DNA of 64,000 bases from an uncultured Candidatus Saccharibacteria bacterium. GTDB lineage: Bacteria > Patescibacteriota > Minisyncoccia > Phycocordibacterales > UBA2100. Shown here one piece after another: positions 1-64,000 of the stretch; position 1 is the stretch's first letter; every line of letters begins with the position of its first letter. The position numbers and the translations under genes are program-made. The stretch spans positions 129,037-193,036 of the forward strand of contig CAYYEX010000001.1 in NCBI GenBank assembly GCA_964471165.1. The letters are read 5' to 3'. The notes below the pieces were generated by a model. It worked only from the letters and a program-made list of their open reading frames with translations. It was not told the origin of the DNA and searched no databases.

Positions 1-45
1 CTTCGCATTTGCGCGAACCGGATTTTTTCTTGTGAGCCGCCTTCC

Positions 46-312
46 TCATTGTGCGGCCTCCAAAAACATACCTGAGATGGAGCCGTACGGATGCGGTGGC
101 GATAACTGGTAGCGCTCAGGGTGAACGCAGTGCGGTTTGCCGTAGCAATCCGTAGCTGAAAACACGCGAACAATCGTCCATGTACTGCCGCCTCCGGAAC
201 CGTACAGTGCAATGCGCCCGCGGTCGTTGAGCTGCACAGCCTCTCCAGAGCCGAAGAGACGGCAGCTTCCGCTACTGCCTTCGGTTGGTATTCCTGACTG
301 GTCCATTTTCAA
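46..312 (-). CDS. hypothetical small Gly-rich protein
   Basis: 88-aa ORF, same strand as and 33 nt downstream of the HIT gene; no recognisable motif or signal peptide. Confidence 0.25.
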   Translation of the reverse strand: MKMDQSGIPTEGSSGSCRLFGSGEAVQLNDRGRIALYGSGGGSTWTIVRVFSATDCYGKPHCVHPERYQLSPPHPYGSISGMFLEAAQ

Positions 313-345
313 ACCCCGCCGTGAGTGAAAACCATGAGCAGGTAA

Positions 346-804
346 TCATACCTGCCCATGTGGGTCAATCGATTGGAGTGCGGCTCGTATCATGCCTGCA
401 ACGGCCTGCAATTCGGCCTCTGGGGATGCCTCTCTGCTTCCCGGACGGTATAAAAAGTCGCGTGGTTCGTATTTGAGTACCCCAGTGTCTCCCTCGATTC
501 GCGGAACCACATGCAGATGAAAATGTGGCACCGATTGCCCTGCAAGTACGCCTTCGTTCCATGCATGATTGAATCCTTCAGCCCCGAAACTCTTCTTCAG
601 CGCCCCTTTAACAGTCTCTGCAAGGTCAAACACTGCCGCCCGCTCCTCAGGCGTCATTTCTGCAAACGATGGCACGTGCCGCTTTGGTACCACGAGCGTG
701 TGCCCAGGTGTAATGGGGATGTTCGTGGGGAATGCTTTTGCGAGTTCGTTTTCTGAGATGACGCGCGCCTGGATGTCTGCATGTTCGCAAAAAACACACT
801 CCAT
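346..804 (-). CDS. HIT-family (histidine triad) nucleotide hydrolase
   Basis: 152 aa; N-terminal CxxC and histidine-triad motif HFHLHVVPR. Confidence 0.8.
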   Translation of the reverse strand: MECVFCEHADIQARVISENELAKAFPTNIPITPGHTLVVPKRHVPSFAEMTPEERAAVFDLAETVKGALKKSFGAEGFNHAWNEGVLAGQSVPHFHLHVVPRIEGDTGVLKYEPRDFLYRPGSREASPEAELQAVAGMIRAALQSIDPHGQV

Positions 805-805
805 A

Positions 806-1396
806 TTAATTAAAGTGATTCATCGCAATCATCGGGCCCTCCGCCACGATAACGTCGATTGCTTCGGCCACTCGCTTGAATACCTTCTTAAGCTCATCGA
901 GCTCGGATTCTTTGAACTTCTTGAGGATGAAATCGTTCACCACCTTGTCTCCCTCTGGCTTCTTGAGCTTTCCGCCAGGAGTTTCCGGTGAGATGCCGAT
1001 ACGGATACGCGTGAACTTCTTTGTCTTGATTGCTGTCGTAATGGATTCGATTCCCTTGTGACCGCCGCTTCCACGGTCAAACGACAACTTAATCTTCCCT
1101 ATTGGTAAATCGAGGTCATCGTAAACCACAATGAGCCGTTCTGCCGATTTAACATTCTTCACGAGTTTGCTCACCGCGAGGCCCGACTTGTTCATAAAGG
1201 TGTTTGGAAGCTGCAGTGCAACCAGTGTTGTTTTTACTGTCGCCCCTGTTGTGAGCGACTGGGACTTTTTGTCTTCTTTCCATACAGGCGCACTCGCGTA
1301 CTTTGCATAGTGCATAACCGCCATCCGGCCGGCATTGTGGCGAGTGTTTTCGTACTCCACACCGGGATTTCCGAGCCCTGTAACGACCCATGTCAT
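806..1396 (-). CDS. pth: peptidyl-tRNA hydrolase
   Basis: 196 aa; N-terminal GLGNPG...YENTRHNAG signature of Pth. Confidence 0.9.
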   Translation of the reverse strand: MTWVVTGLGNPGVEYENTRHNAGRMAVMHYAKYASAPVWKEDKKSQSLTTGATVKTTLVALQLPNTFMNKSGLAVSKLVKNVKSAERLIVVYDDLDLPIGKIKLSFDRGSGGHKGIESITTAIKTKKFTRIRIGISPETPGGKLKKPEGDKVVNDFILKKFKESELDELKKVFKRVAEAIDVIVAEGPMIAMNHFN

Positions 1397-1728
1397 ATGC
1401 GCGGCATCATACCATCGCTTTGGGAAAGACCACGACGATAAAAAACCATCAAATCATTACTCGGCAGAGCATCTGGAATCCTTATTTCTGCACTCCTCTG
1501 GAAAAGTTTTAACCGAGCTTGAAATTAAAATCTTTTTTTTAAAAAAATGTGCGTGTTCTTAACATTTTTTTGAAAAAATAAAAAAGTTATCCACAGTTTT
1601 GTATTTTTCTCGGTCAAGCGATGCCAAAGACTTTGTGTCAACGGCATCATCGGAGTATAGTGCTCGCACATGAAATCCGTTGGATGTGGTTCTGATGGAA
1701 AGTCACTCACAAGGAGGATGTTATCGCT

Positions 1729-2376
1729 ATGAACGATACACTTCACATCAACCCAGAAGGCGCGCAGACACATCAAGGCGCACCTCATCCTGTCATGGAC
1801 GACAACTCGTCTCCACGTTCACTCATTATCTACACAGTTGTCGCGCTTGCGCTGGCATTTTTTATTCGTTTCTTCATCGCCGCGCCATATGTGGTCAATG
1901 GCGCCTCGATGGTCCCTGCATTCTACGACTATCACTACCTCATCATCGACCGCGTCTCCTATGATTTCGGGCAGCCACAGCGTGGCGACGTGATTGTGCT
2001 CGATTTGCCCCAACAAACCTCTCGCGCACTCATAAAACGAGTCATTGGACTCCCGGGAGAAACGATTGTTCTCAAGGCTGGTACGGTAACCATCATTAAC
2101 GCCGGGCACCCAAGAGGATTTGTGCTATCGGAACCATATCTTTTACCGGAAAACATTGGTGGACCAACCGACATAACCGTAACACTGGGCGAGGACGAGT
2201 ATTATGTGCTCGGTGACAATCGCCGTGTTTCCGCTGACTCGCGTACCTGGGGAGTGCTGCCGAAAAAAGATATCGTGGGGCGTGCACTCTTTCGATTGTT
2301 TCCATTCAACAACATAGATTTTCTTCCCGGCACGGTCCGCTACGACGACTCTTCCATTACAAATACTAATTCATAG
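1729..2376 (+). CDS. lepB: signal peptidase I
   Basis: 215 aa; TM anchor, GASMVPAF catalytic Ser box, GDNRRVSADSRTWG box; AAGGAGG RBS 8 nt upstream of the ATG. Confidence 0.85.
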   Translation: MNDTLHINPEGAQTHQGAPHPVMDDNSSPRSLIIYTVVALALAFFIRFFIAAPYVVNGASMVPAFYDYHYLIIDRVSYDFGQPQRGDVIVLDLPQQTSRALIKRVIGLPGETIVLKAGTVTIINAGHPRGFVLSEPYLLPENIGGPTDITVTLGEDEYYVLGDNRRVSADSRTWGVLPKKDIVGRALFRLFPFNNIDFLPGTVRYDDSSITNTNS

Positions 2377-2384
2377 AGCGCACT

Positions 2385-3599
2385 ATGATCAGACTGAAGG
2401 ACACAGGACACGGGAACACTGCAGAGTTCCTGCAAAACGCGATTCGTATCGCAGAGTATTACGGATTTGTTCCGCTCGACGACATGAAGGGACAAACCAA
2501 GGAACGAGACGAAGCGGCACGCAAAGTGCAGCTGGCTAAAAGTGACACGGAGATAGCGTTTGCCCGTAAAGACGAGCGCGCACTTGCATCAGTGGCACGA
2601 CGCGCTGTATCGGTTGCGCGGGCCCAGACTGGCACCACACTGCTTGCATGGCGAACAACGCAGGGCCAGGCAGATGGTCCCACAATCTCGCTTGAACTCC
2701 ACGTGCTCGGTTCACAATCCGCGATTGCTGAAGCGATACTGCTTGTAGTTGCAAACACGATTGCAGAAGAAGCTGGTATCAAGGACCGCTACCTCTCCAT
2801 CAACAACATCGGCTCGCACGAATCGTCGAACCGCTTTGTGCGTGACATCGGTTCCTACTTGCGCAAACACATCGAATCAATTTCCCCCACGCTACGCCCT
2901 CGTGCCGCCACCGACCCGCTCGGCACACTCGTGCAGTTGATTGAAAAAGGACACCCCGCGGCACCACGCGCCCCGCAATCGATGGAGTATCTAACTGAAG
3001 ATGAACGTCGCAAGTTCTGGGACTTGCTTGAATACTTGGAAGTGTTCGGCCTTCCCTACGAACTTTCTCCGCATGTACTCGGTTCTCGTGACTGCTGGGC
3101 GCATTCACTCTACGAAATCTCGTCGACCGACGAAGAGAGCGGTGCACGCGTTGGCTTCGCGCTCGGCGGACGCTACGACCCGCTTGCAACCCGCTTTGCA
3201 GCTAAGCACATCCCGGCCGCGATGATTTCCATTGCATGCGAAGTGCGCGGCAAAACCACCTTCAAAAAGGAGAACCGTGCGATGCCATCGATTTACTTTG
3301 CCCACCTCGGGCCCGAGGCACGCCGCCGCGCACTGATGGTGCTCGAAAGCCTGCGCCGTGCCGAAATCCCCGTTCATCAGTCGCTCCTCTACGACAAGAT
3401 TGGAGAGCAGATGATTCGCGCCAAGGAACTCGCAGTGCCGTACATTCTCATCATGGGGTACAAGGAAGCCATGGAAAACACCATCCTGGTGCGAGAAGTA
3501 GCGACCAATTCCCAGGATGCGGTGCCGGTGGACGAGCTACCCAACTACCTGCGCCGACGCCGCATGGGCACATGGAAGGCACTCTCGCCCAGTATCTAA
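2385..3599 (+). CDS. hisS: histidyl-tRNA synthetase-like protein (class II aaRS fold; catalytic motif 2 not recognisable)
   Basis: 404 aa; HisRS insertion-domain-like middle region, motif 3 GGRYDPL, C-terminal anticodon-binding-like domain; no RPE or FRYERPQxGR motifs seen in the N-terminal ~95 aa. Confidence 0.55.
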   Translation: MIRLKDTGHGNTAEFLQNAIRIAEYYGFVPLDDMKGQTKERDEAARKVQLAKSDTEIAFARKDERALASVARRAVSVARAQTGTTLLAWRTTQGQADGPTISLELHVLGSQSAIAEAILLVVANTIAEEAGIKDRYLSINNIGSHESSNRFVRDIGSYLRKHIESISPTLRPRAATDPLGTLVQLIEKGHPAAPRAPQSMEYLTEDERRKFWDLLEYLEVFGLPYELSPHVLGSRDCWAHSLYEISSTDEESGARVGFALGGRYDPLATRFAAKHIPAAMISIACEVRGKTTFKKENRAMPSIYFAHLGPEARRRALMVLESLRRAEIPVHQSLLYDKIGEQMIRAKELAVPYILIMGYKEAMENTILVREVATNSQDAVPVDELPNYLRRRRMGTWKALSPSI

Positions 3600-3645
3600 G
3601 CCCTCAGTTGACTCATCCCATTATTCTTGGTATTCTCGAGCCCAC

Positions 3646-3993
3646 ATGTCAATCAATGCAGAAGTAACGAAAGTCGGCAGCGAATCCGCCATCGCGGTTA
3701 TTCGTAAGTTCAGCCGCCGTGTTCAGGGCACCGGTCTTATCAAGAACGCCCGCAAGACACGCTACTACGAACGAAACGCTTCAAAGTCAGTTCAGAAAAA
3801 GCGCGCACTCAAGCTCATCAAGCGCAAGGCTGATTTCAAGCAGCTCATCAAGGAAGGCAAGGTGGCAGAAACGCCTACCCGCCGCGGCTACAACCGTGAC
3901 GCCAACCAGAGCCAGGCTGCAGCAAACAAGGCGGAACAGAACACAAACTCTGGAGCAGCACGATTCGGAGAAAGCACACCAATCGCTCGCTAA
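3646..3993 (+). CDS. rpsU: 30S ribosomal protein S21 with basic C-terminal extension
   Basis: internal ATG at 3646 of ORF 3517..3993; N-terminal EVTKV...IRKFSR...ARKTRYYE pattern typical of bS21; Lys/Ala/Gln-rich tail. Confidence 0.55.
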   Translation: MSINAEVTKVGSESAIAVIRKFSRRVQGTGLIKNARKTRYYERNASKSVQKKRALKLIKRKADFKQLIKEGKVAETPTRRGYNRDANQSQAAANKAEQNTNSGAARFGESTPIAR

Positions 3994-3998
3994 ACCCC

Positions 3999-4388
3999 AT
4001 GGGTTCGCCCACTACAGGTATCAAGACGACAATCCGCGGCTCAGTGCCGCGGATTCCGTTTGAGGCCATGGCAAAGGCTGTACTTGGAGCGAACTACTCG
4101 CTCTCGCTTGTGGTGTGCGGCGACACTTTGGCTCGACGAATTAATACCCAATATCGCAAGAAAACGTATTTCCCCAACGTGCTATCTTTCCCGCTCTCAA
4201 AAACAGAAGGCGAGATATTCCTCAACATACGCAAAGCAGAGCGCGAGGCGCGGCAAATGGGCACCACCACAGGGAAACGTGCGGCACTCCTCTTTGTGCA
4301 TGGCCTTTTTCATCTCAAAGGGCTGGACCACTCCGACAAAATGGAAGCCGAAGAGCAGCGAATCCTCCGCCGTTTCAATCTAGCGTAG
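3999..4388 (+). CDS. ybeY: endoribonuclease YbeY (rRNA maturation factor)
   Basis: 129 aa; PNVLSFP and zinc-site HGLFHLKGLDH motifs. Confidence 0.85.
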   Translation: MGSPTTGIKTTIRGSVPRIPFEAMAKAVLGANYSLSLVVCGDTLARRINTQYRKKTYFPNVLSFPLSKTEGEIFLNIRKAEREARQMGTTTGKRAALLFVHGLFHLKGLDHSDKMEAEEQRILRRFNLA

Positions 4389-4445
4389 GAAATCCCCCAT
4401 TTTTTAGCTGTATATGAAGGCCGGGCGCGGTATACTTGCCCTACA

Positions 4446-5615
4446 ATGCGCACCTTTTACACCGGTATCGACATCGGAACTTTCAATGTGAAGGTGGTTA
4501 TTGCGGCCCCAGCAGAAAACCCGGAGGCTCCAATGCAAATAGTTGGCACTGGAACGGCGGTATCAAAAGGCATGCGCCACGGCTACATCGTCGACCGTGC
4601 CGAAGCAACGCGCTCAGTGCGCGAAGCGCTCATGCGCGCACAAACTGCAGCTAAGGTCACCGTCAAAAGCGCGCGCCTTGCACTCGGCGGCGTAGGACTC
4701 GACGACATTCGTTCAACCGGAGACGTCACACTGACGCAATCCGGCGGCGTCGTGACGGAGCGCGATATTGAGCGCGCGATGCAAGATAGCGAAAAACGTG
4801 CCACACCAAAGCTCGTGAATCGTGTTGTCATTCACACCATACCGCTTGAATACCGCGTCGATGGCAACAAAGTATTCGGTAAACCGGCAGGACTGCAGGG
4901 CACAAAACTTTCTGTAGACACGTTGCTCGTCACACTCCTTTCGCAGCATCACGACGACCTCATTGAAGCGGTCGAAGCCGCTGGTGTGGAAGTGGAGAGC
5001 GTTATGGCTTCTCCACTTGCGGCCTCACTCGTTTCCCTCACCAAGGCTCAAAAAATGGCGGGCGTGTGCCTTGCCAACATTGGAGCGGAAACTCTTTCAA
5101 TAATTGTGTTCGACAACGACACGCCGATTTCACTTAAAGTATTTCCGGTCGGTTCCGGCGACATCACCAACACCATTGCACTCAACTTTCAAATTCCACT
5201 CTCAGAAGCGGAGCAAATGAAACGCGGAGGTGTAACTGGAGCAGATATTCCCCAGAAAAAAGCAGACACTATCGTCACGGCTCGACTGAAAGATATGTTT
5301 ACCCTCATCAACGGACATTTAAAGGTAATCGGGCGTCAGCGACTCCTGCCCGCAGGAATTGTGATTACCGGCGGCGGCTCTGGCTCAAACTCTGCTGCAG
5401 AAATAGCAAAGGCAGTTCTCAAACTTCCCTCGCAAGTCGGACAAATCGCAAACGTCGCGCGCACTGCGTCGACTGATGCAACGTGGGCGGTGGCATACGG
5501 TCTGTGTCGCTGGGCATTTGCAGAAGACGCATCAGACAAAGGCTCCACACTCGGCGAAGTGCTTTCATCTGGTTGGCATTCATTGAAACAAAGTTTCCGC
5601 TCACTTCTTCCGTAG
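4446..5615 (+). CDS. ftsA: cell division protein FtsA
   Basis: 389 aa; actin-fold GIDIGT N-terminus, ITGGGS motif, directly upstream of ftsZ. Confidence 0.85.
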
Positions 5616-5746
5616 AAAACAATGAATTTTTTCTGTGCAATACCGAAATGCCGCTTAAATGCGGCGTTTTTTCGATGCAATTCAGACATGAATGGTATAG
5701 AGAGTCAACGTTGCCCTTTCCCTCAAAATGCTATGATGTGCCCACT

Positions 5747-6961
5747 ATGTCCAAGCAAGTAAAGCCCGAAGTAGAATCATTCGCACGAATACGAGTTATC
5801 GGGGTCGGAGGATCGGGTGGAAACACGGTCAACCACATGGTGACCTCAGGCGTCCAGGGCGTCGATTTCATCGCGGTAAACACCGACGCACAAGACCTCC
5901 ACAAGTCGAAAGCCAAGCACAAAATCCACATCGGTAAAACACTTACCCGCGGCCTTGGTACCGGTATGAACCCAGATATGGGCAAGCAAGCTGCCGAAGA
6001 GACACGCGAAGAAATCCAAGACGCCATCAAAGGCTCCGACATGGTGTTCGTTACCTGCGGCATGGGAGGCGGCACCGGCACTGGTGCTGCCCCAGTTGTA
6101 GCAAAAATCGCGCGCGAGCTTGGCGCACTCACCATCGGCGTTGTAACGCGACCATTCGCATTCGAAGGCCAGCAGCGCATTCGCCTGGCTGAGCAGGGTC
6201 TCGCCGAGCTTCGCAAAGCAGTCGACGCGTCAATCATCATTCCAAACGACAAATTGCTCGCAATCGTGAGTCGCGAAACAGGCATCAAGAACGCTTTCGC
6301 AATGTGCGACGATATACTGAAGCAGGCAGTCGAAGGAATCTCGGACCTCATTACACAAACAGGAATCATCAACGTCGACTTCGCCGACGTGCGCGCAATC
6401 ATGGCAAACGCCGGTTCTGCTCTTATGGGCATCGGAACTGCGATTGGTGAAAAACGCGCAGAAAACGCAGCGCGCGCCGCAATCAATTCCCCACTCCTTG
6501 AAGTTTCAATTACTGGAGCAAAGGGCGTACTCTTTTCTATCGCGGGCGGCGATGATTTGGGAATGCTCGAAGTGCAAGACGCTGCAAACGTTATCACCGA
6601 AGCAATCGACCCAGAGGCAAAGGTTATCTTTGGTGCCGTTACCGACGAGTCACTCAAGAAGGGTCAAGTTCGCGTTACAGTTATCGCAACGGGATTCCCA
6701 GAAACTCCGGCTCGCCCAGCAGGTGCCACGTTTGCAACCCGCGTGATTCCTTCGCGGGGCAAGGATGCCGATGTTCCCCCCGTACAGGTTGCCCCGCGAC
6801 CAGAGCCTAAGAAAATCATTGATGCACTCGCGACTGAAAAAGCGCAAATGCGCGAAGAAAAGAAGCCAGAAGTACGTATTCAGGACACTTCAATAGAGAC
6901 TCCCTCTTCCGACGAAGACGACAGTTGGGGCGGACTTCCTTCCTTCTTGCGAAGGAAATAG
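5747..6961 (+). CDS. ftsZ: cell division protein FtsZ
   Basis: start at internal ATG 5747 (MSKQVKP); GVGGSGGN tubulin signature, GMGGGTGTG; acidic C-terminal tail. Confidence 0.95.
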
Positions 6962-7040
6962 GTTGTAGGTTGTAGTAGAATACGGGAACGCATTTTACGT
7001 ATGCAACTATTCCCTATAACCTATTCCCTATAACCTATCT
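6961..7040. promoter_or_regulatory. repeat-rich trxB upstream region (tandem GGTTGTA x2; tandem ATTCCCTATAACCT x2 abutting the ATG)
   Basis: direct reading: ggttgtaggttgtag ... attccctataacct attccctataacct atct ATG; the two repeat types are imperfect inverse complements (AGGTTGTA / TATAACCT). Confidence 0.4.
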
Positions 7041-7961
7041 ATGTACGACCTCATCATTATCGGCGGCGGCCCCGCAGGTGCGAGCGCCGCGATTTACGCT
7101 GCTCGCAAACAGCTTAAAACCATTCAGATTACGTCTGAATGGGGTGGGCAGAGTGTTGTGTCTTCAGAGATTCAAAACTGGGTCGGCACACCCGCAATTC
7201 ACGGCGCTGAGCTCGCAGAAGCACTCAAAAAACATGTCGAGACCTACAAGGGCGATTTTCTCGAAGTTGTCTCTCCTGCGCTCGCCACAAAACTCGAGGC
7301 ATTCGATGACCACGTGGAGGTCACTCTCGATACCGGTACGGTCTACTCGGCTAAGTCGTTACTCATAGCCTCCGGTGCTAACCGTCGCAAACTCGATGTA
7401 CCCGGTGCAGCGGAGTTCGATAACAAGGGCCTCACCTACTGCGCATCCTGCGATGGCCCACTTTTTGGCGGTATGGATGTAGCGGTTGTAGGCGGCGGAA
7501 ACGCAGCATTCGAAACAGCACTCCAGCTCATCGCCTACTGCAAATCGGTAACACTTCTCAACCGTTCAGAAACATTCCGCGCAGACGAAATCACCGTAGC
7601 GGCAGCAAAGTCAAAGCCGAACTTCAAAATCATCACAGGTGTCACCCCGAGCGAGGTGGTTGGTGAGGGCTTCGTAAGCGGAATAAAATATAAGGACGCG
7701 GCAGGAAACGAGACGCTCTTACCAGTTGCTGGAATTTTTGTGGAAATCGGTCTCATTCCAAACTCCGACTGGGTAGGCAACGTAGTGGATATGAACGAAG
7801 TCAAACAAATCAAAGTTGACCCCCGCACACAGCGCACGTCGCACCCGCGCATCTGGGCCGCGGGCGACATCACTGATGGCGTGTACCACCAAAACAACAT
7901 TGCCGCGGGTGACGCCGTAAAAGCACTGGAAGACATCTACATGTTCGTCCACAAAAACTAG
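7041..7961 (+). CDS. trxB: thioredoxin-disulfide reductase
   Basis: 306 aa; FAD GGGPAG motif, redox-active CASCDG, second Rossmann GGGNAA. Confidence 0.9.
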   Translation: MYDLIIIGGGPAGASAAIYAARKQLKTIQITSEWGGQSVVSSEIQNWVGTPAIHGAELAEALKKHVETYKGDFLEVVSPALATKLEAFDDHVEVTLDTGTVYSAKSLLIASGANRRKLDVPGAAEFDNKGLTYCASCDGPLFGGMDVAVVGGGNAAFETALQLIAYCKSVTLLNRSETFRADEITVAAAKSKPNFKIITGVTPSEVVGEGFVSGIKYKDAAGNETLLPVAGIFVEIGLIPNSDWVGNVVDMNEVKQIKVDPRTQRTSHPRIWAAGDITDGVYHQNNIAAGDAVKALEDIYMFVHKN

Positions 7962-7971
7962 TCCGCTCGTT

Positions 7972-8622
7972 TTACGCCGTTATCTTCTTTATCACCGCAA
8001 AAGCGCGGTCGATGTCTTTTTCCTCGAACAAAATTGAGAGTTCGGTGCGTACAGACATAACTTCAGTAAAGCTGATTCCTTCAAACGCCAGCGCTTTCAG
8101 TATCGGATAGTACACACCGGGCACGCTCAAACTTTCTTCTGGTAGTCGCAGTGTAATTGCACTCAGCTCCCCACTCTTTCGAACCCCACGCGCATTGCCG
8201 AGCGCGGCAATCAAGTCGTTCTCGAGTTCGCGACTCACAATAATAAGTGACTCATGCAAGCCGCGAGAAAAATTGAAAAACGCATCCTTCTTCATATCTG
8301 CAATGTTTACTATTGCCGCAACTACACTGGAGATGTCGACAGTATTCGGGAAGGTATATTCAATTAGTTTTGAGCGCACGGTAATGTCACTCAATAATTT
8401 TAGAAACTTCGTTCCGAATTGTGGTCGCTGCAAGTCTTTTGCTGCACGGTGTACCGCCATGGTAACTGCCTCATCGCTCACCTCCTCGAGCAAAATGTTT
8501 TCAATATCCGGCTTAATGAGGCGTGCAATTTTTGCGTTATTTGCGACCCCCTCGGAAATAGCCGCGCCTAGGAATGGGGACCTCCCCAGTATTTCAGTTG
8601 TAATCTGTTGAATCGTTCGCAT
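7972..8622 (-). CDS. hypothetical protein with C-terminal ACT-like domain
   Basis: 216 aa; C-terminal ~70 aa resembles an ACT regulatory fold; no catalytic motif found. Confidence 0.4.
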   Translation of the reverse strand: MRTIQQITTEILGRSPFLGAAISEGVANNAKIARLIKPDIENILLEEVSDEAVTMAVHRAAKDLQRPQFGTKFLKLLSDITVRSKLIEYTFPNTVDISSVVAAIVNIADMKKDAFFNFSRGLHESLIIVSRELENDLIAALGNARGVRKSGELSAITLRLPEESLSVPGVYYPILKALAFEGISFTEVMSVRTELSILFEEKDIDRAFAVIKKITA

Positions 8623-8739
8623 GTTATAGATATAACAAATGGTTATAAATCTGTAAAATGTGCCTGAAAATTTCGTTTCGGCGCTGTGCCCCGCTACCCT
8701 CGATACAGGCAGGGCAGTCTTGCCGCAACGGGAGGCGAC

Positions 8740-9018
8740 ATGAGCGACTTTATTCCAACGCCGGATGAGTGCAGCAAGTGTGCGGGGGCCATGGGGCTCG
8801 CAAAAGGATGCGCGGTCCGCTTTACAAGGAAATGCGCGGACTGTGGTGAGCGAATATTCGTGTTTCGCTCCCCAACCGCACCCACATTACATCTGTGGAA
8901 ACGCGACTGCCCCAAAGACGTTCCGTTCTATGACTTCGTGCGCAACAAGATGAATGGCCGCGCCCAAGAGTATTCAGCGGCGGCATGGCAAGCACACTCG
9001 CAGACCGCTCCAGCCTGA
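8740..9018 (+). CDS. hypothetical zinc-ribbon protein
   Basis: internal ATG with GGGAGG RBS; CxxC...CxxC (CSKCAG / CADCGE); followed by intrinsic terminator. Confidence 0.4.
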   Translation: MSDFIPTPDECSKCAGAMGLAKGCAVRFTRKCADCGERIFVFRSPTAPTLHLWKRDCPKDVPFYDFVRNKMNGRAQEYSAAAWQAHSQTAPA

Positions 9019-9039
9019 ACAATTCGAGCGCATGGATGA

Positions 9040-9080
9040 AAAACAAAAAAGCCTGGGGTAACCCCAGGCTTCCTGTTTTT
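9040..9080. terminator. bidirectional intrinsic terminator
   Basis: A-run, hairpin GCCTGGGGTAACCCCAGGC, T-run. Confidence 0.7.
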
Positions 9081-9091
9081 CTTGCTAACAA

Positions 9092-9466
9092 TTACCGTGC
9101 CGTGCGACCAGGTACGTTTTTGATTACGAAGTAAAGCGCAATTGCGGCAATTGAGAGGTCGCGGAACGTTACTTGGAACTCTGAAATATTGAACACAACT
9201 ATACCGACAAGCATTGCGAGAGCAGCCGCGGCTGGGTAGAAGATATATTTTCCCCAGAGCAGCCACAGTGCAATAATCACTTCTACAACGCCGAACATGT
9301 GCAAGAGCAGCGTATCGTCTACGATCCCTCGCGTAAACTGCGGAAAATACCCAATCCACGCAAATGGATCGCCCAACGCATTGATTGGCGGGTACAGAAA
9401 CGCGAAGGCGAGGCCAACACGCAACACGAGTTCTGCGAGCAAATCGCGCGACATGTGATTATTCAA
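9092..9466 (-). CDS. DoxX-family-like small membrane protein
   Basis: 124 aa, 3-4 predicted TM helices, composition like DoxX/SURF4. Confidence 0.45.
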   Translation of the reverse strand: MNNHMSRDLLAELVLRVGLAFAFLYPPINALGDPFAWIGYFPQFTRGIVDDTLLLHMFGVVEVIIALWLLWGKYIFYPAAAALAMLVGIVVFNISEFQVTFRDLSIAAIALYFVIKNVPGRTAR

Positions 9467-9989
9467 CTACCGTAACCGAACCGAAGGCCGATGCGTTGAT
9501 GTGGTCGTGGTACCCATGCTTGCCTGTTTTATCAAAGGTGAACGAATAGTCAGTCGTGGCACCCTTGCATTGGTCGAACGGCTTTGCCCCCGTGTATCCT
9601 GCGGCACAGTGAGTCGTGCGCGAGGTCTCATCGTATACCGTGTGTGTCGGGTGTTGAGCGGACGCAACCCACATATTGCCAGTGCTCTCGTTTTTCCATG
9701 TGACCGTGCCGCCCTTCTTGACCGCGACATCTTTCGGAGTGTATTCGGTACCGTTGTACACGACAGTGACCGCCGTCGGTGTTTCGTTGACAATCATTTC
9801 TGGAACCGATTCGTTACCCGGCACGGGCATTGGATTTGAAACCACATTCTCCGCACCCGGCACAGGCGATGCTGCCCCCTCGTTAACCGTTACGTTCGCG
9901 TCAGTCGCACTTTCGGAGGAACTGGTCCACCACCAGTAGCCGCCTGCGATAATGACAATTGCGATAATAATCCACAGTGCATTTTTCAT
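9459..9989 (-). CDS. membrane-anchored plastocyanin/cupredoxin-like domain protein (non-canonical ligand pattern)
   Basis: 176 aa; N-terminal TM anchor, Pro/Val-rich linker, then GGTVTWKNESTGNMW...HPTH...HC...GKHGYHDHI resembling a cupredoxin beta-sandwich; canonical Cys-His-Met spacing not obvious. Confidence 0.4.
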   Translation of the reverse strand: MKNALWIIIAIVIIAGGYWWWTSSSESATDANVTVNEGAASPVPGAENVVSNPMPVPGNESVPEMIVNETPTAVTVVYNGTEYTPKDVAVKKGGTVTWKNESTGNMWVASAQHPTHTVYDETSRTTHCAAGYTGAKPFDQCKGATTDYSFTFDKTGKHGYHDHINASAFGSVTVVE

Positions 9990-10065
9990 ATTTTAGGTGC
10001 GTTACTTCGATGCCTTATATTCTGGCCATTATAACATTTCGATTCATGAAGCCCCGGTGAGCCGT

Positions 10066-10431
10066 TTAGGGCGTTACGGAACCTATTTTGAAGGTTGCGA
10101 GAATGTCTGCCTGTTGTTTTGCGTCATCGTGTTGACCATGGAAGGCTGCTGTTCCATCTTTTCCGCACAGACCTGCGATTGCACGCTCCCCTCCCGGGTG
10201 CAGAGGAATCCAGGCTGTTAGGTCGTATACCCCGCCGTCGATTATCGTCCAACAACCGGCGACAGTTGAGTGCTCGGCGACCATTGCCGCAGTAATGGGG
10301 CCTGCAACGGAGGTAACGGCCGGAGCGTCTTGTACGGCTACCTGCGGTACTTTCGAGCTATCAATCCAGAAAAAAACTCCGAGGGCAACAATCACGATGA
10401 CCGAAACAATGCCGACTAGTTTTTTACTCAT
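10066..10431 (-). CDS. cytochrome b5-like haem-binding domain protein, membrane anchored
   Basis: 121 aa; N-terminal TM; VYDLTAWIPLHPGG plus FHGQH second His, classic cyt b5 fold motif. Confidence 0.65.
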   Translation of the reverse strand: MSKKLVGIVSVIVIVALGVFFWIDSSKVPQVAVQDAPAVTSVAGPITAAMVAEHSTVAGCWTIIDGGVYDLTAWIPLHPGGERAIAGLCGKDGTAAFHGQHDDAKQQADILATFKIGSVTP

Positions 10432-11057
10432 GCGGCAGCAATCCTCGCCAAATAGTCTTTTCCATGCCCCACGTCAGTATTTATCGGAATGTTGCGCTTA
10501 CACAAATCACAATCTGCCTCCGACCACTGGTCGAGTTCTACCGTGAGCATCGACATAAATTCCGGAGGATTCCCTGCCATTTCCCGTGTCACTGCACCGC
10601 GGTTACACACGGCAACTGCAGCAGCCACAGTGGCGCCTTCTGCGCGAGCAACTTCGATTACCTTGCGCAGTGAACCACCGGTGGTTACGAGGTCTTCGAC
10701 AACAAGAATGTTTTTTCCTTTGATGAGTTCGTTGTACCCGCGTTTGATTACAAACCCATCACCATCTTTGTCTGAATATACGCTGTACACTTCCCTGCCT
10801 TCAAGCTCCGACAAGTGATATGCAACCCACTGGGACAAAATAATCCCGCCTGTTGCGGGACCGACAACGACTTCAATATTTTTGCCAACGAAACGCTGTG
10901 CAATTTCTCGACAAAGTTTCGACATCTCGCGCGTATACGGATACATCGCGTTCTTGTTCACATATGTATCCAAGTGCAGCCCCGAAACGCCGACAAAGTG
11001 ACCCGAGCGGAATGCGCCGACTTTTTGTAAAATATCGAGTACGTCTGATTCATTCAT
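10428..11057 (-). CDS. pyrE: orotate phosphoribosyltransferase
   Basis: start at internal ATG (MNESDVLDIL) of ORF 10428..11342; PRPP-binding VVEDLVTTGGS motif. Confidence 0.85.
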   Translation of the reverse strand: MNESDVLDILQKVGAFRSGHFVGVSGLHLDTYVNKNAMYPYTREMSKLCREIAQRFVGKNIEVVVGPATGGIILSQWVAYHLSELEGREVYSVYSDKDGDGFVIKRGYNELIKGKNILVVEDLVTTGGSLRKVIEVARAEGATVAAAVAVCNRGAVTREMAGNPPEFMSMLTVELDQWSEADCDLCKRNIPINTDVGHGKDYLARIAAA

Positions 11058-11163
11058 GTTAGTTTTTCTTAGCAAATACTTTTGTTTAGAAAATCTTACA
11101 CCCGCTCCAAGTTTCTGCATAACAGAAACCTGAGTAGGGTCAGGTCCTCGTAATTCGCGCGGC

Positions 11164-11991
11164 TCATAACGATGCCCTGATTGCACTATCAAGTTCTTGC
11201 GCGGCCGCTCGCGCAGCAGCTTCAAAGTCGGTACCGTTTGAAGCGTACATAATTGCACGTGATGATGCGATGATGATGCCCGCCCCCCGTGCATCCTTGC
11301 CATTCTGTACGGTTTTTTCAATATCGCCACCTTGCGCACCAATACCCGGAATCAGTATGGGCATATCGCGCGCGATAGAACGCACTGCAGCAAGTTCGTC
11401 GGGGTACGTTGCACCGACAACGAGCGCGCAGTTTCCATTCCCGTTCCAGGATTCAGAAACCATTCGTGCAACTGCTTGGTAGAGTGGCGTGCCCCCCACC
11501 TCCATGTCTTGCACCTCGCGTGCTCCAGGATTCGACGTGCGGCACAGCACAATCACTCCTTTATCCGAGCGGTCCAAGAACGGCTTGAGGGCTTCGGAAC
11601 CGAGATACGGATGCACCGTAATCGCATCTGCCTGCAAATAGCCAAAAATCGCATCGACGTATCCGTTGTTTGTGTTACCGATATCGCCTCGTTTTGCATC
11701 GGCAATAACTGGCGCATCCGGTGCTTGCTCGTGGATATATTGAATTGTCTCGCGCAGCACTTCCCATCCGATATCGCCATGGGCTTCGTAAAACGCGGTA
11801 TTGGGCTTGTAGGAACCGGCAATGTCTTTTGTTGCATCAATGATGCCGCGATTAAATGCGAGCAACGCATTGTGCGCGCCATCTTGTTTCAAATACTCTG
11901 GGACCTTTTCATAATCGGGGTCGAGTCCCACGCAGAGAAACTTCTGCTGAGACCAGTTTTTCTCAAGAAGCTCGCGGAAGTCTCGTGCCAT
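11164..11991 (-). CDS. pyrF: orotidine-5'-phosphate decarboxylase (type 2)
   Basis: internal ATG at 11991 (MARDFRELL); LCVGLDPD, IADAKRGDIGNT and C-terminal GIGAQGG motifs; long-form PyrF. Confidence 0.85.
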   Translation of the reverse strand: MARDFRELLEKNWSQQKFLCVGLDPDYEKVPEYLKQDGAHNALLAFNRGIIDATKDIAGSYKPNTAFYEAHGDIGWEVLRETIQYIHEQAPDAPVIADAKRGDIGNTNNGYVDAIFGYLQADAITVHPYLGSEALKPFLDRSDKGVIVLCRTSNPGAREVQDMEVGGTPLYQAVARMVSESWNGNGNCALVVGATYPDELAAVRSIARDMPILIPGIGAQGGDIEKTVQNGKDARGAGIIIASSRAIMYASNGTDFEAAARAAAQELDSAIRASL

Positions 11992-12019
11992 TGCCCGATA
12001 TGCTACCACAGGTTCCGGC

Positions 12020-12484
12020 TCAAAAATCCGCCGGTTGAAACTCGGAGGTTTCGACAACAGAACCGTTTTCGTTGAAGTGAACAGTGCCACGTTGCGGATA
12101 GCCCGCGAGCGCATCAAGGAGCCAGAGAGAGTCCGACACCCACATTTTATCGAGCGGGAGCGCATCGAGCGAAAACCATTCAGGAAACATTTCATCACTT
12201 TCAATAGGTTCGTTTTCCCATTCGAGCGCAATGTAGGCGTGACACTGGAACATTGGCTTGTCCTTGAAATAAAACTGCACATCTGCAATTTTTTTGAGTT
12301 CACTGGGATTGGTAGCAATACCTGACTCTTCAAACAACTCGCGTGCCGCCGCCTCTTCATTACTCTCACCAGCATCCACTTTTCCACCATAACCATTCCA
12401 CTTTCCGGCACCAAAGCGAATCTTTTTCATACCCAAAAGCACCTTTCCATCGCGGATGCAGTAACAAAGTGTGGCCTGTTGCAT
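12020..12484 (-). CDS. NUDIX hydrolase
   Basis: internal ATG (MQQATLCYC); Nudix box GKWNGYGGKVDAGESNEEAAARELFEESG. Confidence 0.75.
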   Translation of the reverse strand: MQQATLCYCIRDGKVLLGMKKIRFGAGKWNGYGGKVDAGESNEEAAARELFEESGIATNPSELKKIADVQFYFKDKPMFQCHAYIALEWENEPIESDEMFPEWFSLDALPLDKMWVSDSLWLLDALAGYPQRGTVHFNENGSVVETSEFQPADF

Positions 12485-12507
12485 CGGGACAGTATGTACC
12501 ACCCTGT

Positions 12508-12542
12508 CCAAAAACAAAAAAGCGCGGCCCCGGGGGCCGCGC
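12508..12542 (-). terminator. intrinsic terminator of cfa
   Basis: perfect palindrome GCGCGGCCCCCGGGGGCCGCGC followed on the minus strand by a T-run. Confidence 0.7.
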
Positions 12543-12564
12543 AATCGTGGCGTGCTGCTGACTG

Positions 12565-13668
12565 TCAGAGGCGCACGGGTGTGTACTGTCGCCGCTCCGG
12601 AGAGAGTACGAACTGGGCAACCGTAATCCGCTCCGCGAGAAAGCTGCCGACAAACGCCATGAAGTAGTATTCGTACTTCCTGTAGTGCTCGAGACCGTAC
12701 TTGGCGATAACGGCATCCTTGCGGGCAACGAGATTCCCGTGCCACGCACGGAGCGTCTTCACGTAATCACCGCCGAAGAACTCTTCGTCAAGAAAGTGGA
12801 AGAGTCCGTCTGTTGCACGACGAAGCGCATCCATTCGTACGAGGTTGCCGCCCGGGAAGATGTGCTTGTCCACCCACGCGTCGTTGGTCGACCCCTTGTT
12901 GCTGATGATGCACTGCAGCGCAAAGAGTCCGTGTTTGGGCAGTGCTCGACGCGCCCTTTCGAAATACGTTCCGAAGTGCCTCGGACCAACGTGTTCGATC
13001 ATGCAGATCGACGTGATCTTGTCGACAATGCCGACGAAATCGCGATAGTCCTGGTGACGGAAATCGATACGAAGATTACCGTACCGGCCCTTGGCGTAGT
13101 CAAGTTGCGGTTGCGACAGGCTGATGCCGGTCACATCCACGCCGTAGTTGGCGGCGGCGTGTGCGGCGAATCCTCCCCACCCGCAACCGATATCGAGCAA
13201 TCGCTCTCCCGGCTCAAGCTCTGCCTTGCGACACATGATTTCCATCTTCGCAGTCTGTGCCTCGTCGAGCGATTCCGTGCCAACAAATCGTCCGCACGTA
13301 TAGCTGTTCGTGGCGCCGAGCACGCCGACGAAGAAATCCGGGTCGAGGTCGTAGTGGTCGCTCACGTTTTGCTGCGCGCGCGGCTTTGTCTGTCGGTCAA
13401 ACAGCACCGAGCGAATCTTCAGCCACATGTGGTCGAGCTGGGGAACGAAGTCGCCGATTCCCGAGCGCAGGATGCGCTCGATCATGAGGTCAATGCGGCC
13501 TACCGTGTACCACTGCTCCATGTACATGTCGCCGAGTCCGATTGATCCCTGCAGGAGCAGGCGCCGGTAGAAGCCATCGTTCTGGACCTGCGGGTCGTAC
13601 TCGTTGGGGCCATTTATGGTCAGGCCGGCACGAGCTAAAAGGTAGGTGACAATTCGCCTTGCAGACAT
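12565..13668 (-). CDS. cfa: cyclopropane-fatty-acyl-phospholipid synthase family SAM methyltransferase
   Basis: 367 aa; LLDIGCGWGG SAM motif and conserved CFA-synthase N- and C-terminal regions. Confidence 0.85.
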   Translation of the reverse strand: MSARRIVTYLLARAGLTINGPNEYDPQVQNDGFYRRLLLQGSIGLGDMYMEQWYTVGRIDLMIERILRSGIGDFVPQLDHMWLKIRSVLFDRQTKPRAQQNVSDHYDLDPDFFVGVLGATNSYTCGRFVGTESLDEAQTAKMEIMCRKAELEPGERLLDIGCGWGGFAAHAAANYGVDVTGISLSQPQLDYAKGRYGNLRIDFRHQDYRDFVGIVDKITSICMIEHVGPRHFGTYFERARRALPKHGLFALQCIISNKGSTNDAWVDKHIFPGGNLVRMDALRRATDGLFHFLDEEFFGGDYVKTLRAWHGNLVARKDAVIAKYGLEHYRKYEYYFMAFVGSFLAERITVAQFVLSPERRQYTPVRL

Positions 13669-13766
13669 TGCAGCTCACTCCCTTCCAGTGTCCAAATCTC
13701 TCTTACCTGCGGCGAGCCTACCATCAGGCTCACTTGAATTCAATCGATACCGGAGAGGGTGCTCAC

Positions 13767-14861
13767 TTACGTGGAATCACGCTCCTGCATTTGGAATGTG
13801 AAAGTAGCGAGGATGTAGAGGATGACTGACCAAATAATCATGCCAATGAAATCTCCCCCGATACCCGAAAGCCCAGTTCCCTTTGTCATGATTTCGCGCA
13901 CAGAATCCGAGAAGTACGTCAGTGGGAGCAGATTAGCTATTGTCTGCAGCCATCCTGGCATGTCTTCCACTGCGAAGAACGTGCCGCCAAGAAACATCAT
14001 CGGGAACACTATTATGTTTGCAAACACCGGCACAGAATCAGTCGTTTTTGCCAAACCTGAAATCGTGAAGCCAAGTCCCAAGAACATGAAAGCCCCCAGA
14101 ATAATCGCCAGCGCAAGCAACAAGAATGAGCCAACGACCTGCACCTTGAAAAGCAGAAGTCCAATCACAATAAATATCGCAGCTTGCACCACCGAAACTA
14201 TCAATCGCACGATTGCATTGGATAACACGAAATGTATCGGACGCATCGGGGTGGCGAGCAGTCGTTTGAGTACCCCTTTTTCTTTGTATTGTGTGAACAC
14301 GAATGCCACCGAAAATACCGCCATCTGCATGATTGAGAGCGCTATCAACCCTGGCAACAAGAATTCGATGTAGCGCAGGTTGTGCGCATTCACCTCCTGT
14401 ACCGCCACAGATGCCACAGGCTTTACACCGGTAACCGCGAATGTCGTCTTGTATATTGATTCATTGATAATGCTCACAACCGCTGCTGCCTCGCCGGCCT
14501 TGCTCGCATTTGTGTGAACGGTGACCGCGCCAGCAGAGGGTCTTCCACTCGCAATAAGGTCGTCAGGAATCTCAACAACAGCAGCTAGGTTTCCCTTCTC
14601 GAGCTCTGCGAGTTCATCGGCGAGGACCCCTTCGTGAACGGTGAATGTGGGAAACTCGCGCATGAGTGCGACGTACGCGGCAGTTTCTGTGTTCGGCGTT
14701 CCGGACACGAGGCCGATATCGATTTTCTGAGGTTTATCGAAGCCGATATACCCGAATATCAGCATGATAAAGAGCGGCATGAAGAGCGTAAAAAATAGTG
14801 CCTGACGGTTGCGCACAAACATTTTTGCTTCAACCTGAATGAGTTTGAGTATTGTGTACAT
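13767..14861 (-). CDS. ABC-2 type transporter permease
   Basis: 364 aa, N-terminal TM plus large extracytoplasmic loop then five C-terminal TM helices; immediately downstream of the ABC ATPase. Confidence 0.75.
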   Translation of the reverse strand: MYTILKLIQVEAKMFVRNRQALFFTLFMPLFIMLIFGYIGFDKPQKIDIGLVSGTPNTETAAYVALMREFPTFTVHEGVLADELAELEKGNLAAVVEIPDDLIASGRPSAGAVTVHTNASKAGEAAAVVSIINESIYKTTFAVTGVKPVASVAVQEVNAHNLRYIEFLLPGLIALSIMQMAVFSVAFVFTQYKEKGVLKRLLATPMRPIHFVLSNAIVRLIVSVVQAAIFIVIGLLLFKVQVVGSFLLLALAIILGAFMFLGLGFTISGLAKTTDSVPVFANIIVFPMMFLGGTFFAVEDMPGWLQTIANLLPLTYFSDSVREIMTKGTGLSGIGGDFIGMIIWSVILYILATFTFQMQERDST

Positions 14862-14883
14862 ACTTTAGTTTGTGATTTGTGTC

Positions 14884-15651
14884 CTACTCACGCAGCGCGT
14901 GGCCGGTAAAGTGCAGAAACACGTCTTCCAGATTTGCCGGCTGTGGAATAGCTTCCTTTGAGAAACCGGTTTTGAGCAGTGTGCTGATGAGGTTTTCCGG
15001 TGTGTCGAGCGTAATGATTTTGCCGTGGTCCATAATCGCAATTCGGTCACAAAGCACCTCGGCTTCGTCCATGTAGTGCGTGGTAAGGATAATTGTTTTG
15101 CCCCGCGCCTTTATTTTCTTTACGAGTTCCCACAAATGGCGACGTGCCTGCGGATCGAGCCCGGTTGTCGGCTCATCGAGAAAAAGTACTTTCGGGTCGT
15201 TTACCAACGCAATCGCAACAGAGAGTCGTTGTCGCTGCCCACCAGAGAGTTCCTTTGCTTGATTTTTTGCTTTGTCGGCTAGCTCAACATCTTCGAGTAA
15301 CTTCACTGCATCCACCTTGTTGCCGTAAAGAGCACCAAAAGTTTCAACGAGTTCAATTAAATTGAGGTTCTCAAAAAAGTTTGATGACTGGAGCTGAACG
15401 CCGATTTCTGCTTTCACGGCATCTGTTTCCTTTGACACGTCTTTTCCATCGAGGTGTATAGAACCCGAAGTCATGACTTTTAAACCCTCCATCATTTCGA
15501 GTGTAGTGGTTTTGCCAGCGCCATTGGGACCGAGGATACCCAGCGTTTCTCCGCGTGAGACCGAAAAAGAAATTGCGTCGACGGCAGTAAAATCGCCGTA
15601 CTTTTTTGTGAGGTTTTTGACCTCGATGATTGAATCGTTTGTTGATGTCAT
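14884..15651 (-). CDS. ABC transporter ATP-binding protein
   Basis: Walker A GPNGAGKTT, signature LSGGQRQR, Walker B ILFLDEPTTGLD. Confidence 0.9.
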   Translation of the reverse strand: MTSTNDSIIEVKNLTKKYGDFTAVDAISFSVSRGETLGILGPNGAGKTTTLEMMEGLKVMTSGSIHLDGKDVSKETDAVKAEIGVQLQSSNFFENLNLIELVETFGALYGNKVDAVKLLEDVELADKAKNQAKELSGGQRQRLSVAIALVNDPKVLFLDEPTTGLDPQARRHLWELVKKIKARGKTIILTTHYMDEAEVLCDRIAIMDHGKIITLDTPENLISTLLKTGFSKEAIPQPANLEDVFLHFTGHALRE

Positions 15652-15769
15652 AGCGTGAGAAAGTATAACCCTCTGAGCCCGTTCCTAAAACGGGACCAAA
15701 TGTCCCACAATGTGGCCTCCAACATGACCTACATGACCTAATAGAGTCGCGCGAGCGCTGCGAACAGTA

Positions 15770-16138
15770 CTAAAAGCCAAGTGCGATTGAGATGAAGACA
15801 AATGCAACACTGGCACCCACGGGCGAGAGCGACTGAACCCCCGGAAATTGCAGCGAGGCCTGTCGTACTCTTATGTAGAGCGGCACAAGTACGACGGCAA
15901 CCACAATGAGGTACAGGGCGATATTGCCACAAACCGAAATGACAGAAACGGTGGGTGAAAAAATGGCAAGTAGCGTGCCGGTGACGACTTCAAATGCGGC
16001 GAGCGAGCCGAGGGCGATTGCAGTCAAGCGATACGCGGAACTTTTACCCGCCACCATTGCAGCGCCCCCAAGCACGAGCGCGCATCCAGTTACAACTGCG
16101 CCAACAATGTGCACAACAAGGAGTGCTGTGTATTCCAT
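15770..16138 (-). CDS. hypothetical membrane protein (3-4 TM)
   Basis: 122 aa, hydrophobic throughout. Confidence 0.4.
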   Translation of the reverse strand: MEYTALLVVHIVGAVVTGCALVLGGAAMVAGKSSAYRLTAIALGSLAAFEVVTGTLLAIFSPTVSVISVCGNIALYLIVVAVVLVPLYIRVRQASLQFPGVQSLSPVGASVAFVFISIALGF

Positions 16139-16145
16139 ATGTAAA

Positions 16146-16214
16146 GTATACCCCGTGAGATAAAGAATGCCTGATGTCGCAGTGAATCGAGAGGACTTAT
16201 CTCATGGGGTATAC
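16146..16214. repeat. 18-bp inverted repeat (GTATACCCCGTGAGATAA ... TTATCTCATGGGGTATAC) enclosing a 33-nt loop
   Basis: seen directly; lies between the response-regulator stop and the membrane-protein start. Confidence 0.6.
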
Positions 16215-16251
16215 CGCAACCCATCTTAGAATTTACTGTGTCAACGCGGTA

Positions 16252-16647
16252 TCAGGAATCGCGCTCTGTAATCATCTTTGTAACTCCCGTGACAATTTCT
16301 TTTGGGAGGAGCTCCGATTTGAGCCAGTGTGCATCTGCTCCAAGCTCCATGATGCGCCCGATTTCAGCGTCTTGACCTTCGTTGGTAAGCGCCACTTTTA
16401 TTCCCCGCTTGTTCAGCTTTTCCACTTGCACAGTGTCAAGAAACTCGTATCCGCTGATGCTCTCGGGCATCGTTACGTCAAACAGAATTACATCCGGGTC
16501 ATATCCACTGCGAAGCGCAGCAAGCGCATCGTACCCAGAGGAAAACTCGGCGACCTGGTAGCCACTTTGTTCCAGTTTTTCTTTATAGACGTCGATGAGG
16601 AGCTTCTCATCGTCGAGTAGGAGTACTTGTTTTTGATGTTCTCCCAT
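16252..16647 (-). CDS. single-domain response regulator (REC/CheY-like)
   Basis: 131 aa; LLLDDE acidic pocket, phospho-acceptor FDVTMP, conserved K in IKVALT. Confidence 0.7.
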   Translation of the reverse strand: MGEHQKQVLLLDDEKLLIDVYKEKLEQSGYQVAEFSSGYDALAALRSGYDPDVILFDVTMPESISGYEFLDTVQVEKLNKRGIKVALTNEGQDAEIGRIMELGADAHWLKSELLPKEIVTGVTKMITERDS

Positions 16648-16720
16648 ATGCAGGCCTGTTCACACAGCATATCAAGCGCACTGAAATAGTCAGGGGGGTC
16701 TGGTGCCTCGTACGTGAAAA

Positions 16721-16762
16721 GACATAAAAAGAACGGCGGGGTCGTGTGACCCCGACCGTTTT
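16721..16762 (-). terminator. intrinsic terminator of ORF 16769..17290
   Basis: hairpin AACGGCGGGGTC...GACCCCGACCGTT with T-run on the minus strand. Confidence 0.55.
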
Positions 16763-16768
16763 GTTGAC

Positions 16769-17290
16769 TCACCGGTTACGATACGTGCGCAGAACGCCGA
16801 TAACCATAATGATCTCTGCTTTGAGTACTTCGCGAAAGGCGGCGACGCTCTTTTGATGTGCGCTCTGCCAGAGCGGATCTATGCTTCGCCGGTCAATCGC
16901 CGCGTGTCCGAACTTGTCTGCAGCCTGTATATCGACGAGTTCGCCGGGACCTTCCGAGAGTGTCCGCACGAGTTCATTGCGAAGTCTACGGATATCGAGT
17001 TCGCCGACCCGAATCAATCTATCGAGCATCGTCTGCGGCATGTACCGGACGATTGAATCGATTGGAATCGGGCCTTCAACGAAACGCGGTTGTCGCGTGA
17101 CGATATCGAAGCTGCGGTGGTGTTCCATCGGGATGGATGCACGAAGCCCGTCATCGGAAACACGCACCTTGGGTGACGTGATGATGCCCGTTGCCGGCAT
17201 TCGCGGACCGCGGATGTCGTACACCACGACTATCGGTTCGCCAATATGCAATACCAGCTTGCTCTCCAGTGCACTGAGATCTCTACTCAT
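16769..17290 (-). CDS. hypothetical protein
   Basis: 173-aa ORF with downstream terminator; no recognisable motif. Confidence 0.4.
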   Translation of the reverse strand: MSRDLSALESKLVLHIGEPIVVVYDIRGPRMPATGIITSPKVRVSDDGLRASIPMEHHRSFDIVTRQPRFVEGPIPIDSIVRYMPQTMLDRLIRVGELDIRRLRNELVRTLSEGPGELVDIQAADKFGHAAIDRRSIDPLWQSAHQKSVAAFREVLKAEIIMVIGVLRTYRNR

Positions 17291-17525
17291 GAGTATGTCT
17301 CCTATGGTTGTGTCAACGAACGAAGCCCCCGCGAGGAGGGCTTCCGAGTACCTAGTTTTGTTTTAGAAATTAGACACGCGCAAACCCTCCGCATCGGAGG
17401 CTCAGATTTGCGTCGTTATTTCGCACGTGTCTCATATTTTGAATGTATCAAGGCGTCCGGGTGTGTCAAATCCTCCCCCTCCCAACGCAAAAGACGCCCC
17501 AAAAAGGCGTCATTTACATTGGATG

Positions 17526-17612
17526 CGGAGAGAGAGGGATTTGAACCCTCGAGACCCTTACGAGCCTGCCGGTTTTCGAAACCGGTGCCTTCGACCACTC
17601 AGCCATCTCTCC
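17526..17612 (-). tRNA. tRNA-Ser (anticodon CGA), long variable arm, no encoded CCA
   Basis: reverse complement GGAGAGATGGCTGAGTGG...CCGGTTTCGAAAACCGG...GGGTTCAAATCCCTCTCTCTCCG folds as type II tRNA; anticodon loop TTCGAAA. Confidence 0.85.
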
Positions 17613-17759
17613 TTGGAGGAGAGCTGGCTGAGTGTTCGACACGTCGTCCGCCTTGCATCGGTTCGCCCTTGCCGGGCTCACAACGATGCATACGCTACGC
17701 GTACCGGATAAAAGAGCTTTCGCTCTTTTATCCACTCAGCCATCTCTCCAGGGGGCGGG
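17596..17759 (-). repeat. inverted and direct duplication of the tRNA-Ser 5' half forming a long imperfect hairpin with inner GNRA stem-loop
   Basis: GGAGAGATGGCTGAGTGG occurs at the tRNA 5' end and again ending at 17759; its complement GGAGAGCTGGCTGAGTG abuts the tRNA; inner 12-bp stem GGATAAAAGAGC-GAAA-GCTCTTTTATCC. Confidence 0.6.
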
Positions 17760-17939
17760 AAAGTCCCACCCCAATGCCGATACCAATACGGTATCTGGCT
17801 CAGATTTTTCCCAAAGGGAAAAATCCAATGATCTGGCCGTCGCTCAAATTACCACACTTTCGATTTGCTTGAAAATACGCTAAGATGCTCGCAATTCGCC
17901 GCTTTGAGGGATTGTCCCGCGAAGCTCCGGCGAAGCCAG

Positions 17940-18011
17940 GGCCCCATCGTCTAACGGTTAGGACGCCGGCTTTTCAAGCCGTTAATCGGAGTTCGATTCT
18001 CCGTGGGGTCA
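17940..18011 (+). tRNA. tRNA-Glu (anticodon TTC), no encoded CCA
   Basis: GGCCCCATCGTCTAACGGTTAGGACGCCGGCTTTTCAAGCCGTTAATCGGAGTTCGATTCTCCGTGGGGTCA; cloverleaf with TTTTCAA anticodon loop. Confidence 0.85.
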
Positions 18012-18022
18012 AAAACAGCGGT

Positions 18023-18056
18023 AAAGGACTGGACTGCTCCAGTCCTTTTCGCGTTT
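18023..18056 (+). terminator. intrinsic terminator after tRNA-Glu
   Basis: AAAGGACTGG-ACTGCT-CCAGTCCTTT hairpin plus T-run. Confidence 0.75.
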
Positions 18057-18190
18057 TTGAAGACGCAGGCATGTTTCGCCAGTAGGCGAAACGGCCGAGT
18101 CCGGGGCTGGAAAATTTCTGAGCGGCGGCGAGGAAATTATTGTGGCTCACACAGGTGCCAGACACGTGCCGGCACTGATATACTCGGTTC

Positions 18191-18769
18191 ATGAGTAAAA
18201 TCCTCTTGGGGGTCGTAGGTGTTGCGATTGTGCTCGTGGGCGGCTTTTTTATACTTAATTCGTACATTTACACTGAAAAGCAGGCGACAGCAGCTACTAG
18301 TTACAAAGACGCTGAATTCTTCATCGATGGAGAGCGCGTACAGCTTGTAAACGGTGTTGCCGAGATGGAGACTGCACCAGGTTCGGCCACAAAAATCGTC
18401 ACCCGCTATTTCGGTAACGAGCTCAAGACAGACCTCGACGGCGACGGCGACGAAGACCTCGCTTTTATTCTTACCCAAGAGCGAGGAGGGTCTGGAACTT
18501 TCTTCTATGCGGTAGCAGCCGTCAACACGGATCGTGGATATGTGGGGACAGAAGCATACCCGCTCGGCGACAGAATAGCGCCCCAGAACACAACCGTAAG
18601 CCCGAACAGACAACATAAACTGGTTGTTGTTTTCAACTTTGCAGAGCGTGCCGCGGGTGAACCCATGACAGCACGACCATCCGTAGGCAAGAGCGTTTAC
18701 CTGAAACTCGACCCTACAAGTATGATGTGGGCCATTGTTGAGCCCAATTTCGAGGGTGAAAGCCGTTAG
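18191..18769 (+). CDS. hypothetical membrane-anchored secreted protein
   Basis: 192 aa; N-terminal TM/signal anchor; no known motif. Confidence 0.5.
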   Translation: MSKILLGVVGVAIVLVGGFFILNSYIYTEKQATAATSYKDAEFFIDGERVQLVNGVAEMETAPGSATKIVTRYFGNELKTDLDGDGDEDLAFILTQERGGSGTFFYAVAAVNTDRGYVGTEAYPLGDRIAPQNTTVSPNRQHKLVVVFNFAERAAGEPMTARPSVGKSVYLKLDPTSMMWAIVEPNFEGESR

Positions 18770-18847
18770 GTTTATAAAAAGAACGCCCGTGCAGTCGCAG
18801 TGACCGCAGGGGCGTTCTTAAGGTGCATCCCGTAACGCTTGAAAGCG

Positions 18848-20551
18848 CTACGTAACGGAGAAATCGGGACTGGAGGAGGACGATGTTGACTGGAAGCCGC
18901 CGGCATCACCGCCGGTGATGGTTACGAAATCAGTGCCGCCGCCGAGGTTGGTTCCCAAGTCGATGGTGTCGAGTACTCCGCCAACGTCTGCCACATCGAA
19001 GTCCGTGGTGGACATCGTGACGCTGCAATCCTGAATCGAACTGGCGTCGTTGTTCGAGTTAATCGACATCAGCAACAACGCTGCGATGACGAACAATGCG
19101 CCCGAGTTATCGTCCGGTGCAGTCGTTGAGCTGGAGTCGCTCGAGACATACTCCGCGTGCTCCGCGCGCACGAAGTCACGATACGTACCACCAATCAGCG
19201 CGAGCGCACGAGCCATCAAGTTCGACTTGAACCCGGCCTTCTTCAGCAACTCCTCGGTATCGCGCAACAGGTGCACATTCTCGTCGTAGGTACCCGGCGT
19301 GAGCGTGAGCGACGCCGCGGTGGCGTAGTTATCCTTACCTGCTCCGTAATGATAACGACTCATCACCGTGAGCGCTTCTTCGTGCTTGCGCACGCGCTCA
19401 TCGTTCGTTCCCGGGAGGTTCAACAGTATCAGTGCTGCAATTCCTGATTCGTGCGAATCGCGGCGACCGGCCGCGATTAGCGCCTTCTCGAGTTCGTTGT
19501 GCGTAGTTGCAAGGGCAACCACTTCACCGGTACGACGAGCGAGTCGCGCACCGATGAAACCGATAATCTTCGACCGTAGTTTCCAGCCGCAGTCACCGAG
19601 CGCGACGCACATCGCGTTGAATCGCGAGTACTTTTCTTGTGCATTCCCACCGGGAATACCATAGATTGCCGCCGCTTCGGAGAGTGTCGACGCAGACGTG
19701 CCGTGACCGTCCGCAATCATGATTTCGTAGATTGCGAACACTTCGTCGCAAATTGTTGCGACCGCGCCGTTGTATGCGGCGATGGTCGCTGCAATTGGTA
19801 GCCGGTCATACGACTCGAATCCTGCGTGATAGATGCGTTCGTTTGCGTAGGTCACCCGAAGCAGTTTTTCCTCGAGGTCGTCGCCCGGCAGCATGCTGAC
19901 GGACAACGCGAACTGCTTCACCTGCGAATCATTGCTGAATCCGCGGGCGAGCAATGCCGTATCTGTTGCAACGAACGCGTCGATTCGCTTCTGCACCGCA
20001 GCGCGAACCTTCGCGAGCTCGTCGAGAAATGCATCGAGTTCCATATCGGCGACCCGCGCGATGCGTGCCTCCAAGAACCCTTTGATTTCCCTACCGAGCG
20101 GCGAGAGCCGAACGAACCGGCCGTCATCCAGCACGAGCTCGCCGAGCTCGTGACTGAGCTTTATCCGCGCTTCCTGCTCAAGCTTCGCCGTGTTCAATTC
20201 CAGCCCCAGCGCCCTTACCTTCGCGTTCTTGGTTTCAAGCTCGGTTTCGGTCTGCTTGATCCCGTCGTTGCCGACGTTCCAAATTGTGGACGCGATGCGA
20301 TAGGTGTTGGAACTCAGCCACCACTGCACATTGTCGCGGGCGGTGATTGCGGCCTTGAGCTGTGAGGCCAAGCGCCTGATGCGGTCGCCTTCGCTCACCA
20401 TCTTTGCAGTCTCCTGCTGCTGCCGCACGACGGTCTGCGTGTCGAGCGAAATCACGAGTCCATGCTCGTAGAGCACCTGCGCCGCACCATATTCTGGCAC
20501 CGAGATGCCTGATAGCGCGTTCAATGCCTCGAGCGCCTGCTTACTATTCAT
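18848..20551 (-). CDS. hypothetical large protein (coiled-coil N-terminus, C-terminal TM segment and S/T/G-rich tail)
   Basis: 567-aa ORF; no catalytic motif identified. Confidence 0.5.
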   Translation of the reverse strand: MNSKQALEALNALSGISVPEYGAAQVLYEHGLVISLDTQTVVRQQQETAKMVSEGDRIRRLASQLKAAITARDNVQWWLSSNTYRIASTIWNVGNDGIKQTETELETKNAKVRALGLELNTAKLEQEARIKLSHELGELVLDDGRFVRLSPLGREIKGFLEARIARVADMELDAFLDELAKVRAAVQKRIDAFVATDTALLARGFSNDSQVKQFALSVSMLPGDDLEEKLLRVTYANERIYHAGFESYDRLPIAATIAAYNGAVATICDEVFAIYEIMIADGHGTSASTLSEAAAIYGIPGGNAQEKYSRFNAMCVALGDCGWKLRSKIIGFIGARLARRTGEVVALATTHNELEKALIAAGRRDSHESGIAALILLNLPGTNDERVRKHEEALTVMSRYHYGAGKDNYATAASLTLTPGTYDENVHLLRDTEELLKKAGFKSNLMARALALIGGTYRDFVRAEHAEYVSSDSSSTTAPDDNSGALFVIAALLLMSINSNNDASSIQDCSVTMSTTDFDVADVGGVLDTIDLGTNLGGGTDFVTITGGDAGGFQSTSSSSSPDFSVT

Positions 20552-20643
20552 CCTCTATTCCCTTCTCATCCGTTATTTCAAGGTTTCAGAAAACGGCCTA
20601 TACAATGCCACAAAAGCGGCAATATGGCAAATGATTACTGGAA

Positions 20644-22161
20644 CTAAAAACTACTGGCCCCCGTCACCTCCATAACGCGGTATTGGATTGTTTTCAAAAG
20701 ACTCTCGTTTTTATACGTGTCGTATTCTGTTGAATATATTTTTCCGTCGGCGTTCGTCCAGGTTTCGTCGAAGAAGGCGTGAGCTTCCGCGATTGCTCTC
20801 ACCCGCTCTCCCGAAACAACCACATTACTCTCCAAATTGTAGTCGCCAATGTTTCGTCGTGTCAGATTCGCCGAACCCGCAATCATTGTTTCCAAAACAT
20901 CGGAATGAAATAGTAGGAGTTTACTGTGACACTGCTCCCCGTGCGTGTCGCACCATCGAATTTGTGTATTCCCTGTTGAATTCTTGAGGAGCTCATCAGC
21001 GACTTGTCTGTTTGGCACTCCATCTTTGTTTCGACCAAACGCATCCTTGTTCGGATCCAGCAGTACGCGCAACTGAACGCCGCGAGCGTCAGCGTTTTTT
21101 AGTGCTGCAATAACTTTGCGGTCAGATAGGTAGAACATTGCCATATCAAGTGTGTCTCCTCGCTTGAGCGCATAAATGTTTTTGAGTACGACGTCTCGAA
21201 TTGCCCCCTCCGTCACGAGTTGCACCGCCACGTCTCCCGTTTCATCTTTTATCTGAGCCGCAAACTGTGCCGGAACGCGCGTGAGAATGGTTCCTGAAAA
21301 ATCGGCGACTGCTCGTTCACTCTCTATCACATCGCGCCACAGTGCAGTACGGACTTTCACCGCCATGTTGCTATGTGCACTCGAGCCGTCGTGCGGATTC
21401 GCCGATGTAATGAGTGTTGCAATGCTGCTCTGTCCGCCAGAAACATAGTCGGCAACCACTACTTTGCGGTGATTTGCTTTAAAATTGAGGGCAGCAAGAT
21501 ATGGCCGTACTCCAAGTTTCGATTTTCGTGCATCAAGAATATTCGGCAAGAAACCGGGGATGTTTGTTGTGGGAATCCACTGAAAAACAGTGCGCCACGC
21601 ACCACTAAATACCGGATTACTATCGCGAAGCGCAGACAGGTTCGTCTCTGTGACAGAAATCCCTGCAGCGCGCAGCTGTTCAATCTGCAGCGACTCGTAT
21701 CCCCCATATATCCCGTTTACCGGGTCAGTAACCACGTGCACGAGCGCGCGGGGCCGCTGTCTCTTTTTTGCAATAAGCGCGTCAGTCAGTTCTTGGGAAA
21801 GCGCGCGGTGCGATGTGGTGGCGCTCCCGAGCATGTCGTTGAACAAAAACATGTCTACGAGCACGTATGACTCGGCGCCGTTAATCATGCGAAATATCTC
21901 GTCGAATATTTCCTGCTCCTGGTGCCGCATGCCGGCAGTATCTGTGTATGTGCGGTCTGCGAAAAATTGTACGCTTGCATTACTTACATTGCGCGCAGGC
22001 CAGGCAACACGCACACCCTTGGGGAGCGGCTTGAAGATTCCATAAACAGCGCCGATTGCAAACACGACAAACAACACGATTGCCGCCTTTTTGAACATGA
22101 GCACATCATACCGTCTCCACGGCGCACATTGTGCCGCCGCGGTATATCCCATGTGATACAC
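20644..22161 (-). CDS. phospholipase D-family protein with two HKD motifs (cardiolipin-synthase-like), membrane anchored
   Basis: HRKVVVAD...SANPHD and HSKLLLFHSD...GSANLT HKD motifs; TM helix near the N-terminus (alternative start ATG at 22098, MFKKAAIVLF). Confidence 0.8.
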   Translation of the reverse strand: MYHMGYTAAAQCAPWRRYDVLMFKKAAIVLFVVFAIGAVYGIFKPLPKGVRVAWPARNVSNASVQFFADRTYTDTAGMRHQEQEIFDEIFRMINGAESYVLVDMFLFNDMLGSATTSHRALSQELTDALIAKKRQRPRALVHVVTDPVNGIYGGYESLQIEQLRAAGISVTETNLSALRDSNPVFSGAWRTVFQWIPTTNIPGFLPNILDARKSKLGVRPYLAALNFKANHRKVVVADYVSGGQSSIATLITSANPHDGSSAHSNMAVKVRTALWRDVIESERAVADFSGTILTRVPAQFAAQIKDETGDVAVQLVTEGAIRDVVLKNIYALKRGDTLDMAMFYLSDRKVIAALKNADARGVQLRVLLDPNKDAFGRNKDGVPNRQVADELLKNSTGNTQIRWCDTHGEQCHSKLLLFHSDVLETMIAGSANLTRRNIGDYNLESNVVVSGERVRAIAEAHAFFDETWTNADGKIYSTEYDTYKNESLLKTIQYRVMEVTGASSF

Positions 22162-22221
22162 ACAGAAATAGTCCGTGTGGTGTATTCAGCAGAAATATCA
22201 CACGAGGTATACTCTGTGTAT

Positions 22222-23298
22222 ATGACTATCCGTATTTCATACGCATTATTCGTGGCAGTTTTAATAGGAGTTCTCGCCACGGCAACAGTTGCCTCTGCGG
22301 CAGTGTCGTGTCCAACAATTACCCGTACACTGAAATACGGTTCGCGTGGTGCCGATGTGACAACACTCCAAACATATCTTGCCAGTAGCAAAGACTTTTA
22401 TCCGGAGGCGGCGATAACCGGATTCTTCGGCCGCGCAACGGAAAAAGCAGTGCAGCGCTTCCAAGCAGCACAGAATATTGTTTCGAGCGGCACAGCCGCT
22501 TCTACGGGCTACGGCTCCGTGGGAGCTAAAACCCGTGCAGCACTCGCAGCATGCAATACGAGCGCAGCGAACGGAACCGCCCTCAACACTCCCGCTACCG
22601 TTGCAACATCTTCAGCAGCAGTGCCACCTGTCACCACGACTCCGCTCGTTCCCGTAACACCGATTGTTCCCAGTGCTCCACTAGTCACGTTTACCGATGG
22701 CGCCACAACAACAGTCACATACGGGGTCGGTCCAATGCCGACAATCAATACCTTTAATCTCGCGCCGAGAATCGTCGACCTTACCAACGACAGTGCGAAC
22801 ATGTACTGGACGTCGTCTAACACTGTTACCTGCAGTGCGGAAAAGTGGAACGGGAGTGGCTACACCGCCGTTTCCGAAAACGTGGGGGTTAATGGCAGTG
22901 TGAACCTTGTTGTCGCCGAAGGTCCGACGACATTCTCATTGAAATGTGTTGGCATCGGAAATAACAGCTCATCTTCCCCCACCACAATTCGCCGTGACGT
23001 CGCAGTACAAATCGCTCATCCAAAACCATCGTGCACCATAAAAACCGACAAAGAAGCGTATGTATACGCAAAAGACTCGATTATCATGTCGTGGACAACA
23101 GTTGGTGCCGACAATATTACGTGGGTCCATGGAGCAGGCACCGACCCTGTGTCCCTTCCATACGGAAATCAGTATCAATCGGGCTCACTCATGCTTTCAA
23201 GCATCGCAGGAAGTAGCCAAACAGTGACGATGAACGTATCCGGCTATGGCGGTAGCGCCACATGCTCAAAAACCTTCTCAATTGTCTCCGCGAGCTAG
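22222..23298 (+). CDS. secreted protein with N-terminal peptidoglycan-binding (PG_binding_1-like) domain and Thr/Pro-rich linker
   Basis: internal ATG 22222 (MTIRISYALFVAVL signal peptide); LKYGSRGADVTTLQTYL...ATEKAVQRFQAAQNI resembles PG-binding repeat. Confidence 0.6.
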   Translation: MTIRISYALFVAVLIGVLATATVASAAVSCPTITRTLKYGSRGADVTTLQTYLASSKDFYPEAAITGFFGRATEKAVQRFQAAQNIVSSGTAASTGYGSVGAKTRAALAACNTSAANGTALNTPATVATSSAAVPPVTTTPLVPVTPIVPSAPLVTFTDGATTTVTYGVGPMPTINTFNLAPRIVDLTNDSANMYWTSSNTVTCSAEKWNGSGYTAVSENVGVNGSVNLVVAEGPTTFSLKCVGIGNNSSSSPTTIRRDVAVQIAHPKPSCTIKTDKEAYVYAKDSIIMSWTTVGADNITWVHGAGTDPVSLPYGNQYQSGSLMLSSIAGSSQTVTMNVSGYGGSATCSKTFSIVSAS

Positions 23299-23301
23299 AC
23301 A

Positions 23302-26010
23302 TCACTCAACATCGAGCGTAAAGCTTGTCGGAATCACTGTGCCACCTACGTTAATCTGTGCCCACACGGTGTATCGTCCGGAAGTTGGAAACAGCACATG
23401 TGCTTCAAAATTCGGTCCGAACGTGGCGGGTGCGACCATGGTTGCCATGGAGTGAATAATCTTTCCATTTTTGATGGCGATTGGTGGATATGGAGTACCA
23501 GGTGGGTGGTATTCACCATGGGTATGAATAAATGCGGAGAGGTCGTTTTTCACAACCGAGATGTGCGAGACTGCCGAAAGATATGGTTGCATATCTGTGA
23601 CAGGCGTACCATTTTTGGCAACGCTGAACGAAAGCGTGGTCACCTCGCCCGCTCCTGCACCGCTTGAATCCATCGTCACGGTGTATCCTTCAAAAACTCC
23701 GGGAGAACTGTACGTGCGCGGCGTTTTGTCCATTCGCCCGCCTCCCTCTACTTGCACAGTGAATTGCTTTGACTCCAGCTGTGTGCCGTGTGCAAAGTCG
23801 ACCGAAACGAGATAGGTTCCCGCTTTCGGGAATGTGTAGTTCACCGTAAACGTCGACGCATCAATGTCCTCCTGTGTGAGAGGGCGCACGTCATCCGGGT
23901 GGATGTGGGCAAACACACTCTCATCTTCACTGACAATCACTGCATGCAGATACTTTTCCATATCGACAAGCAGCGTCGCGGGTGAACCATCGGAATCTGT
24001 AAGTGTGAATGTGAGTTCGGTGGGAATCTGCGCACGAATGACTTTCGGGTGTGTTGCGAGTGCAACCTGCGCCGCAGTGAACGAATTCAGATAATAGTAT
24101 TCACGCGCATCTGAAAACTGATAGAAGTACTGACCCATGCCCCACATACAGCCCTCACGCGCTTCAGCTGAAACAGGAACACCTGCATATGTTGGTTGCA
24201 TCATGTGCCACATATTGCCGTCGCTCACACACGCAAGTGCAAATTCATTTTTAAACAAAGCTGATACTCCCGCGGCCACTGTAAGCATGACTACCGATAC
24301 ACACACGAATCCCACAACCGCGCGCGTCCCCGCATGCCGCAGCTCAATGTCGCCAAACCGGGGCCCTGCGAAGCGCAACAGCGCGGCGTAACCCACACCC
24401 GTGAGCGAGAGTAAAATCATGCACGTCGTAAAGAGGTCGAATGTTCGACCGTGTCCGACGGGTTTTGCAAATGACTCCGACGAGAGCTCAAACGATGCCT
24501 GTGCGTCGTATGCATCTGCACGAGGAACAATCACTGTTACGAGTTTTGTTTCCGTGCCGATAAGCGCGGAAGGAAATACATATCCACCCACGAATCGCTG
24601 CACGAGTGCGGGCTGCAATCCGCCCTCACGCGCCCCAATCACAACGGTTGGAAACGTGTGCGTGCCTTCAATCGTGAGCAGTGTCATGCCGTCTTCGTAT
24701 ATGGAGCGTTCAAGCGCAATGCGTGTTCCTTGGTCAGTCACAGAAAACGCTCGCACAGCATCATGTGGTGGTGGCGAGGTAATGATTACTACCGACGAGA
24801 AGAACACCACGAATGCCGCCGCAGCAGTTGCCGCACCCAATGTTGCCGCGAGATACTTCTTAACCGAGCGCGGTCGCCTCCAGAGCCCGAACACATGATA
24901 GGAGTGCAGTGCAATAAGAACAGCCGCACAGACCAGCAGTGGCAAAAAAGCCTGCCCCCATGCACTGCCCACAATATTCGAAAAACTTTTTAGATGCAGC
25001 CACACAATGTATCCGGCGCTCGCACTCAGTAGAGCAAGATTTGCAGACAAAAGCGCGAATGTGCGCGGCAGTAACTCAGGCACCAGCGCTTCACGCTGCC
25101 GCGATGCAAAAAGCACGCACAGCACAAGAAGTACGCCGAGCCAGAGGTCTTTTTCAATCACGTGTACAAAGTTCACCGCAATCGAAAACTCAGTATGGAA
25201 CGGATTTGCTGTTGCATGGCTGATGAGCGCTCGAAAATACGCAAACACGATGAGTGGCACACCCAGTATCACAAGCGTCGTTCTGCGACTTCTGAAAGCG
25301 AACAACGCTGCGAGCACACCACCGAGCGTAAGCGCAATACCACGAACAATTGTTGAATGCCCCGCAACGGTATGTGTATATAAATGCAATGCTTCCCAAA
25401 TGCCGACGCCGTGCAGGCCCGCAAGTTGATGCGACTTCAGGAGGAGCTGTCCGCACGCACCAAGAAACGCAAAGACTGCGCCAAAGAGTGCGAGGACAAA
25501 AAAGTATTTTCTCAGGCGCGAATCTGGCCACAAGAGATAGAGCGCGAAAACTCCCCACAGTATGCTGTTACCCAAGAACTCGACAAACGTGAGCCCCGCT
25601 TCGGAAGTGCTCGCAATCATTACAACCTCCTCGTTCAACGACGTTGGGGCAACACGAGAGCCAACAGAAAACGCATACGACCCGCGTGTAAAGTGACCAT
25701 CGTCTTTTGAAACAACGCTCCACGTAATTGCATAAATCCCCTCTAGTGCTTTGAGCGGTACAGTGAGCGAGTAGCCGTCTGCACTCACCTGCGCCATTCC
25801 CTCCTCTACGCGTTCACCCGCTTCGTTCGTTACTTTGATACGACTCGAGCCAGACTCGAGTCGCTCACTAAAACGAATCTGTATCACCGTGGGGGCTGAT
25901 TCCAGTTGTGCGCCTGAGTGCGGCTGCATTTCCACTGGTGAAGCATGGGCAGAGACTGCAAGCGGTATCGAAAACAGTACGAAGACTATTGTTGGAATTA
26001 TTTTTTTCAT
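23302..26010 (-). CDS. ycnJ: YcnJ-like copper importer: CopC domain + CopD polytopic membrane domain + C-terminal YtkA-like domains
   Basis: 902 aa; signal peptide then mature N-terminal His (AVSA|HASPV), CopC signature ...GIYAITWSVVSKDDGHFTRGSYAFSV, about 8 TM helices, C-terminal His-rich beta domains (AHIHPDD, IHTHGEYHPPG). Confidence 0.8.
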   Translation of the reverse strand: MKKIIPTIVFVLFSIPLAVSAHASPVEMQPHSGAQLESAPTVIQIRFSERLESGSSRIKVTNEAGERVEEGMAQVSADGYSLTVPLKALEGIYAITWSVVSKDDGHFTRGSYAFSVGSRVAPTSLNEEVVMIASTSEAGLTFVEFLGNSILWGVFALYLLWPDSRLRKYFFVLALFGAVFAFLGACGQLLLKSHQLAGLHGVGIWEALHLYTHTVAGHSTIVRGIALTLGGVLAALFAFRSRRTTLVILGVPLIVFAYFRALISHATANPFHTEFSIAVNFVHVIEKDLWLGVLLVLCVLFASRQREALVPELLPRTFALLSANLALLSASAGYIVWLHLKSFSNIVGSAWGQAFLPLLVCAAVLIALHSYHVFGLWRRPRSVKKYLAATLGAATAAAAFVVFFSSVVIITSPPPHDAVRAFSVTDQGTRIALERSIYEDGMTLLTIEGTHTFPTVVIGAREGGLQPALVQRFVGGYVFPSALIGTETKLVTVIVPRADAYDAQASFELSSESFAKPVGHGRTFDLFTTCMILLSLTGVGYAALLRFAGPRFGDIELRHAGTRAVVGFVCVSVVMLTVAAGVSALFKNEFALACVSDGNMWHMMQPTYAGVPVSAEAREGCMWGMGQYFYQFSDAREYYYLNSFTAAQVALATHPKVIRAQIPTELTFTLTDSDGSPATLLVDMEKYLHAVIVSEDESVFAHIHPDDVRPLTQEDIDASTFTVNYTFPKAGTYLVSVDFAHGTQLESKQFTVQVEGGGRMDKTPRTYSSPGVFEGYTVTMDSSGAGAGEVTTLSFSVAKNGTPVTDMQPYLSAVSHISVVKNDLSAFIHTHGEYHPPGTPYPPIAIKNGKIIHSMATMVAPATFGPNFEAHVLFPTSGRYTVWAQINVGGTVIPTSFTLDVE

Positions 26011-26054
26011 ATGAACCGTACCCGGAGGGGATTCAATCCCCTCCGGGTAAAAAA

Positions 26055-26693
26055 TTACTTTCTGCGCACGATTGCTGCGCCAAGCGCGATAGCCGAGATA
26101 ACAAGTGCCGCAAACGGAACCATAGAATTACCCTCTGTTTCTTTTAGAGACTGGATATCTGCAGAGGTTTCTGGGAAACCAAGTTCGGCCTTTGCCCCGG
26201 GGCATCCGAATCCACCCGTCTTTGATATACGGGCCACGCCGTCGGAAACTTCGACCCTCGTCTTGTCTTCGGTCGCCTCAGCATGACCGGCGGCCTGACA
26301 AGTGAACGTTGCGTTGAATGGAGTCCCTGCAATTTCACCGAATACGCGATACGAAAGCGTTGTCGCGACCGTCGGGAAGAACGGAGCTTTGTATGAACCA
26401 GGGGTGTTGTACACCGTATCAAGCTCCACCTCTTTCTTTTTGTCACCTGCAATCAGCTCAACCTTCAGTGTGTCCTGCAGACCTTCAACGGGCTTCTTGT
26501 CGGAGACAGTGGAAACCCGCAGGTCAACACCACTCTTATCGTCTACTACGAGCGGCTCATTGAGAGACCCAATGACCACCTGATACTGTGTGCCCTTAAT
26601 TTCGAATACTTGCACCTCGTGTGCACTTGCGACCAATGGCGTCGCGAGCATGAGCGCGAGCACCAACGGTACCGCGACAATGACTTTTTTCAT
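26055..26693 (-). CDS. secreted protein with mature N-terminal His and C-terminal TM anchor (possible YcnI/DUF1775-like copper-binding protein)
   Basis: start at second ATG (MKKVIVAV); signal peptide ...VASA|HEVQV; C-terminal hydrophobic anchor; sits next to ycnJ-like gene as in B. subtilis ycnI-ycnJ. Confidence 0.4.
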   Translation of the reverse strand: MKKVIVAVPLVLALMLATPLVASAHEVQVFEIKGTQYQVVIGSLNEPLVVDDKSGVDLRVSTVSDKKPVEGLQDTLKVELIAGDKKKEVELDTVYNTPGSYKAPFFPTVATTLSYRVFGEIAGTPFNATFTCQAAGHAEATEDKTRVEVSDGVARISKTGGFGCPGAKAELGFPETSADIQSLKETEGNSMVPFAALVISAIALGAAIVRRK

Positions 26694-26729
26694 TATTGTA
26701 CGTTTAGTTGAATAGAAAAGAATTTCCAC

Positions 26730-27047
26730 TCAGCCGAACTTTCTGTGAGGCAGTATCCCGCGCCGAAGCGCGTTTGTAATTGTATCGACGTGAATTCGTC
26801 TGTTTGCCGGAATATTCGCACTCAACACGATGAGCACGATACCGACGACTGTGAGTAGATTGAAAACGGGCAGCGCCTTTTTATCGTCGTGACGAAGCGA
26901 GGCGTGAAGTGATTGCCACGCAGTACTCTCTCCGGCTTCGTGATGATTCGTATGCTCGTGACTCACGAGCGCATGCATTGTCCCGCCAAACAAAAGTGAA
27001 CCCGCGAGTATCGCTCCGAATACAATCGCTGCTATTCGCTGCAACAT
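26730..27047 (-). CDS. small 2-TM membrane protein with His-rich loop (HEHTNHHE)
   Basis: 105-aa ORF ending 37 nt upstream of the YcnI-like gene start (26693); histidine cluster suggests metal binding. Confidence 0.4.
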   Translation of the reverse strand: MLQRIAAIVFGAILAGSLLFGGTMHALVSHEHTNHHEAGESTAWQSLHASLRHDDKKALPVFNLLTVVGIVLIVLSANIPANRRIHVDTITNALRRGILPHRKFG

Positions 27048-27080
27048 AGGCCAGAGTATACCCGATGGAATTAGCGCAGC

Positions 27081-28223
27081 TTAGCGCCACTCGCTGAGCA
27101 TCTTTCCTTTGATTCCGATTGCTGCACCGATACCAATGAGCGTGACTACTCCGGTAATGAACACGCCCACATACGGAATCGAGCCGGCAACAAAGAAGAT
27201 AATTGTTCCTGTGAGGATTGTTTTCCAACTGACTTCATATTCCTGCTGTTTGAATATGAATTTGTGCACGGTGCTCCCGATAATAATCGGTGTGAGCATC
27301 GTGCCCACAATCATCATCGCAGCAAACCCAAGCAGGCCGAGAGTACCGAACGCGATGCCAACTACGGTAAAAAGCAACAAGACTGAAACGACAGGCGTTA
27401 CGATGAAAAACACAACACCTCTGCCAAATTCAGCAAGTGTCCTTTTTGTCGCGCGCTGCACGAGTTCATCGGAATATCTTTGGAATACGTAGCCAATAAC
27501 GAGCGCCCCAGCAAAGACCATGAGTATTTTTGCTACAATCCAAATCGAAAACACGGCCACCAGTCCAAGCTTCGCAGCTTCTCGCACATCTGGGCTTTTT
27601 GTATAGGCAGTCTCACCAATCACCAGCGCCCCACCCTCGATTACTGCAGGTTTCGGTGATTTGTATGTAAGCGTGCCGCCAATACGCGCTTTTGGCCCCA
27701 GCGTGATGCTCTCCGCCTGAATATCGACGTTTCCATTGATTGAATTGTTGATGCGAATGTCTCCACCAGCAATATGTGCATCGCCTGCGATTAGTGAATC
27801 AATTCGCACAGAACCGCCTGCAAGCGATATGTCGCCACCGACTTTCGTACCAGAGAGTGTGAGCTGTCCACCTGCGGCAATCACGTCGCCTGTCACCACT
27901 CCTTGAATCACAACCGTGCCTCCTCCAACACGCACATCATCACCCACATCTGAAAGAATCGTCACACTCCCTCCGCCCGCTGCGATATCTGCGCTCACGG
28001 GTCCGTTAATGAGAATATTGCCACCAAAGGTAACAAGATCCCCCTTCACGGTTCCCGAACTCGAAATCGAGCCGCCGAGCAGGTAGAGGTCGTCGGACAC
28101 TGATTCCCCGGCCGCGTGCGAGGGGCTATTCCCGGTACGTATTTCAGAGGCAAGCGCAAAAACTGGCAGGAGCAACACTGTCGAAGTAAAGAAAACGGCA
28201 AACGAGCGTGAGCGTGTAGTCAT
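27081..28223 (-). CDS. secreted/membrane protein with beta-helical bactofilin-like (polymer-forming cytoskeletal) repeats and C-terminal 4-TM domain
   Basis: start at ATG 28223 (MTTRSRSFAVFF signal); many GD/GG(x)V(x)I repeats (GGSVTILSDVGDDVRVGGGTVVIQGVVTGDV...). Confidence 0.5.
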   Translation of the reverse strand: MTTRSRSFAVFFTSTVLLLPVFALASEIRTGNSPSHAAGESVSDDLYLLGGSISSSGTVKGDLVTFGGNILINGPVSADIAAGGGSVTILSDVGDDVRVGGGTVVIQGVVTGDVIAAGGQLTLSGTKVGGDISLAGGSVRIDSLIAGDAHIAGGDIRINNSINGNVDIQAESITLGPKARIGGTLTYKSPKPAVIEGGALVIGETAYTKSPDVREAAKLGLVAVFSIWIVAKILMVFAGALVIGYVFQRYSDELVQRATKRTLAEFGRGVVFFIVTPVVSVLLLFTVVGIAFGTLGLLGFAAMMIVGTMLTPIIIGSTVHKFIFKQQEYEVSWKTILTGTIIFFVAGSIPYVGVFITGVVTLIGIGAAIGIKGKMLSEWR

Positions 28224-28289
28224 GCAATGCATTCTACCTCCCGTACAGGACGCCGCAATTGACACAAAATTGGGGTACACTTCAAGCCC

Positions 28290-30347
28290 ATGGGTACCCA
28301 TCGGCTACGGTTCGGCTACTGGTATTTCGCACTATCCGTATTTCTCTCCGCATTTCTGCTCTTTGCGGTGCAACCGATTGCAAGCAAACACTTACTGCCA
28401 TATTTCGGCGGCTCGTCGTCTGTATGGGCCACCTCGCTGGTATTTTATACATCAATCCTTTTTCTCGGGTACGCATATGTGTATCTGGTCGCGACGCAGC
28501 GCTCGTCCGTGCAAGTGATGATTCATGGAGCGGTGATTGTCACCGCGATGTTCGCAACAATGCTTGCTGTCATTTCGTGGGGCTCAATCTATCCCCCGCT
28601 CGATTGGATAGAACAGAGCTCTCTCTCACCGGCGCTGCGTGTGCTCGTTGCACTTTTTCTTTCAGTTGGTATTCCCTACTTTTTGCTTTCGACCACGGGA
28701 CCGCTCTTGCAGTACTGGTATGGAGTGTCGTCGCAAACTGAGCCGTATAAATTGTACGCACTCTCGAACGCCGGTTCGCTCCTCGCACTCATCTCGTATC
28801 CATTTCTTATTGAGCCATACATAGCGCTCCCGAAAGAGGAAACAATATGGACAGTGCTCTTTTTCCTGTATGCGCTTCTGTTGATTGCCGTAACGCTCTC
28901 GATTCGGAATGTACCGCCCCACGTGCGAGCAAGCGTAAAAGAGGCAGGCAGCGTGGCACGAAAAGCAGCGTGGATTGCCTTCGCCGCACTCCCCGCATTT
29001 CTTCTGGTAGCCACCACAACAGTTCTCACTCAGCTCATTTCCCCAGTGCCACTTTTGTGGATAATTCCGCTTGCGTTGTATTTGCTCACCTTTATCTTTG
29101 CCTTCAGCGGCTACGGGCAAACCATTTATATGCCCCTTTTTGTATTTCTCGCGTCGATTGTCGCGTTCCTCTATACACCAGCATCGCCGAGCGAAATAGT
29201 GAGCGAAGTGATTGCGTATTTCGTGCTGCTTTTCATGGCCTCGCTCATGTGCCATGCGCAGCTCTATAAACTGCGCCCACGCACCGAGGCACTCCCGTTT
29301 TTCTACCTGTGTACCTCGTTTGGTGGTGCGGTCGGTACCGTGTGTGCAAGTTTGCTCGCCCCACTCGTGTTCAACAACTTTTTTGAGTTTCCACTTGGGC
29401 TTGCCATCACGGCGTCGCTCGCTATCTACCTGCTTCCAGCGGATTTTTATCCACGACTCGTGAAAGACCGCACAATAAAGGCAATACGGGTTATTGCTCC
29501 ATTTTTCTTTGCAATGATGCTCACGAATGTTGTGGTCGCGGATGTATCCGAAGATGTTCTCGCATCGCGCAATTTCTACGGCGCGGTGCAGCTGCACTTC
29601 AACGAAGAGGCAACGGTGCTCATGAACGGAACAACCATGCACGGCATGCAAGCCACTGCACGCGAATGGTCCTACATGCCATCGTCGTACTACACACAGG
29701 GCAGCGGTTTCGGGCGTGCGATGCGCGCGGTTCGAACACAACAGGCAGAAGGCCCCGTTTCGGTTGGCGTGGTTGGGCTCGGTACGGGCTCAGCCGCTGC
29801 ATACTGTGCAAAAGACGACCGATTTACCTTTTACGAAATCGACCCGCATATTGAACATATTGCGCGCACATACTTCAGTTACCTTTCTCGATGCAAGGGT
29901 TCCGAAGTACACATTGGCGACGGGCGCCTCGTCCTAGAGTCCCAAGACACAAAATATGATTTATTAGTAGTCGATGCGTTTACCGACGACGCGATTCCTG
30001 CTCACCTACTCACGAAAGAAGCAGTTGCTATCTATTTCGAACACCTTTCGTCTGATGACGGCATTGTAGCGATTCACACATCAAATCGATTTCTTTTGCT
30101 GTACCCCGTTCTGCTCTCGATTGCACGGCTCGATGGTCTCACCGCGATGGTTGTTTACGATGCCGGAGAAGGTGGCCACATGGGTGCCGCGTCACAGTGG
30201 GTGCTCTTATCCAGAAACAAGAAGGTCTTCGATGACCCCGCATTCATTGGCGTGCCTACATGGGCAGCCCCACAACCACTACCGAACGCGTGGACCGATA
30301 CGTATACAAGCCTGTACTCGGTTTTGAGCGTGCCGCTCCCGTTCTAA
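28290..30347 (+). CDS. polytopic membrane protein fused to C-terminal spermidine-synthase-like (aminopropyltransferase-fold) domain
   Basis: 685 aa; about 12 TM helices then GVVGLGTGSAAAYC...LLVVDAFTDDAIPAHL resembling SpeE SAM-fold. Confidence 0.7.
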   Translation: MGTHRLRFGYWYFALSVFLSAFLLFAVQPIASKHLLPYFGGSSSVWATSLVFYTSILFLGYAYVYLVATQRSSVQVMIHGAVIVTAMFATMLAVISWGSIYPPLDWIEQSSLSPALRVLVALFLSVGIPYFLLSTTGPLLQYWYGVSSQTEPYKLYALSNAGSLLALISYPFLIEPYIALPKEETIWTVLFFLYALLLIAVTLSIRNVPPHVRASVKEAGSVARKAAWIAFAALPAFLLVATTTVLTQLISPVPLLWIIPLALYLLTFIFAFSGYGQTIYMPLFVFLASIVAFLYTPASPSEIVSEVIAYFVLLFMASLMCHAQLYKLRPRTEALPFFYLCTSFGGAVGTVCASLLAPLVFNNFFEFPLGLAITASLAIYLLPADFYPRLVKDRTIKAIRVIAPFFFAMMLTNVVVADVSEDVLASRNFYGAVQLHFNEEATVLMNGTTMHGMQATAREWSYMPSSYYTQGSGFGRAMRAVRTQQAEGPVSVGVVGLGTGSAAAYCAKDDRFTFYEIDPHIEHIARTYFSYLSRCKGSEVHIGDGRLVLESQDTKYDLLVVDAFTDDAIPAHLLTKEAVAIYFEHLSSDDGIVAIHTSNRFLLLYPVLLSIARLDGLTAMVVYDAGEGGHMGAASQWVLLSRNKKVFDDPAFIGVPTWAAPQPLPNAWTDTYTSLYSVLSVPLPF

Positions 30348-30354
30348 ATCAATC

Positions 30355-30978
30355 ATGAAGCAGCCCGACTACACCCCGGCAATCCGCGCACTCAAAAAAG
30401 ATTCGAAGTTCGCTCCACTGATTAAACGCCACGGCAAACCGGATTTGTCTCGCGAGCATGGCGGTAGCAATATCTTTCAGTCGCTCGTACGCTCCATTAT
30501 CTTTCAGCAGATATCTGGTTCTGCCGGGCGCTCGATTCACGCACGCGTACTGGCACTCTTTCCACGAAAGCACCCGACGCCTGAGAAATTGCTCGCGATT
30601 ACGGGCGAGGAACTACGTCAGTGCGGTCTCTCCGGACAAAAACTCTCGTACCTGCAAGACCTTGCGAAACGTTGTCTCGACGGAACGATTGATCAAAAAC
30701 GATTTCCGAAGATGACGTCGCAAGAGATTATTGACCACCTCGTGGTCGTAAAAGGCATCGGTGTATGGACCGCACAAATGATGCTCATCTTTCGTCTCAA
30801 TCGACTCGATGTACTCCCTGTCGGAGACCTCGCTATCCGCAAGGGCTTCAAAAGCGTCTACAAATTACGCGGTGAGCCAACGGCAGCGCAGATGGAGAAG
30901 CTCGCACAGCCCTGGCGGCAATACGCGTCTGTCGCATCGTGGTATCTGTGGGCAGAAATGACACCTAAAAAGAAGTAA
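30355..30978 (+). CDS. DNA-3-methyladenine glycosylase II (AlkA-like, HhH-GPD superfamily)
   Basis: 207 aa; helix-hairpin-helix VKGIGVWTAQMM and catalytic Asp region VLPVGDLAIRKG. Confidence 0.8.
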   Translation: MKQPDYTPAIRALKKDSKFAPLIKRHGKPDLSREHGGSNIFQSLVRSIIFQQISGSAGRSIHARVLALFPRKHPTPEKLLAITGEELRQCGLSGQKLSYLQDLAKRCLDGTIDQKRFPKMTSQEIIDHLVVVKGIGVWTAQMMLIFRLNRLDVLPVGDLAIRKGFKSVYKLRGEPTAAQMEKLAQPWRQYASVASWYLWAEMTPKKK

Positions 30979-31025
30979 CAAAAAAGCCCCATTCGACGGG
31001 GCTTTTTTGCTACCTCAAAGTCTAT

Positions 31026-31535
31026 TTACTGCGCCTCGAATGATACGCCGACTGGCCCGCCGTCTGCGGTAATCAGCTGATCCTTCTTGAAGTCGAACTG
31101 TTTGTCGCCATCATCGACATAGATAACAACGCGGTACGATTTGCCTGAAACCGTTGCACGCTGCAATTCAATCGAGCCTGATGTAGCACTCGATGGGAAC
31201 CACGCAGCACCAAGGATGCTCATGTCGTCGCGCACTGCTACCCAGCTCGCACGTGTGAGCGACACCGATGAAAGTGTTACGGTTTCCCCCGCTGCCTGAT
31301 TTGCCACGGTCACGCTCTCGCCATCGCTCGTTGCAGTAACGGTTCCTTTCGGAACGTTATTTGTAGACGTAACCGTTGCTGCCGAAGTAGGTGTGGTGGT
31401 GGTTGTCTCGACTACTTCTGCCGGAGCAGCTACGCGGTCTCGCATAACGAGCCACGCGCCACCCACAACAAGCACGATGACTGCTGCTGAAATAATTACC
31501 CACTGTGTCACGTTGTTCGTTTCCATATCATTCAA
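31026..31535 (-). CDS. hypothetical membrane-anchored Thr/Ser-rich protein
   Basis: 169 aa; N-terminal TM, T/S-rich linker. Confidence 0.4.
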   Translation of the reverse strand: MNDMETNNVTQWVIISAAVIVLVVGGAWLVMRDRVAAPAEVVETTTTTPTSAATVTSTNNVPKGTVTATSDGESVTVANQAAGETVTLSSVSLTRASWVAVRDDMSILGAAWFPSSATSGSIELQRATVSGKSYRVVIYVDDGDKQFDFKKDQLITADGGPVGVSFEAQ

Positions 31536-31683
31536 GAGGACTAATAGTGTTACGGGATGCTATGCCCTGAATAGTAGGACGGCTGCCTCATGTGTCCAAG
31601 TGGTCTATCTGGGGACAATTATTCGACCACAAAGCGCCCAATTGGCTACCAGAAACACCTATAGATAGAGCCCCGGACCGGGT

Positions 31684-32331
31684 TTAGTCCTCGAGCTCTA
31701 CGAGCGCATCCCAAATCTCGGCAGTGGATATGGCTCCCTCGCGAAGAATAATTGGTCGCTCCCCTGAGCAGTCCACCACAGTCGACGGCGCACGTTTCGG
31801 CAGTGTTCCACCATCTACCACACACGCAATCTGCTGCGCATTTTCGCCAAGCTGCTCGAGAATTTCCTCAACCGACTCACACGGCTGCATACCCGCGCGG
31901 TTTGCGCTCGTGGTTGTGATTGGTCCACCAAACGAATCGACGAGTGCCATGCAAAAAGTATTGTCGGGAATACGAATGCCGAATGTGTCGATACCTTTTG
32001 CAATACCGGTTTCAATTCCCGTTTTTTTCTTGAGAATGAGCGTGAGCGGGCCGGGCAAGAAACGCTTTGCAAGAATACGCGCGATTCCATCAACAAATGC
32101 GTAGCGCTCTGCCATTTCCAAATCACGCACAATCGCGTGAATCGGCTTGCCTTCGTCGCGGCCTTTGATTGTGTATATTTTCGCAACTGCCTCGTCGGAG
32201 AGTGCGTCGGCTCCAAGCCCGTAGAGGGTGTCTGTGGGATACAAAATAACCCCACCGCTTTGCAAAGCAGCAAGCGCCGCGGGCACATCAGACGTATGCA
32301 TTCCTCGCGTATTCATGCCCAAAGCATACAT
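31684..32331 (-). CDS. tsaC: L-threonylcarbamoyladenylate synthase (YrdC/Sua5 family)
   Basis: GGVILYPTDTLYGLGADAL signature; start may be the downstream ATG (MHTSDV). Confidence 0.85.
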   Translation of the reverse strand: MYALGMNTRGMHTSDVPAALAALQSGGVILYPTDTLYGLGADALSDEAVAKIYTIKGRDEGKPIHAIVRDLEMAERYAFVDGIARILAKRFLPGPLTLILKKKTGIETGIAKGIDTFGIRIPDNTFCMALVDSFGGPITTTSANRAGMQPCESVEEILEQLGENAQQIACVVDGGTLPKRAPSTVVDCSGERPIILREGAISTAEIWDALVELED

Positions 32332-32392
32332 GAAACAGAAAAGCCCCGCGCGATGACGGAGCTCTCCAGCAGAGAAGAAAAGTCTGAAGCGA

Positions 32393-32629
32393 TTATTGCT
32401 TCAAATAGATGTAGTAGGTGGTGCCATCGACCGGGACGGTGAATGCGAAGGCATAGCCGTCGATTTCACCGTTCGAACCTGACACGAAGTAGGACGCCAT
32501 TCCCTCGATGGAAACGAGGCGCTCCTGCGCGAGCTTATCGCGCGATTCGCGTATTCTCGATACCATCTCTCCCGAGACGGCACCTCCTTCCAACTCGAGA
32601 TCCAAGCTCATGATGACTCCTCCGACCAC
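32393..32629 (-). CDS. hypothetical small protein
   Basis: 78-aa ORF overlapping the 3' end of the kinase-like gene by 22 nt; weak support. Confidence 0.25.
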   Translation of the reverse strand: MVGGVIMSLDLELEGGAVSGEMVSRIRESRDKLAQERLVSIEGMASYFVSGSNGEIDGYAFAFTVPVDGTTYYIYLKQ

Positions 32630-33510
32630 AGTCGTTGCTGCTGGGTTCTTAACTTTTCGATAACGGTCTTTATTGTAACATGATCTCGCACCCCGTCAAC
32701 CGTTTGATATGCCTCTGCAATTGAATCCGCTTTTATGCAAAACCCGAAGTCAATCACATATCCGAGGGGTTTTTCCGGAGTTGCGGGGGCGGGGTCTATC
32801 ATGATGTTTCCTTCACGTATATCACGATGGTAAAAACCCGCATCGTTCATTCGCCCTAAAAACGTCGCCATCCCTTGTTCAAGCGCCGTAAAATTGTAAT
32901 CCCGCGGCAGACGTATGTTCTGTATAAAAATATCTTTCACGGAGTGCCCGGGCACTTTTTCCATTGCGAGCACATAACCTTTTGAAGATGATGCGACAAA
33001 AAATGTATGCGGTACACCAACGCGCGTGTCGATGTGATCTTCAGCAAAGACCGCAACATCTGTCTGATATGCCGCTTCAGTCATGAGGTCGTTTTGAAAC
33101 TCCATCGGCGCACGGATAAGCATTTTATATACGACAGTGATTCCCTCGCCAGTAGTGCCTGACTGCGTCTTGAACTCGAACACTCGTCCGTTTTCCCCGC
33201 GTCCTACCTCAACTTCACGCTCACTCGCATCCTTCCGTTCAAAAATCGTTCCCGGGACGACACCAATCATGTGCAGACCTTCGGATTTGTATTTCGGTAC
33301 AGCAAGCAGTTCACGACGCCTACGCAGAGCAGACTCCAGAAAAGACAGCTGTTCCACGCCGGTAAGTCCGTCCATACGCTCCTCAATCCGAGCCCTACTT
33401 TCCTCAGGAAAGCTATGCAACAAGTCTTCGATCGCGTCATCAAGCTCCTCATCGTTGAGCTTCTCGTGCCCAACGATTTTACGCATTGGGGGCATGTGTT
33501 CATGTGACAT
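32608..33510 (-). CDS. protein-kinase-like fold protein (atypical kinase/phosphotransferase)
   Basis: catalytic-loop-like YHRDIREGNIMID and VIDFGF (DFG) motifs; start codon region abuts the tRNA-Val 3' end, so true start is probably a downstream ATG. Confidence 0.55.
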   Translation of the reverse strand: MSHEHMPPMRKIVGHEKLNDEELDDAIEDLLHSFPEESRARIEERMDGLTGVEQLSFLESALRRRRELLAVPKYKSEGLHMIGVVPGTIFERKDASEREVEVGRGENGRVFEFKTQSGTTGEGITVVYKMLIRAPMEFQNDLMTEAAYQTDVAVFAEDHIDTRVGVPHTFFVASSSKGYVLAMEKVPGHSVKDIFIQNIRLPRDYNFTALEQGMATFLGRMNDAGFYHRDIREGNIMIDPAPATPEKPLGYVIDFGFCIKADSIAEAYQTVDGVRDHVTIKTVIEKLRTQQQRLWSEESS

Positions 33511-33511
33511 G

Positions 33512-33584
33512 TGCGCGATGCAGGAATCGAACCTGCCACCTACCCCACGTCAAGGGGTCGCTCTACCAAATGAGCTAATCGCGC
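33512..33584 (-). tRNA. tRNA-Val (anticodon GAC), no encoded CCA
   Basis: reverse complement GCGCGATTAGCTCATTTGGTAGAGCGACCCCTTGACGTGGGGTAGGTGGCAGGTTCGATTCCTGCATCGCGCA; standard cloverleaf. Confidence 0.85.
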
Positions 33585-33663
33585 TTCTTTCTTTCGGGAT
33601 AAAGATACCGCAAAGCGCGACTGAAAGGAATACCCCCACGTCCAGCGAGGTATACTTTTTGGC

Positions 33664-34200
33664 ATGATTGCGCTCAATACGCAGCACCGGCTCACTCCCG
33701 CAGTTTTTTGGTATTCATCGCTCGCGCCAATTATCGCCTCGTTCGTTGCGGTAGTGGGTGGCGCGTTTGTAAAAGACTTCATTGCGAGCACATGCGCCAT
33801 ATCGGTTTGCCCGTTTTTTGCGCCATACATCATGCCGGTCCTTGTGCTCGCATTTATTGTTGCTGTGCTCGCGCACCCCGTGCTCGACTTCTTACTATTC
33901 TCGTTTCAACTCGCTGAGCATTCAATCACCATAAACTCGGGTGTGATTTTCCGTCAGTACGAAACAATCAACTTTAACCGCATCCAGACACTCGATTTGG
34001 AACGCGGTCCACTCTTGTGGCTCTTTGGCCTTACCGAAGTGCGTCTCTGGACTGCCTCGGCAGACCAGATGAACTTCTCGCTCGAAGATAAAACACTTTC
34101 GTCTCGACCGAGCGCCGACACCACGTTTGTGCTACCGCGTGACACAGCAGTGCATCTGAAAGAATTCATTACAAACGCGAAAGGTCCGGTACAGGCATAA
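33664..34200 (+). CDS. membrane protein with bacterial PH (bPH_2/YdbS-like) domain
   Basis: 178 aa; two N-terminal TM helices then RIQTLDLERGPLLWLFGLTEVRLWTAS pattern typical of bPH_2. Confidence 0.55.
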   Translation: MIALNTQHRLTPAVFWYSSLAPIIASFVAVVGGAFVKDFIASTCAISVCPFFAPYIMPVLVLAFIVAVLAHPVLDFLLFSFQLAEHSITINSGVIFRQYETINFNRIQTLDLERGPLLWLFGLTEVRLWTASADQMNFSLEDKTLSSRPSADTTFVLPRDTAVHLKEFITNAKGPVQA

Positions 34201-34225
34201 TTAACAATGGATATATTTTTTTGAT

Positions 34226-34642
34226 ATGACAACTGCAAAACTCTTTGTGCTCTCGATGGTGGTATTCGCGTTTCTCGACGCAATTTGGATTGGCTACGTG
34301 ATGTCGAGCACCTACAAAGGACTCTTGGGGCCACTCGCCCGCCTGAACGCAGACGGCACGTTCAACATCAACTACATCGCTGCGGTCGGTGTATACGTAT
34401 TGCTCGCCGCAGCAGTCGTATTCTTTGTATTGCCGCGAGCCGGGCTTTCACCATTTTCTGTGTTCCTTTTTGGCGCTCTCATGGGCCTCATCATCTATGG
34501 AGTCTATGACCTCACGAATGCTGCCACGCTCGTGCACTGGCCACTCAAGTTCATTGTGTTCGATATTGCCTGGGGCACCTTTGCCACTGGCCTCACCGCA
34601 CTCGTCGTAACAAATATAGGAAAGATGTTCCATTGGTTATAA
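34226..34642 (+). CDS. small polytopic membrane protein (DUF2177-like)
   Basis: 138 aa, 4 TM helices. Confidence 0.45.
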   Translation: MTTAKLFVLSMVVFAFLDAIWIGYVMSSTYKGLLGPLARLNADGTFNINYIAAVGVYVLLAAAVVFFVLPRAGLSPFSVFLFGALMGLIIYGVYDLTNAATLVHWPLKFIVFDIAWGTFATGLTALVVTNIGKMFHWL

Positions 34643-34686
34643 CTCCGGTGATACATATTCTTTTCGAGTCACGACCAAGCGAAGCG

Positions 34687-36471
34687 CTAATCTTGTAGGA
34701 ACCCACCAGCTTGGTGGTGCCAGAGTTCCGCGTAAATGCCTTTTGTTTTCACAAGTTCTTCGTGCGTTCCCTCTTCAAGAATCTTTCCCCGGTCAAGCAC
34801 AATAATGCGATCCATCTGTCGCAGTGTGGAGAGACGGTGTGCAATTGCAATCACCGTCTTTCCTTCCATCAGCGATTGCAACGCCTTTTGAATTTCGATT
34901 TCACTCTCAGAATCGAGTGCACTCGTTGCTTCGTCGAGGAGCAGCACCGGCGCACTCTTGAGGATTGCGCGTGCTATCGCCACACGTTGTCGCTCTCCGC
35001 CAGAGAGCTTCACACCTCGTTCACCCACGAGAGACGCGTATCCATCACTCAGGCGCAGGATAAAATCGTGTGCCTGTGCCTTTTTGGCGGCCTCTATAAT
35101 TTCATCGTCGGATGCGTCGGGCTTTCCGTAGCTAATATTTTCGCGGATTGTGCGATGGAACAAAAGTGGCTCCTGCGGCACGATGGAAATCGCTCGACGC
35201 AAACTCTCTTGCGTCACCGTTGCAATATCGGCTCCTCCAATTTTTATTGAACCACCCTGCACATCGTGGTGATGCATCAACAAGCGAATGATTGTTGACT
35301 TGCCCGCGCCAGAGCGCCCCACCAAACCCACGCGCTGCCCGGCGGGAATCATGAGGGAAAGATTTTTGAATACCTCCTGTCCATCGAAACCAAATGTCAT
35401 GTTTTCGAATGAAATCGACGCATCCGGCACATCAATATCCACAGCTCCTGCAGGGTCGGGAATTTCGTGCGGCTCAAGAATCTCCGTGAGCGACTCCTGT
35501 ACCTCGCCCCAATTTTCAGCAACAGTATTCAACTGCCCACCCAGGTGCAGAAGCAAGCTATCAACACGGAAAACGATAGTGAGGATAAGCACGATATCCG
35601 CCGGTGCAATCAATCCGAGCGACGCGTAATACACAGAGCCAAACGCCATCGCGCCGCTGAAAACTGCCTGGATGACACCGTTGAGCAAAAGCACACGCTC
35701 GCCGAAATGCCAGTTGCGAAGTCCTGCCAATCGACGCTCGTCGGTAATACTTTGTAATCGTTCCACCTCGTAGATACGGCGCGCGTACTCTTGCATCGCT
35801 GTGATGTTCGACAACAAATCAACGGTGGAACCAGTGAGCTTACTCTCTATCTGCTGTGCTTTGGCCGAAAGCGGCGCGCGCATGCGTGCAAAGAACACAT
35901 TGACCAAGCACACAACCACTACCCACACCAAGAACAAATATGCGAGTGTAGGCTCTGTGTAGAACGCAAAAATAAAGCTTGCAACAATCGAAACGAACGC
36001 CTCAACGAATTGCCAGAGTGTTTGTTCCACGAACGAGCGTACGCCGCTGGCAGCGTGCCCTATTTTATTCGCGAGCGAGCCTGCGAATTTGTTGGAAAAG
36101 TAACTTCGACTGTGGAGCGTTACGTATGCTGTAAGTGTGTAGCGTGCCGTTGCTCGTGCCCCGGTCGCCCAATACGAACCCATCCAACCCGATACTCGGA
36201 ATGCGAGTTGCCCAACGAACACCACGAGCACATAAAGAAATGAGGCGAGTAAAAGCTTTGTGTAGTCGTGCGTCTGCGGAAGCTCCGCAACCGCGCTCGT
36301 AATCATTTTGAATATATACGCAACCGAAGTGAAAAGCGTCGCGGCGACTATTACTGCAATGATTGCAATGAGTGCATAGCCCCACTGCGGACGCGACACA
36401 TACAAAAAGAATCGCAGCGGATTTGTACTCCCAGGAAAGTCGTTCCGCCACATCTTTGGGTTCGCTTTCAT
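34687..36471 (-). CDS. ABC exporter, fused permease + ATP-binding domains (MsbA/lipid A-type)
   Basis: start at ATG 36471 (MKANPKMW); 6 TM N-terminal domain; Walker A GRSGAGKST, signature LSGGERQR, Walker B LLLDEATSALD. Confidence 0.85.
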   Translation of the reverse strand: MKANPKMWRNDFPGSTNPLRFFLYVSRPQWGYALIAIIAVIVAATLFTSVAYIFKMITSAVAELPQTHDYTKLLLASFLYVLVVFVGQLAFRVSGWMGSYWATGARATARYTLTAYVTLHSRSYFSNKFAGSLANKIGHAASGVRSFVEQTLWQFVEAFVSIVASFIFAFYTEPTLAYLFLVWVVVVCLVNVFFARMRAPLSAKAQQIESKLTGSTVDLLSNITAMQEYARRIYEVERLQSITDERRLAGLRNWHFGERVLLLNGVIQAVFSGAMAFGSVYYASLGLIAPADIVLILTIVFRVDSLLLHLGGQLNTVAENWGEVQESLTEILEPHEIPDPAGAVDIDVPDASISFENMTFGFDGQEVFKNLSLMIPAGQRVGLVGRSGAGKSTIIRLLMHHHDVQGGSIKIGGADIATVTQESLRRAISIVPQEPLLFHRTIRENISYGKPDASDDEIIEAAKKAQAHDFILRLSDGYASLVGERGVKLSGGERQRVAIARAILKSAPVLLLDEATSALDSESEIEIQKALQSLMEGKTVIAIAHRLSTLRQMDRIIVLDRGKILEEGTHEELVKTKGIYAELWHHQAGGFLQD

Positions 36472-36498
36472 AGATATATAGTATTCTAACTCTATTGT

Positions 36499-37662
36499 AT
36501 GAAAGTACTTGGAATAGAAACAAGTTGTGATGAGACGGCCGTTACCCTCATAGAGGCGCAGGGCTCGTTCGGTAACGACTTTAAATTCGACGTTCTTGGC
36601 AACGCGCTGTTCTCGCAGGCGTCGATGCATGCCGAGTATGGTGGAGTTTTCCCCAACCTCGCCAAGCGCGAGCACGCAATGAACCTCATTCCCCTGCTAC
36701 GCGAATGCCTCACGCAAGCAGGTGAACTCACCGCATCAAAAAACGAAAATCTCTTTGATGCTGCAGATGAGCTTAAAGTTATTCTGCATCGTGAACCGGA
36801 ACTCCTCGAGGCAATCACTGGCTTCGCGCTCGAAAGCGGCAAACCGAATGTGGACGCGATTGCCGTTACGGTCGGGCCGGGCCTTGAACCCGCGCTTTGG
36901 GTAGGCATTAACTGCGCGCGCGCACTCTCGCTGCTCTGGGGTGTGCCAATTGTTGCGGTGAATCACATGGAGGGTCATATTCTCCTCTCGATGATGGATA
37001 TGGGGCTGCAGCGCCATGTTGATTTCCCACTGCTGAGCCTACTTATTTCTGGCGGTCACACAGAACTCGTACTTTCGCGCGGATTCCGGAGCTACGAGCA
37101 CATCGGCGAAACTCGCGACGACGCCGCTGGCGAAGCGTTCGACAAAGTCGCACGCTTGCTCGACTTACCGTATCCCGGTGGTCCTGAAGTTTCGCGCCTT
37201 GCAGCTGAAGCGCGCGGACAAAATCTTTCTGAACATATTGCGTTTACCCGCCCCATGCTTCGGGATGAAAGTTTCGATTTCTCGTTCTCGGGTTTGAAAA
37301 CTGCGGTGCGCACCGTTGTTGAACAGCGCAGACCCTTAACCGATGAGCTCAAGAAAATTATTGCACTGGAGTTCGAAAATACCGTTTCCGATGTGCTCGT
37401 GCACAAGACTATGCGCGCAGTTGAAGAGTTTGGTGCGCAGACCGTGGTTGTGGGGGGCGGCGTTTCTGCAAACACGCACATTCGCCGCGAACTCCAAGAA
37501 GCGCTGGCCCAGGCTGGCAATCCTGCGAGTCTATTAATTCCCCCGGCAGAACTTGCAACCGACAACGCCATCATGATTGCTATCGCGGGATATTTCGGTG
37601 CACAAGCTTCGCAATATGCTGAGCCCGATTCATTGGTCGCCTCTGGCAACCTTAAACTGTAA
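36499..37662 (+). CDS. tsaD: tRNA N6-adenosine threonylcarbamoyltransferase
   Basis: MKVLGIETSCDETAV N-terminus, HMEGH metal site, Kae1/TsaD family. Confidence 0.9.
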   Translation: MKVLGIETSCDETAVTLIEAQGSFGNDFKFDVLGNALFSQASMHAEYGGVFPNLAKREHAMNLIPLLRECLTQAGELTASKNENLFDAADELKVILHREPELLEAITGFALESGKPNVDAIAVTVGPGLEPALWVGINCARALSLLWGVPIVAVNHMEGHILLSMMDMGLQRHVDFPLLSLLISGGHTELVLSRGFRSYEHIGETRDDAAGEAFDKVARLLDLPYPGGPEVSRLAAEARGQNLSEHIAFTRPMLRDESFDFSFSGLKTAVRTVVEQRRPLTDELKKIIALEFENTVSDVLVHKTMRAVEEFGAQTVVVGGGVSANTHIRRELQEALAQAGNPASLLIPPAELATDNAIMIAIAGYFGAQASQYAEPDSLVASGNLKL

Positions 37663-37664
37663 TT

Positions 37665-38303
37665 ATGAATGAACGCACAGAACGCCCACGCGAAGGTCGT
37701 GCAAAGTTTGAGCGCCAGAAGGTTCATGATGCAATCGAACAACTCACTGCTCTCAATGTTTTGGAGAGCGATAAAGTTCTTATACTTCTCTCCTATGTAG
37801 GCGAAAAGCAACTTGGAGAGTTGAGCGTTCCTGATAACCATCACTTCCAAGGCCACGCCGATGAAATCCGCTCCATACTTCACAAGCTCGGTCTGAAGTA
37901 CGACGAAGAGCAAAAAGCCAACAGTGGTAAACCGATAATTCACTTCGACTTTTCACGAGATCTGTCCGCACTTGAGAAAATTCGAGAATTAAAAATGCGA
38001 CAGAAAACTATGTCTTCAGAAAGCTGGCGCCTCGCGCACGGAAAACTTTTTGGTTTTCCCGATACAGCTATACATGCGTTCGTTACCCATCGCGAGCTTC
38101 TTGAAGAACTACCCGAAGAGGTTCGCAACACACCCGTGGGCAGATTTTACGAACGGGCAGTTTCAATGCGACTCTCAAAAGCTCACTGGCAAAGCGAGCT
38201 AAAAGTGGTCGATGAGTGGATGCGAGCGGCACACGAGGCCGCTCCTAATTACATCTCGCACCTCGTGTCCGACAGCTGGACGCCTCAGGGCGGGACGCGC
38301 TAA
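37665..38303 (+). CDS. hypothetical protein
   Basis: 212-aa ORF translationally adjacent to tsaD (2-nt gap); no motif. Confidence 0.45.
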   Translation: MNERTERPREGRAKFERQKVHDAIEQLTALNVLESDKVLILLSYVGEKQLGELSVPDNHHFQGHADEIRSILHKLGLKYDEEQKANSGKPIIHFDFSRDLSALEKIRELKMRQKTMSSESWRLAHGKLFGFPDTAIHAFVTHRELLEELPEEVRNTPVGRFYERAVSMRLSKAHWQSELKVVDEWMRAAHEAAPNYISHLVSDSWTPQGGTR

Positions 38304-38322
38304 ATCGTGTTAAATTGGCCCT

Positions 38323-40572
38323 ATGGAGCCCCAAAACGACAGCCCTGAGAGAGAGCCATTCCGAGCCCCAGAGGCCTTCCTGAAGCCGTATAACCCCGCT
38401 GAGCGGGAGCCTGAGATGCTTGCGCTCTGGGACAAGGCCGGGTACGCCAACCCCGATGTAATGGTCAAAAAGGGGCTTGTAGCGGCAGATGCCCCCGCCT
38501 ACTCAATCGTCCTACCTCCACCCAACGTAACTGGCACACTCCACATGGGGCACGCCGCCATGCTCGCCATCGAAGATGTCCTCATCCGCTACCACCGTAT
38601 GAAAGGTTTCAAAACTCTGTGGGTGCCGGGTACCGATTCCGCGGCAATCGCGACACAATCAAAAGTAGAGAAAGATATCCAAAAAAGCGAAGGAAAATCG
38701 CGTCACGACCTCGGTCGCGAAGAACTGCTCAAGCGCATTGAAGCGTTTACCGAGGAGAGCAAAACGACCATCATCAATCAAACGAAAAAAATGGGGTCAT
38801 CTCTCGATTGGAGCCGCTACGCATACACGATGGATGAGAAGCGATATGCGGCGGTGATGGAAGCATTTGTACGCATGTATGACGCAGGACTCATTTACCG
38901 TGGCAACCGCATCATCAATTGGGACCCTAAGGGTCAGACTACAATTTCCGACGACGAGATTGTTCGCGAGGAGCGTATGGCAAATTTAGTAACCTTCAAG
39001 TACGCGAAAGATTTCCCTATTCCTGTTTCAACGACGCGTCTTGAAACTAAGGTCGGCGATACTGCCGTGGCCGTACATCCCGATGACGCACGGTATAAAG
39101 AATTTATCGGCAAAGAATATGATGTCGTATTTGTAGACGTCCCACTCCATATCAAGATAGTTGCCGATGAGTCCGTCGACCCGGCATTCGGTACCGGCGC
39201 GCTTGGCGTGACGCCCGCGCACAGCCAGACAGACTGGGAAATCGCTGACCGTCACAAACTTCCTCGCCCGCAAGTAATAAATGAGTACGCGAAAATGATG
39301 ATACCCGGCGCGCTCAACGGTAAAAAAGTACTTGATGCACGGGAATACATAATTGAGTGGCTAAAACAGCAAGGGTTACTAATCGCAGAGGAGCACACGT
39401 TACAAAATGTCTCGACGGCCGAGCGCACTGGCGGCATCATCGAGCCTTTGCCGAAACTCCAGTGGTTTATCGATGTGAATAAGCCAATCGCGTCGCGTGG
39501 CAATAAAAGTCTGAAGGAATTGATGCGCGAAGCGGTGTCTTCCGGTGAAGTGAAAATAATGCCGGAGCGATTTGAAAAAATTTATTTCCACTGGATCGAC
39601 AATCTTCGCGATTGGTGCATCTCGCGCCAAATCTGGTTTGGTCACCGTATTCCCGCATGGACCAAAGTGAAAACGCTCAGCGACGGCACAAAAATCTACG
39701 ATGCGGAACGCGTTGAAGATATACAGATCCATGTTGGCATACATCCACCCACTGAAGGTGAATGGGAACAGGATTCCGATACACTTGATACATGGTTCTC
39801 GGCGGGACTCTGGACGATGACAACGCTTGGCTGGCCCGATGACACAGTCGACCTACAGACATATCACCCGACAACTGTGCTCGAAACCGGCTATGACATT
39901 CTTTTCTTCTGGGTCGCGCGCATGGTACTCATGAGCAAATTCTTACTCAACACCGTCCCCTTTCGCAATGTCTACTTGCACGGACTCGTGCGCGACGGGC
40001 AAGGCCGCAAAATGTCCAAGAGTCTCGGCAACATCATCGACCCGCTCGACATGACGCAAAAGTACGGAGCCGATGCCACGCGCCTCTCACTCATCTTTGG
40101 TGCACAAATGGGCAACGACGTAAAACTCTCCGAAGACCGCATTCGTGGTTTCAAAAACTTTGCCAACAAACTCTGGAACATCACCCGCTTCGTTCTCGAA
40201 AACACATCAGAATTCGACCCGAGCGCAACGCTTGTCGAAGCGGATGCACAACTCATCAAAGAGGCTGAAGCCGTTGCCGCGAGTGTAACCAACCACATCG
40301 ATACGTTCCGACTCGATTTGGCTGCCGACGAGGTCTACCATTATGTGTGGGATCGTTTTGCTGCCGAGATACTGGAGGAGTCAAAACCAATCTTCCGCTC
40401 CGTGGGCGGGGCAGAAAAGAAATCGCGCGAGCGAGCCCTCACCGAAATCCTTTCGATTTCGCTGCGTCTGCTGCACCCGCTTATGCCATTTGTCACCGAA
40501 ACCATTTGGCAGCATCTTCCCCACAAATCGTCGGAACAGCTCATGATTGCGAAGTGGCCTACGGTACAATAG
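38323..40572 (+). CDS. valS: valyl-tRNA synthetase (short form lacking C-terminal coiled coil)
   Basis: class I HIGH region PPPNVTGTLHMGHA, KMSKSLGN; ValRS-type editing/CP1 region. Confidence 0.85.
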   Translation: MEPQNDSPEREPFRAPEAFLKPYNPAEREPEMLALWDKAGYANPDVMVKKGLVAADAPAYSIVLPPPNVTGTLHMGHAAMLAIEDVLIRYHRMKGFKTLWVPGTDSAAIATQSKVEKDIQKSEGKSRHDLGREELLKRIEAFTEESKTTIINQTKKMGSSLDWSRYAYTMDEKRYAAVMEAFVRMYDAGLIYRGNRIINWDPKGQTTISDDEIVREERMANLVTFKYAKDFPIPVSTTRLETKVGDTAVAVHPDDARYKEFIGKEYDVVFVDVPLHIKIVADESVDPAFGTGALGVTPAHSQTDWEIADRHKLPRPQVINEYAKMMIPGALNGKKVLDAREYIIEWLKQQGLLIAEEHTLQNVSTAERTGGIIEPLPKLQWFIDVNKPIASRGNKSLKELMREAVSSGEVKIMPERFEKIYFHWIDNLRDWCISRQIWFGHRIPAWTKVKTLSDGTKIYDAERVEDIQIHVGIHPPTEGEWEQDSDTLDTWFSAGLWTMTTLGWPDDTVDLQTYHPTTVLETGYDILFFWVARMVLMSKFLLNTVPFRNVYLHGLVRDGQGRKMSKSLGNIIDPLDMTQKYGADATRLSLIFGAQMGNDVKLSEDRIRGFKNFANKLWNITRFVLENTSEFDPSATLVEADAQLIKEAEAVAASVTNHIDTFRLDLAADEVYHYVWDRFAAEILEESKPIFRSVGGAEKKSRERALTEILSISLRLLHPLMPFVTETIWQHLPHKSSEQLMIAKWPTVQ

Positions 40573-40576
40573 AACA

Positions 40577-41299
40577 ATGACAGGGCTTGAAGCCGTCGTA
40601 GCAGCCGCCGCAGGCGGTGTTTTGCCGGCGCTCGCATGGCTCTGGTTCTGGCGTCGCGAAGATTCAGCACACCCAGAACCACGTCGACTCATCGCGCTGG
40701 CGTTTCTTGCAGGCATGCTCAGCGTTGCAGTAGTTATTCCGATAGAGCGTTTTGTGCAGGGAGTGGTCAACGACTTCACCATGCCGCTATTCATCTTCTC
40801 GGCACAAACACTCGTTTTCACCGCATGGTCGTTTATTGAGGAGCTAACCAAGTTCTTTGCCGCGCGCCTCACCGTGCTCAAGCGACGCGAAAACGACGAA
40901 CCAATAGACCCGGTTATATACATGGTGGCCGTCGCGCTCGGCTTTGCTGCCGCAGAAAACACACTTTTTTTGCTGAGCCCAATAGGTGGCGATACATTCG
41001 TACAAACATTCATCACCGGGAACCTCCGCTTTATAGGGGCAACGCTCTTGCACGTGCTTTCATCAGCCGTTATCGGTGTAGCGCTTGCCCTTTCGTTCTA
41101 CGCTTCCAAGCGAATCAAGCGCCGTTACACACTCTATGGAGTTATCCTCGCATGCCTTTTGCACAGTGCGTTCAACTTTTTTATACTTAATACAGCGGAA
41201 GAAAGTTTATTCCGCACATTTTCTTTTGTATGGCTGGGGGTAATTGGGCTCCTTGCGGTGCTAGAATACATTAAACGAATCCATCCGCGTTGGCGCTGA
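40577..41299 (+). CDS. PrsW-family intramembrane protease-like protein
   Basis: multi-TM; EELTKF (EExxK), FxxxH and HSAFN motifs of PrsW/CAAX-like proteases. Confidence 0.55.
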   Translation: MTGLEAVVAAAAGGVLPALAWLWFWRREDSAHPEPRRLIALAFLAGMLSVAVVIPIERFVQGVVNDFTMPLFIFSAQTLVFTAWSFIEELTKFFAARLTVLKRRENDEPIDPVIYMVAVALGFAAAENTLFLLSPIGGDTFVQTFITGNLRFIGATLLHVLSSAVIGVALALSFYASKRIKRRYTLYGVILACLLHSAFNFFILNTAEESLFRTFSFVWLGVIGLLAVLEYIKRIHPRWR

Positions 41300-41312
41300 G
41301 CTATTTATCCGA

Positions 41313-41831
41313 ATGCACGTATCCATGATTAAAAAACCCTCATTTTTCTCGAAAATAACCGGTAGCGCAGATAACGCCGAATACGACGACTATTACGCTG
41401 AGCAGCAGGCTGAGCGTGTACCAATGGAAACCAAGGGGGCTGAGCGTCACGTGCGTTTTAATACAGCAGCCGAACACGGCGATGCGCAAGAAGCAGATCC
41501 AGGTGGCGAGCTTGCTGTCGATGTGTACCAGACCAATGATGCCATCGTTGTAAAAGCGCTGATTGCAGGCGTGCAGCCGTCATCCATTGATATCGCACTC
41601 ACCCGCGAAATGCTCACCATTACTGGCTCGCGAGCAGACGAAAAAGAAGTAGAAGAAGATGGCTACTACCAGCGCGAGCTCTACTGGGGTTCATTCACCC
41701 GCACTATCCTCTTGCCCGAAGAAGTCGATGTGGACATGGCCGAAGCATCCGAAAAGCACGGCGTGCTTATGATTAGGTTGCCTAAAATAAACAAAAAAAG
41801 ACAGACGAGGCTTAAAGTGAGGGCTCGCTAA
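41313..41831 (+). CDS. Hsp20/alpha-crystallin family small heat-shock protein
   Basis: alpha-crystallin domain VDVYQTNDAIVVKALIAGV...REL...GSFTRTILLPEEVD...GVLMIRLPK. Confidence 0.8.
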   Translation: MHVSMIKKPSFFSKITGSADNAEYDDYYAEQQAERVPMETKGAERHVRFNTAAEHGDAQEADPGGELAVDVYQTNDAIVVKALIAGVQPSSIDIALTREMLTITGSRADEKEVEEDGYYQRELYWGSFTRTILLPEEVDVDMAEASEKHGVLMIRLPKINKKRQTRLKVRAR

Positions 41832-41838
41832 CGATAAA

Positions 41839-41890
41839 CCCCGAGATTCTCCGGGGTCACGCCCGGCAAGGCATTCTTGCCTCGACAATA
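41839..41890 (+). repeat. dispersed REP/MITE-like element, short form (copy a)
   Basis: ccccgagattctccggggtcacgcccggcaaggcatt...gcctcg; aligns with copies at 47167 and 56347. Confidence 0.6.
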
Positions 41891-41970
41891 CTTTGCCGGG
41901 CCGGACCTACTTGGTGCCGAGGCGCGGCAAGAAGCGACAAACGCGCCTCAAGGTTCGTGCGCGATAAATA

Positions 41971-42001
41971 AAAACGCCCGGCAACCGACCGGGCGTTTTT
42001 T
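41971..42001. terminator. bidirectional intrinsic terminator
   Basis: A-run, ACGCCCGG-CAACCGA-CCGGGCGT, T-run. Confidence 0.7.
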
Positions 42002-42019
42002 CACAGCCCGCACGCGGGC

Positions 42020-42529
42020 TCAACTCATATAGGCAAATCGCCGAAGAACGGGTTCAATATCAGTGCGCCCATAATCATGCAAACACACACGGTTATTGAG
42101 CAAGCTCATCTGGTCGTATCGCAGGACATCCTGCTCCACATGCGAACCTGCAACGAGCGTGTGGAAGCGAAAGCGACGAACGTCGTCTGCCGTTGCTGGC
42201 TCCCCGCGCACCTGCACGTTCACAACCCAGAGGAACGTGAAAATGGTCGGGACGAGGTCGCACTGCGGATACTTTTTCCAAAGTCTCCATTCTTGATAGT
42301 TGGCGATGATTCCGTAGCAGAAGTATATGACGACTGCCCAATACGGATTCACGTGTGTTACGACAAGCCGTTCGCGAAACCCCTTATTTTCCATGCGGAA
42401 GAGGCGCTTCACTGGCCGGATAATCGGCACGCGCGCAAACTTGATTGCATAGCGCTCTGTCAATATTACGAATCGTGTGGCACCTTGATTGGCTATCTGC
42501 ACGAGCGTTACTCCCTGCTCATCGAGCAA
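42020..42529 (-). CDS. hypothetical protein
   Basis: 169-aa ORF; weak resemblance to a kinase-like catalytic loop (LHDYGRTD), not reliable. Confidence 0.35.
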   Translation of the reverse strand: MLDEQGVTLVQIANQGATRFVILTERYAIKFARVPIIRPVKRLFRMENKGFRERLVVTHVNPYWAVVIYFCYGIIANYQEWRLWKKYPQCDLVPTIFTFLWVVNVQVRGEPATADDVRRFRFHTLVAGSHVEQDVLRYDQMSLLNNRVCLHDYGRTDIEPVLRRFAYMS

Positions 42530-43121
42530 TTCGCATAGAGGTACGGTTCAACGTCGCCTGCGTTTTACGAATATCGCTCAGGAGCTCAACAAACAGTTCT
42601 GCTGAATCCTGTTTGAAGTGCTTTGCCAGCGCTGCCCTGCCCTGCACATCGCGAGCTGCTTCGTTGAGTACCAGCGTAAGCAGATTGATACGCGCTTCAC
42701 GCTCATACTTTTTCGCCATGACCGAATCCCGGTCCTTGTTGTAGCGCGCAATCGCATGTGCAAGACACGGATTGTTCTCCGGCAAACACACGGCCAGATT
42801 CAGCACGAGTTCCATCTCGAGCCCCTTGAGGTCGAGCGGCTGCTCTATCGGCGGTGGGAACATGATGTTCTTTGCCACCTCTTGTAATTCTGCCTGGTGC
42901 AAAAACGCAAGAACGAGCACCCCAGTGGTCGCGAACACGGCAACCAAACCGCTGATAAGGCCGTTGAGTAGCGCAAATCCGATATAACGCATGGCGCGTC
43001 CTTCCTCGAGGAACATTATCCCGACGAAACTATGCTCTCGCTCGGGGAGAAGGTCAATCACAACACGACGCCGGACTTTCGTCCGGCGTTGTTCATGTGG
43101 GTGTGGCCCGCTACAGACCAC
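42519..43121 (-). CDS. hypothetical membrane protein
   Basis: 200-aa ORF; probable internal start at MRYIGFALLNGLISGLVAVF (TM helix). Confidence 0.3.
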   Translation of the reverse strand: MVCSGPHPHEQRRTKVRRRVVIDLLPEREHSFVGIMFLEEGRAMRYIGFALLNGLISGLVAVFATTGVLVLAFLHQAELQEVAKNIMFPPPIEQPLDLKGLEMELVLNLAVCLPENNPCLAHAIARYNKDRDSVMAKKYEREARINLLTLVLNEAARDVQGRAALAKHFKQDSAELFVELLSDIRKTQATLNRTSMRIAR

Positions 43122-44058
43122 CTTCTTTTAAAACGGACAGAACGCATCCATAGGCAAATCCACACGCTTCGAGGGGGATTGCATGTGTTGGCACGATGCC
43201 AACCTTGTGCACTTTGGTACCGGGCCCATCGGGGTAGAACTTGGCATGTATGAACCACTCGCCACAGGTGAGCCACAAAGAGAACTCCCCGATTTCCCGC
43301 TTGCACTGCAGTGTTGCTTTGCCAAACGATGTTGTGCCGACGATGCTGCACTTTTCAGGTTGCCATTCAAAGCAAACCACTGCCACCATCCACTCGGAAG
43401 CCGATGCGCTCCCGCCGTTGATTAAAAACACAACGTCGAGTCCTGCAAAGTCGCCAAGCATCGTTGTGCGGTGGGTTCCCTTTTCTGGAGTCTCCGGCCC
43501 AACATGTTTCAGAAATACGAGCTGCGATTTCGGCGAAAACAGTCTATCTGTCACTCTACGAAGTTCGTCAACACCTCCTCCTGGATTCGAACGCAAGTCC
43601 ACAACAACCTTTTTGACCCGTAGTCGTGCGTTGAGTCCGATACGAATGAGCTCTTTCTCAAGCTGCTCGGCGGTATTTCGAAACTTTGGAATGCGAATAA
43701 ACAAATACTCGCCGATAAGCTCCAAGCGCACACGTTCGCCCGCGATAGTGTCAATGAGTGAGGCGCCCGCCGCACGCACATCTTTCAGGAGCGTCGAGTA
43801 TTCATCGAGGCAATGTACCGTGCGCAACTCGGACTCAATTCGAGCACGTGCGTCTGGACTGAGCAACCTGAGCGAAACATCGCGCGCAGCCATGCCACGC
43901 ATCAAACGCACGCAGCGAGCAACATCTTCTTTCGGTGCATGTCGCGTGGTCTCGTACGTTGCTATGAACCGGTCAAACGGTGCTACGTCGCGCAAAGCTT
44001 GAGCGTGTGTGCCACAGCTCAAAATCATTCCAACGAGAACATATGCGAATAGTCGCAT
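43111..44058 (-). CDS. S41-family C-terminal processing peptidase
   Basis: signal peptide MRLFAYVLVGMILSCGTHAQA; catalytic Ser region INGGSASASEW. Confidence 0.75.
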   Translation of the reverse strand: MRLFAYVLVGMILSCGTHAQALRDVAPFDRFIATYETTRHAPKEDVARCVRLMRGMAARDVSLRLLSPDARARIESELRTVHCLDEYSTLLKDVRAAGASLIDTIAGERVRLELIGEYLFIRIPKFRNTAEQLEKELIRIGLNARLRVKKVVVDLRSNPGGGVDELRRVTDRLFSPKSQLVFLKHVGPETPEKGTHRTTMLGDFAGLDVVFLINGGSASASEWMVAVVCFEWQPEKCSIVGTTSFGKATLQCKREIGEFSLWLTCGEWFIHAKFYPDGPGTKVHKVGIVPTHAIPLEACGFAYGCVLSVLKEGGL

Positions 44059-44134
44059 TGTCGGCCCTCCCAATAAACCATATATCCCACGTCATCGTAC
44101 CGATAAATCCGCCTCGTGCGCAAGCGCAACCACC

Positions 44135-47100
44135 TTAGCTCGAAATAGGGGTCACTTCCGTGAGCGCGCGCAGCGCGCATTCTCTGCAATCATCTTTTTT
44201 ACATCCGGCATCCCAGAATGAAAGCGAATAAATTTCTCCGGCCACACGCGCAATCGTTCGCTTTAGTTCCGCCACTGCCGCTTCATCATATTCAAAATCG
44301 TGAACCACGGTTTTTCCTGCTGGATTTGGCTCGATAAACTCGAGGCTCAGTTTGTCCGGTCGCTGCATCTGCGAGAGCTCGAGTAGGATGCAGTAAAAGT
44401 CGAGCTGCCGTTTGTAGTTGCCGTCGGCATTTTTTGTCCCTCCCTCGATTTCGTTGCGGCTTTTGTGCTTGCCTGTTTTGTAGTCAATAACGCGCGTTGT
44501 GCCATCGCCTGAGAACTCAATCACATCAACGAGCCCGCGAAGCAACACTTGCGGAATCACGTTAGCTTCGAGCGGTAGGTACACCTCGAACTTCTTCTCG
44601 CACATCGCAGTAAACTCATAGCCGCGCTCGTTTCGTTCGTGCCAATCGGTAAGCGCGCGGATTCCTTTCTTGTGAGCATCCTCGTAAAGTGCCGGCGCAA
44701 ATCCCTGTCGGTCAATCGAAGTCTTGAGAAGCTCAAGGAGAACCGGGAGCGGTTGATACGTGTGCGTAGAAGCAGAAAGTTCCCGGAACAGCCGCAACGC
44801 GTTGTGAAGCGCGTTTCCGTACATAGAGCTCTGCGTCTGTTTTTCTGGTACGCGCACCAGGCTTCGGTAAAAATATTTCCACGGGCATTCCAAGTAGTTG
44901 TTGAGCGCTGTGGCCGATATGCCCTGCTCCAAAAACGCATCGCGCAAAAATTCTTTGTCGGTCATCGAGTCGGAGCGAAGCGGCATGATGGCAAATGCAT
45001 CTTGTGGTGCAACGGTTGCCTCGAAGGCTTCGGTATCGATTATCTGCACAAGCTGTGGGTCAACTTCGAGCATGAACTGCGTAATCGTGCTTTCGCGACT
45101 GCGCGTAGCAGATGCCACACCGTAGGAAACGGAGACATACTGTTTTGCACGCGTGAGCGCCACATAGAAAAGCCGGCGCTCATCTTCCACGTCTGTATCC
45201 TGTACAGTCGCGAGCGTTGAAAGCGGCAGATTATTGCGTGCCTGACGGTTTCCCCAATGTGCGTCGCGGGCATGCACAATAAACACGTATTCGTATTCAA
45301 GGCCCTTGCTGCGATGTGCGGTTACCAAATGCACGGCGTTTGAACGCTCTTTCGGCTGAGTGTCTGGTTCGATTTCGATACCATATTCCTCGTACAAACC
45401 AATGTCATTCACAAAGTCCTGGCCCGTGTAGAGCGTTTTTGTGGAGCTCAATGTTTCGAGCGTTTGCGCTAAACCGCGCACGGCATTGAGCACTGAGACA
45501 GCGTCTGTGCGTTTGAGTACATAGGAGAGGAATCCGCTTTCATGCAGTACGCGGTCAAAAAAGTCGCGTGCACTCTCTTCGTGCGCAATCTTTGCAAGCC
45601 GCAGCAGACTTTCGGCAAACGATGTGACTGCCGCCGTGTCGTACACCCGTGCGTCTTTGAGGTGCGCGCGCGAAGCAATTACATCCACATACGGTATGCG
45701 GTGCTTCTGCCCAAAGAGCAAAATCTTGTACGTGTCGTGCGACGAAACGCCCGACCACGGGAAATGCAGCGCGTGAGCAAGAAATTCGTCGCTCCCAATA
45801 TGCATACACAGACGCAAATACGTGACGAGTTGCGTAATCGTGTGGTCGTGGAAAATAGTGCTCTTCGAGTCGAGGGCGTGCAAAATACCTCGAAGCGAAA
45901 GTGCTCGCGAGATGCTCCGTGCGTCGGCATTAGTGCGATACATAATTGCAATATCTCCGGGCGCAACACCGCGCCCAATATGCTCGGCAACCGCTGCAAC
46001 AACCCAATTAATTTCCATCTCCTCGCTTGTGAACGCACGTTGCTCCAAGACAGCGTGCGAGGGCTCTTCAAGCTTGCTCTTGAGCTTTGGATGACGCTCC
46101 TCCGGAATTGATTCGCGCATGAGCGAGTGCGCAGCATCGAGCAACACACTCCCCGAACGGTATGAATCGACAAGCGCAATAAGTGTCGCTTTCGGGAAGT
46201 GTTTCTGGAAATACGAAAAACTGTCGAGGCTCGCTCCCTGGAATCGAAAAATGGCTTGCTTCTCGTCCCCCACGATGAAGAGGTTTGGTGAGTCGTGGAA
46301 CGAAGTGAGGAGTTCAAGGAGCTTGTTTTGCGAGCCATTGGCGTCTTGGTGCTCGTCGGCAAGTATGTAGAGATATTTCTCTTGCACCGCAAGGCGAAAT
46401 GATTCGTCGACTTCGAGTGCTCGCACTACCTCGCTAATCATGTCGTCGAAATCAAACTTACGCATTGCAGCGAGTTTTGTTTCATACCATTCGTACACAA
46501 GTCCCAGCTCGTGTTCTTTTTTTAACCTATCTATTTCGGTAACTACCGGGCCCTTTATCTTGCCCTTGTGTGCACCTTTTTGATGCACGGAATCCGGGTC
46601 GTTGGCGAGTTTCTCCAAACGCATCTCTGTGCCAGTGAGCACATCGTGCGGAGTTTTGTGTTCCCGCTTGAGGGTGCTGATGGCACTTTTTACTGACTGC
46701 ACATAAAAGTATGGGTCGCCAAAAGGTTTCAACTTCTCCAGCGGGAGCTCGGTGAGCGCCTCACGGATATACAGAATCGATTCAATATCGGTGAGTGCCA
46801 CGGAGCTAATGATGCGCGGAAAGTATTCTGGATGCGAATGAATTACATCGTTACAAAATCCATGGAACGTGTAGATGCCGACCTTGTATGCAGTTGGTCC
46901 TATCATCTTGAGGAGTCGCTGCTTCATTGCGTCAACCCCGGCTTCGGTAAACGTGAGCGCAAGCACACCATCCGGTGGCGTATCTGTTTTTGTGAGGATG
47001 TTGGCAATTCGTAATGTGAGAATGTGCGTCTTGCCTGTCCCCGGCCCGGCCACCACCATCACTGGCCCTTCGATGGTGTCGACCGCCTTTTTTTGCGCCG

Positions 47101-47149
47101 AGTTCAAGGTGGCGTAGTACTTTGCGAACTGCTGGTTGGAGTTCTGCAT
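44135..47149 (-). CDS. UvrD/PcrA-family helicase fused to C-terminal PD-(D/E)XK nuclease with Cys cluster (AddA/RecB-like single-chain helicase-nuclease)
   Basis: start at ATG 47149 (MQNSNQQF); Walker A AGPGTGKTH, helicase motifs, C-terminal DYKTGK...CKKDDCRECA. Confidence 0.85.
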   Translation of the reverse strand: MQNSNQQFAKYYATLNSAQKKAVDTIEGPVMVVAGPGTGKTHILTLRIANILTKTDTPPDGVLALTFTEAGVDAMKQRLLKMIGPTAYKVGIYTFHGFCNDVIHSHPEYFPRIISSVALTDIESILYIREALTELPLEKLKPFGDPYFYVQSVKSAISTLKREHKTPHDVLTGTEMRLEKLANDPDSVHQKGAHKGKIKGPVVTEIDRLKKEHELGLVYEWYETKLAAMRKFDFDDMISEVVRALEVDESFRLAVQEKYLYILADEHQDANGSQNKLLELLTSFHDSPNLFIVGDEKQAIFRFQGASLDSFSYFQKHFPKATLIALVDSYRSGSVLLDAAHSLMRESIPEERHPKLKSKLEEPSHAVLEQRAFTSEEMEINWVVAAVAEHIGRGVAPGDIAIMYRTNADARSISRALSLRGILHALDSKSTIFHDHTITQLVTYLRLCMHIGSDEFLAHALHFPWSGVSSHDTYKILLFGQKHRIPYVDVIASRAHLKDARVYDTAAVTSFAESLLRLAKIAHEESARDFFDRVLHESGFLSYVLKRTDAVSVLNAVRGLAQTLETLSSTKTLYTGQDFVNDIGLYEEYGIEIEPDTQPKERSNAVHLVTAHRSKGLEYEYVFIVHARDAHWGNRQARNNLPLSTLATVQDTDVEDERRLFYVALTRAKQYVSVSYGVASATRSRESTITQFMLEVDPQLVQIIDTEAFEATVAPQDAFAIMPLRSDSMTDKEFLRDAFLEQGISATALNNYLECPWKYFYRSLVRVPEKQTQSSMYGNALHNALRLFRELSASTHTYQPLPVLLELLKTSIDRQGFAPALYEDAHKKGIRALTDWHERNERGYEFTAMCEKKFEVYLPLEANVIPQVLLRGLVDVIEFSGDGTTRVIDYKTGKHKSRNEIEGGTKNADGNYKRQLDFYCILLELSQMQRPDKLSLEFIEPNPAGKTVVHDFEYDEAAVAELKRTIARVAGEIYSLSFWDAGCKKDDCRECALRALTEVTPISS

Positions 47150-47166
47150 AAGAGCGCCAGTATATC

Positions 47167-47210
47167 CCCGAGTTACACCGGGGTCACGCCCGGCAAGGCA
47201 TTGCCGAGGC
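47167..47210 (+). repeat. dispersed REP/MITE-like element, short form (copy b)
   Basis: ccccgagttacaccggggtcacgcccggcaaggcattgccgaggc. Confidence 0.6.
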
Positions 47211-47247
47211 AAGACAAAGCCGCGCCTGCGGTTTGTTTTGTTGGCCG

Positions 47248-47772
47248 ATGCAAGATAGCATCAGCCGTGTGAAAGCGTTTTCCGGCAGAATATTCAAAAT
47301 CGGCATCAATCCATGCCTCGTTCCCCCAGAGTCCGTCATGGAGGCGCTGTTTCAAGACGCGGGTAAACGCTCGGGAGCTATCCCCGTGTGCGGCACCCTC
47401 GAGGGCGCGCCCTACGTGCAAACACTCGTAAAGTTCTCTGGTAAATGGCGCTTCTATATCAACGGTCCCATGCTGAAAGCTTCGGGACTCCAAAACGGAG
47501 ATATGGCGCACGTTGCAATCGAATACGATGCTCGCTCGCGCACGGTGCCTCTTGGTGTGCAGCTCAAGGAAGCCTTGGCAAAAGACAAAGCCGCAAAAAA
47601 AGCATACGACGCACTTGCCCCACACCGCCAAAAAGAAATCAACCGCTATTTAACCGGTCTCAAGACCGAAGCGACATTGCAGCGAAACATTGTGGTCGTA
47701 GTCGACTCGCTTGCGGGCCGCGGCACCACCGGGCTCCATGCGCTCCTGCGCGTTGCGCGCACCGACGACTAG
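47248..47772 (+). CDS. DUF1905/YdeI-like protein
   Basis: start at MQDSISRVKAF; N-terminal DUF1905-like beta region (IFKIGINPCLVPP) and C-terminal YdeI-like helical region. Confidence 0.55.
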   Translation: MQDSISRVKAFSGRIFKIGINPCLVPPESVMEALFQDAGKRSGAIPVCGTLEGAPYVQTLVKFSGKWRFYINGPMLKASGLQNGDMAHVAIEYDARSRTVPLGVQLKEALAKDKAAKKAYDALAPHRQKEINRYLTGLKTEATLQRNIVVVVDSLAGRGTTGLHALLRVARTDD

Positions 47773-47861
47773 TCTGTCCACAGACGCGGCCATTTTTCGC
47801 AACAATATATCGTTTAGGATAAGAAACGGTCCGACGGACCATCCATCAATAACAAAAAGGA

Positions 47862-48086
47862 GTGTATTCCGTAATGTTATCGGCAATAAAAAAGCCTACG
47901 CCTTCCCTCTCGTTTCTCTTCTACCAAACCCTCATCGACTTCTCGTCATCACGATGGCTCCCTGTGTCGTTGCGTATTCATTGGGGAGTGTCGTTCACGC
48001 TCTCGTTCTTTGCGGGGGTGGCACTCATTCTCTGGGTGCTTTTGGGACTGAAGAAGAAACTGCAGGAAAGAAAGGCGTCCGTCTGA
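47862..48086 (+). CDS. small membrane protein
   Basis: 74 aa; AAGGAG RBS 9 nt upstream; 2 TM; followed by terminator. Confidence 0.45.
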   Translation: MYSVMLSAIKKPTPSLSFLFYQTLIDFSSSRWLPVSLRIHWGVSFTLSFFAGVALILWVLLGLKKKLQERKASV

Positions 48087-48100
48087 GCTCTTGATTACTC

Positions 48101-48145
48101 GGTCGCCCCTCGCCATTCACTTGAGGGGCGACCGTTTTGCTTTTG
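48101..48145. terminator. bidirectional intrinsic terminator
   Basis: GGTCGCCCCTC-11 nt-GAGGGGCGACC plus T-run. Confidence 0.65.
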
Positions 48146-48149
48146 AACA

Positions 48150-48569
48150 TTATCGTCGTCCCATAAAGTAGCCGAGAAACGCTGTAATTGAGACAATTAT
48201 GATCACAGCCAGGTAGGATTTTAAATCAGTGAGCGCCTCCAACCAATCCGGAGTCATAAGAAATAGTGAATATATGAATCCGAGCAGTGCACCTGACGCG
48301 AGCCCCGAAGGATGTTCTGGTCGCGAGGCACGCGCAAAGTAAAAAGAAGTGAGTCCGTACCAGATACACAGTATTCCGAGGAATAACCACGTGGAAAAGA
48401 AAACTCCAACATCGACACTGATACTCATTCGGACGACATCAGAAGAAAGTGCATAGGAGATACCAGAGAAAAGCATGATGACTTTCAATAAAAGCCATGT
48501 GCTCGCAAAAAGCAGTGCTCCCGCGATGAGCCCGCGTTTGTATTCAAACCCTTTGAGGGTCTCAATCAT
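48150..48569 (-). CDS. hypothetical membrane protein (4 TM)
   Basis: 139-aa hydrophobic ORF. Confidence 0.4.
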   Translation of the reverse strand: MIETLKGFEYKRGLIAGALLFASTWLLLKVIMLFSGISYALSSDVVRMSISVDVGVFFSTWLFLGILCIWYGLTSFYFARASRPEHPSGLASGALLGFIYSLFLMTPDWLEALTDLKSYLAVIIIVSITAFLGYFMGRR

Positions 48570-48651
48570 ATGTAGTGATTATGACATGGGCCGATTTGCA
48601 TTTGAGGCTTGCAACTGTAATATCTCGTGAGTCGACTTCGGAGAACGCTCC

Positions 48652-49068
48652 ATGTATGAAGCCATGTATCTTGCCTTGTTGTTCGTCGCGGCCTGCGGCG
48701 CCGGCATGTTCGTACAAGCAGTGGTCGAAGAAGGCCATTTTCGATCTGCGATCGTGATCTACGCGATACTACTCATATTCCTTGCCTCTCAGATCTCGCC
48801 GCTCGTCGTCGAGATATTCGAATGGTTGGGGATTATGCAGTCATTCAGTTCGCCCGTGCGCAGGTTCTTCGGCAGTATCCTCGCAAGCGTACCGATCTTG
48901 CTGATCGTTGTAGGTGCAATGATCCTATCTGCCACGCCGACGGATCTCATCGACCCACGTTCACGTGCAGAGATTGCGCGAGCGCGACGGAAGGACTTAC
49001 TCGCGCAGAAGCCTCGCCGAGGCACCTATCGAAGACGGAATCACTTCGTCGAACATACCAATCGGTAG
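48652..49068 (+). CDS. hypothetical membrane protein (3-4 TM) with basic C-terminus
   Basis: 138-aa ORF, terminator downstream. Confidence 0.4.
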   Translation: MYEAMYLALLFVAACGAGMFVQAVVEEGHFRSAIVIYAILLIFLASQISPLVVEIFEWLGIMQSFSSPVRRFFGSILASVPILLIVVGAMILSATPTDLIDPRSRAEIARARRKDLLAQKPRRGTYRRRNHFVEHTNR

Positions 49069-49092
49069 CGCCATACAACATAGTGAACATCT

Positions 49093-49124
49093 CGGCTGGA
49101 CTTGCTCCAGCCGTTTGTTTTTTA
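49093..49124 (+). terminator. intrinsic terminator
   Basis: CGGCTGGA-CTTGC-TCCAGCCG plus T-run. Confidence 0.7.
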
Positions 49125-49241
49125 CATGGAGGGATGTGCTTACCTCGTAATTTGACAAGCGTTCCAAAGACACGCATTGTCTTGGCAGCATCCAAATCAG
49201 GCATGCTCTATCGATAACCCCGACCTGAAAGGAGCTCACCT

Positions 49242-49853
49242 ATGGGCGAGCAACCGAGCGACGAAGACCGCGTGCGTGCGTTGTTGCAGCACGAGATGAA
49301 GATGTCTGCTCCCAACGAGATGCAGCTTTCCGAAGCAATCGCCGACCTTATCATTGGCAACCCGGCAAGTGCGCACGACTTGTTGCTGTTGATTGAAAGC
49401 TACATCGATCGCAGTTTCACCGTCTATACATGGCGGTTCATGCCCGCGGTTCTGATTGGCTTACTCAGCGCTGCAATCTGGTGCGAAAAGAACTCGAAAA
49501 CGTATAACTGCGAGTTCGCCGCCGCACTGCCCGTGACACTCGGGACACTTCTGCGTCGCTACATCGATCGTGCTCCAAACCAGCCCGACAAGACGCACGA
49601 CCTATGCGGCGAGGGGGCCATCGGCAGGTTCAGCGACTTGCTCACGCTGTATACCTCGACCGGCAACCCGGATGAGAACACGCGGCGCATCGCGTTCATG
49701 CTCGGACGTGCAGCGAAATACGGGTCGCATGTTCCCGATTGCACTGCGCCGATTGTCAGTGTAGTGGCGCAGCGCGCACTCACCTTCCTGTGCGCCGGTG
49801 CGCAGATTCGCGCGGTTAACGCTCAGCTCAACGCAGAGCGCATCATTCCGTGA
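49242..49853 (+). CDS. hypothetical soluble protein (first gene of cassette-like array)
   Basis: 203 aa; TTGACA-like box and AAGGAG RBS upstream. Confidence 0.45.
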   Translation: MGEQPSDEDRVRALLQHEMKMSAPNEMQLSEAIADLIIGNPASAHDLLLLIESYIDRSFTVYTWRFMPAVLIGLLSAAIWCEKNSKTYNCEFAAALPVTLGTLLRRYIDRAPNQPDKTHDLCGEGAIGRFSDLLTLYTSTGNPDENTRRIAFMLGRAAKYGSHVPDCTAPIVSVVAQRALTFLCAGAQIRAVNAQLNAERIIP

Positions 49854-49864
49854 GCGAAACAGGC

Positions 49865-50014
49865 ATGCTGCTCGATACAGCCCAGCTATACTTCGCCGGA
49901 TTCGGCAACGCCGAGACAGAAGTGATCTTTAAATCCGCAGCCATTACGGCGATAATCTGCGCGATTCTCAGTGCGGCAGCCGTCCTCTACATTTTCAGGA
50001 AGAGGAAAAAGTAG
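49865..50014 (+). CDS. small TM peptide (49 aa)
   Basis: below the ORF-track cutoff; 11 nt after upstream stop; hydrophobic helix plus KRKK tail; followed by array terminator hairpin. Confidence 0.3.
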   Translation: MLLDTAQLYFAGFGNAETEVIFKSAAITAIICAILSAAAVLYIFRKRKK

Positions 50015-50029
50015 TGCGCGACAGGCTAA

Positions 50030-50055
50030 GGCCGGCATCCAGCGAGGTGCCGGCC
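50030..50055 (+). repeat. array terminator-hairpin module GGCCGGCATCCAGCGAGGTGCCGGCC (copy 1)
   Basis: 8-bp GC stem, 10-nt loop, directly after a stop codon; identical copies at 52205 and 55269. Confidence 0.7.
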
Positions 50056-50170
50056 TGATTTGATGCCTCGGCCCCAAGAATATCTGGGGTCGCAGCCCGG
50101 GAAAGCATTCCCGAGGCGCGTCAATGCAAAGCAGGGCTGAATCCCGGCGACAGCTCGGGAAATTCTCACT
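50056..50170 (-). repeat. dispersed REP/MITE-like element, long form, inverted orientation (copy c)
   Basis: tgatttgatgcctcgg...cagggctgaatcccggcg; reverse complement aligns with copy f at 63178. Confidence 0.55.
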
Positions 50171-50176
50171 CTCCCC

Positions 50177-50192
50177 CTATTCGCGCGAATTA
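50177..50192. promoter_or_regulatory. perfect 16-bp palindrome CTATTCGCGCGAATAG (ATTCGCGCGAAT box 1), overlapping stop codon of 50177..50983
   Basis: seen directly; identical 24-nt context ctattcgcgcgaattagagaatag recurs at 55909. Confidence 0.5.
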
Positions 50193-50983
50193 GAGAATAG
50201 CTTGCGCAGCGCAGGCTCATGCATGACCGCGTGACTGTGACCAAAAATTATAAAAATATTGTCGTGAGTGTGTAGCTCCCGAGCAATATCCTCTACCGCA
50301 AAACAATCACGTATATGCGAAGTAACGCGCCCGACTCTATTCAATGCGGTTTCAGTAATATCTGCGCGTGGGATTGGGTCGACGTATTCGCTCACCATTT
50401 CATCGCTCTCCACGTCAACAGGGTGTCCCACAATCGCTTCTCCAATACGCAGTGCATTCTCATATGAATAGTCGTATCCCCGCCACTCGGTGCTGCGTTT
50501 AAATCTATCGAGAAATGGCTGCGCGTATTCACGAAAGCTATCACCGTTCCCTCGGCGATAGTACTGCGGTAGTACGCGAAAAAGCTCGTATGCAAATATC
50601 TCGTCTGGGGTATACCCTTTTGCAATCAGTTGTTCGTGAACAAACTCGTCACTCGGCTCCGGTGAATTGCACTCGATACCTTTTTCGAGTGCAAGCCGCA
50701 CGGCGAATAATGGTTCGCCTCCTTGCTCTATTGTTTCGCTCTCCGACATTTCGCTCAGCCACACGTGGAACGACTCACGCCGCTCGCGCAACTTTTCTAC
50801 TCCCTCGACGAGCACGAGGTCCGGAGCTGCCTTTTCAAGCGTGCTGCGTATCTGTGCAAACAGAGTATTGTTTGGGTCGCTTACGTGGTCAGAGCCAAAA
50901 TACGTGATTTTCTTTCCGTTGCGTGTGAGTTCAAAAATGTATGGCGATTCATGTCGGATACCGCTGTATTCCTGTGCGTTCAT
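50177..50983 (-). CDS. hypothetical protein (weak TraB/GumN-like N-terminal pattern)
   Basis: start at ATG 50983 (MNAQEYSG); ITYFGSDHV resembles the GxxH box of TraB/GumN family, not reliable. Confidence 0.4.
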   Translation of the reverse strand: MNAQEYSGIRHESPYIFELTRNGKKITYFGSDHVSDPNNTLFAQIRSTLEKAAPDLVLVEGVEKLRERRESFHVWLSEMSESETIEQGGEPLFAVRLALEKGIECNSPEPSDEFVHEQLIAKGYTPDEIFAYELFRVLPQYYRRGNGDSFREYAQPFLDRFKRSTEWRGYDYSYENALRIGEAIVGHPVDVESDEMVSEYVDPIPRADITETALNRVGRVTSHIRDCFAVEDIARELHTHDNIFIIFGHSHAVMHEPALRKLFSNSRE

Positions 50984-51090
50984 AACGTTGTCACCGAGCT
51001 GGGGCGCTTTATGCTCGGGCTGACGCAATACTCTTTTGTCTGGCGAGTCTATTCCCACAACAGGATTATAGCCCCCAGATTTGTTTGTGC

Positions 51091-51123
51091 TGGCATATCC
51101 AGATTTTCAGGCGTAGCATATGG
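51091..51123 (+). promoter_or_regulatory. array promoter-like box (P-box copy 1)
   Basis: tggcatatccagattttcaggcgtagcat; same box upstream of four other array genes. Confidence 0.5.
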
Positions 51124-51150
51124 TTTGGAATTCTCAGTGGAGCGAAAGAA

Positions 51151-51354
51151 ATGGCACAGCCACGCACATTCAACGTCTTCTCACGCAACGTGTGGATTAT
51201 CGCCGGCGGCGGCGTCGGAGGCGGAGTAATTGGTTGGGCGCTTTCCTCATACTACGGAGTGCCAAACATCGACCACGGGCCGTTCACGGCTCTGGGCATG
51301 ATCATTGCGAGTGTCCTTACGGCACTTTTGGTGTTCCGACGCAAGCGCTCCTGA
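51151..51354 (+). CDS. small 2-TM membrane protein (67 aa)
   Basis: GGAG RBS; Gly-rich helix AGGGVGGGVIGWAL; terminator downstream. Confidence 0.45.
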   Translation: MAQPRTFNVFSRNVWIIAGGGVGGGVIGWALSSYYGVPNIDHGPFTALGMIIASVLTALLVFRRKRS

Positions 51355-51357
51355 CGA

Positions 51358-51377
51358 ACGAGCAAGCTCGTTTTCCT
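51358..51377 (+). terminator. intrinsic terminator
   Basis: AACGAGC-AA-GCTCGTT plus TTTT. Confidence 0.55.
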
Positions 51378-51448
51378 ACGGCCGGAATCGCGAGATTCCG
51401 GCACCTTCGTTTTATACATCTGGGTCTTGTTTCGCTCCCGCGTGTATT

Positions 51449-51478
51449 TCAACTCCAGCAATTAATCCAATTGGATTA
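51449..51478 (+). repeat. partial copy of ~100-nt array repeat (R100) containing ATCCAATTGGAT
   Basis: tcaactccagcaattaatccaattggatta vs tcaactccagtaatccatccaattggatga in full copies. Confidence 0.5.
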
Positions 51479-51692
51479 TTTATAGGAGTGACTCCTTGGA
51501 TGCGGATTTCGATTCTCTCGCCAACTCGTACGTATCTCTAAAAGGTTAAACCTTGGAGCACTTTATTGACCCACGCGTATCCGTGACGCAGTATTCACAA
51601 GTTCGGGCTGGATGCTTGAACGAGTGTATCTACCTAGCTACGCGGGATGCGTAGCGGATACTGTGCGGCGGGATGCCGCAAGGAGGTACGTA

Positions 51693-52181
51693 ATGAAAGC
51701 CAAAGCCAAGGCCCAAGGATTTCGGGCTGCATTCCCTTGGATTGATCAACTCTTTCCCGGGGAGAACTACAACTTCGCGACCGCGTCGGTTGATGCCGAC
51801 ATTCTCGATCGTGTGCCCAGCTTCAACTATCCTGAGCTCACGAAGAACCGCATCACCCTGGTCAGTCGGCACGGAACGCTGATGACCGACGTTGCGGGCG
51901 TGAGTGGAATTGTCTCTGCACTCACGATCAACTTCGGTGGCTTCTGCCGGCAGAAGGAGGAGTTGGTCAGCGAAGCACTCGAACGGCTCGGCGATGCGGT
52001 GTCGGACGTTGGATTCATCGTGGTAATCACCCCGCGGGGTCGCCACAAACAGACGAACTTCACCATCTACCACACGCGCGAGAACACCTCTATCGCAGAG
52101 GTTTGGCGGCGCTTGGCGGCAAAAGAAGAGGCGGACGTCCGCAAACAAATACAAGCGGAGATGGAGCCACTTGCGGCCTAA
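51693..52181 (+). CDS. hypothetical protein
   Basis: start at ATG with AAGGAGG RBS (MKAKAKAQGF); followed by array terminator hairpin. Confidence 0.5.
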   Translation: MKAKAKAQGFRAAFPWIDQLFPGENYNFATASVDADILDRVPSFNYPELTKNRITLVSRHGTLMTDVAGVSGIVSALTINFGGFCRQKEELVSEALERLGDAVSDVGFIVVITPRGRHKQTNFTIYHTRENTSIAEVWRRLAAKEEADVRKQIQAEMEPLAA

Positions 52182-52204
52182 CACGGCCCCACATGTTCAT
52201 TCGA

Positions 52205-52230
52205 GGCCGGCATCCAGCGAGGTGCCGGCC
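52205..52230 (+). repeat. array terminator-hairpin module (copy 2)
   Basis: GGCCGGCATCCAGCGAGGTGCCGGCC then GATTCGTTTTG. Confidence 0.7.
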
Positions 52231-52330
52231 GATTCGTTTTGGACGTATCACTCTCTGATATATATCAACTCCAGTAATCCATCCAATTGGATGAACCACA
52301 GCAGTAGGCTATCTCGAGGATAGTTAATTT
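52231..52330 (+). repeat. ~100-nt array repeat R100 (copy A) with 12-bp palindrome ATCCAATTGGAT
   Basis: about 90% identical over ~100 nt to 55295..55392. Confidence 0.65.
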
Positions 52331-52400
52331 TTGATATCAGAGAAGAGGGCGACGATGCGATCTTTGAGAATGCCGCGAACTATTTCGGGCTTGAATTTAT
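52322..52400 (-). pseudogene. 3'-terminal fragment (about 20 codons plus stop) of a second CDA-fold deaminase paralog
   Basis: 52328-52400 about 90% identical to 53291-53370 (3' end of the full deaminase gene); encodes ...FKPEIVRGILKDRIVALFSDIKN* vs ...FNPEIVRGILKDRIVALFADIKK*; similarity ends abruptly upstream. Confidence 0.55.
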
Positions 52401-52462
52401 ATTCAAAGGCCCGACCTTAGAATATATGTAGAGTTGCAAATTAGGACACGTTTCTGTAGTGT

Positions 52463-53233
52463 ATGCAACAGCTGAATGGAAATGTGGAAGGACTCACCGT
52501 GTCCCAGCAACAATACGACTCTTTCGCAAGCAACTATGCAAAAGCCGCCGCCGGCAACGGCGTGAACGATTACTGCAACTACCCGAGCCTGTATGCCGCA
52601 GCTGGAGATTTCGTGGGCAAGAAAGTGCTCGATCTCGCCACAGGGAACGGCAAAGTTGCTCGCGCAGTCGTTGAACTGGGCGCTGCAGAAGTGATCGCGG
52701 TTGACGAGTCGCAGAAGATGATCGATATCGCACGGGCGCAAACTCCGTCGAGCTCGCCGATACGGTACTACACGGAAACCGTGGGCAAACTTGGACACAT
52801 GGACAAGTTCGACGTCGTCATCGCCGGCTGGCTCCTGCACTACGCGAAAAGCGAAGTGTCGCTGCGCGCAATGTGCCACGACATCATGCTCAATTTGAAA
52901 CCGGGCGGCGTTTTCGCGGCAATTAATCCGAATCCGATGAACCCGTTCGGAGGCACTCGTACGCTCGGCACCATGGTGAGCCCACGGCGAGTCCCCTGCG
53001 ACAACGGCGGCGAGATGATCATTACCCTCTACGGCGAGACCACGCAAACGTTCTCGGCGTATCACTGGGAGATGGAAACCTACAAGAAAGCGTTCCGTCT
53101 CAGCGGTCTCGATCTGGAGGTAATTCAGCCGCAGCCAACGGCGCTCGGACTCCAGCGGCTCGGTCCGCTGTTCTGGGACGAAGCGCGCCGGCATCGCATC
53201 ACCTCGATCTTTCGTGCCCGCCGCAGATCGTAA
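52463..53233 (+). CDS. class I SAM-dependent methyltransferase
   Basis: 256 aa; motif I VLDLATGNG, acidic motif II AVDES, motif III-like DVVIAGW. Confidence 0.8.
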   Translation: MQQLNGNVEGLTVSQQQYDSFASNYAKAAAGNGVNDYCNYPSLYAAAGDFVGKKVLDLATGNGKVARAVVELGAAEVIAVDESQKMIDIARAQTPSSSPIRYYTETVGKLGHMDKFDVVIAGWLLHYAKSEVSLRAMCHDIMLNLKPGGVFAAINPNPMNPFGGTRTLGTMVSPRRVPCDNGGEMIITLYGETTQTFSAYHWEMETYKKAFRLSGLDLEVIQPQPTALGLQRLGPLFWDEARRHRITSIFRARRRS

Positions 53234-53258
53234 TGCTGCGCCGAAGGTAATAGCAAGA

Positions 53259-53292
53259 AGGCCGGAGTTCCTCCATGGAACCCGGCTTTTAC
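53259..53292. terminator. bidirectional terminator between convergent methyltransferase and deaminase
   Basis: GCCGGAGTTCC-TCCA-TGGAACCCGGC plus TTTT. Confidence 0.6.
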
Positions 53293-53738
53293 TTTTTGAT
53301 ATCAGCAAAGAGAGCGACGATGCGGTCTTTGAGAATGCCGCGAACAATCTCGGGATTGAATCCGGAATCCTCTGCGAGGTGTTCGATTCGAAATTGTCTT
53401 TCGCGGAGCAAGTCCGGTAAATCACTGCGTGATGCACCGATTACCACTCGCGGAATCTTTGCTTGGAAAATTGCTGCCGCGCACATGAGGCACGGTTCGT
53501 TGGAGCAGTAGATTACACAGTCACTCAGATTATTTGTGCCGAGCACTTTGCAGGCATCGTTTACCGAATGGAGCTCCGCATGAGCAAGCACCGTCTTTTC
53601 TTTTGACTCGCGGCAACGATTTTGCGCAATCACCTCATCCCCGCGAACTATCACAGCCCCAAACGGCCACTCGCCGTCAGCCTTGGCCTCCACGGCCTGC
53701 GCGATGGCCATTTCCATGTATTTTTCGTCCATATCCAT
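53289..53738 (-). CDS. CMP/dCMP-type (CDA-fold) zinc deaminase, TadA/guanine-deaminase-like
   Basis: 149 aa; zinc motifs HAELH and SNEPCLMCAAAI. Confidence 0.8.
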   Translation of the reverse strand: MDMDEKYMEMAIAQAVEAKADGEWPFGAVIVRGDEVIAQNRCRESKEKTVLAHAELHSVNDACKVLGTNNLSDCVIYCSNEPCLMCAAAIFQAKIPRVVIGASRSDLPDLLRERQFRIEHLAEDSGFNPEIVRGILKDRIVALFADIKK

Positions 53739-53763
53739 ATGAGTATTCTAACTCACATCCCCC

Positions 53764-53792
53764 TAGCGAATCTCAATTTTCGGGCGTAGGAT
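53764..53792 (+). promoter_or_regulatory. array promoter-like box (P-box copy 2)
   Basis: tagcgaatctcaattttcgggcgtaggat. Confidence 0.5.
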
Positions 53793-53846
53793 TTGTGCGG
53801 GACCGTGCCCGCCCCGGACACACAACAACTCAGATGGAGCTTGCCC

Positions 53847-54053
53847 ATGAGAACCGGTTTCGCAGTGCTTCTCACTGCTGCGCTCTCGATTGCCCTCGCA
53901 CTCGCTCTTCAGCAGACGATTCTGTTTGCCGAGGCAGAGCTCGGAAAACAATGGGCAATGCCCGCGATGCTGGTTGTCGGCATCCCGGCGAGCTACCCGA
54001 TTCACCTGTTCCTCGAATGGGCGTCGCGATTCTCAGCTCCGCGGCTTGCATGA
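53847..54053 (+). CDS. small 2-TM membrane protein (68 aa)
   Basis: internal ATG with GGAG RBS (MRTGFAVLLTAAL). Confidence 0.45.
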   Translation: MRTGFAVLLTAALSIALALALQQTILFAEAELGKQWAMPAMLVVGIPASYPIHLFLEWASRFSAPRLA

Positions 54054-54084
54054 GCTAGGCCAGAAATGGCATCAGATTTTTCCC

Positions 54085-54110
54085 GGCCGGCATCCAGCGA
54101 GATGCCGGCC
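54085..54110 (+). repeat. array terminator-hairpin module (copy 3, GGCCGGCATCCAGCGAGATGCCGGCC)
   Basis: one loop substitution relative to copies 1, 2 and 4. Confidence 0.7.
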
Positions 54111-54203
54111 TTATTGCATACCCTAGCCTTTCGAAACAATACGGAGTAACCTTTTTGCAGGGAATGTTTGGAAGTCACACGTCCACAGCGGGAGCGAACC
54201 AAC

Positions 54204-54548
54204 ATGGAAGCAGCCTTATCACGCGAAGCAATGATCGGTGAGATCGCCGGATTCTATGGAACCAAATTGGGGCCAGCTGTAGCTCAACGGCTCGCAGATT
54301 TGCCCGACGATCGGGTTTCCAATGCGCACGCACTGATGCAGCGACGTCGCAAGGCGCATGACATGATTGCCGCGTGCATGGCGGCCTACGCCCTGTTCGC
54401 CGACGTGCTCGAAGAGCACTACATGGGACAGAGCATTGCGATTAGCGCGATGACTGGCGAATTCCGCATAGGCTACACCGACGCAGAACTCGCCGCGTGG
54501 AAACTGCCCGAGGGCGACGGCGTGTTCATGATCAAAATCGGACAATAG
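54204..54548 (+). CDS. hypothetical protein (114 aa)
   Basis: internal ATG with GGGAG RBS (MEAALSREAMIGE); degenerate P-box-like sequence upstream (54121..54150). Confidence 0.45.
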   Translation: MEAALSREAMIGEIAGFYGTKLGPAVAQRLADLPDDRVSNAHALMQRRRKAHDMIAACMAAYALFADVLEEHYMGQSIAISAMTGEFRIGYTDAELAAWKLPEGDGVFMIKIGQ

Positions 54549-54573
54549 CCAATTTCGGCGGGAGTACTCACCA

Positions 54574-54750
54574 ATGCCCCACGATGTTATTCGACCCGAC
54601 TGGTCGTATTGGCAATGGCCACCGACCAAAGCGGATTGGGACAAGCTGCGCAGACAAGAGGCCGAGTACCAGGCTCGGCGCGCCGTCGACCCGCTCAAGG
54701 GCGGTCCAATCGAGCAGTTCCTTGCATGGCTCCTCTGTGTGCCATAGCTG
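54574..54750 (+). CDS. small Trp-rich protein (58 aa), possibly coupled to upstream gene
   Basis: below ORF-track cutoff; GGGAG RBS; 25 nt after upstream stop; followed by variant terminator hairpin. Confidence 0.3.
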
Positions 54751-54761
54751 ACCGACATTCA

Positions 54762-54787
54762 GGCCGGGTCCCCCGTTGGACCCGGCC
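54762..54787 (+). repeat. variant array terminator hairpin GGCCGGGTCCCCCGTTGGACCCGGCC
   Basis: 10-bp GC stem; followed by same gatttgatgcctcggc flank as copy 1. Confidence 0.6.
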
Positions 54788-54826
54788 GATTTGATGCCTC
54801 GGCTATGCCTAGCCGGGCTGAATCCC
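54788..54826 (-). repeat. dispersed REP/MITE-like element, short form, inverted orientation (copy d)
   Basis: gatttgatgcctcggctatgcctagccgggctgaatccc; reverse complement of copy e core. Confidence 0.55.
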
Positions 54827-54851
54827 TTTAGTGACGTTTACCCACTATTCG

Positions 54852-54869
54852 CCCATTCGCGCGAATGGG
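54852..54869. promoter_or_regulatory. perfect 18-bp palindrome CCCATTCGCGCGAATGGG (ATTCGCGCGAAT box 2)
   Basis: seen directly; identical copy at 55984. Confidence 0.5.
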
Positions 54870-54877
54870 TCCAATAG

Positions 54878-54906
54878 TGGCGAATCTCTATTTTCAGGCG
54901 TAGGAT
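54878..54906 (+). promoter_or_regulatory. array promoter-like box (P-box copy 3)
   Basis: tggcgaatctctattttcaggcgtaggat. Confidence 0.5.
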
Positions 54907-54930
54907 GGCCGCGGCTTAGGGAGGAACACG

Positions 54931-55242
54931 ATGAATATCAAAGCTGTCTTACTCGCATCGCAGAAGACATTGATCGCAGTTGAACGCCACTACCCCGGTA
55001 TCGAACCGCGCCAGTGGCCGAAGGGACGCCCTGCAAACCTCGAGTGTGACCGTGACCTGTTGGTCGCCGACGCGGTTTGGACGCTGCACAGGATTCCCGC
55101 CATGATCGATGCGAAAGATTCTGACAAGGCTATGCATTCGCTCGGCACCTGTCAGGCAGTTTTGTGGCTCATGAGTGTCATCGAACAATCGGAGCTTGAG
55201 TCGATCAATCGCACGGCCGTCGCGGAATCCGCGGCAGCGTAA
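54931..55242 (+). CDS. hypothetical soluble protein (103 aa)
   Basis: GGGAGG RBS; followed by array terminator hairpin. Confidence 0.45.
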   Translation: MNIKAVLLASQKTLIAVERHYPGIEPRQWPKGRPANLECDRDLLVADAVWTLHRIPAMIDAKDSDKAMHSLGTCQAVLWLMSVIEQSELESINRTAVAESAAA

Positions 55243-55268
55243 CGGAGACCTCTATGTTCACTGATCGA

Positions 55269-55294
55269 GGCCGGCATCCAGCGAGGTGCCGGCC
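55269..55294 (+). repeat. array terminator-hairpin module (copy 4)
   Basis: GGCCGGCATCCAGCGAGGTGCCGGCC then GATTCGTTTTG. Confidence 0.7.
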
Positions 55295-55392
55295 GATTCG
55301 TTTTGTATTTTGTGTCTATCATTCTCTGATATATCAACTCCAGTAATCCATCCAATTGGATGAGTTACAGCAGTGAACTATCTGGAGAATAT
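55295..55392 (+). repeat. ~100-nt array repeat R100 (copy B) with ATCCAATTGGAT
   Basis: aligns with 52231..52330. Confidence 0.65.
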
Positions 55393-55419
55393 TTTTAATT
55401 CCTCGGCTTTTTTGTTCAC

Positions 55420-55448
55420 TAGCGAATACTTGTTTTCGAGCGTAGGAT
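55420..55448 (+). promoter_or_regulatory. array promoter-like box (P-box copy 4)
   Basis: tagcgaatacttgttttcgagcgtaggat. Confidence 0.5.
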
Positions 55449-55487
55449 TTGTGCGGGAATGAACGGCAACAACGGAAGGATTCCGCC

Positions 55488-55871
55488 ATGAACGTCGAGA
55501 CGATGATTATGTTTGTGTGCTTCGCTGCGATAGCGCTCGGTATCACGGTGGGCGGATATCGCACGGCAACGGTTACCCGCGCGCGAATCGATGCCATCAA
55601 AGCCAACGCGGTAATCACTGCGCTGATGGCGGCGCTCATGTGGTGGTACTGGAGCCCCGAAATCAACGAGCTCGCGTTCGGCTTCCGCAACAACTTCCTC
55701 GGCTACACGAGCGCCTTCGTGCTGTGCATGCTGACCATTCCGTTGCCCGTTTTCTTTATCGCGGCAGCAATTGCTCGTTTCAGCGCGTGGGCCGAGTCTG
55801 ACCAAGCCAAGGCAAATCGAAAAGCTGGGCAGCGGCGGTTCTTCGCGGAGCCCTCCCCAATTCCGCGTTAA
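55488..55871 (+). CDS. polytopic small membrane protein (127 aa, 3-4 TM)
   Basis: internal ATG with GGAAGGA RBS (MNVETMIMFV). Confidence 0.5.
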   Translation: MNVETMIMFVCFAAIALGITVGGYRTATVTRARIDAIKANAVITALMAALMWWYWSPEINELAFGFRNNFLGYTSAFVLCMLTIPLPVFFIAAAIARFSAWAESDQAKANRKAGQRRFFAEPSPIPR

Positions 55872-55908
55872 CCTCTGAGCGCGTCGCGCCATCACTCAGA
55901 CCCATTCG

Positions 55909-55924
55909 CCTATTCGCGCGAATT
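55909..55924. promoter_or_regulatory. perfect 16-bp palindrome CTATTCGCGCGAATAG (ATTCGCGCGAAT box 3)
   Basis: identical to 50177..50192 including aattagagaatag tail. Confidence 0.5.
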
Positions 55925-55937
55925 AGAGAATAGCCCC

Positions 55938-55963
55938 GGCCGGCATCCAGCGCGATGCCGGCC
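55938..55963 (+). repeat. array terminator-hairpin module (copy 5, GGCCGGCATCCAGCGCGATGCCGGCC)
   Basis: two loop substitutions. Confidence 0.65.
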
Positions 55964-55983
55964 TGATTTAATACTCACTATTC

Positions 55984-56001
55984 ACCCATTCGCGCGAATG
56001 G
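55984..56001. promoter_or_regulatory. perfect 18-bp palindrome CCCATTCGCGCGAATGGG (ATTCGCGCGAAT box 4)
   Basis: identical to 54852..54869 with shared actattc(g/a) left flank. Confidence 0.5.
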
Positions 56002-56346
56002 GTCCAGAGAGACTATTCGCCTATTCGCGTGCGACCAATGTTTCTTAGCGGTACTCCGCTTTAGAAACATGAAGTACTCTTGTGGTGAATTAGAGAATAG
56101 TTGAATACACACAAGGTGTGCGGTCGCACAGGTTGTGTGTATGTGTCACTTCAAGGTTCGACCTTGAAGTAGGTCTGGTGCGGGCCCCACACCGCCGCGC
56201 AAATCGTTCTTTCCGCGCAGGCCACCTGCAACCGTCCGGGCAATCGCCCGGACTTCTGCTTTATGTCCCCATTTTCTTTCTCTAACGAATGTCTTCCGCA
56301 CAAGGTCCGACCTTGTCATCGCTTGGACTGCGTCCTGATCTAATAC

Positions 56347-56397
56347 CTCCCGAGATACTCCGGGATTCAGCCCGGCTAGGCATAGCCGAGGCATCAC
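56347..56397 (+). repeat. dispersed REP/MITE-like element, short form (copy e)
   Basis: cctcccgagatactccgggattcagcccggctaggcatagccgaggcatca. Confidence 0.6.
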
Positions 56398-56426
56398 TAG
56401 CGAATCTACATTTTCGGGCGTAGCAT
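56398..56426 (+). promoter_or_regulatory. array promoter-like box (P-box copy 5)
   Basis: tagcgaatctacattttcgggcgtagcat, 8 nt before the ATG. Confidence 0.5.
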
Positions 56427-56434
56427 CAGGCTGT

Positions 56435-57421
56435 ATGTACGTGATAGTTGACACAAACATAATTCACAAGGATTACTATTTGTCATCAAAAAAATTCGTT
56501 GCACTATTTGAATACCTAAGAAAAACTCCCCACAAATTGATTATTCCTCAGATCGTTGAGAATGAACTAACGGAACATTTTAGACGTGATGTGGTTAGTT
56601 TACGTGAACTGCAAGGTTCGTTCATTCACGACACAGACAAGCTATTGAAGACAGCGATATCACGCAAAGATATCGATGAAGACGCCGAGTTAAAGAAATA
56701 TATAAAGTTTCTCGAAAAGTTCTACGAAAACAACCCAGTAGAACGAGCACTGCACAATTCGGATTTCTTTCTTGAAATTGTTGAGCGTGCAGTGCGTCGG
56801 CGTGCGCCGTTCGTCAAAGGCGAAAAACCTGACTATGGATTTAAAGATGCAGTACTTTGGCACCATGTTAGAGAAATTGCGCATAAAGGCCACGAGGCGT
56901 TGGCCTTTATTAGTGCCAACACATCTCAATTTGCAAATGCTTCTAAAGACGACTTAAATCCTGAACTCAGAGCAGAGTTGTCCCGCTCCAACACTACATT
57001 TAAATACTTCACAACACTTGAATCTTTTCTGGAGAAGTATGGAGCCCCATTACAAGGTATTACCCACGAGGCCGTTAAAAAAGCACTCGACTTGAAGGCC
57101 CTGGAAATGAAAGAAACAGGCGCATTCAAGGAGGAATTCCTCAAAGAGATATTTGAGTACGCGCTATACAAATCGGTGCAACAAATAGAGTTTGAGAGAC
57201 TCGAATTAAGCAATTTCTTCGTTTCAGCAATGGACAAGAAGTCATACTTCCTTGAAGCAGTGGGTAGCGCATTCGCATGGGTTCTTATATGGGATCCCAC
57301 AACCGAGCCGTACCCTGATGAACTCCGTACAACATTTAAAGCCACCTTGAGGTTTGATCGGAAAACATCCGAACTCGTTGCGGACTCAATATCGATCGAC
57401 AAGTACGATATCCCATTTTAG
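56435..57421 (+). CDS. PIN-like (DUF4935-type) domain protein, AT-rich relative to surroundings
   Basis: 328 aa; N-terminal MYVIVDTNII...(D-x-N PIN start) with extended helical C-terminal region; codon usage visibly A/T-rich. Confidence 0.55.
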   Translation: MYVIVDTNIIHKDYYLSSKKFVALFEYLRKTPHKLIIPQIVENELTEHFRRDVVSLRELQGSFIHDTDKLLKTAISRKDIDEDAELKKYIKFLEKFYENNPVERALHNSDFFLEIVERAVRRRAPFVKGEKPDYGFKDAVLWHHVREIAHKGHEALAFISANTSQFANASKDDLNPELRAELSRSNTTFKYFTTLESFLEKYGAPLQGITHEAVKKALDLKALEMKETGAFKEEFLKEIFEYALYKSVQQIEFERLELSNFFVSAMDKKSYFLEAVGSAFAWVLIWDPTTEPYPDELRTTFKATLRFDRKTSELVADSISIDKYDIPF

Positions 57422-57600
57422 ACAAGTGTTCTTGCCTACATCAAAAAAGTATTCTGAGTCTTTGCAAAACATGAGACTCTTCCGTCTTTTTTTGATAAAA
57501 TCAAGCAATATGACGATTGTTTCAAGGACATCGTTGACATCGATCTCGTCCGCAATGCTCGCCGTGCAAATTTTTGTCGCTTCTGCATTGACCGCGTGTT

Positions 57601-57642
57601 CATTAGCCTGTACGCTGGGACTTCCCAGCGTACAGGCTAATG
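57601..57642. repeat. perfect 19-20-bp inverted repeat CATTAGCCTGTACGCTGGGA...TCCCAGCGTACAGGCTAATG
   Basis: seen directly; 4-nt loop; immediately upstream of an intrinsic terminator. Confidence 0.7.
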
Positions 57643-57651
57643 AAGTGAGTA

Positions 57652-57686
57652 AATAACAAAACCGTGCTTCTTGCGCGGTTTTTTGG
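57652..57686 (+). terminator. intrinsic terminator after PIN-like gene
   Basis: AACCGTGC-TTCTT-GCGCGGTT plus TTTTTT. Confidence 0.65.
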
Positions 57687-57811
57687 ACTGAGATATTTGG
57701 ATGCAGTTCTAGGCGCGGGCGAGGCGGGTTCCGAGCCGTACTGAATGTACGGTGAGGAGCACGGCGACGCACGCAACAACGAAATGCGCCAAATAGTTCA
57801 GTCCATCATAT

Positions 57812-57846
57812 TAAGAAAAAGTCCCCTTCCGGGGACCTTTTCTTAA
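57812..57846 (-). terminator. rpoD terminator (bidirectional)
   Basis: AAAAAGTCCCC-TTCC-GGGGACTTTTT. Confidence 0.75.
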
Positions 57847-59159
57847 TATGATCGGAGCTGTTTTGCTCGTTCGTGGAATCGGATTCGTTCGAGAGCTTTG
57901 GCCTCAATCTGGCGAATACGTTCGCGGGTTACGCCGAACTCTCGGCCCACCTCTTCGAGTGTGTAGCAGATGCCGTCGTCTGTGAGCCCGTTTCGCATTT
58001 CGAGGATTTTGCGCTCCTTTGGTGAGAGCTCGTCGAGAATGCCCATCATCTGCTCGGAGAGGATTCGGCGCGATGCGTCCTGGTCTGGAGCGGCGATTGT
58101 GTCGTCGGCGATGAACGAGCCCAATGTTGAGCGCTCGTCGTCATCTTCACCCACTGGAGATTCGAGTGATACGGTGTCCTGGTTGATTTTCTGAATGGTG
58201 TAAATTTTGTCGACTTCAATGCCCATTTCTGCGGCAATTTCTTCTGGCAGTGGGTCGCGGCCCAAGTGTTGCGAGAGTTCGCGCACCTTCTGCTTGTACT
58301 TGGCGATGGTTTCCACCATGTGCACCGGAATACGAATCGTTCGAGACTGGTCGGCGAGTGCGCGGGTGATAGCCTGGCGAATCCACCAAGTAGCGTATGT
58401 AGAAAACTTAAAGCCCTTGGAGTAGTCGAACTTGTCTACGGCCTTAAAGAGGCCGAGGTTCCCTTCCTGAATCAGGTCGAGGAGGGTCAAATCTGGAGAG
58501 CGGTTTACGTATTTCTTGGCGATAGATACCACCAAGCGGAGGTTGGAGCGTGCCAAAATCGAGCGAGCTTCGTCGTCGCCCACGAGAATGCGCTTTGCGA
58601 GGTCTTTCTCCTGTTCACCGTTGAGCAGTGGGTACTGACCGATTTCTCGGAGGTACATCTGCACAGAGTCGTAGTTGGAATCAGAGCGGCGGTTCTGGAG
58701 CTTCTTGGAAGCGAGCACAGAATCTGCCGAAGTGTCTTCGAGCATGCCGCCGCCTTCGAGCACATCGATGCCGGCCGTCGAAAATCGCTCATACATTTCT
58801 TCGAGCAACGTCATGTTGTCTTCGATTGTTGGGAACTCGCGCAAAATCTCGTCAAACGTTACGTAGCCGCGCTCTTTCCCGAGCCCAATGAGCGCCTGCA
58901 CCTTGTCGGCAGACTTTCCTTTCATTTCAAACTTGGCGCCGGCGAGCACCTGCTTTTTTACCTTGCCGCCCTTAATTTCAACCTTCTGCATTGGCTGTTG
59001 CTTGGCAGGAGTGCGGCCCGCGCGCGAAGTGGCGCTGGTGCGGCGTGGTTTTGCAGGCGAGCGTTTGACCGCCGTCTTTTTGGTCTTCGTTGCGCCAGCG
59101 GCACGATTTTGCTTGCCTGCCTTCTTCACTTTCTTTGCAACTTTTTTTGCTTTTGCCAT
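57843..59159 (-). CDS. rpoD: RNA polymerase sigma-70 factor RpoD with Lys/Ala-rich N-terminal tail
   Basis: regions 1.2-4 present ([44 protein letters not shown]). Confidence 0.95.
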
Positions 59160-59323
59160 GTGGTTGATATTTGAGCCTAATAATTTTTTAATGAAAATGA
59201 TGTGAACCCGCCAAAGTATATATAAACGTGTCGAAACAGCCCCTATTTCAGGAAGCTGCTTTTCAAAGTGTGGCTAGGCCTTATGTACTTACCTACCTAG
59301 TGCCTAACATGGAGATTGTATAC

Positions 59324-61027
59324 CTACCCCTGAATCTGTGCAAGTCGCTTGCGCAGCTTATCCAGCGATTCAAACGCCTTGTCTACCCCAGACTGGTCTT
59401 TGCGCACTTCTGCGTCACGCACCGTGTCAGTCAGAACCGCGATTTCTGCCTGAAGTTTGCTCTTGAGTAGTCCGTTGGAAATATCTTTTGCTTCTTTTTC
59501 AAGCGACGGCACATTCTTAAACATGTCTGCCGCCAAAAAACGCATCGCCTCTGCATCGGTGCCAGGCAAATTGCGCAGCTGTGTAATCACATTCTCACCC
59601 AACGCTTCGCTCAAATCTTTTTCATATGCGACTGTATCGAGTGCAGCATCCGGCGTCGACTCCTGCCAAAGCAGAAGCGCAAACGCCTGGCGCACTTTGT
59701 CGGTCAAAAAGTTTCTCCCTTCAGTTGCTGTGGCAGATTGCTGTTGGTCGGGCGTGCGAGCACGCGGCACGTTGTTGAACGTTTCCATCACTGCGCCTTC
59801 AGACACATTGAGGCGCCGCGCAATTTCGCGCACGTATTGCTCGCGTGCAATCGGGCTTTGCACATCGGCCAAAAATGGCAGCACCACCGCTTCCACATTG
59901 CGGCGAAACTTATCGCGCTCGGGCGCATGCGCATACAGCACGTCGAGCAGAAACGTGATTATGTCTTTGCTGTCGCGAATTGCTGCGCGCCACGCCTCCA
60001 CCCCTTCTTTCAATATCAAATCCGCAGGGTCGCTCCCTGTTGGCAGTTGCGCGACCTTTACGTTCATGCCGCCCTGGAGTGCCGCACGTGCCGCTTTGCC
60101 TGCCGCTTTGATGCCGGCTTGGTCTGCATCGAGCGCAATCACCAGGTTCTCCGTCATGCGCTTTACGAGCGTTACGTGTTCGGGGGTAAACGCAGTGCCA
60201 GAAACTGCCACCGTGTTGCTCCACCCTGCCTCATGCGAGGCAAGCAAGTCCATCTGCCCTTCCACCAGAATGGCAAAATTGTGTTTGCGGATTGATTGCT
60301 TGGCCTTGTCGAAGCCGTAGAGTACGCGTGATTTATGGAACAGCGGCGTTTCCGGACTGTTTAAGTATTTCGGTGCCTCGGGCGATGCGTTTTCTCCGAA
60401 TATGCGCCCTGAAAATCCCACAATGCGCCCCGCAGGGTCGCCAATTGGAAACATGATGCGATTGCGGAACTTATCGGTGAGCCCACCGCGCTCTGAGCGC
60501 TTACTCAATCCCGCTTCGATGATTTCGTTGTCGGAGAACTTTTTGCTTTTGAAGTATTCCGACGCCTCGCTCCACGAATCCCCCGCCCATCCCACGCGGA
60601 ACGACTGCACGATGCCCTCGGATATGCCGCGCTCTTTCATATATTTCTTTGCCTCGTCGTTGAGCCGCGATGTGTAGAAAATGGTGGCAGTTTCGAGGAG
60701 CTCAAACAATCGGTCGCGCGCGTCGCGCAATTCCGGTTTTTCGTAGGTGAGTTGCACCCCCGCTTTTTCTGCAAGCACTTTGAGCGCACCTTTGAAATCC
60801 AGCCCTTCGATTGCTTCTACGAATGAAAAGATGTCGCCCCCCACGCCGCAGCCAAAACAGTGATAGGTTCCACGGTCCGGCGACACGTGGAAGCTCGGTG
60901 TGCGCTCCGCGTGGAACGGACAGCGTGCCCGCGTGCTTGAACCAGCGCGCTCCAGCTTCACGTATTGCGAAACCACATCCACGATGGAAAGCCTGTCTTT
61001 GATTTGCTGTACGGAATCAAATGCCAT
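59324..61027 (-). CDS. dnaG: DNA primase
   Basis: zinc ribbon CPFHAERTPSFHV...CFGCG, TOPRIM ALDADQAG; classical dnaG-rpoD arrangement. Confidence 0.95.
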   Translation of the reverse strand: MAFDSVQQIKDRLSIVDVVSQYVKLERAGSSTRARCPFHAERTPSFHVSPDRGTYHCFGCGVGGDIFSFVEAIEGLDFKGALKVLAEKAGVQLTYEKPELRDARDRLFELLETATIFYTSRLNDEAKKYMKERGISEGIVQSFRVGWAGDSWSEASEYFKSKKFSDNEIIEAGLSKRSERGGLTDKFRNRIMFPIGDPAGRIVGFSGRIFGENASPEAPKYLNSPETPLFHKSRVLYGFDKAKQSIRKHNFAILVEGQMDLLASHEAGWSNTVAVSGTAFTPEHVTLVKRMTENLVIALDADQAGIKAAGKAARAALQGGMNVKVAQLPTGSDPADLILKEGVEAWRAAIRDSKDIITFLLDVLYAHAPERDKFRRNVEAVVLPFLADVQSPIAREQYVREIARRLNVSEGAVMETFNNVPRARTPDQQQSATATEGRNFLTDKVRQAFALLLWQESTPDAALDTVAYEKDLSEALGENVITQLRNLPGTDAEAMRFLAADMFKNVPSLEKEAKDISNGLLKSKLQAEIAVLTDTVRDAEVRKDQSGVDKAFESLDKLRKRLAQIQG

Positions 61028-61052
61028 TCCCGCTATTATGCTCTGAACTCAT

Positions 61053-61093
61053 ATAAAAAGCATGGGGAGGTCCGAACGAGCCGGTCCTCCCCC
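61053..61093 (-). terminator. intrinsic terminator of ORF 61139..61375
   Basis: GGGGAGGTCCG-AACGAGC-CGGTCCTCCCC, T-run on minus strand. Confidence 0.6.
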
Positions 61094-61138
61094 ATGAATG
61101 GATCTTTCCTCGTACAAAGAGCGAGATTTCTTCGGCCT

Positions 61139-61375
61139 CTACTTCACCACGTGCATGTACGGTACAGCTGTGGGTATGCGTCCGGACAACACGGTTACCT
61201 CGGAGATCGTAAAGAAATCGTGGATCTGGATTTCGGAAAAATCCTTACCAGGGAATTCCTTGCTCACGACCGCAATCACTTCGGCAAACGTTGGCCTCGC
61301 TTGAGCACCCCAGACAACAAGTTTCTGGCCGGTGCCCACGTAGTTCTCAATAACCGTAGGTGACTTCACTGCCAT
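61139..61375 (-). CDS. hypothetical small protein
   Basis: 78-aa ORF with terminator. Confidence 0.35.
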   Translation of the reverse strand: MAVKSPTVIENYVGTGQKLVVWGAQARPTFAEVIAVVSKEFPGKDFSEIQIHDFFTISEVTVLSGRIPTAVPYMHVVK

Positions 61376-61394
61376 TGCGGATTCTCCCTTTGCC

Positions 61395-61586
61395 TCACAC
61401 TTTCAGAACGGAGATGAGCCCCATCAGTGCGAAGAAAACGCCCCACCCAAGCTTCGCACTTTCGAACGCCGAACCGATGAGGGAGCTACCGAAAATAATG
61501 AACACCGTCCCTACGAGCAATACGCCGGCAGGGAGACAGCCCTTCTTTGAAAGTCCGTGATCATCCGAATCCTCGTGAAGTGACAT
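61395..61586 (-). CDS. small 2-TM membrane protein
   Basis: 63 aa. Confidence 0.3.
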   Translation of the reverse strand: MSLHEDSDDHGLSKKGCLPAGVLLVGTVFIIFGSSLIGSAFESAKLGWGVFFALMGLISVLKV

Positions 61587-61599
61587 CGCCCATACTCCT

Positions 61600-61902
61600 T
61601 CAGCTGTCGCCCGGCTTCGGCTCGCGAATCATGTAGAAGATTTTCTGATCGCTGAACCGCGGGTCGCCAACCATCTGTCCCGGCTTGAAAATCTCGGGAT
61701 GCAGCATGATGGGTGTGTTTGGCTGGCTCATGTGCACAGTGCGAACCACGGTGCACGCGGCCGCAAGTTTTTGCGGATCCGGGATGTGCATCGCCACCTT
61801 GTCGCGATTCGCCATCTGCACCGCACCAGCGCTGATCGCCGAACAAATCACTGCAACCAGCGCCGCAGCGGCACATGCCTTGCCTACACCCACTTGCCTC
61901 AT
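61600..61902 (-). CDS. hypothetical secreted protein
   Basis: 100 aa; signal-like N-terminus. Confidence 0.35.
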   Translation of the reverse strand: MRQVGVGKACAAAALVAVICSAISAGAVQMANRDKVAMHIPDPQKLAAACTVVRTVHMSQPNTPIMLHPEIFKPGQMVGDPRFSDQKIFYMIREPKPGDS

Positions 61903-62048
61903 GTTCGCCTCCCAGAACTCGCAAGAGCGCCAACCGCTCTACCCGCAACAACCATATGCTCCCGCCTTCTCCATGTCAAAAGCGTGAAAAATCGAAATGC
62001 TGGGCAGCCTACCCTGCCCAGCATCGATATTTTTCCGCGTCAGCGGAA

Positions 62049-62342
62049 TCAGGAATGGTGCGGAATCGCAACCGTCTTGCCATTGTAGAACCGCACCGTG
62101 ACGGACCAGTCGTCCATGCTCATGCCCGCGCCGAAGGCGAAGTCCACCGTCACTTCGTCGACATTCGGATCAGCTTCGATTGCGCGCTGAACTTCTATTT
62201 CAGCCTGCCCGAGCGAGATGTTCCGGGCGCGAGCGCTTTTGATTGCGGTCTCAATCGTCCGAAGGAGCTCCAGCTCCTCGGGCGGAAAGACAATCTTCCG
62301 CACGTTGCGGATTGCGTCGGCGAGCGCGTGTTGAAGCGACAT
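62049..62342 (-). CDS. hypothetical protein
   Basis: 97-aa ORF. Confidence 0.35.
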   Translation of the reverse strand: MSLQHALADAIRNVRKIVFPPEELELLRTIETAIKSARARNISLGQAEIEVQRAIEADPNVDEVTVDFAFGAGMSMDDWSVTVRFYNGKTVAIPHHS

Positions 62343-62432
62343 GGCATCCTCCCTGTGGATGACTCCTGGCCCTTTCGTCTGCCATAGTAATCAAACCACG
62401 CCACCAAAAAACGCAAAGGGATATGGGTGCGC

Positions 62433-62464
62433 GAAAAAAACAAAGCCGGGCTTCTGCACCCGGC
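62433..62464 (-). terminator. intrinsic terminator of ORF 62487..63116
   Basis: GCCGGG-hairpin-CCCGGC followed on minus strand by TTTGTTTTTTT. Confidence 0.6.
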
Positions 62465-62486
62465 ATTGGTCTTGTTTCTGGGGCCA

Positions 62487-63116
62487 CTAGGCCCTGGCGA
62501 ATCCGCATGGTTCGTACCGATGACCCATCGCATCGGTACGATGTTCGGTGCGTAGCGGCCTCACTTCCCCATCGTCGAAACGACCGAAAAGCGATTTACC
62601 CCCGTCGTGCAACCGTACGTCTTTTGGCAAGAGCGCGTATTCGAGTCGGTCTGCAATTTCGCAGAGAATCGAATAACATTCCAGCCCATCGAGATGATGG
62701 CACCGTGCACCTGCAACGATGCGCACGAGGCGCTCCGTATGGTACTCCGGGTCGAGAAACACGAGCAGCATGTCTCCCATCGAATGTGCAAACTCGAGGG
62801 TGTGAACCGCCACGAAATCAGGATGGGAAAACGCCACCACACCGCGATAGCATTCAATCCTCCGCGCCGCTTTGGCGAGCATCTTCTTCGTGATTCGAAA
62901 CCGGGCATCCAGATACATGCGCTCGAGATCAATGAGCACCTGCGGGTAGTCCGGTCCGTACATTTCCGGCACGAGCACATCGCCACGCGCCGAAAGTCCT
63001 TCGCGGTACGTCGGCAGCGGCACCTGCACAAGCAGATACCGGATACGGAAATCCATCCAGAACTTCCGTACAGTGTGGGCGGTACGTTCGAGTAGACTCA
63101 GCGGTTGAATTGTCAT
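62487..63116 (-). CDS. hypothetical protein
   Basis: 209-aa ORF. Confidence 0.45.
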   Translation of the reverse strand: MTIQPLSLLERTAHTVRKFWMDFRIRYLLVQVPLPTYREGLSARGDVLVPEMYGPDYPQVLIDLERMYLDARFRITKKMLAKAARRIECYRGVVAFSHPDFVAVHTLEFAHSMGDMLLVFLDPEYHTERLVRIVAGARCHHLDGLECYSILCEIADRLEYALLPKDVRLHDGGKSLFGRFDDGEVRPLRTEHRTDAMGHRYEPCGFARA

Positions 63117-63177
63117 CGCGTTTCCTCGACAGAAAAACCTAGCAGTACAGTACGCGAGCTGGAAAACCGGTCAAGCA

Positions 63178-63252
63178 AATCCCTAAAGGGATTCAGCCCG
63201 GCTTGCATTGACGCGCCTCGGCGATGCTTCGCCGGGCTGCGATCCCTGTGGG
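63178..63252 (+). repeat. dispersed REP/MITE-like element, long form (copy f), internally inverted-repeated
   Basis: gggattcagcccggc...ttgcattgacgcgcctcgg...gccgggctgcgatccc; reverse complement of copy c shares ttgcattgacgcgcctcgg. Confidence 0.55.
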
Positions 63253-63265
63253 ACCGCGTGCATCA

Positions 63266-63297
63266 CAAAAAAGCCTCGCGAAAGCGAGGCTTTTTTG
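63266..63297 (-). terminator. rpoC terminator (bidirectional)
   Basis: AAAAAAGCCTCGC-GAAA-GCGAGGCTTTTTTG. Confidence 0.8.
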
Positions 63298-63314
63298 TTT
63301 TGGAGCTTCGGAAA

Positions 63315-64000
63315 TTACGCCGAGCGCTGCAATGTTTCCTGCTGTTGCTGTGTCTCCACAACTTCTGCGGGTGCCATCGCTGCAAACTGCGCTTCCATGT
63401 CCTGAATGTAGCCGTACTTCTTGGAGCCCTTGAAGCCGGTGCCTGCAGGAATGAGGCGGCCGATGATGACGTTTTCCTTGAGACCAACCAATCGGTCGAT
63501 TGAGCCAGACACGGCAGCTTCTGCAAGCTTGCGTGGAGTGTTCTGGAACGAAATTGCCGAGAGGAACGAAGCGCGTGTGAGCGATACTTCGGTGATGCCG
63601 AGGAGCAATGGCTTTGCCTTTGCCGGCTCGCCACCAACTTCCTTCTGCACGCCGTTGATCCGGTTGAGTTCGAAATCGGTAATGATTTCCCCTGCCGAAA
63701 CTCCAGTGTCGCCAGAAGCAGCAACCTGCACACGTGAGAACATCTGCTTGACGATGATTTCCAAGTGCTTGCGCGCCGTGGATACACCCTGCAATTCGTA
63801 GATGCGTGTGATTTCGTTGATGATGTACTGCTGTGCGATTTCCTTTCCGCCGAGGAGGAAGAGCTCTTCCAAGTCTGCAGAACCGTCGGTGAGGAATTGA
63901 CCCTTTACCACTGTGTCGCCCACCTTTACGTGAATCGTTCGCAATGGGTGGATGCGGTATTCGGTCTCCTTCTTCACGCCCTTTGCAGTCTTTGCAGTTG
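63315..64000 (-). CDS. rpoC: DNA-directed RNA polymerase subunit beta' (C-terminal part; gene continues beyond window)
   Basis: C-terminal signature NVIIGRLIPAGTGF and preceding conserved beta' segments. Confidence 0.9.
   Translation of the reverse strand, partial: TAKTAKGVKKETEYRIHPLRTIHVKVGDTVVKGQFLTDGSADLEELFLLGGKEIAQQYIINEITRIYELQGVSTARKHLEIIVKQMFSRVQVAASGDTGVSAGEIITDFELNRINGVQKEVGGEPAKAKPLLLGITEVSLTRASFLSAISFQNTPRKLAEAAVSGSIDRLVGLKENVIIGRLIPAGTGFKGSKKYGYIQDMEAQFAAMAPAEVVETQQQQETLQRSA

Follow-up and report, generated by a model that had tools for sequence, protein, structure and literature searches.

Integrative elements insert into the 3' end of tRNA, tmRNA and protein genes and restore the end of the gene that they enter, and they are flanked by attL and attR as direct repeats. 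Displacement of gene 3' ends in rhs, CDI and T6SS effector loci has reportedly been described by Jackson et al. 2009, and is treated by Kirchberger et al. 2017 (PMC5361080). Orphaned 3' ends in rhs loci and T6SS effector-immunity arrays are attributed to homology-facilitated illegitimate recombination (PMC5361080). This type of recombination is known from transformable bacteria (PMC5361080, citing de Vries and Wackernagel 2002; Prudhomme et al. 2002; Meier and Wackernagel 2003).

The 64-kb window analysed here, meaning the whole stretch of DNA at its full length, contains a short copy of a deaminase 3' end beside an intact deaminase gene. The locus consists of the following features.

52185..52325, + strand: repeat module of the 3' flank, a terminator hairpin (D1) followed by a long hairpin (D3), abutting the stop codon of the relic
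52324..52396, - strand: deaminase 3'-end relic, 23 codons and a stop, start codon absent, upstream frame closed
52385..52416, no strand assigned: hairpin across the inner breakpoint, TCGGGCTTGAAT-TTAT-ATTCAA(AG)GCCCGA, from RNA folds
52396..52423, + strand: promoter-like site TTTATA-16-TAGAAT, a consensus match only, just within the inserted unit
52463..53233, + strand: class I SAM-dependent methyltransferase (Pfam Methyltransf_25/11), sole gene between the two copies
53257..53290, no strand assigned: hairpin rich in G+C with a T run after it (RNA fold -24.8 kcal/mol; + strand z -3.2)
53289..53738, - strand: intact TadA-like (CDA-superfamily) deaminase, 149 aa (Pfam dCMP_cyt_deam_1 / MafB19-deam)

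The relic and the final 73 nt of the intact deaminase gene (53289-53361) form an ungapped direct repeat with 65/73 identical positions (89%). The match has an E-value of 9.4e-21 by blastn against the whole window and is recovered by nhmmer at E 2.5e-21. The earlier note had placed a 3' deaminase fragment at 52328..52400. The fragment is real, with coordinates and counts slightly different from those given there, and the pairwise alignment is clearly better than chance. The repeat covers the terminal 23 codons of the deaminase and the stop codon, which reads TTA on the + strand. The relic translates as FKPEIVRGILKDRIVALFSDIKN and the same stretch of the intact gene as FNPEIVRGILKDRIVALFADIKK. 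An abrupt end of the similarity had likewise been claimed and is found on both sides, with the stop codon as one limit and a position inside the coding sequence, 52396|52397, as the other. A stop seven codons upstream closes the frame of the relic and a start codon is absent, hence the segment is no open reading frame. The relic lies 892 nt past the stop of the intact deaminase on the same strand, and the longest perfect run common to both copies is 20 nt. No further deaminase fragments were detected in the window by blastn (word 7), tblastn or nhmmer. The 73-nt segment is best explained as a relic without function, left from the 3' end of an earlier deaminase allele.

The differences between the relic and the intact gene follow a coding pattern. 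Third codon positions account for seven of the eight (binomial P=0.0026) and synonymous changes for five (P=0.018); indels are absent, and frame and stop codon are kept. A local duplicate under neutral decay would accumulate changes at all three codon positions alike. The observed bias toward third positions and synonymous changes and the lack of indels thus indicate that the relic diverged inside a working gene, as opposed to decaying where it now lies. Ile/Arg/Ile in RG-I-LKD-R-I-V is common to the relic and the resident gene, and the relatives L004, L005 and L011 carry other residues there. The relic thus descends from a close allele or from a paralog of very recent origin, not from a distant paralog. 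The distribution of changes between the two copies is asymmetric. When L004 serves as outgroup, the relic branch receives all 8 changes and the intact gene 0; once L043 and L044 are added, 5 changes are clearly derived in the relic and 3 are ambiguous. Over the whole gene, the window lineage carries 25 derived bases compared to 32 in the L004 lineage, which are similar rates. The asymmetry on the relic branch counts against the best explanation and is not fully explained by it.

The protein encoded by the intact gene is classed by its sequence as TadA-like. It contains the zinc motifs AHAE and EPCLMC, and its best solved relatives are TadA proteins (E 1e-21). The NCBIfam TadA score is 69.7 bits, against an equivalog cut-off of 150. 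The names that sources attach to its homologues point to Candidatus Kaiserbacteria and Paceibacterota (CPR bacteria). The gene order dnaG, rpoD, deaminase, DUF1905/OmdA gene and UvrD/PD-(D/E)XK helicase is present in every close relative with enough flanking sequence. The deaminase is a conserved syntenic core gene in Kaiserbacteria-like CPR relatives and no array cassette, as which it had been presented earlier; in all close relatives it sits in synteny beside rpoD. The gap between rpoD and the deaminase measures 15-960 nt in L004/L010, L005, L011, L052 and L059 versus 4.1 kb in the window. The distance from the deaminase to the DUF1905/OmdA gene is 0-1.3 kb in relatives versus 5.5 kb. Given these wider gaps, the lineage gained DNA on both sides of its resident deaminase.

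The protein search with the deaminase retrieved nothing between 92% and 100% identity, no deaminase C-terminus nearer to the relic than that of the resident gene, and no intact allele with the ...LFSDIKN end of the relic. A codon-degenerate DNA pattern for VRGILKDRIV had no match in JGI metagenomes. Searches for exact copies of three proteins (deaminase, methyltransferase and left neighbour) retrieved solely the same strain and context. A non-syntenic deaminase homologue with 78% identity is found in L065 (4070-6532), flanked by two class I methyltransferases and adjoining aminotransferase and decarboxylase genes as well. These methyltransferases are only ~30% identical to that of the window over the SAM-binding region.

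The 892 nt between the two repeat copies constitute one self-contained gene unit. Its methyltransferase gene is oriented convergently toward the deaminase. The true start is probably the GTG at 52499, behind GGAAGGA, because homologues align only from residue ~16. A word-indexed search of 5.8 billion proteins retrieved no relatives at E<=1e-10, and a search among 1.84 billion cluster representatives gave 44% identity for the closest match. The unit is missing from all relatives. Its GC3 of 0.71, compared to 0.55-0.65 for core genes, hints at a foreign origin, with which it is compatible without being decisive. The terminator hairpin at 53257-53290 is common to the convergent methyltransferase and deaminase genes and ends at the stop codon of the deaminase.

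On its outer side, the relic borders the D1-D3 module (~140 nt), which has a second copy at 55250-55394. Recombination at module boundaries, as previously claimed, holds for this outer end of the relic only, and the inner breakpoint lies within coding sequence. The D1-type terminator-like hairpin GGCCGGCA-TCCAGCGAGG-TGCCGGCC occurs in five copies of 41 nt each, at 50026, 52201, 54081, 55265 and 55934, every one directly 3' of a + strand ORF. Seven JGI metagenome contigs (L036-L042) each contain one copy of its 26-nt hairpin, loop included, and are otherwise unrelated. These matches were dropped as evidence about the locus, since the seven contigs have just the 26-nt hairpin in common.

The surroundings are rich in orphan genes and repeats. 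The interval between the UvrD/PD-(D/E)XK helicase and rpoD (47200-57800) spans ~10.6 kb compared to 1-5 kb in relatives, and it encodes ~17 mostly orphan small ORFs and a PIN_12 protein. Variable-region ORFs on the + strand have a GC3 of 0.62-0.73 versus 0.55-0.65 in core genes. A promoter-like module, GCGAATC-N14-GGCGTAGGAT, occurs at 51090, 53763, 54877, 55419 and 56397 (40 nt each), 25-50 nt upstream of + strand ORFs. As the module is conserved in L044 (1-30 and 1950-1985), it may be the usual promoter type of the clade and not a cassette boundary. A palindromic element with ATTCGCGCGAAT, which looks like a candidate protein-binding site, is located at 50163, 54839, 55896 and 55972, frequently just 5' of the promoter-like module. 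The same element lies upstream of the deaminase in the relative L043 (519-558). A perfect 35-nt inverted repeat (54792-54826 and 56362-56396) surrounds 1.5 kb with two small ORFs, 54931..55242 and 55488..55871. The enclosed segment could be invertible, or the repeat could merely represent opposed copies of a dispersed repeat. A REP-like repeat, CCCCGAG..CGGGG..GCCCGGC..GGCAT, is dispersed, with copies at 41839-41875, 47166-47202 and 56348-56384, with further pairs at 50086-50129 and 63203-63246 and at 54811-54834 and 63180-63203. The REP-like copies are intergenic, occur in both orientations and reach 13 kb beyond the variable region. The helicase ORF was called from a TTG at 47212. Alignment with L004 suggests the ATG at 47150 as the true start, which would leave the 47166-47202 repeat intergenic.

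A second relic is present in one relative. L044 is a 2-kb Logan contig whose deaminase falls in the same clade of at least 90% amino acid identity as that of the window. The two deaminases are 81.6% identical in DNA and 92% in protein.

L044:1342-1395, direct orientation: deaminase 3' relic, nhmmer E 6e-8, 85% identical over 40 nt to the gene of the same contig

This relic sits 847 nt past the stop of its deaminase, and the interval contains one convergent orphan ORF of 225 aa. The ORF has no Pfam match, does not resemble the methyltransferase and is without homologues in the protein collection. Because the L044 relic encloses a different gene, the slot downstream of the deaminase has probably turned over at least twice in the clade. 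No relic was found in L004/L010, L005-7, L011-L025 or L045-L065, with L044 the sole exception among ~24 related lineages.

The two relics resemble each other in several respects. The L044 relic retains ~54 nt and the window relic 73 nt, and the inner breakpoints appear to differ when the sequences are compared. The best local alignment between the relics has 38/45 identical positions. Both contain a Ser codon (TCT) where all intact genes encode Ala. The L044 relic carries the ATT and GAT codons of the window type, unlike its own gene, and over 48 nt it differs at 11 positions from its own gene versus 9 from the copies in the window. A motif of 8-12 nt, TATATTCAA(A)GGC, may be common to the DNA just past both relics (shuffle P ~0.02). 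The relics differ at 13/54 sites, compared to 54% at four-fold degenerate sites of the two deaminase genes. The relics are therefore young or more recently related than their host genes. The two deaminase genes are 83% identical over the relic stretch, and the similarity of the relics is what would be expected if each inherited it from constrained parent genes. Changes in the L044 relic include the disruptive Leu to Pro and Val to Asp, and a 14-nt deletion is possible.

We suggest that the scar arose through displacement of the 3' (C-terminal) end of the deaminase by homology-facilitated illegitimate recombination, with a probability of about 0.55. The incoming DNA would have carried the deaminase 3' end of a related strain, the terminator and the convergent methyltransferase gene with its own promoter. 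The conserved deaminase gene would have served as homologous anchor, and the far end of the incoming DNA would have been joined illegitimately 73 nt ahead of the resident stop codon. Such an event would rebuild a full-length deaminase and add the methyltransferase. The old 3' end would be displaced downstream, where it would still lie against its old 3' flank. A cargo-type gene directly downstream of and convergent with the deaminase is common in relatives. Displacement would explain why the divergence is of the coding type, why the breakpoint is abrupt and internal, why the gene is intact and why the cargo is lineage-specific. It would also explain the recurrence in L044 with different cargo and an apparently different breakpoint.

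The locus holds a partial 3' copy in direct orientation downstream of the gene, lineage-specific DNA between the copies and the trace of a once-functional parent allele. Directly observed are the repeat and the DNA that it encloses, the place of the deaminase among the core genes, the divergence of coding type and the relic of L044; we infer the donor, the direction of the event and its exact enzymology. Searches of proteins, JGI metagenomes and viral contigs retrieved no donor sequence, and the protein and JGI metagenome searches no pre-insertion strain. Only two genomes bear a relic. The common Ser codon and the possible junction motif could instead stem from a single old event followed by exchanges of cargo, or from a relic borne by a mobile element. 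The earlier note had seen evidence for the replacement or deletion of cassettes. The scar instead records the insertion of one gene unit beside the deaminase, not the loss of a deaminase cassette.

A recombination scar from a truncated second copy had also been claimed, and the scar itself stands. Whether the second copy was a resident tandem paralog is a different matter. Two long-functional tandem deaminases could have existed, of which the methyltransferase replaced the downstream copy except for its last 73 nt. The bias toward third positions and synonymous changes suits two functional copies equally well, and the relic lies downstream of the intact gene in direct orientation, as such an origin would have it. 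We nevertheless consider a tandem paralog rather unlikely. The intact second deaminase to be looked for in relatives is absent from ~24 related lineages over up to 10 kb on each side (many contigs being much shorter), which makes this origin less economical. Both relic-bearing lineages would need a tandem pair that was truncated independently, each time by a different gene. Nor would a second copy of a housekeeping-type gene be expected to last in a reduced CPR genome.

Site-specific integration offers a further, unlikely explanation. The deaminase 3' end would act as an attachment site for a recombinase encoded elsewhere, and the two copies would correspond to attL and attR. The methyltransferase unit and the 225-aa orphan of L044 would then be mobile mini-cassettes, each with a deaminase-like att segment. 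Two lineages with different single-gene cargo but equal architecture and cargo orientation speak for such a mechanism, as do the Ser codon of both relics, the L044 relic being no nearer to its own gene than to the window copies, the possibly common motif at the inner junction and the 20-nt identical core. Against it, the scanned ORFs of the window include no integrase, transposase or HUH protein, the copies are just 89% identical and the inner ends seem not to be the same in both lineages. Both cargo genes are found nowhere else, and the relic motif had no match in viral contigs. The hairpin across the inner breakpoint has the last 12 nt of the relic as its left arm and the first non-homologous DNA as its right arm, with the breakpoint in the loop. 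This coincidence is only suggestive, with a chance of ~2% at a random point, as hairpins of at least equal stability occur at 117 loci in 64 kb, or ~1 per 550 nt. The junction hairpin is not conserved in L044.

Two described classes of elements were considered and rejected. The Pfam scan covered ORFs of at least 200 aa chosen by the longest-non-overlapping rule and the array ORFs of the window, and gave no match to an integrase, transposase or reverse transcriptase. The attC core GTTRRRY is at no boundary (52320-52400 and 53255-53295 read by eye for RYYYAAC ... GTTRRRY). An integron was rejected given that IntI is absent from the scanned ORFs and attC core sites from the boundaries, and that the unit has its own promoter-like site and terminator. 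A diversity-generating retroelement was rejected because the differences are not adenine-specific (2/8 involve A in the non-coding copy) and a reverse transcriptase is absent from the scanned ORFs.

A broader and doubtful proposal is that Kaiserbacteria-like CPR bacteria have a dedicated slot for the exchange of single genes, bordered by the deaminase end and the relic. If true, orphan genes would enter and leave it, each together with its own promoter and terminator. The agent would be a trans-acting recombinase reading the deaminase-end sequence, or the relic itself might serve as a homology arm. Repeated use of the slot would then have built the surrounding 10-kb run of orphan genes.

It is highly improbable that the relic is a functional element under selection, for instance as a homology arm for slot exchange or as an upstream control region of the inserted gene. 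The relics do differ at fewer sites than the four-fold sites of the host genes, and the window relic has no indel. Young relics from constrained parents fully account for this similarity, however, and the L044 relic with its disruptive changes and possible deletion has no conserved structure. The source is a metagenome assembly, in which two strain variants could have been joined wrongly, yet we reject such an artefact as barely conceivable, because a contig from a different assembler (Logan ERR3094292, L002) has the identical sequence including both junctions and because a perfect run of 20 nt is far too short for a misjoin at k=141.

Displacement of the deaminase 3' end, if correct, makes the relic a datable footprint of orphan-gene gain in an uncultivated CPR bacterium with a reduced genome. 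Genes would be gained here by recombination anchored in a conserved core gene, without a recognisable mobile element. The position just 3' of the deaminase is a candidate recurrent entry point, given the equivalent footprint with a different gene in L044. The scar is small, fairly ordinary and mechanistically familiar. It is a fresh example from CPR bacteria, in which the mechanisms of gene gain are poorly documented.

The locus shares single traits with several known systems. Integron cassettes are similarly single-gene units in a variable region with recurring boundary sequences. The locus differs by having neither IntI among the scanned ORFs nor attC with R''/R' core sites at the boundaries. 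Unlike integron cassettes, the inserted unit also brings a promoter-like site and a terminator of its own, and it converges on the neighbouring gene. Integrative elements at gene 3' ends likewise leave an insert flanked by direct repeats of the target 3' end and an intact gene. The insert here measures only 0.9 kb, encodes the methyltransferase but no integrase, and lies between repeats that are 89% identical with an identical run of at most 20 nt. The likeness is greater to the displacement in rhs, CDI and T6SS loci, where incoming DNA is also anchored in the conserved part of a gene and brings a new 3' end and a neighbour gene, and where the old 3' end is shifted downstream as an orphan fragment. 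Repeated events build arrays in these loci, whereas one relic per genome is detectable here. The target is a housekeeping-type TadA-like deaminase instead of a polymorphic toxin, and the cargo is a convergent methyltransferase or orphan gene instead of an immunity gene. The new and old ends encode nearly equal peptides, unlike in rhs, CDI and T6SS displacement. Homology-facilitated illegitimate recombination concerns transformable hosts, while the present case is read from sequence and competence of this uncultivated CPR bacterium is only assumed. The process combines a homologous anchor on one side with an illegitimate join at the other end, as proposed for the deaminase locus. Foreign DNA is captured in this way, at times with part of the target left duplicated, as would be the case here.
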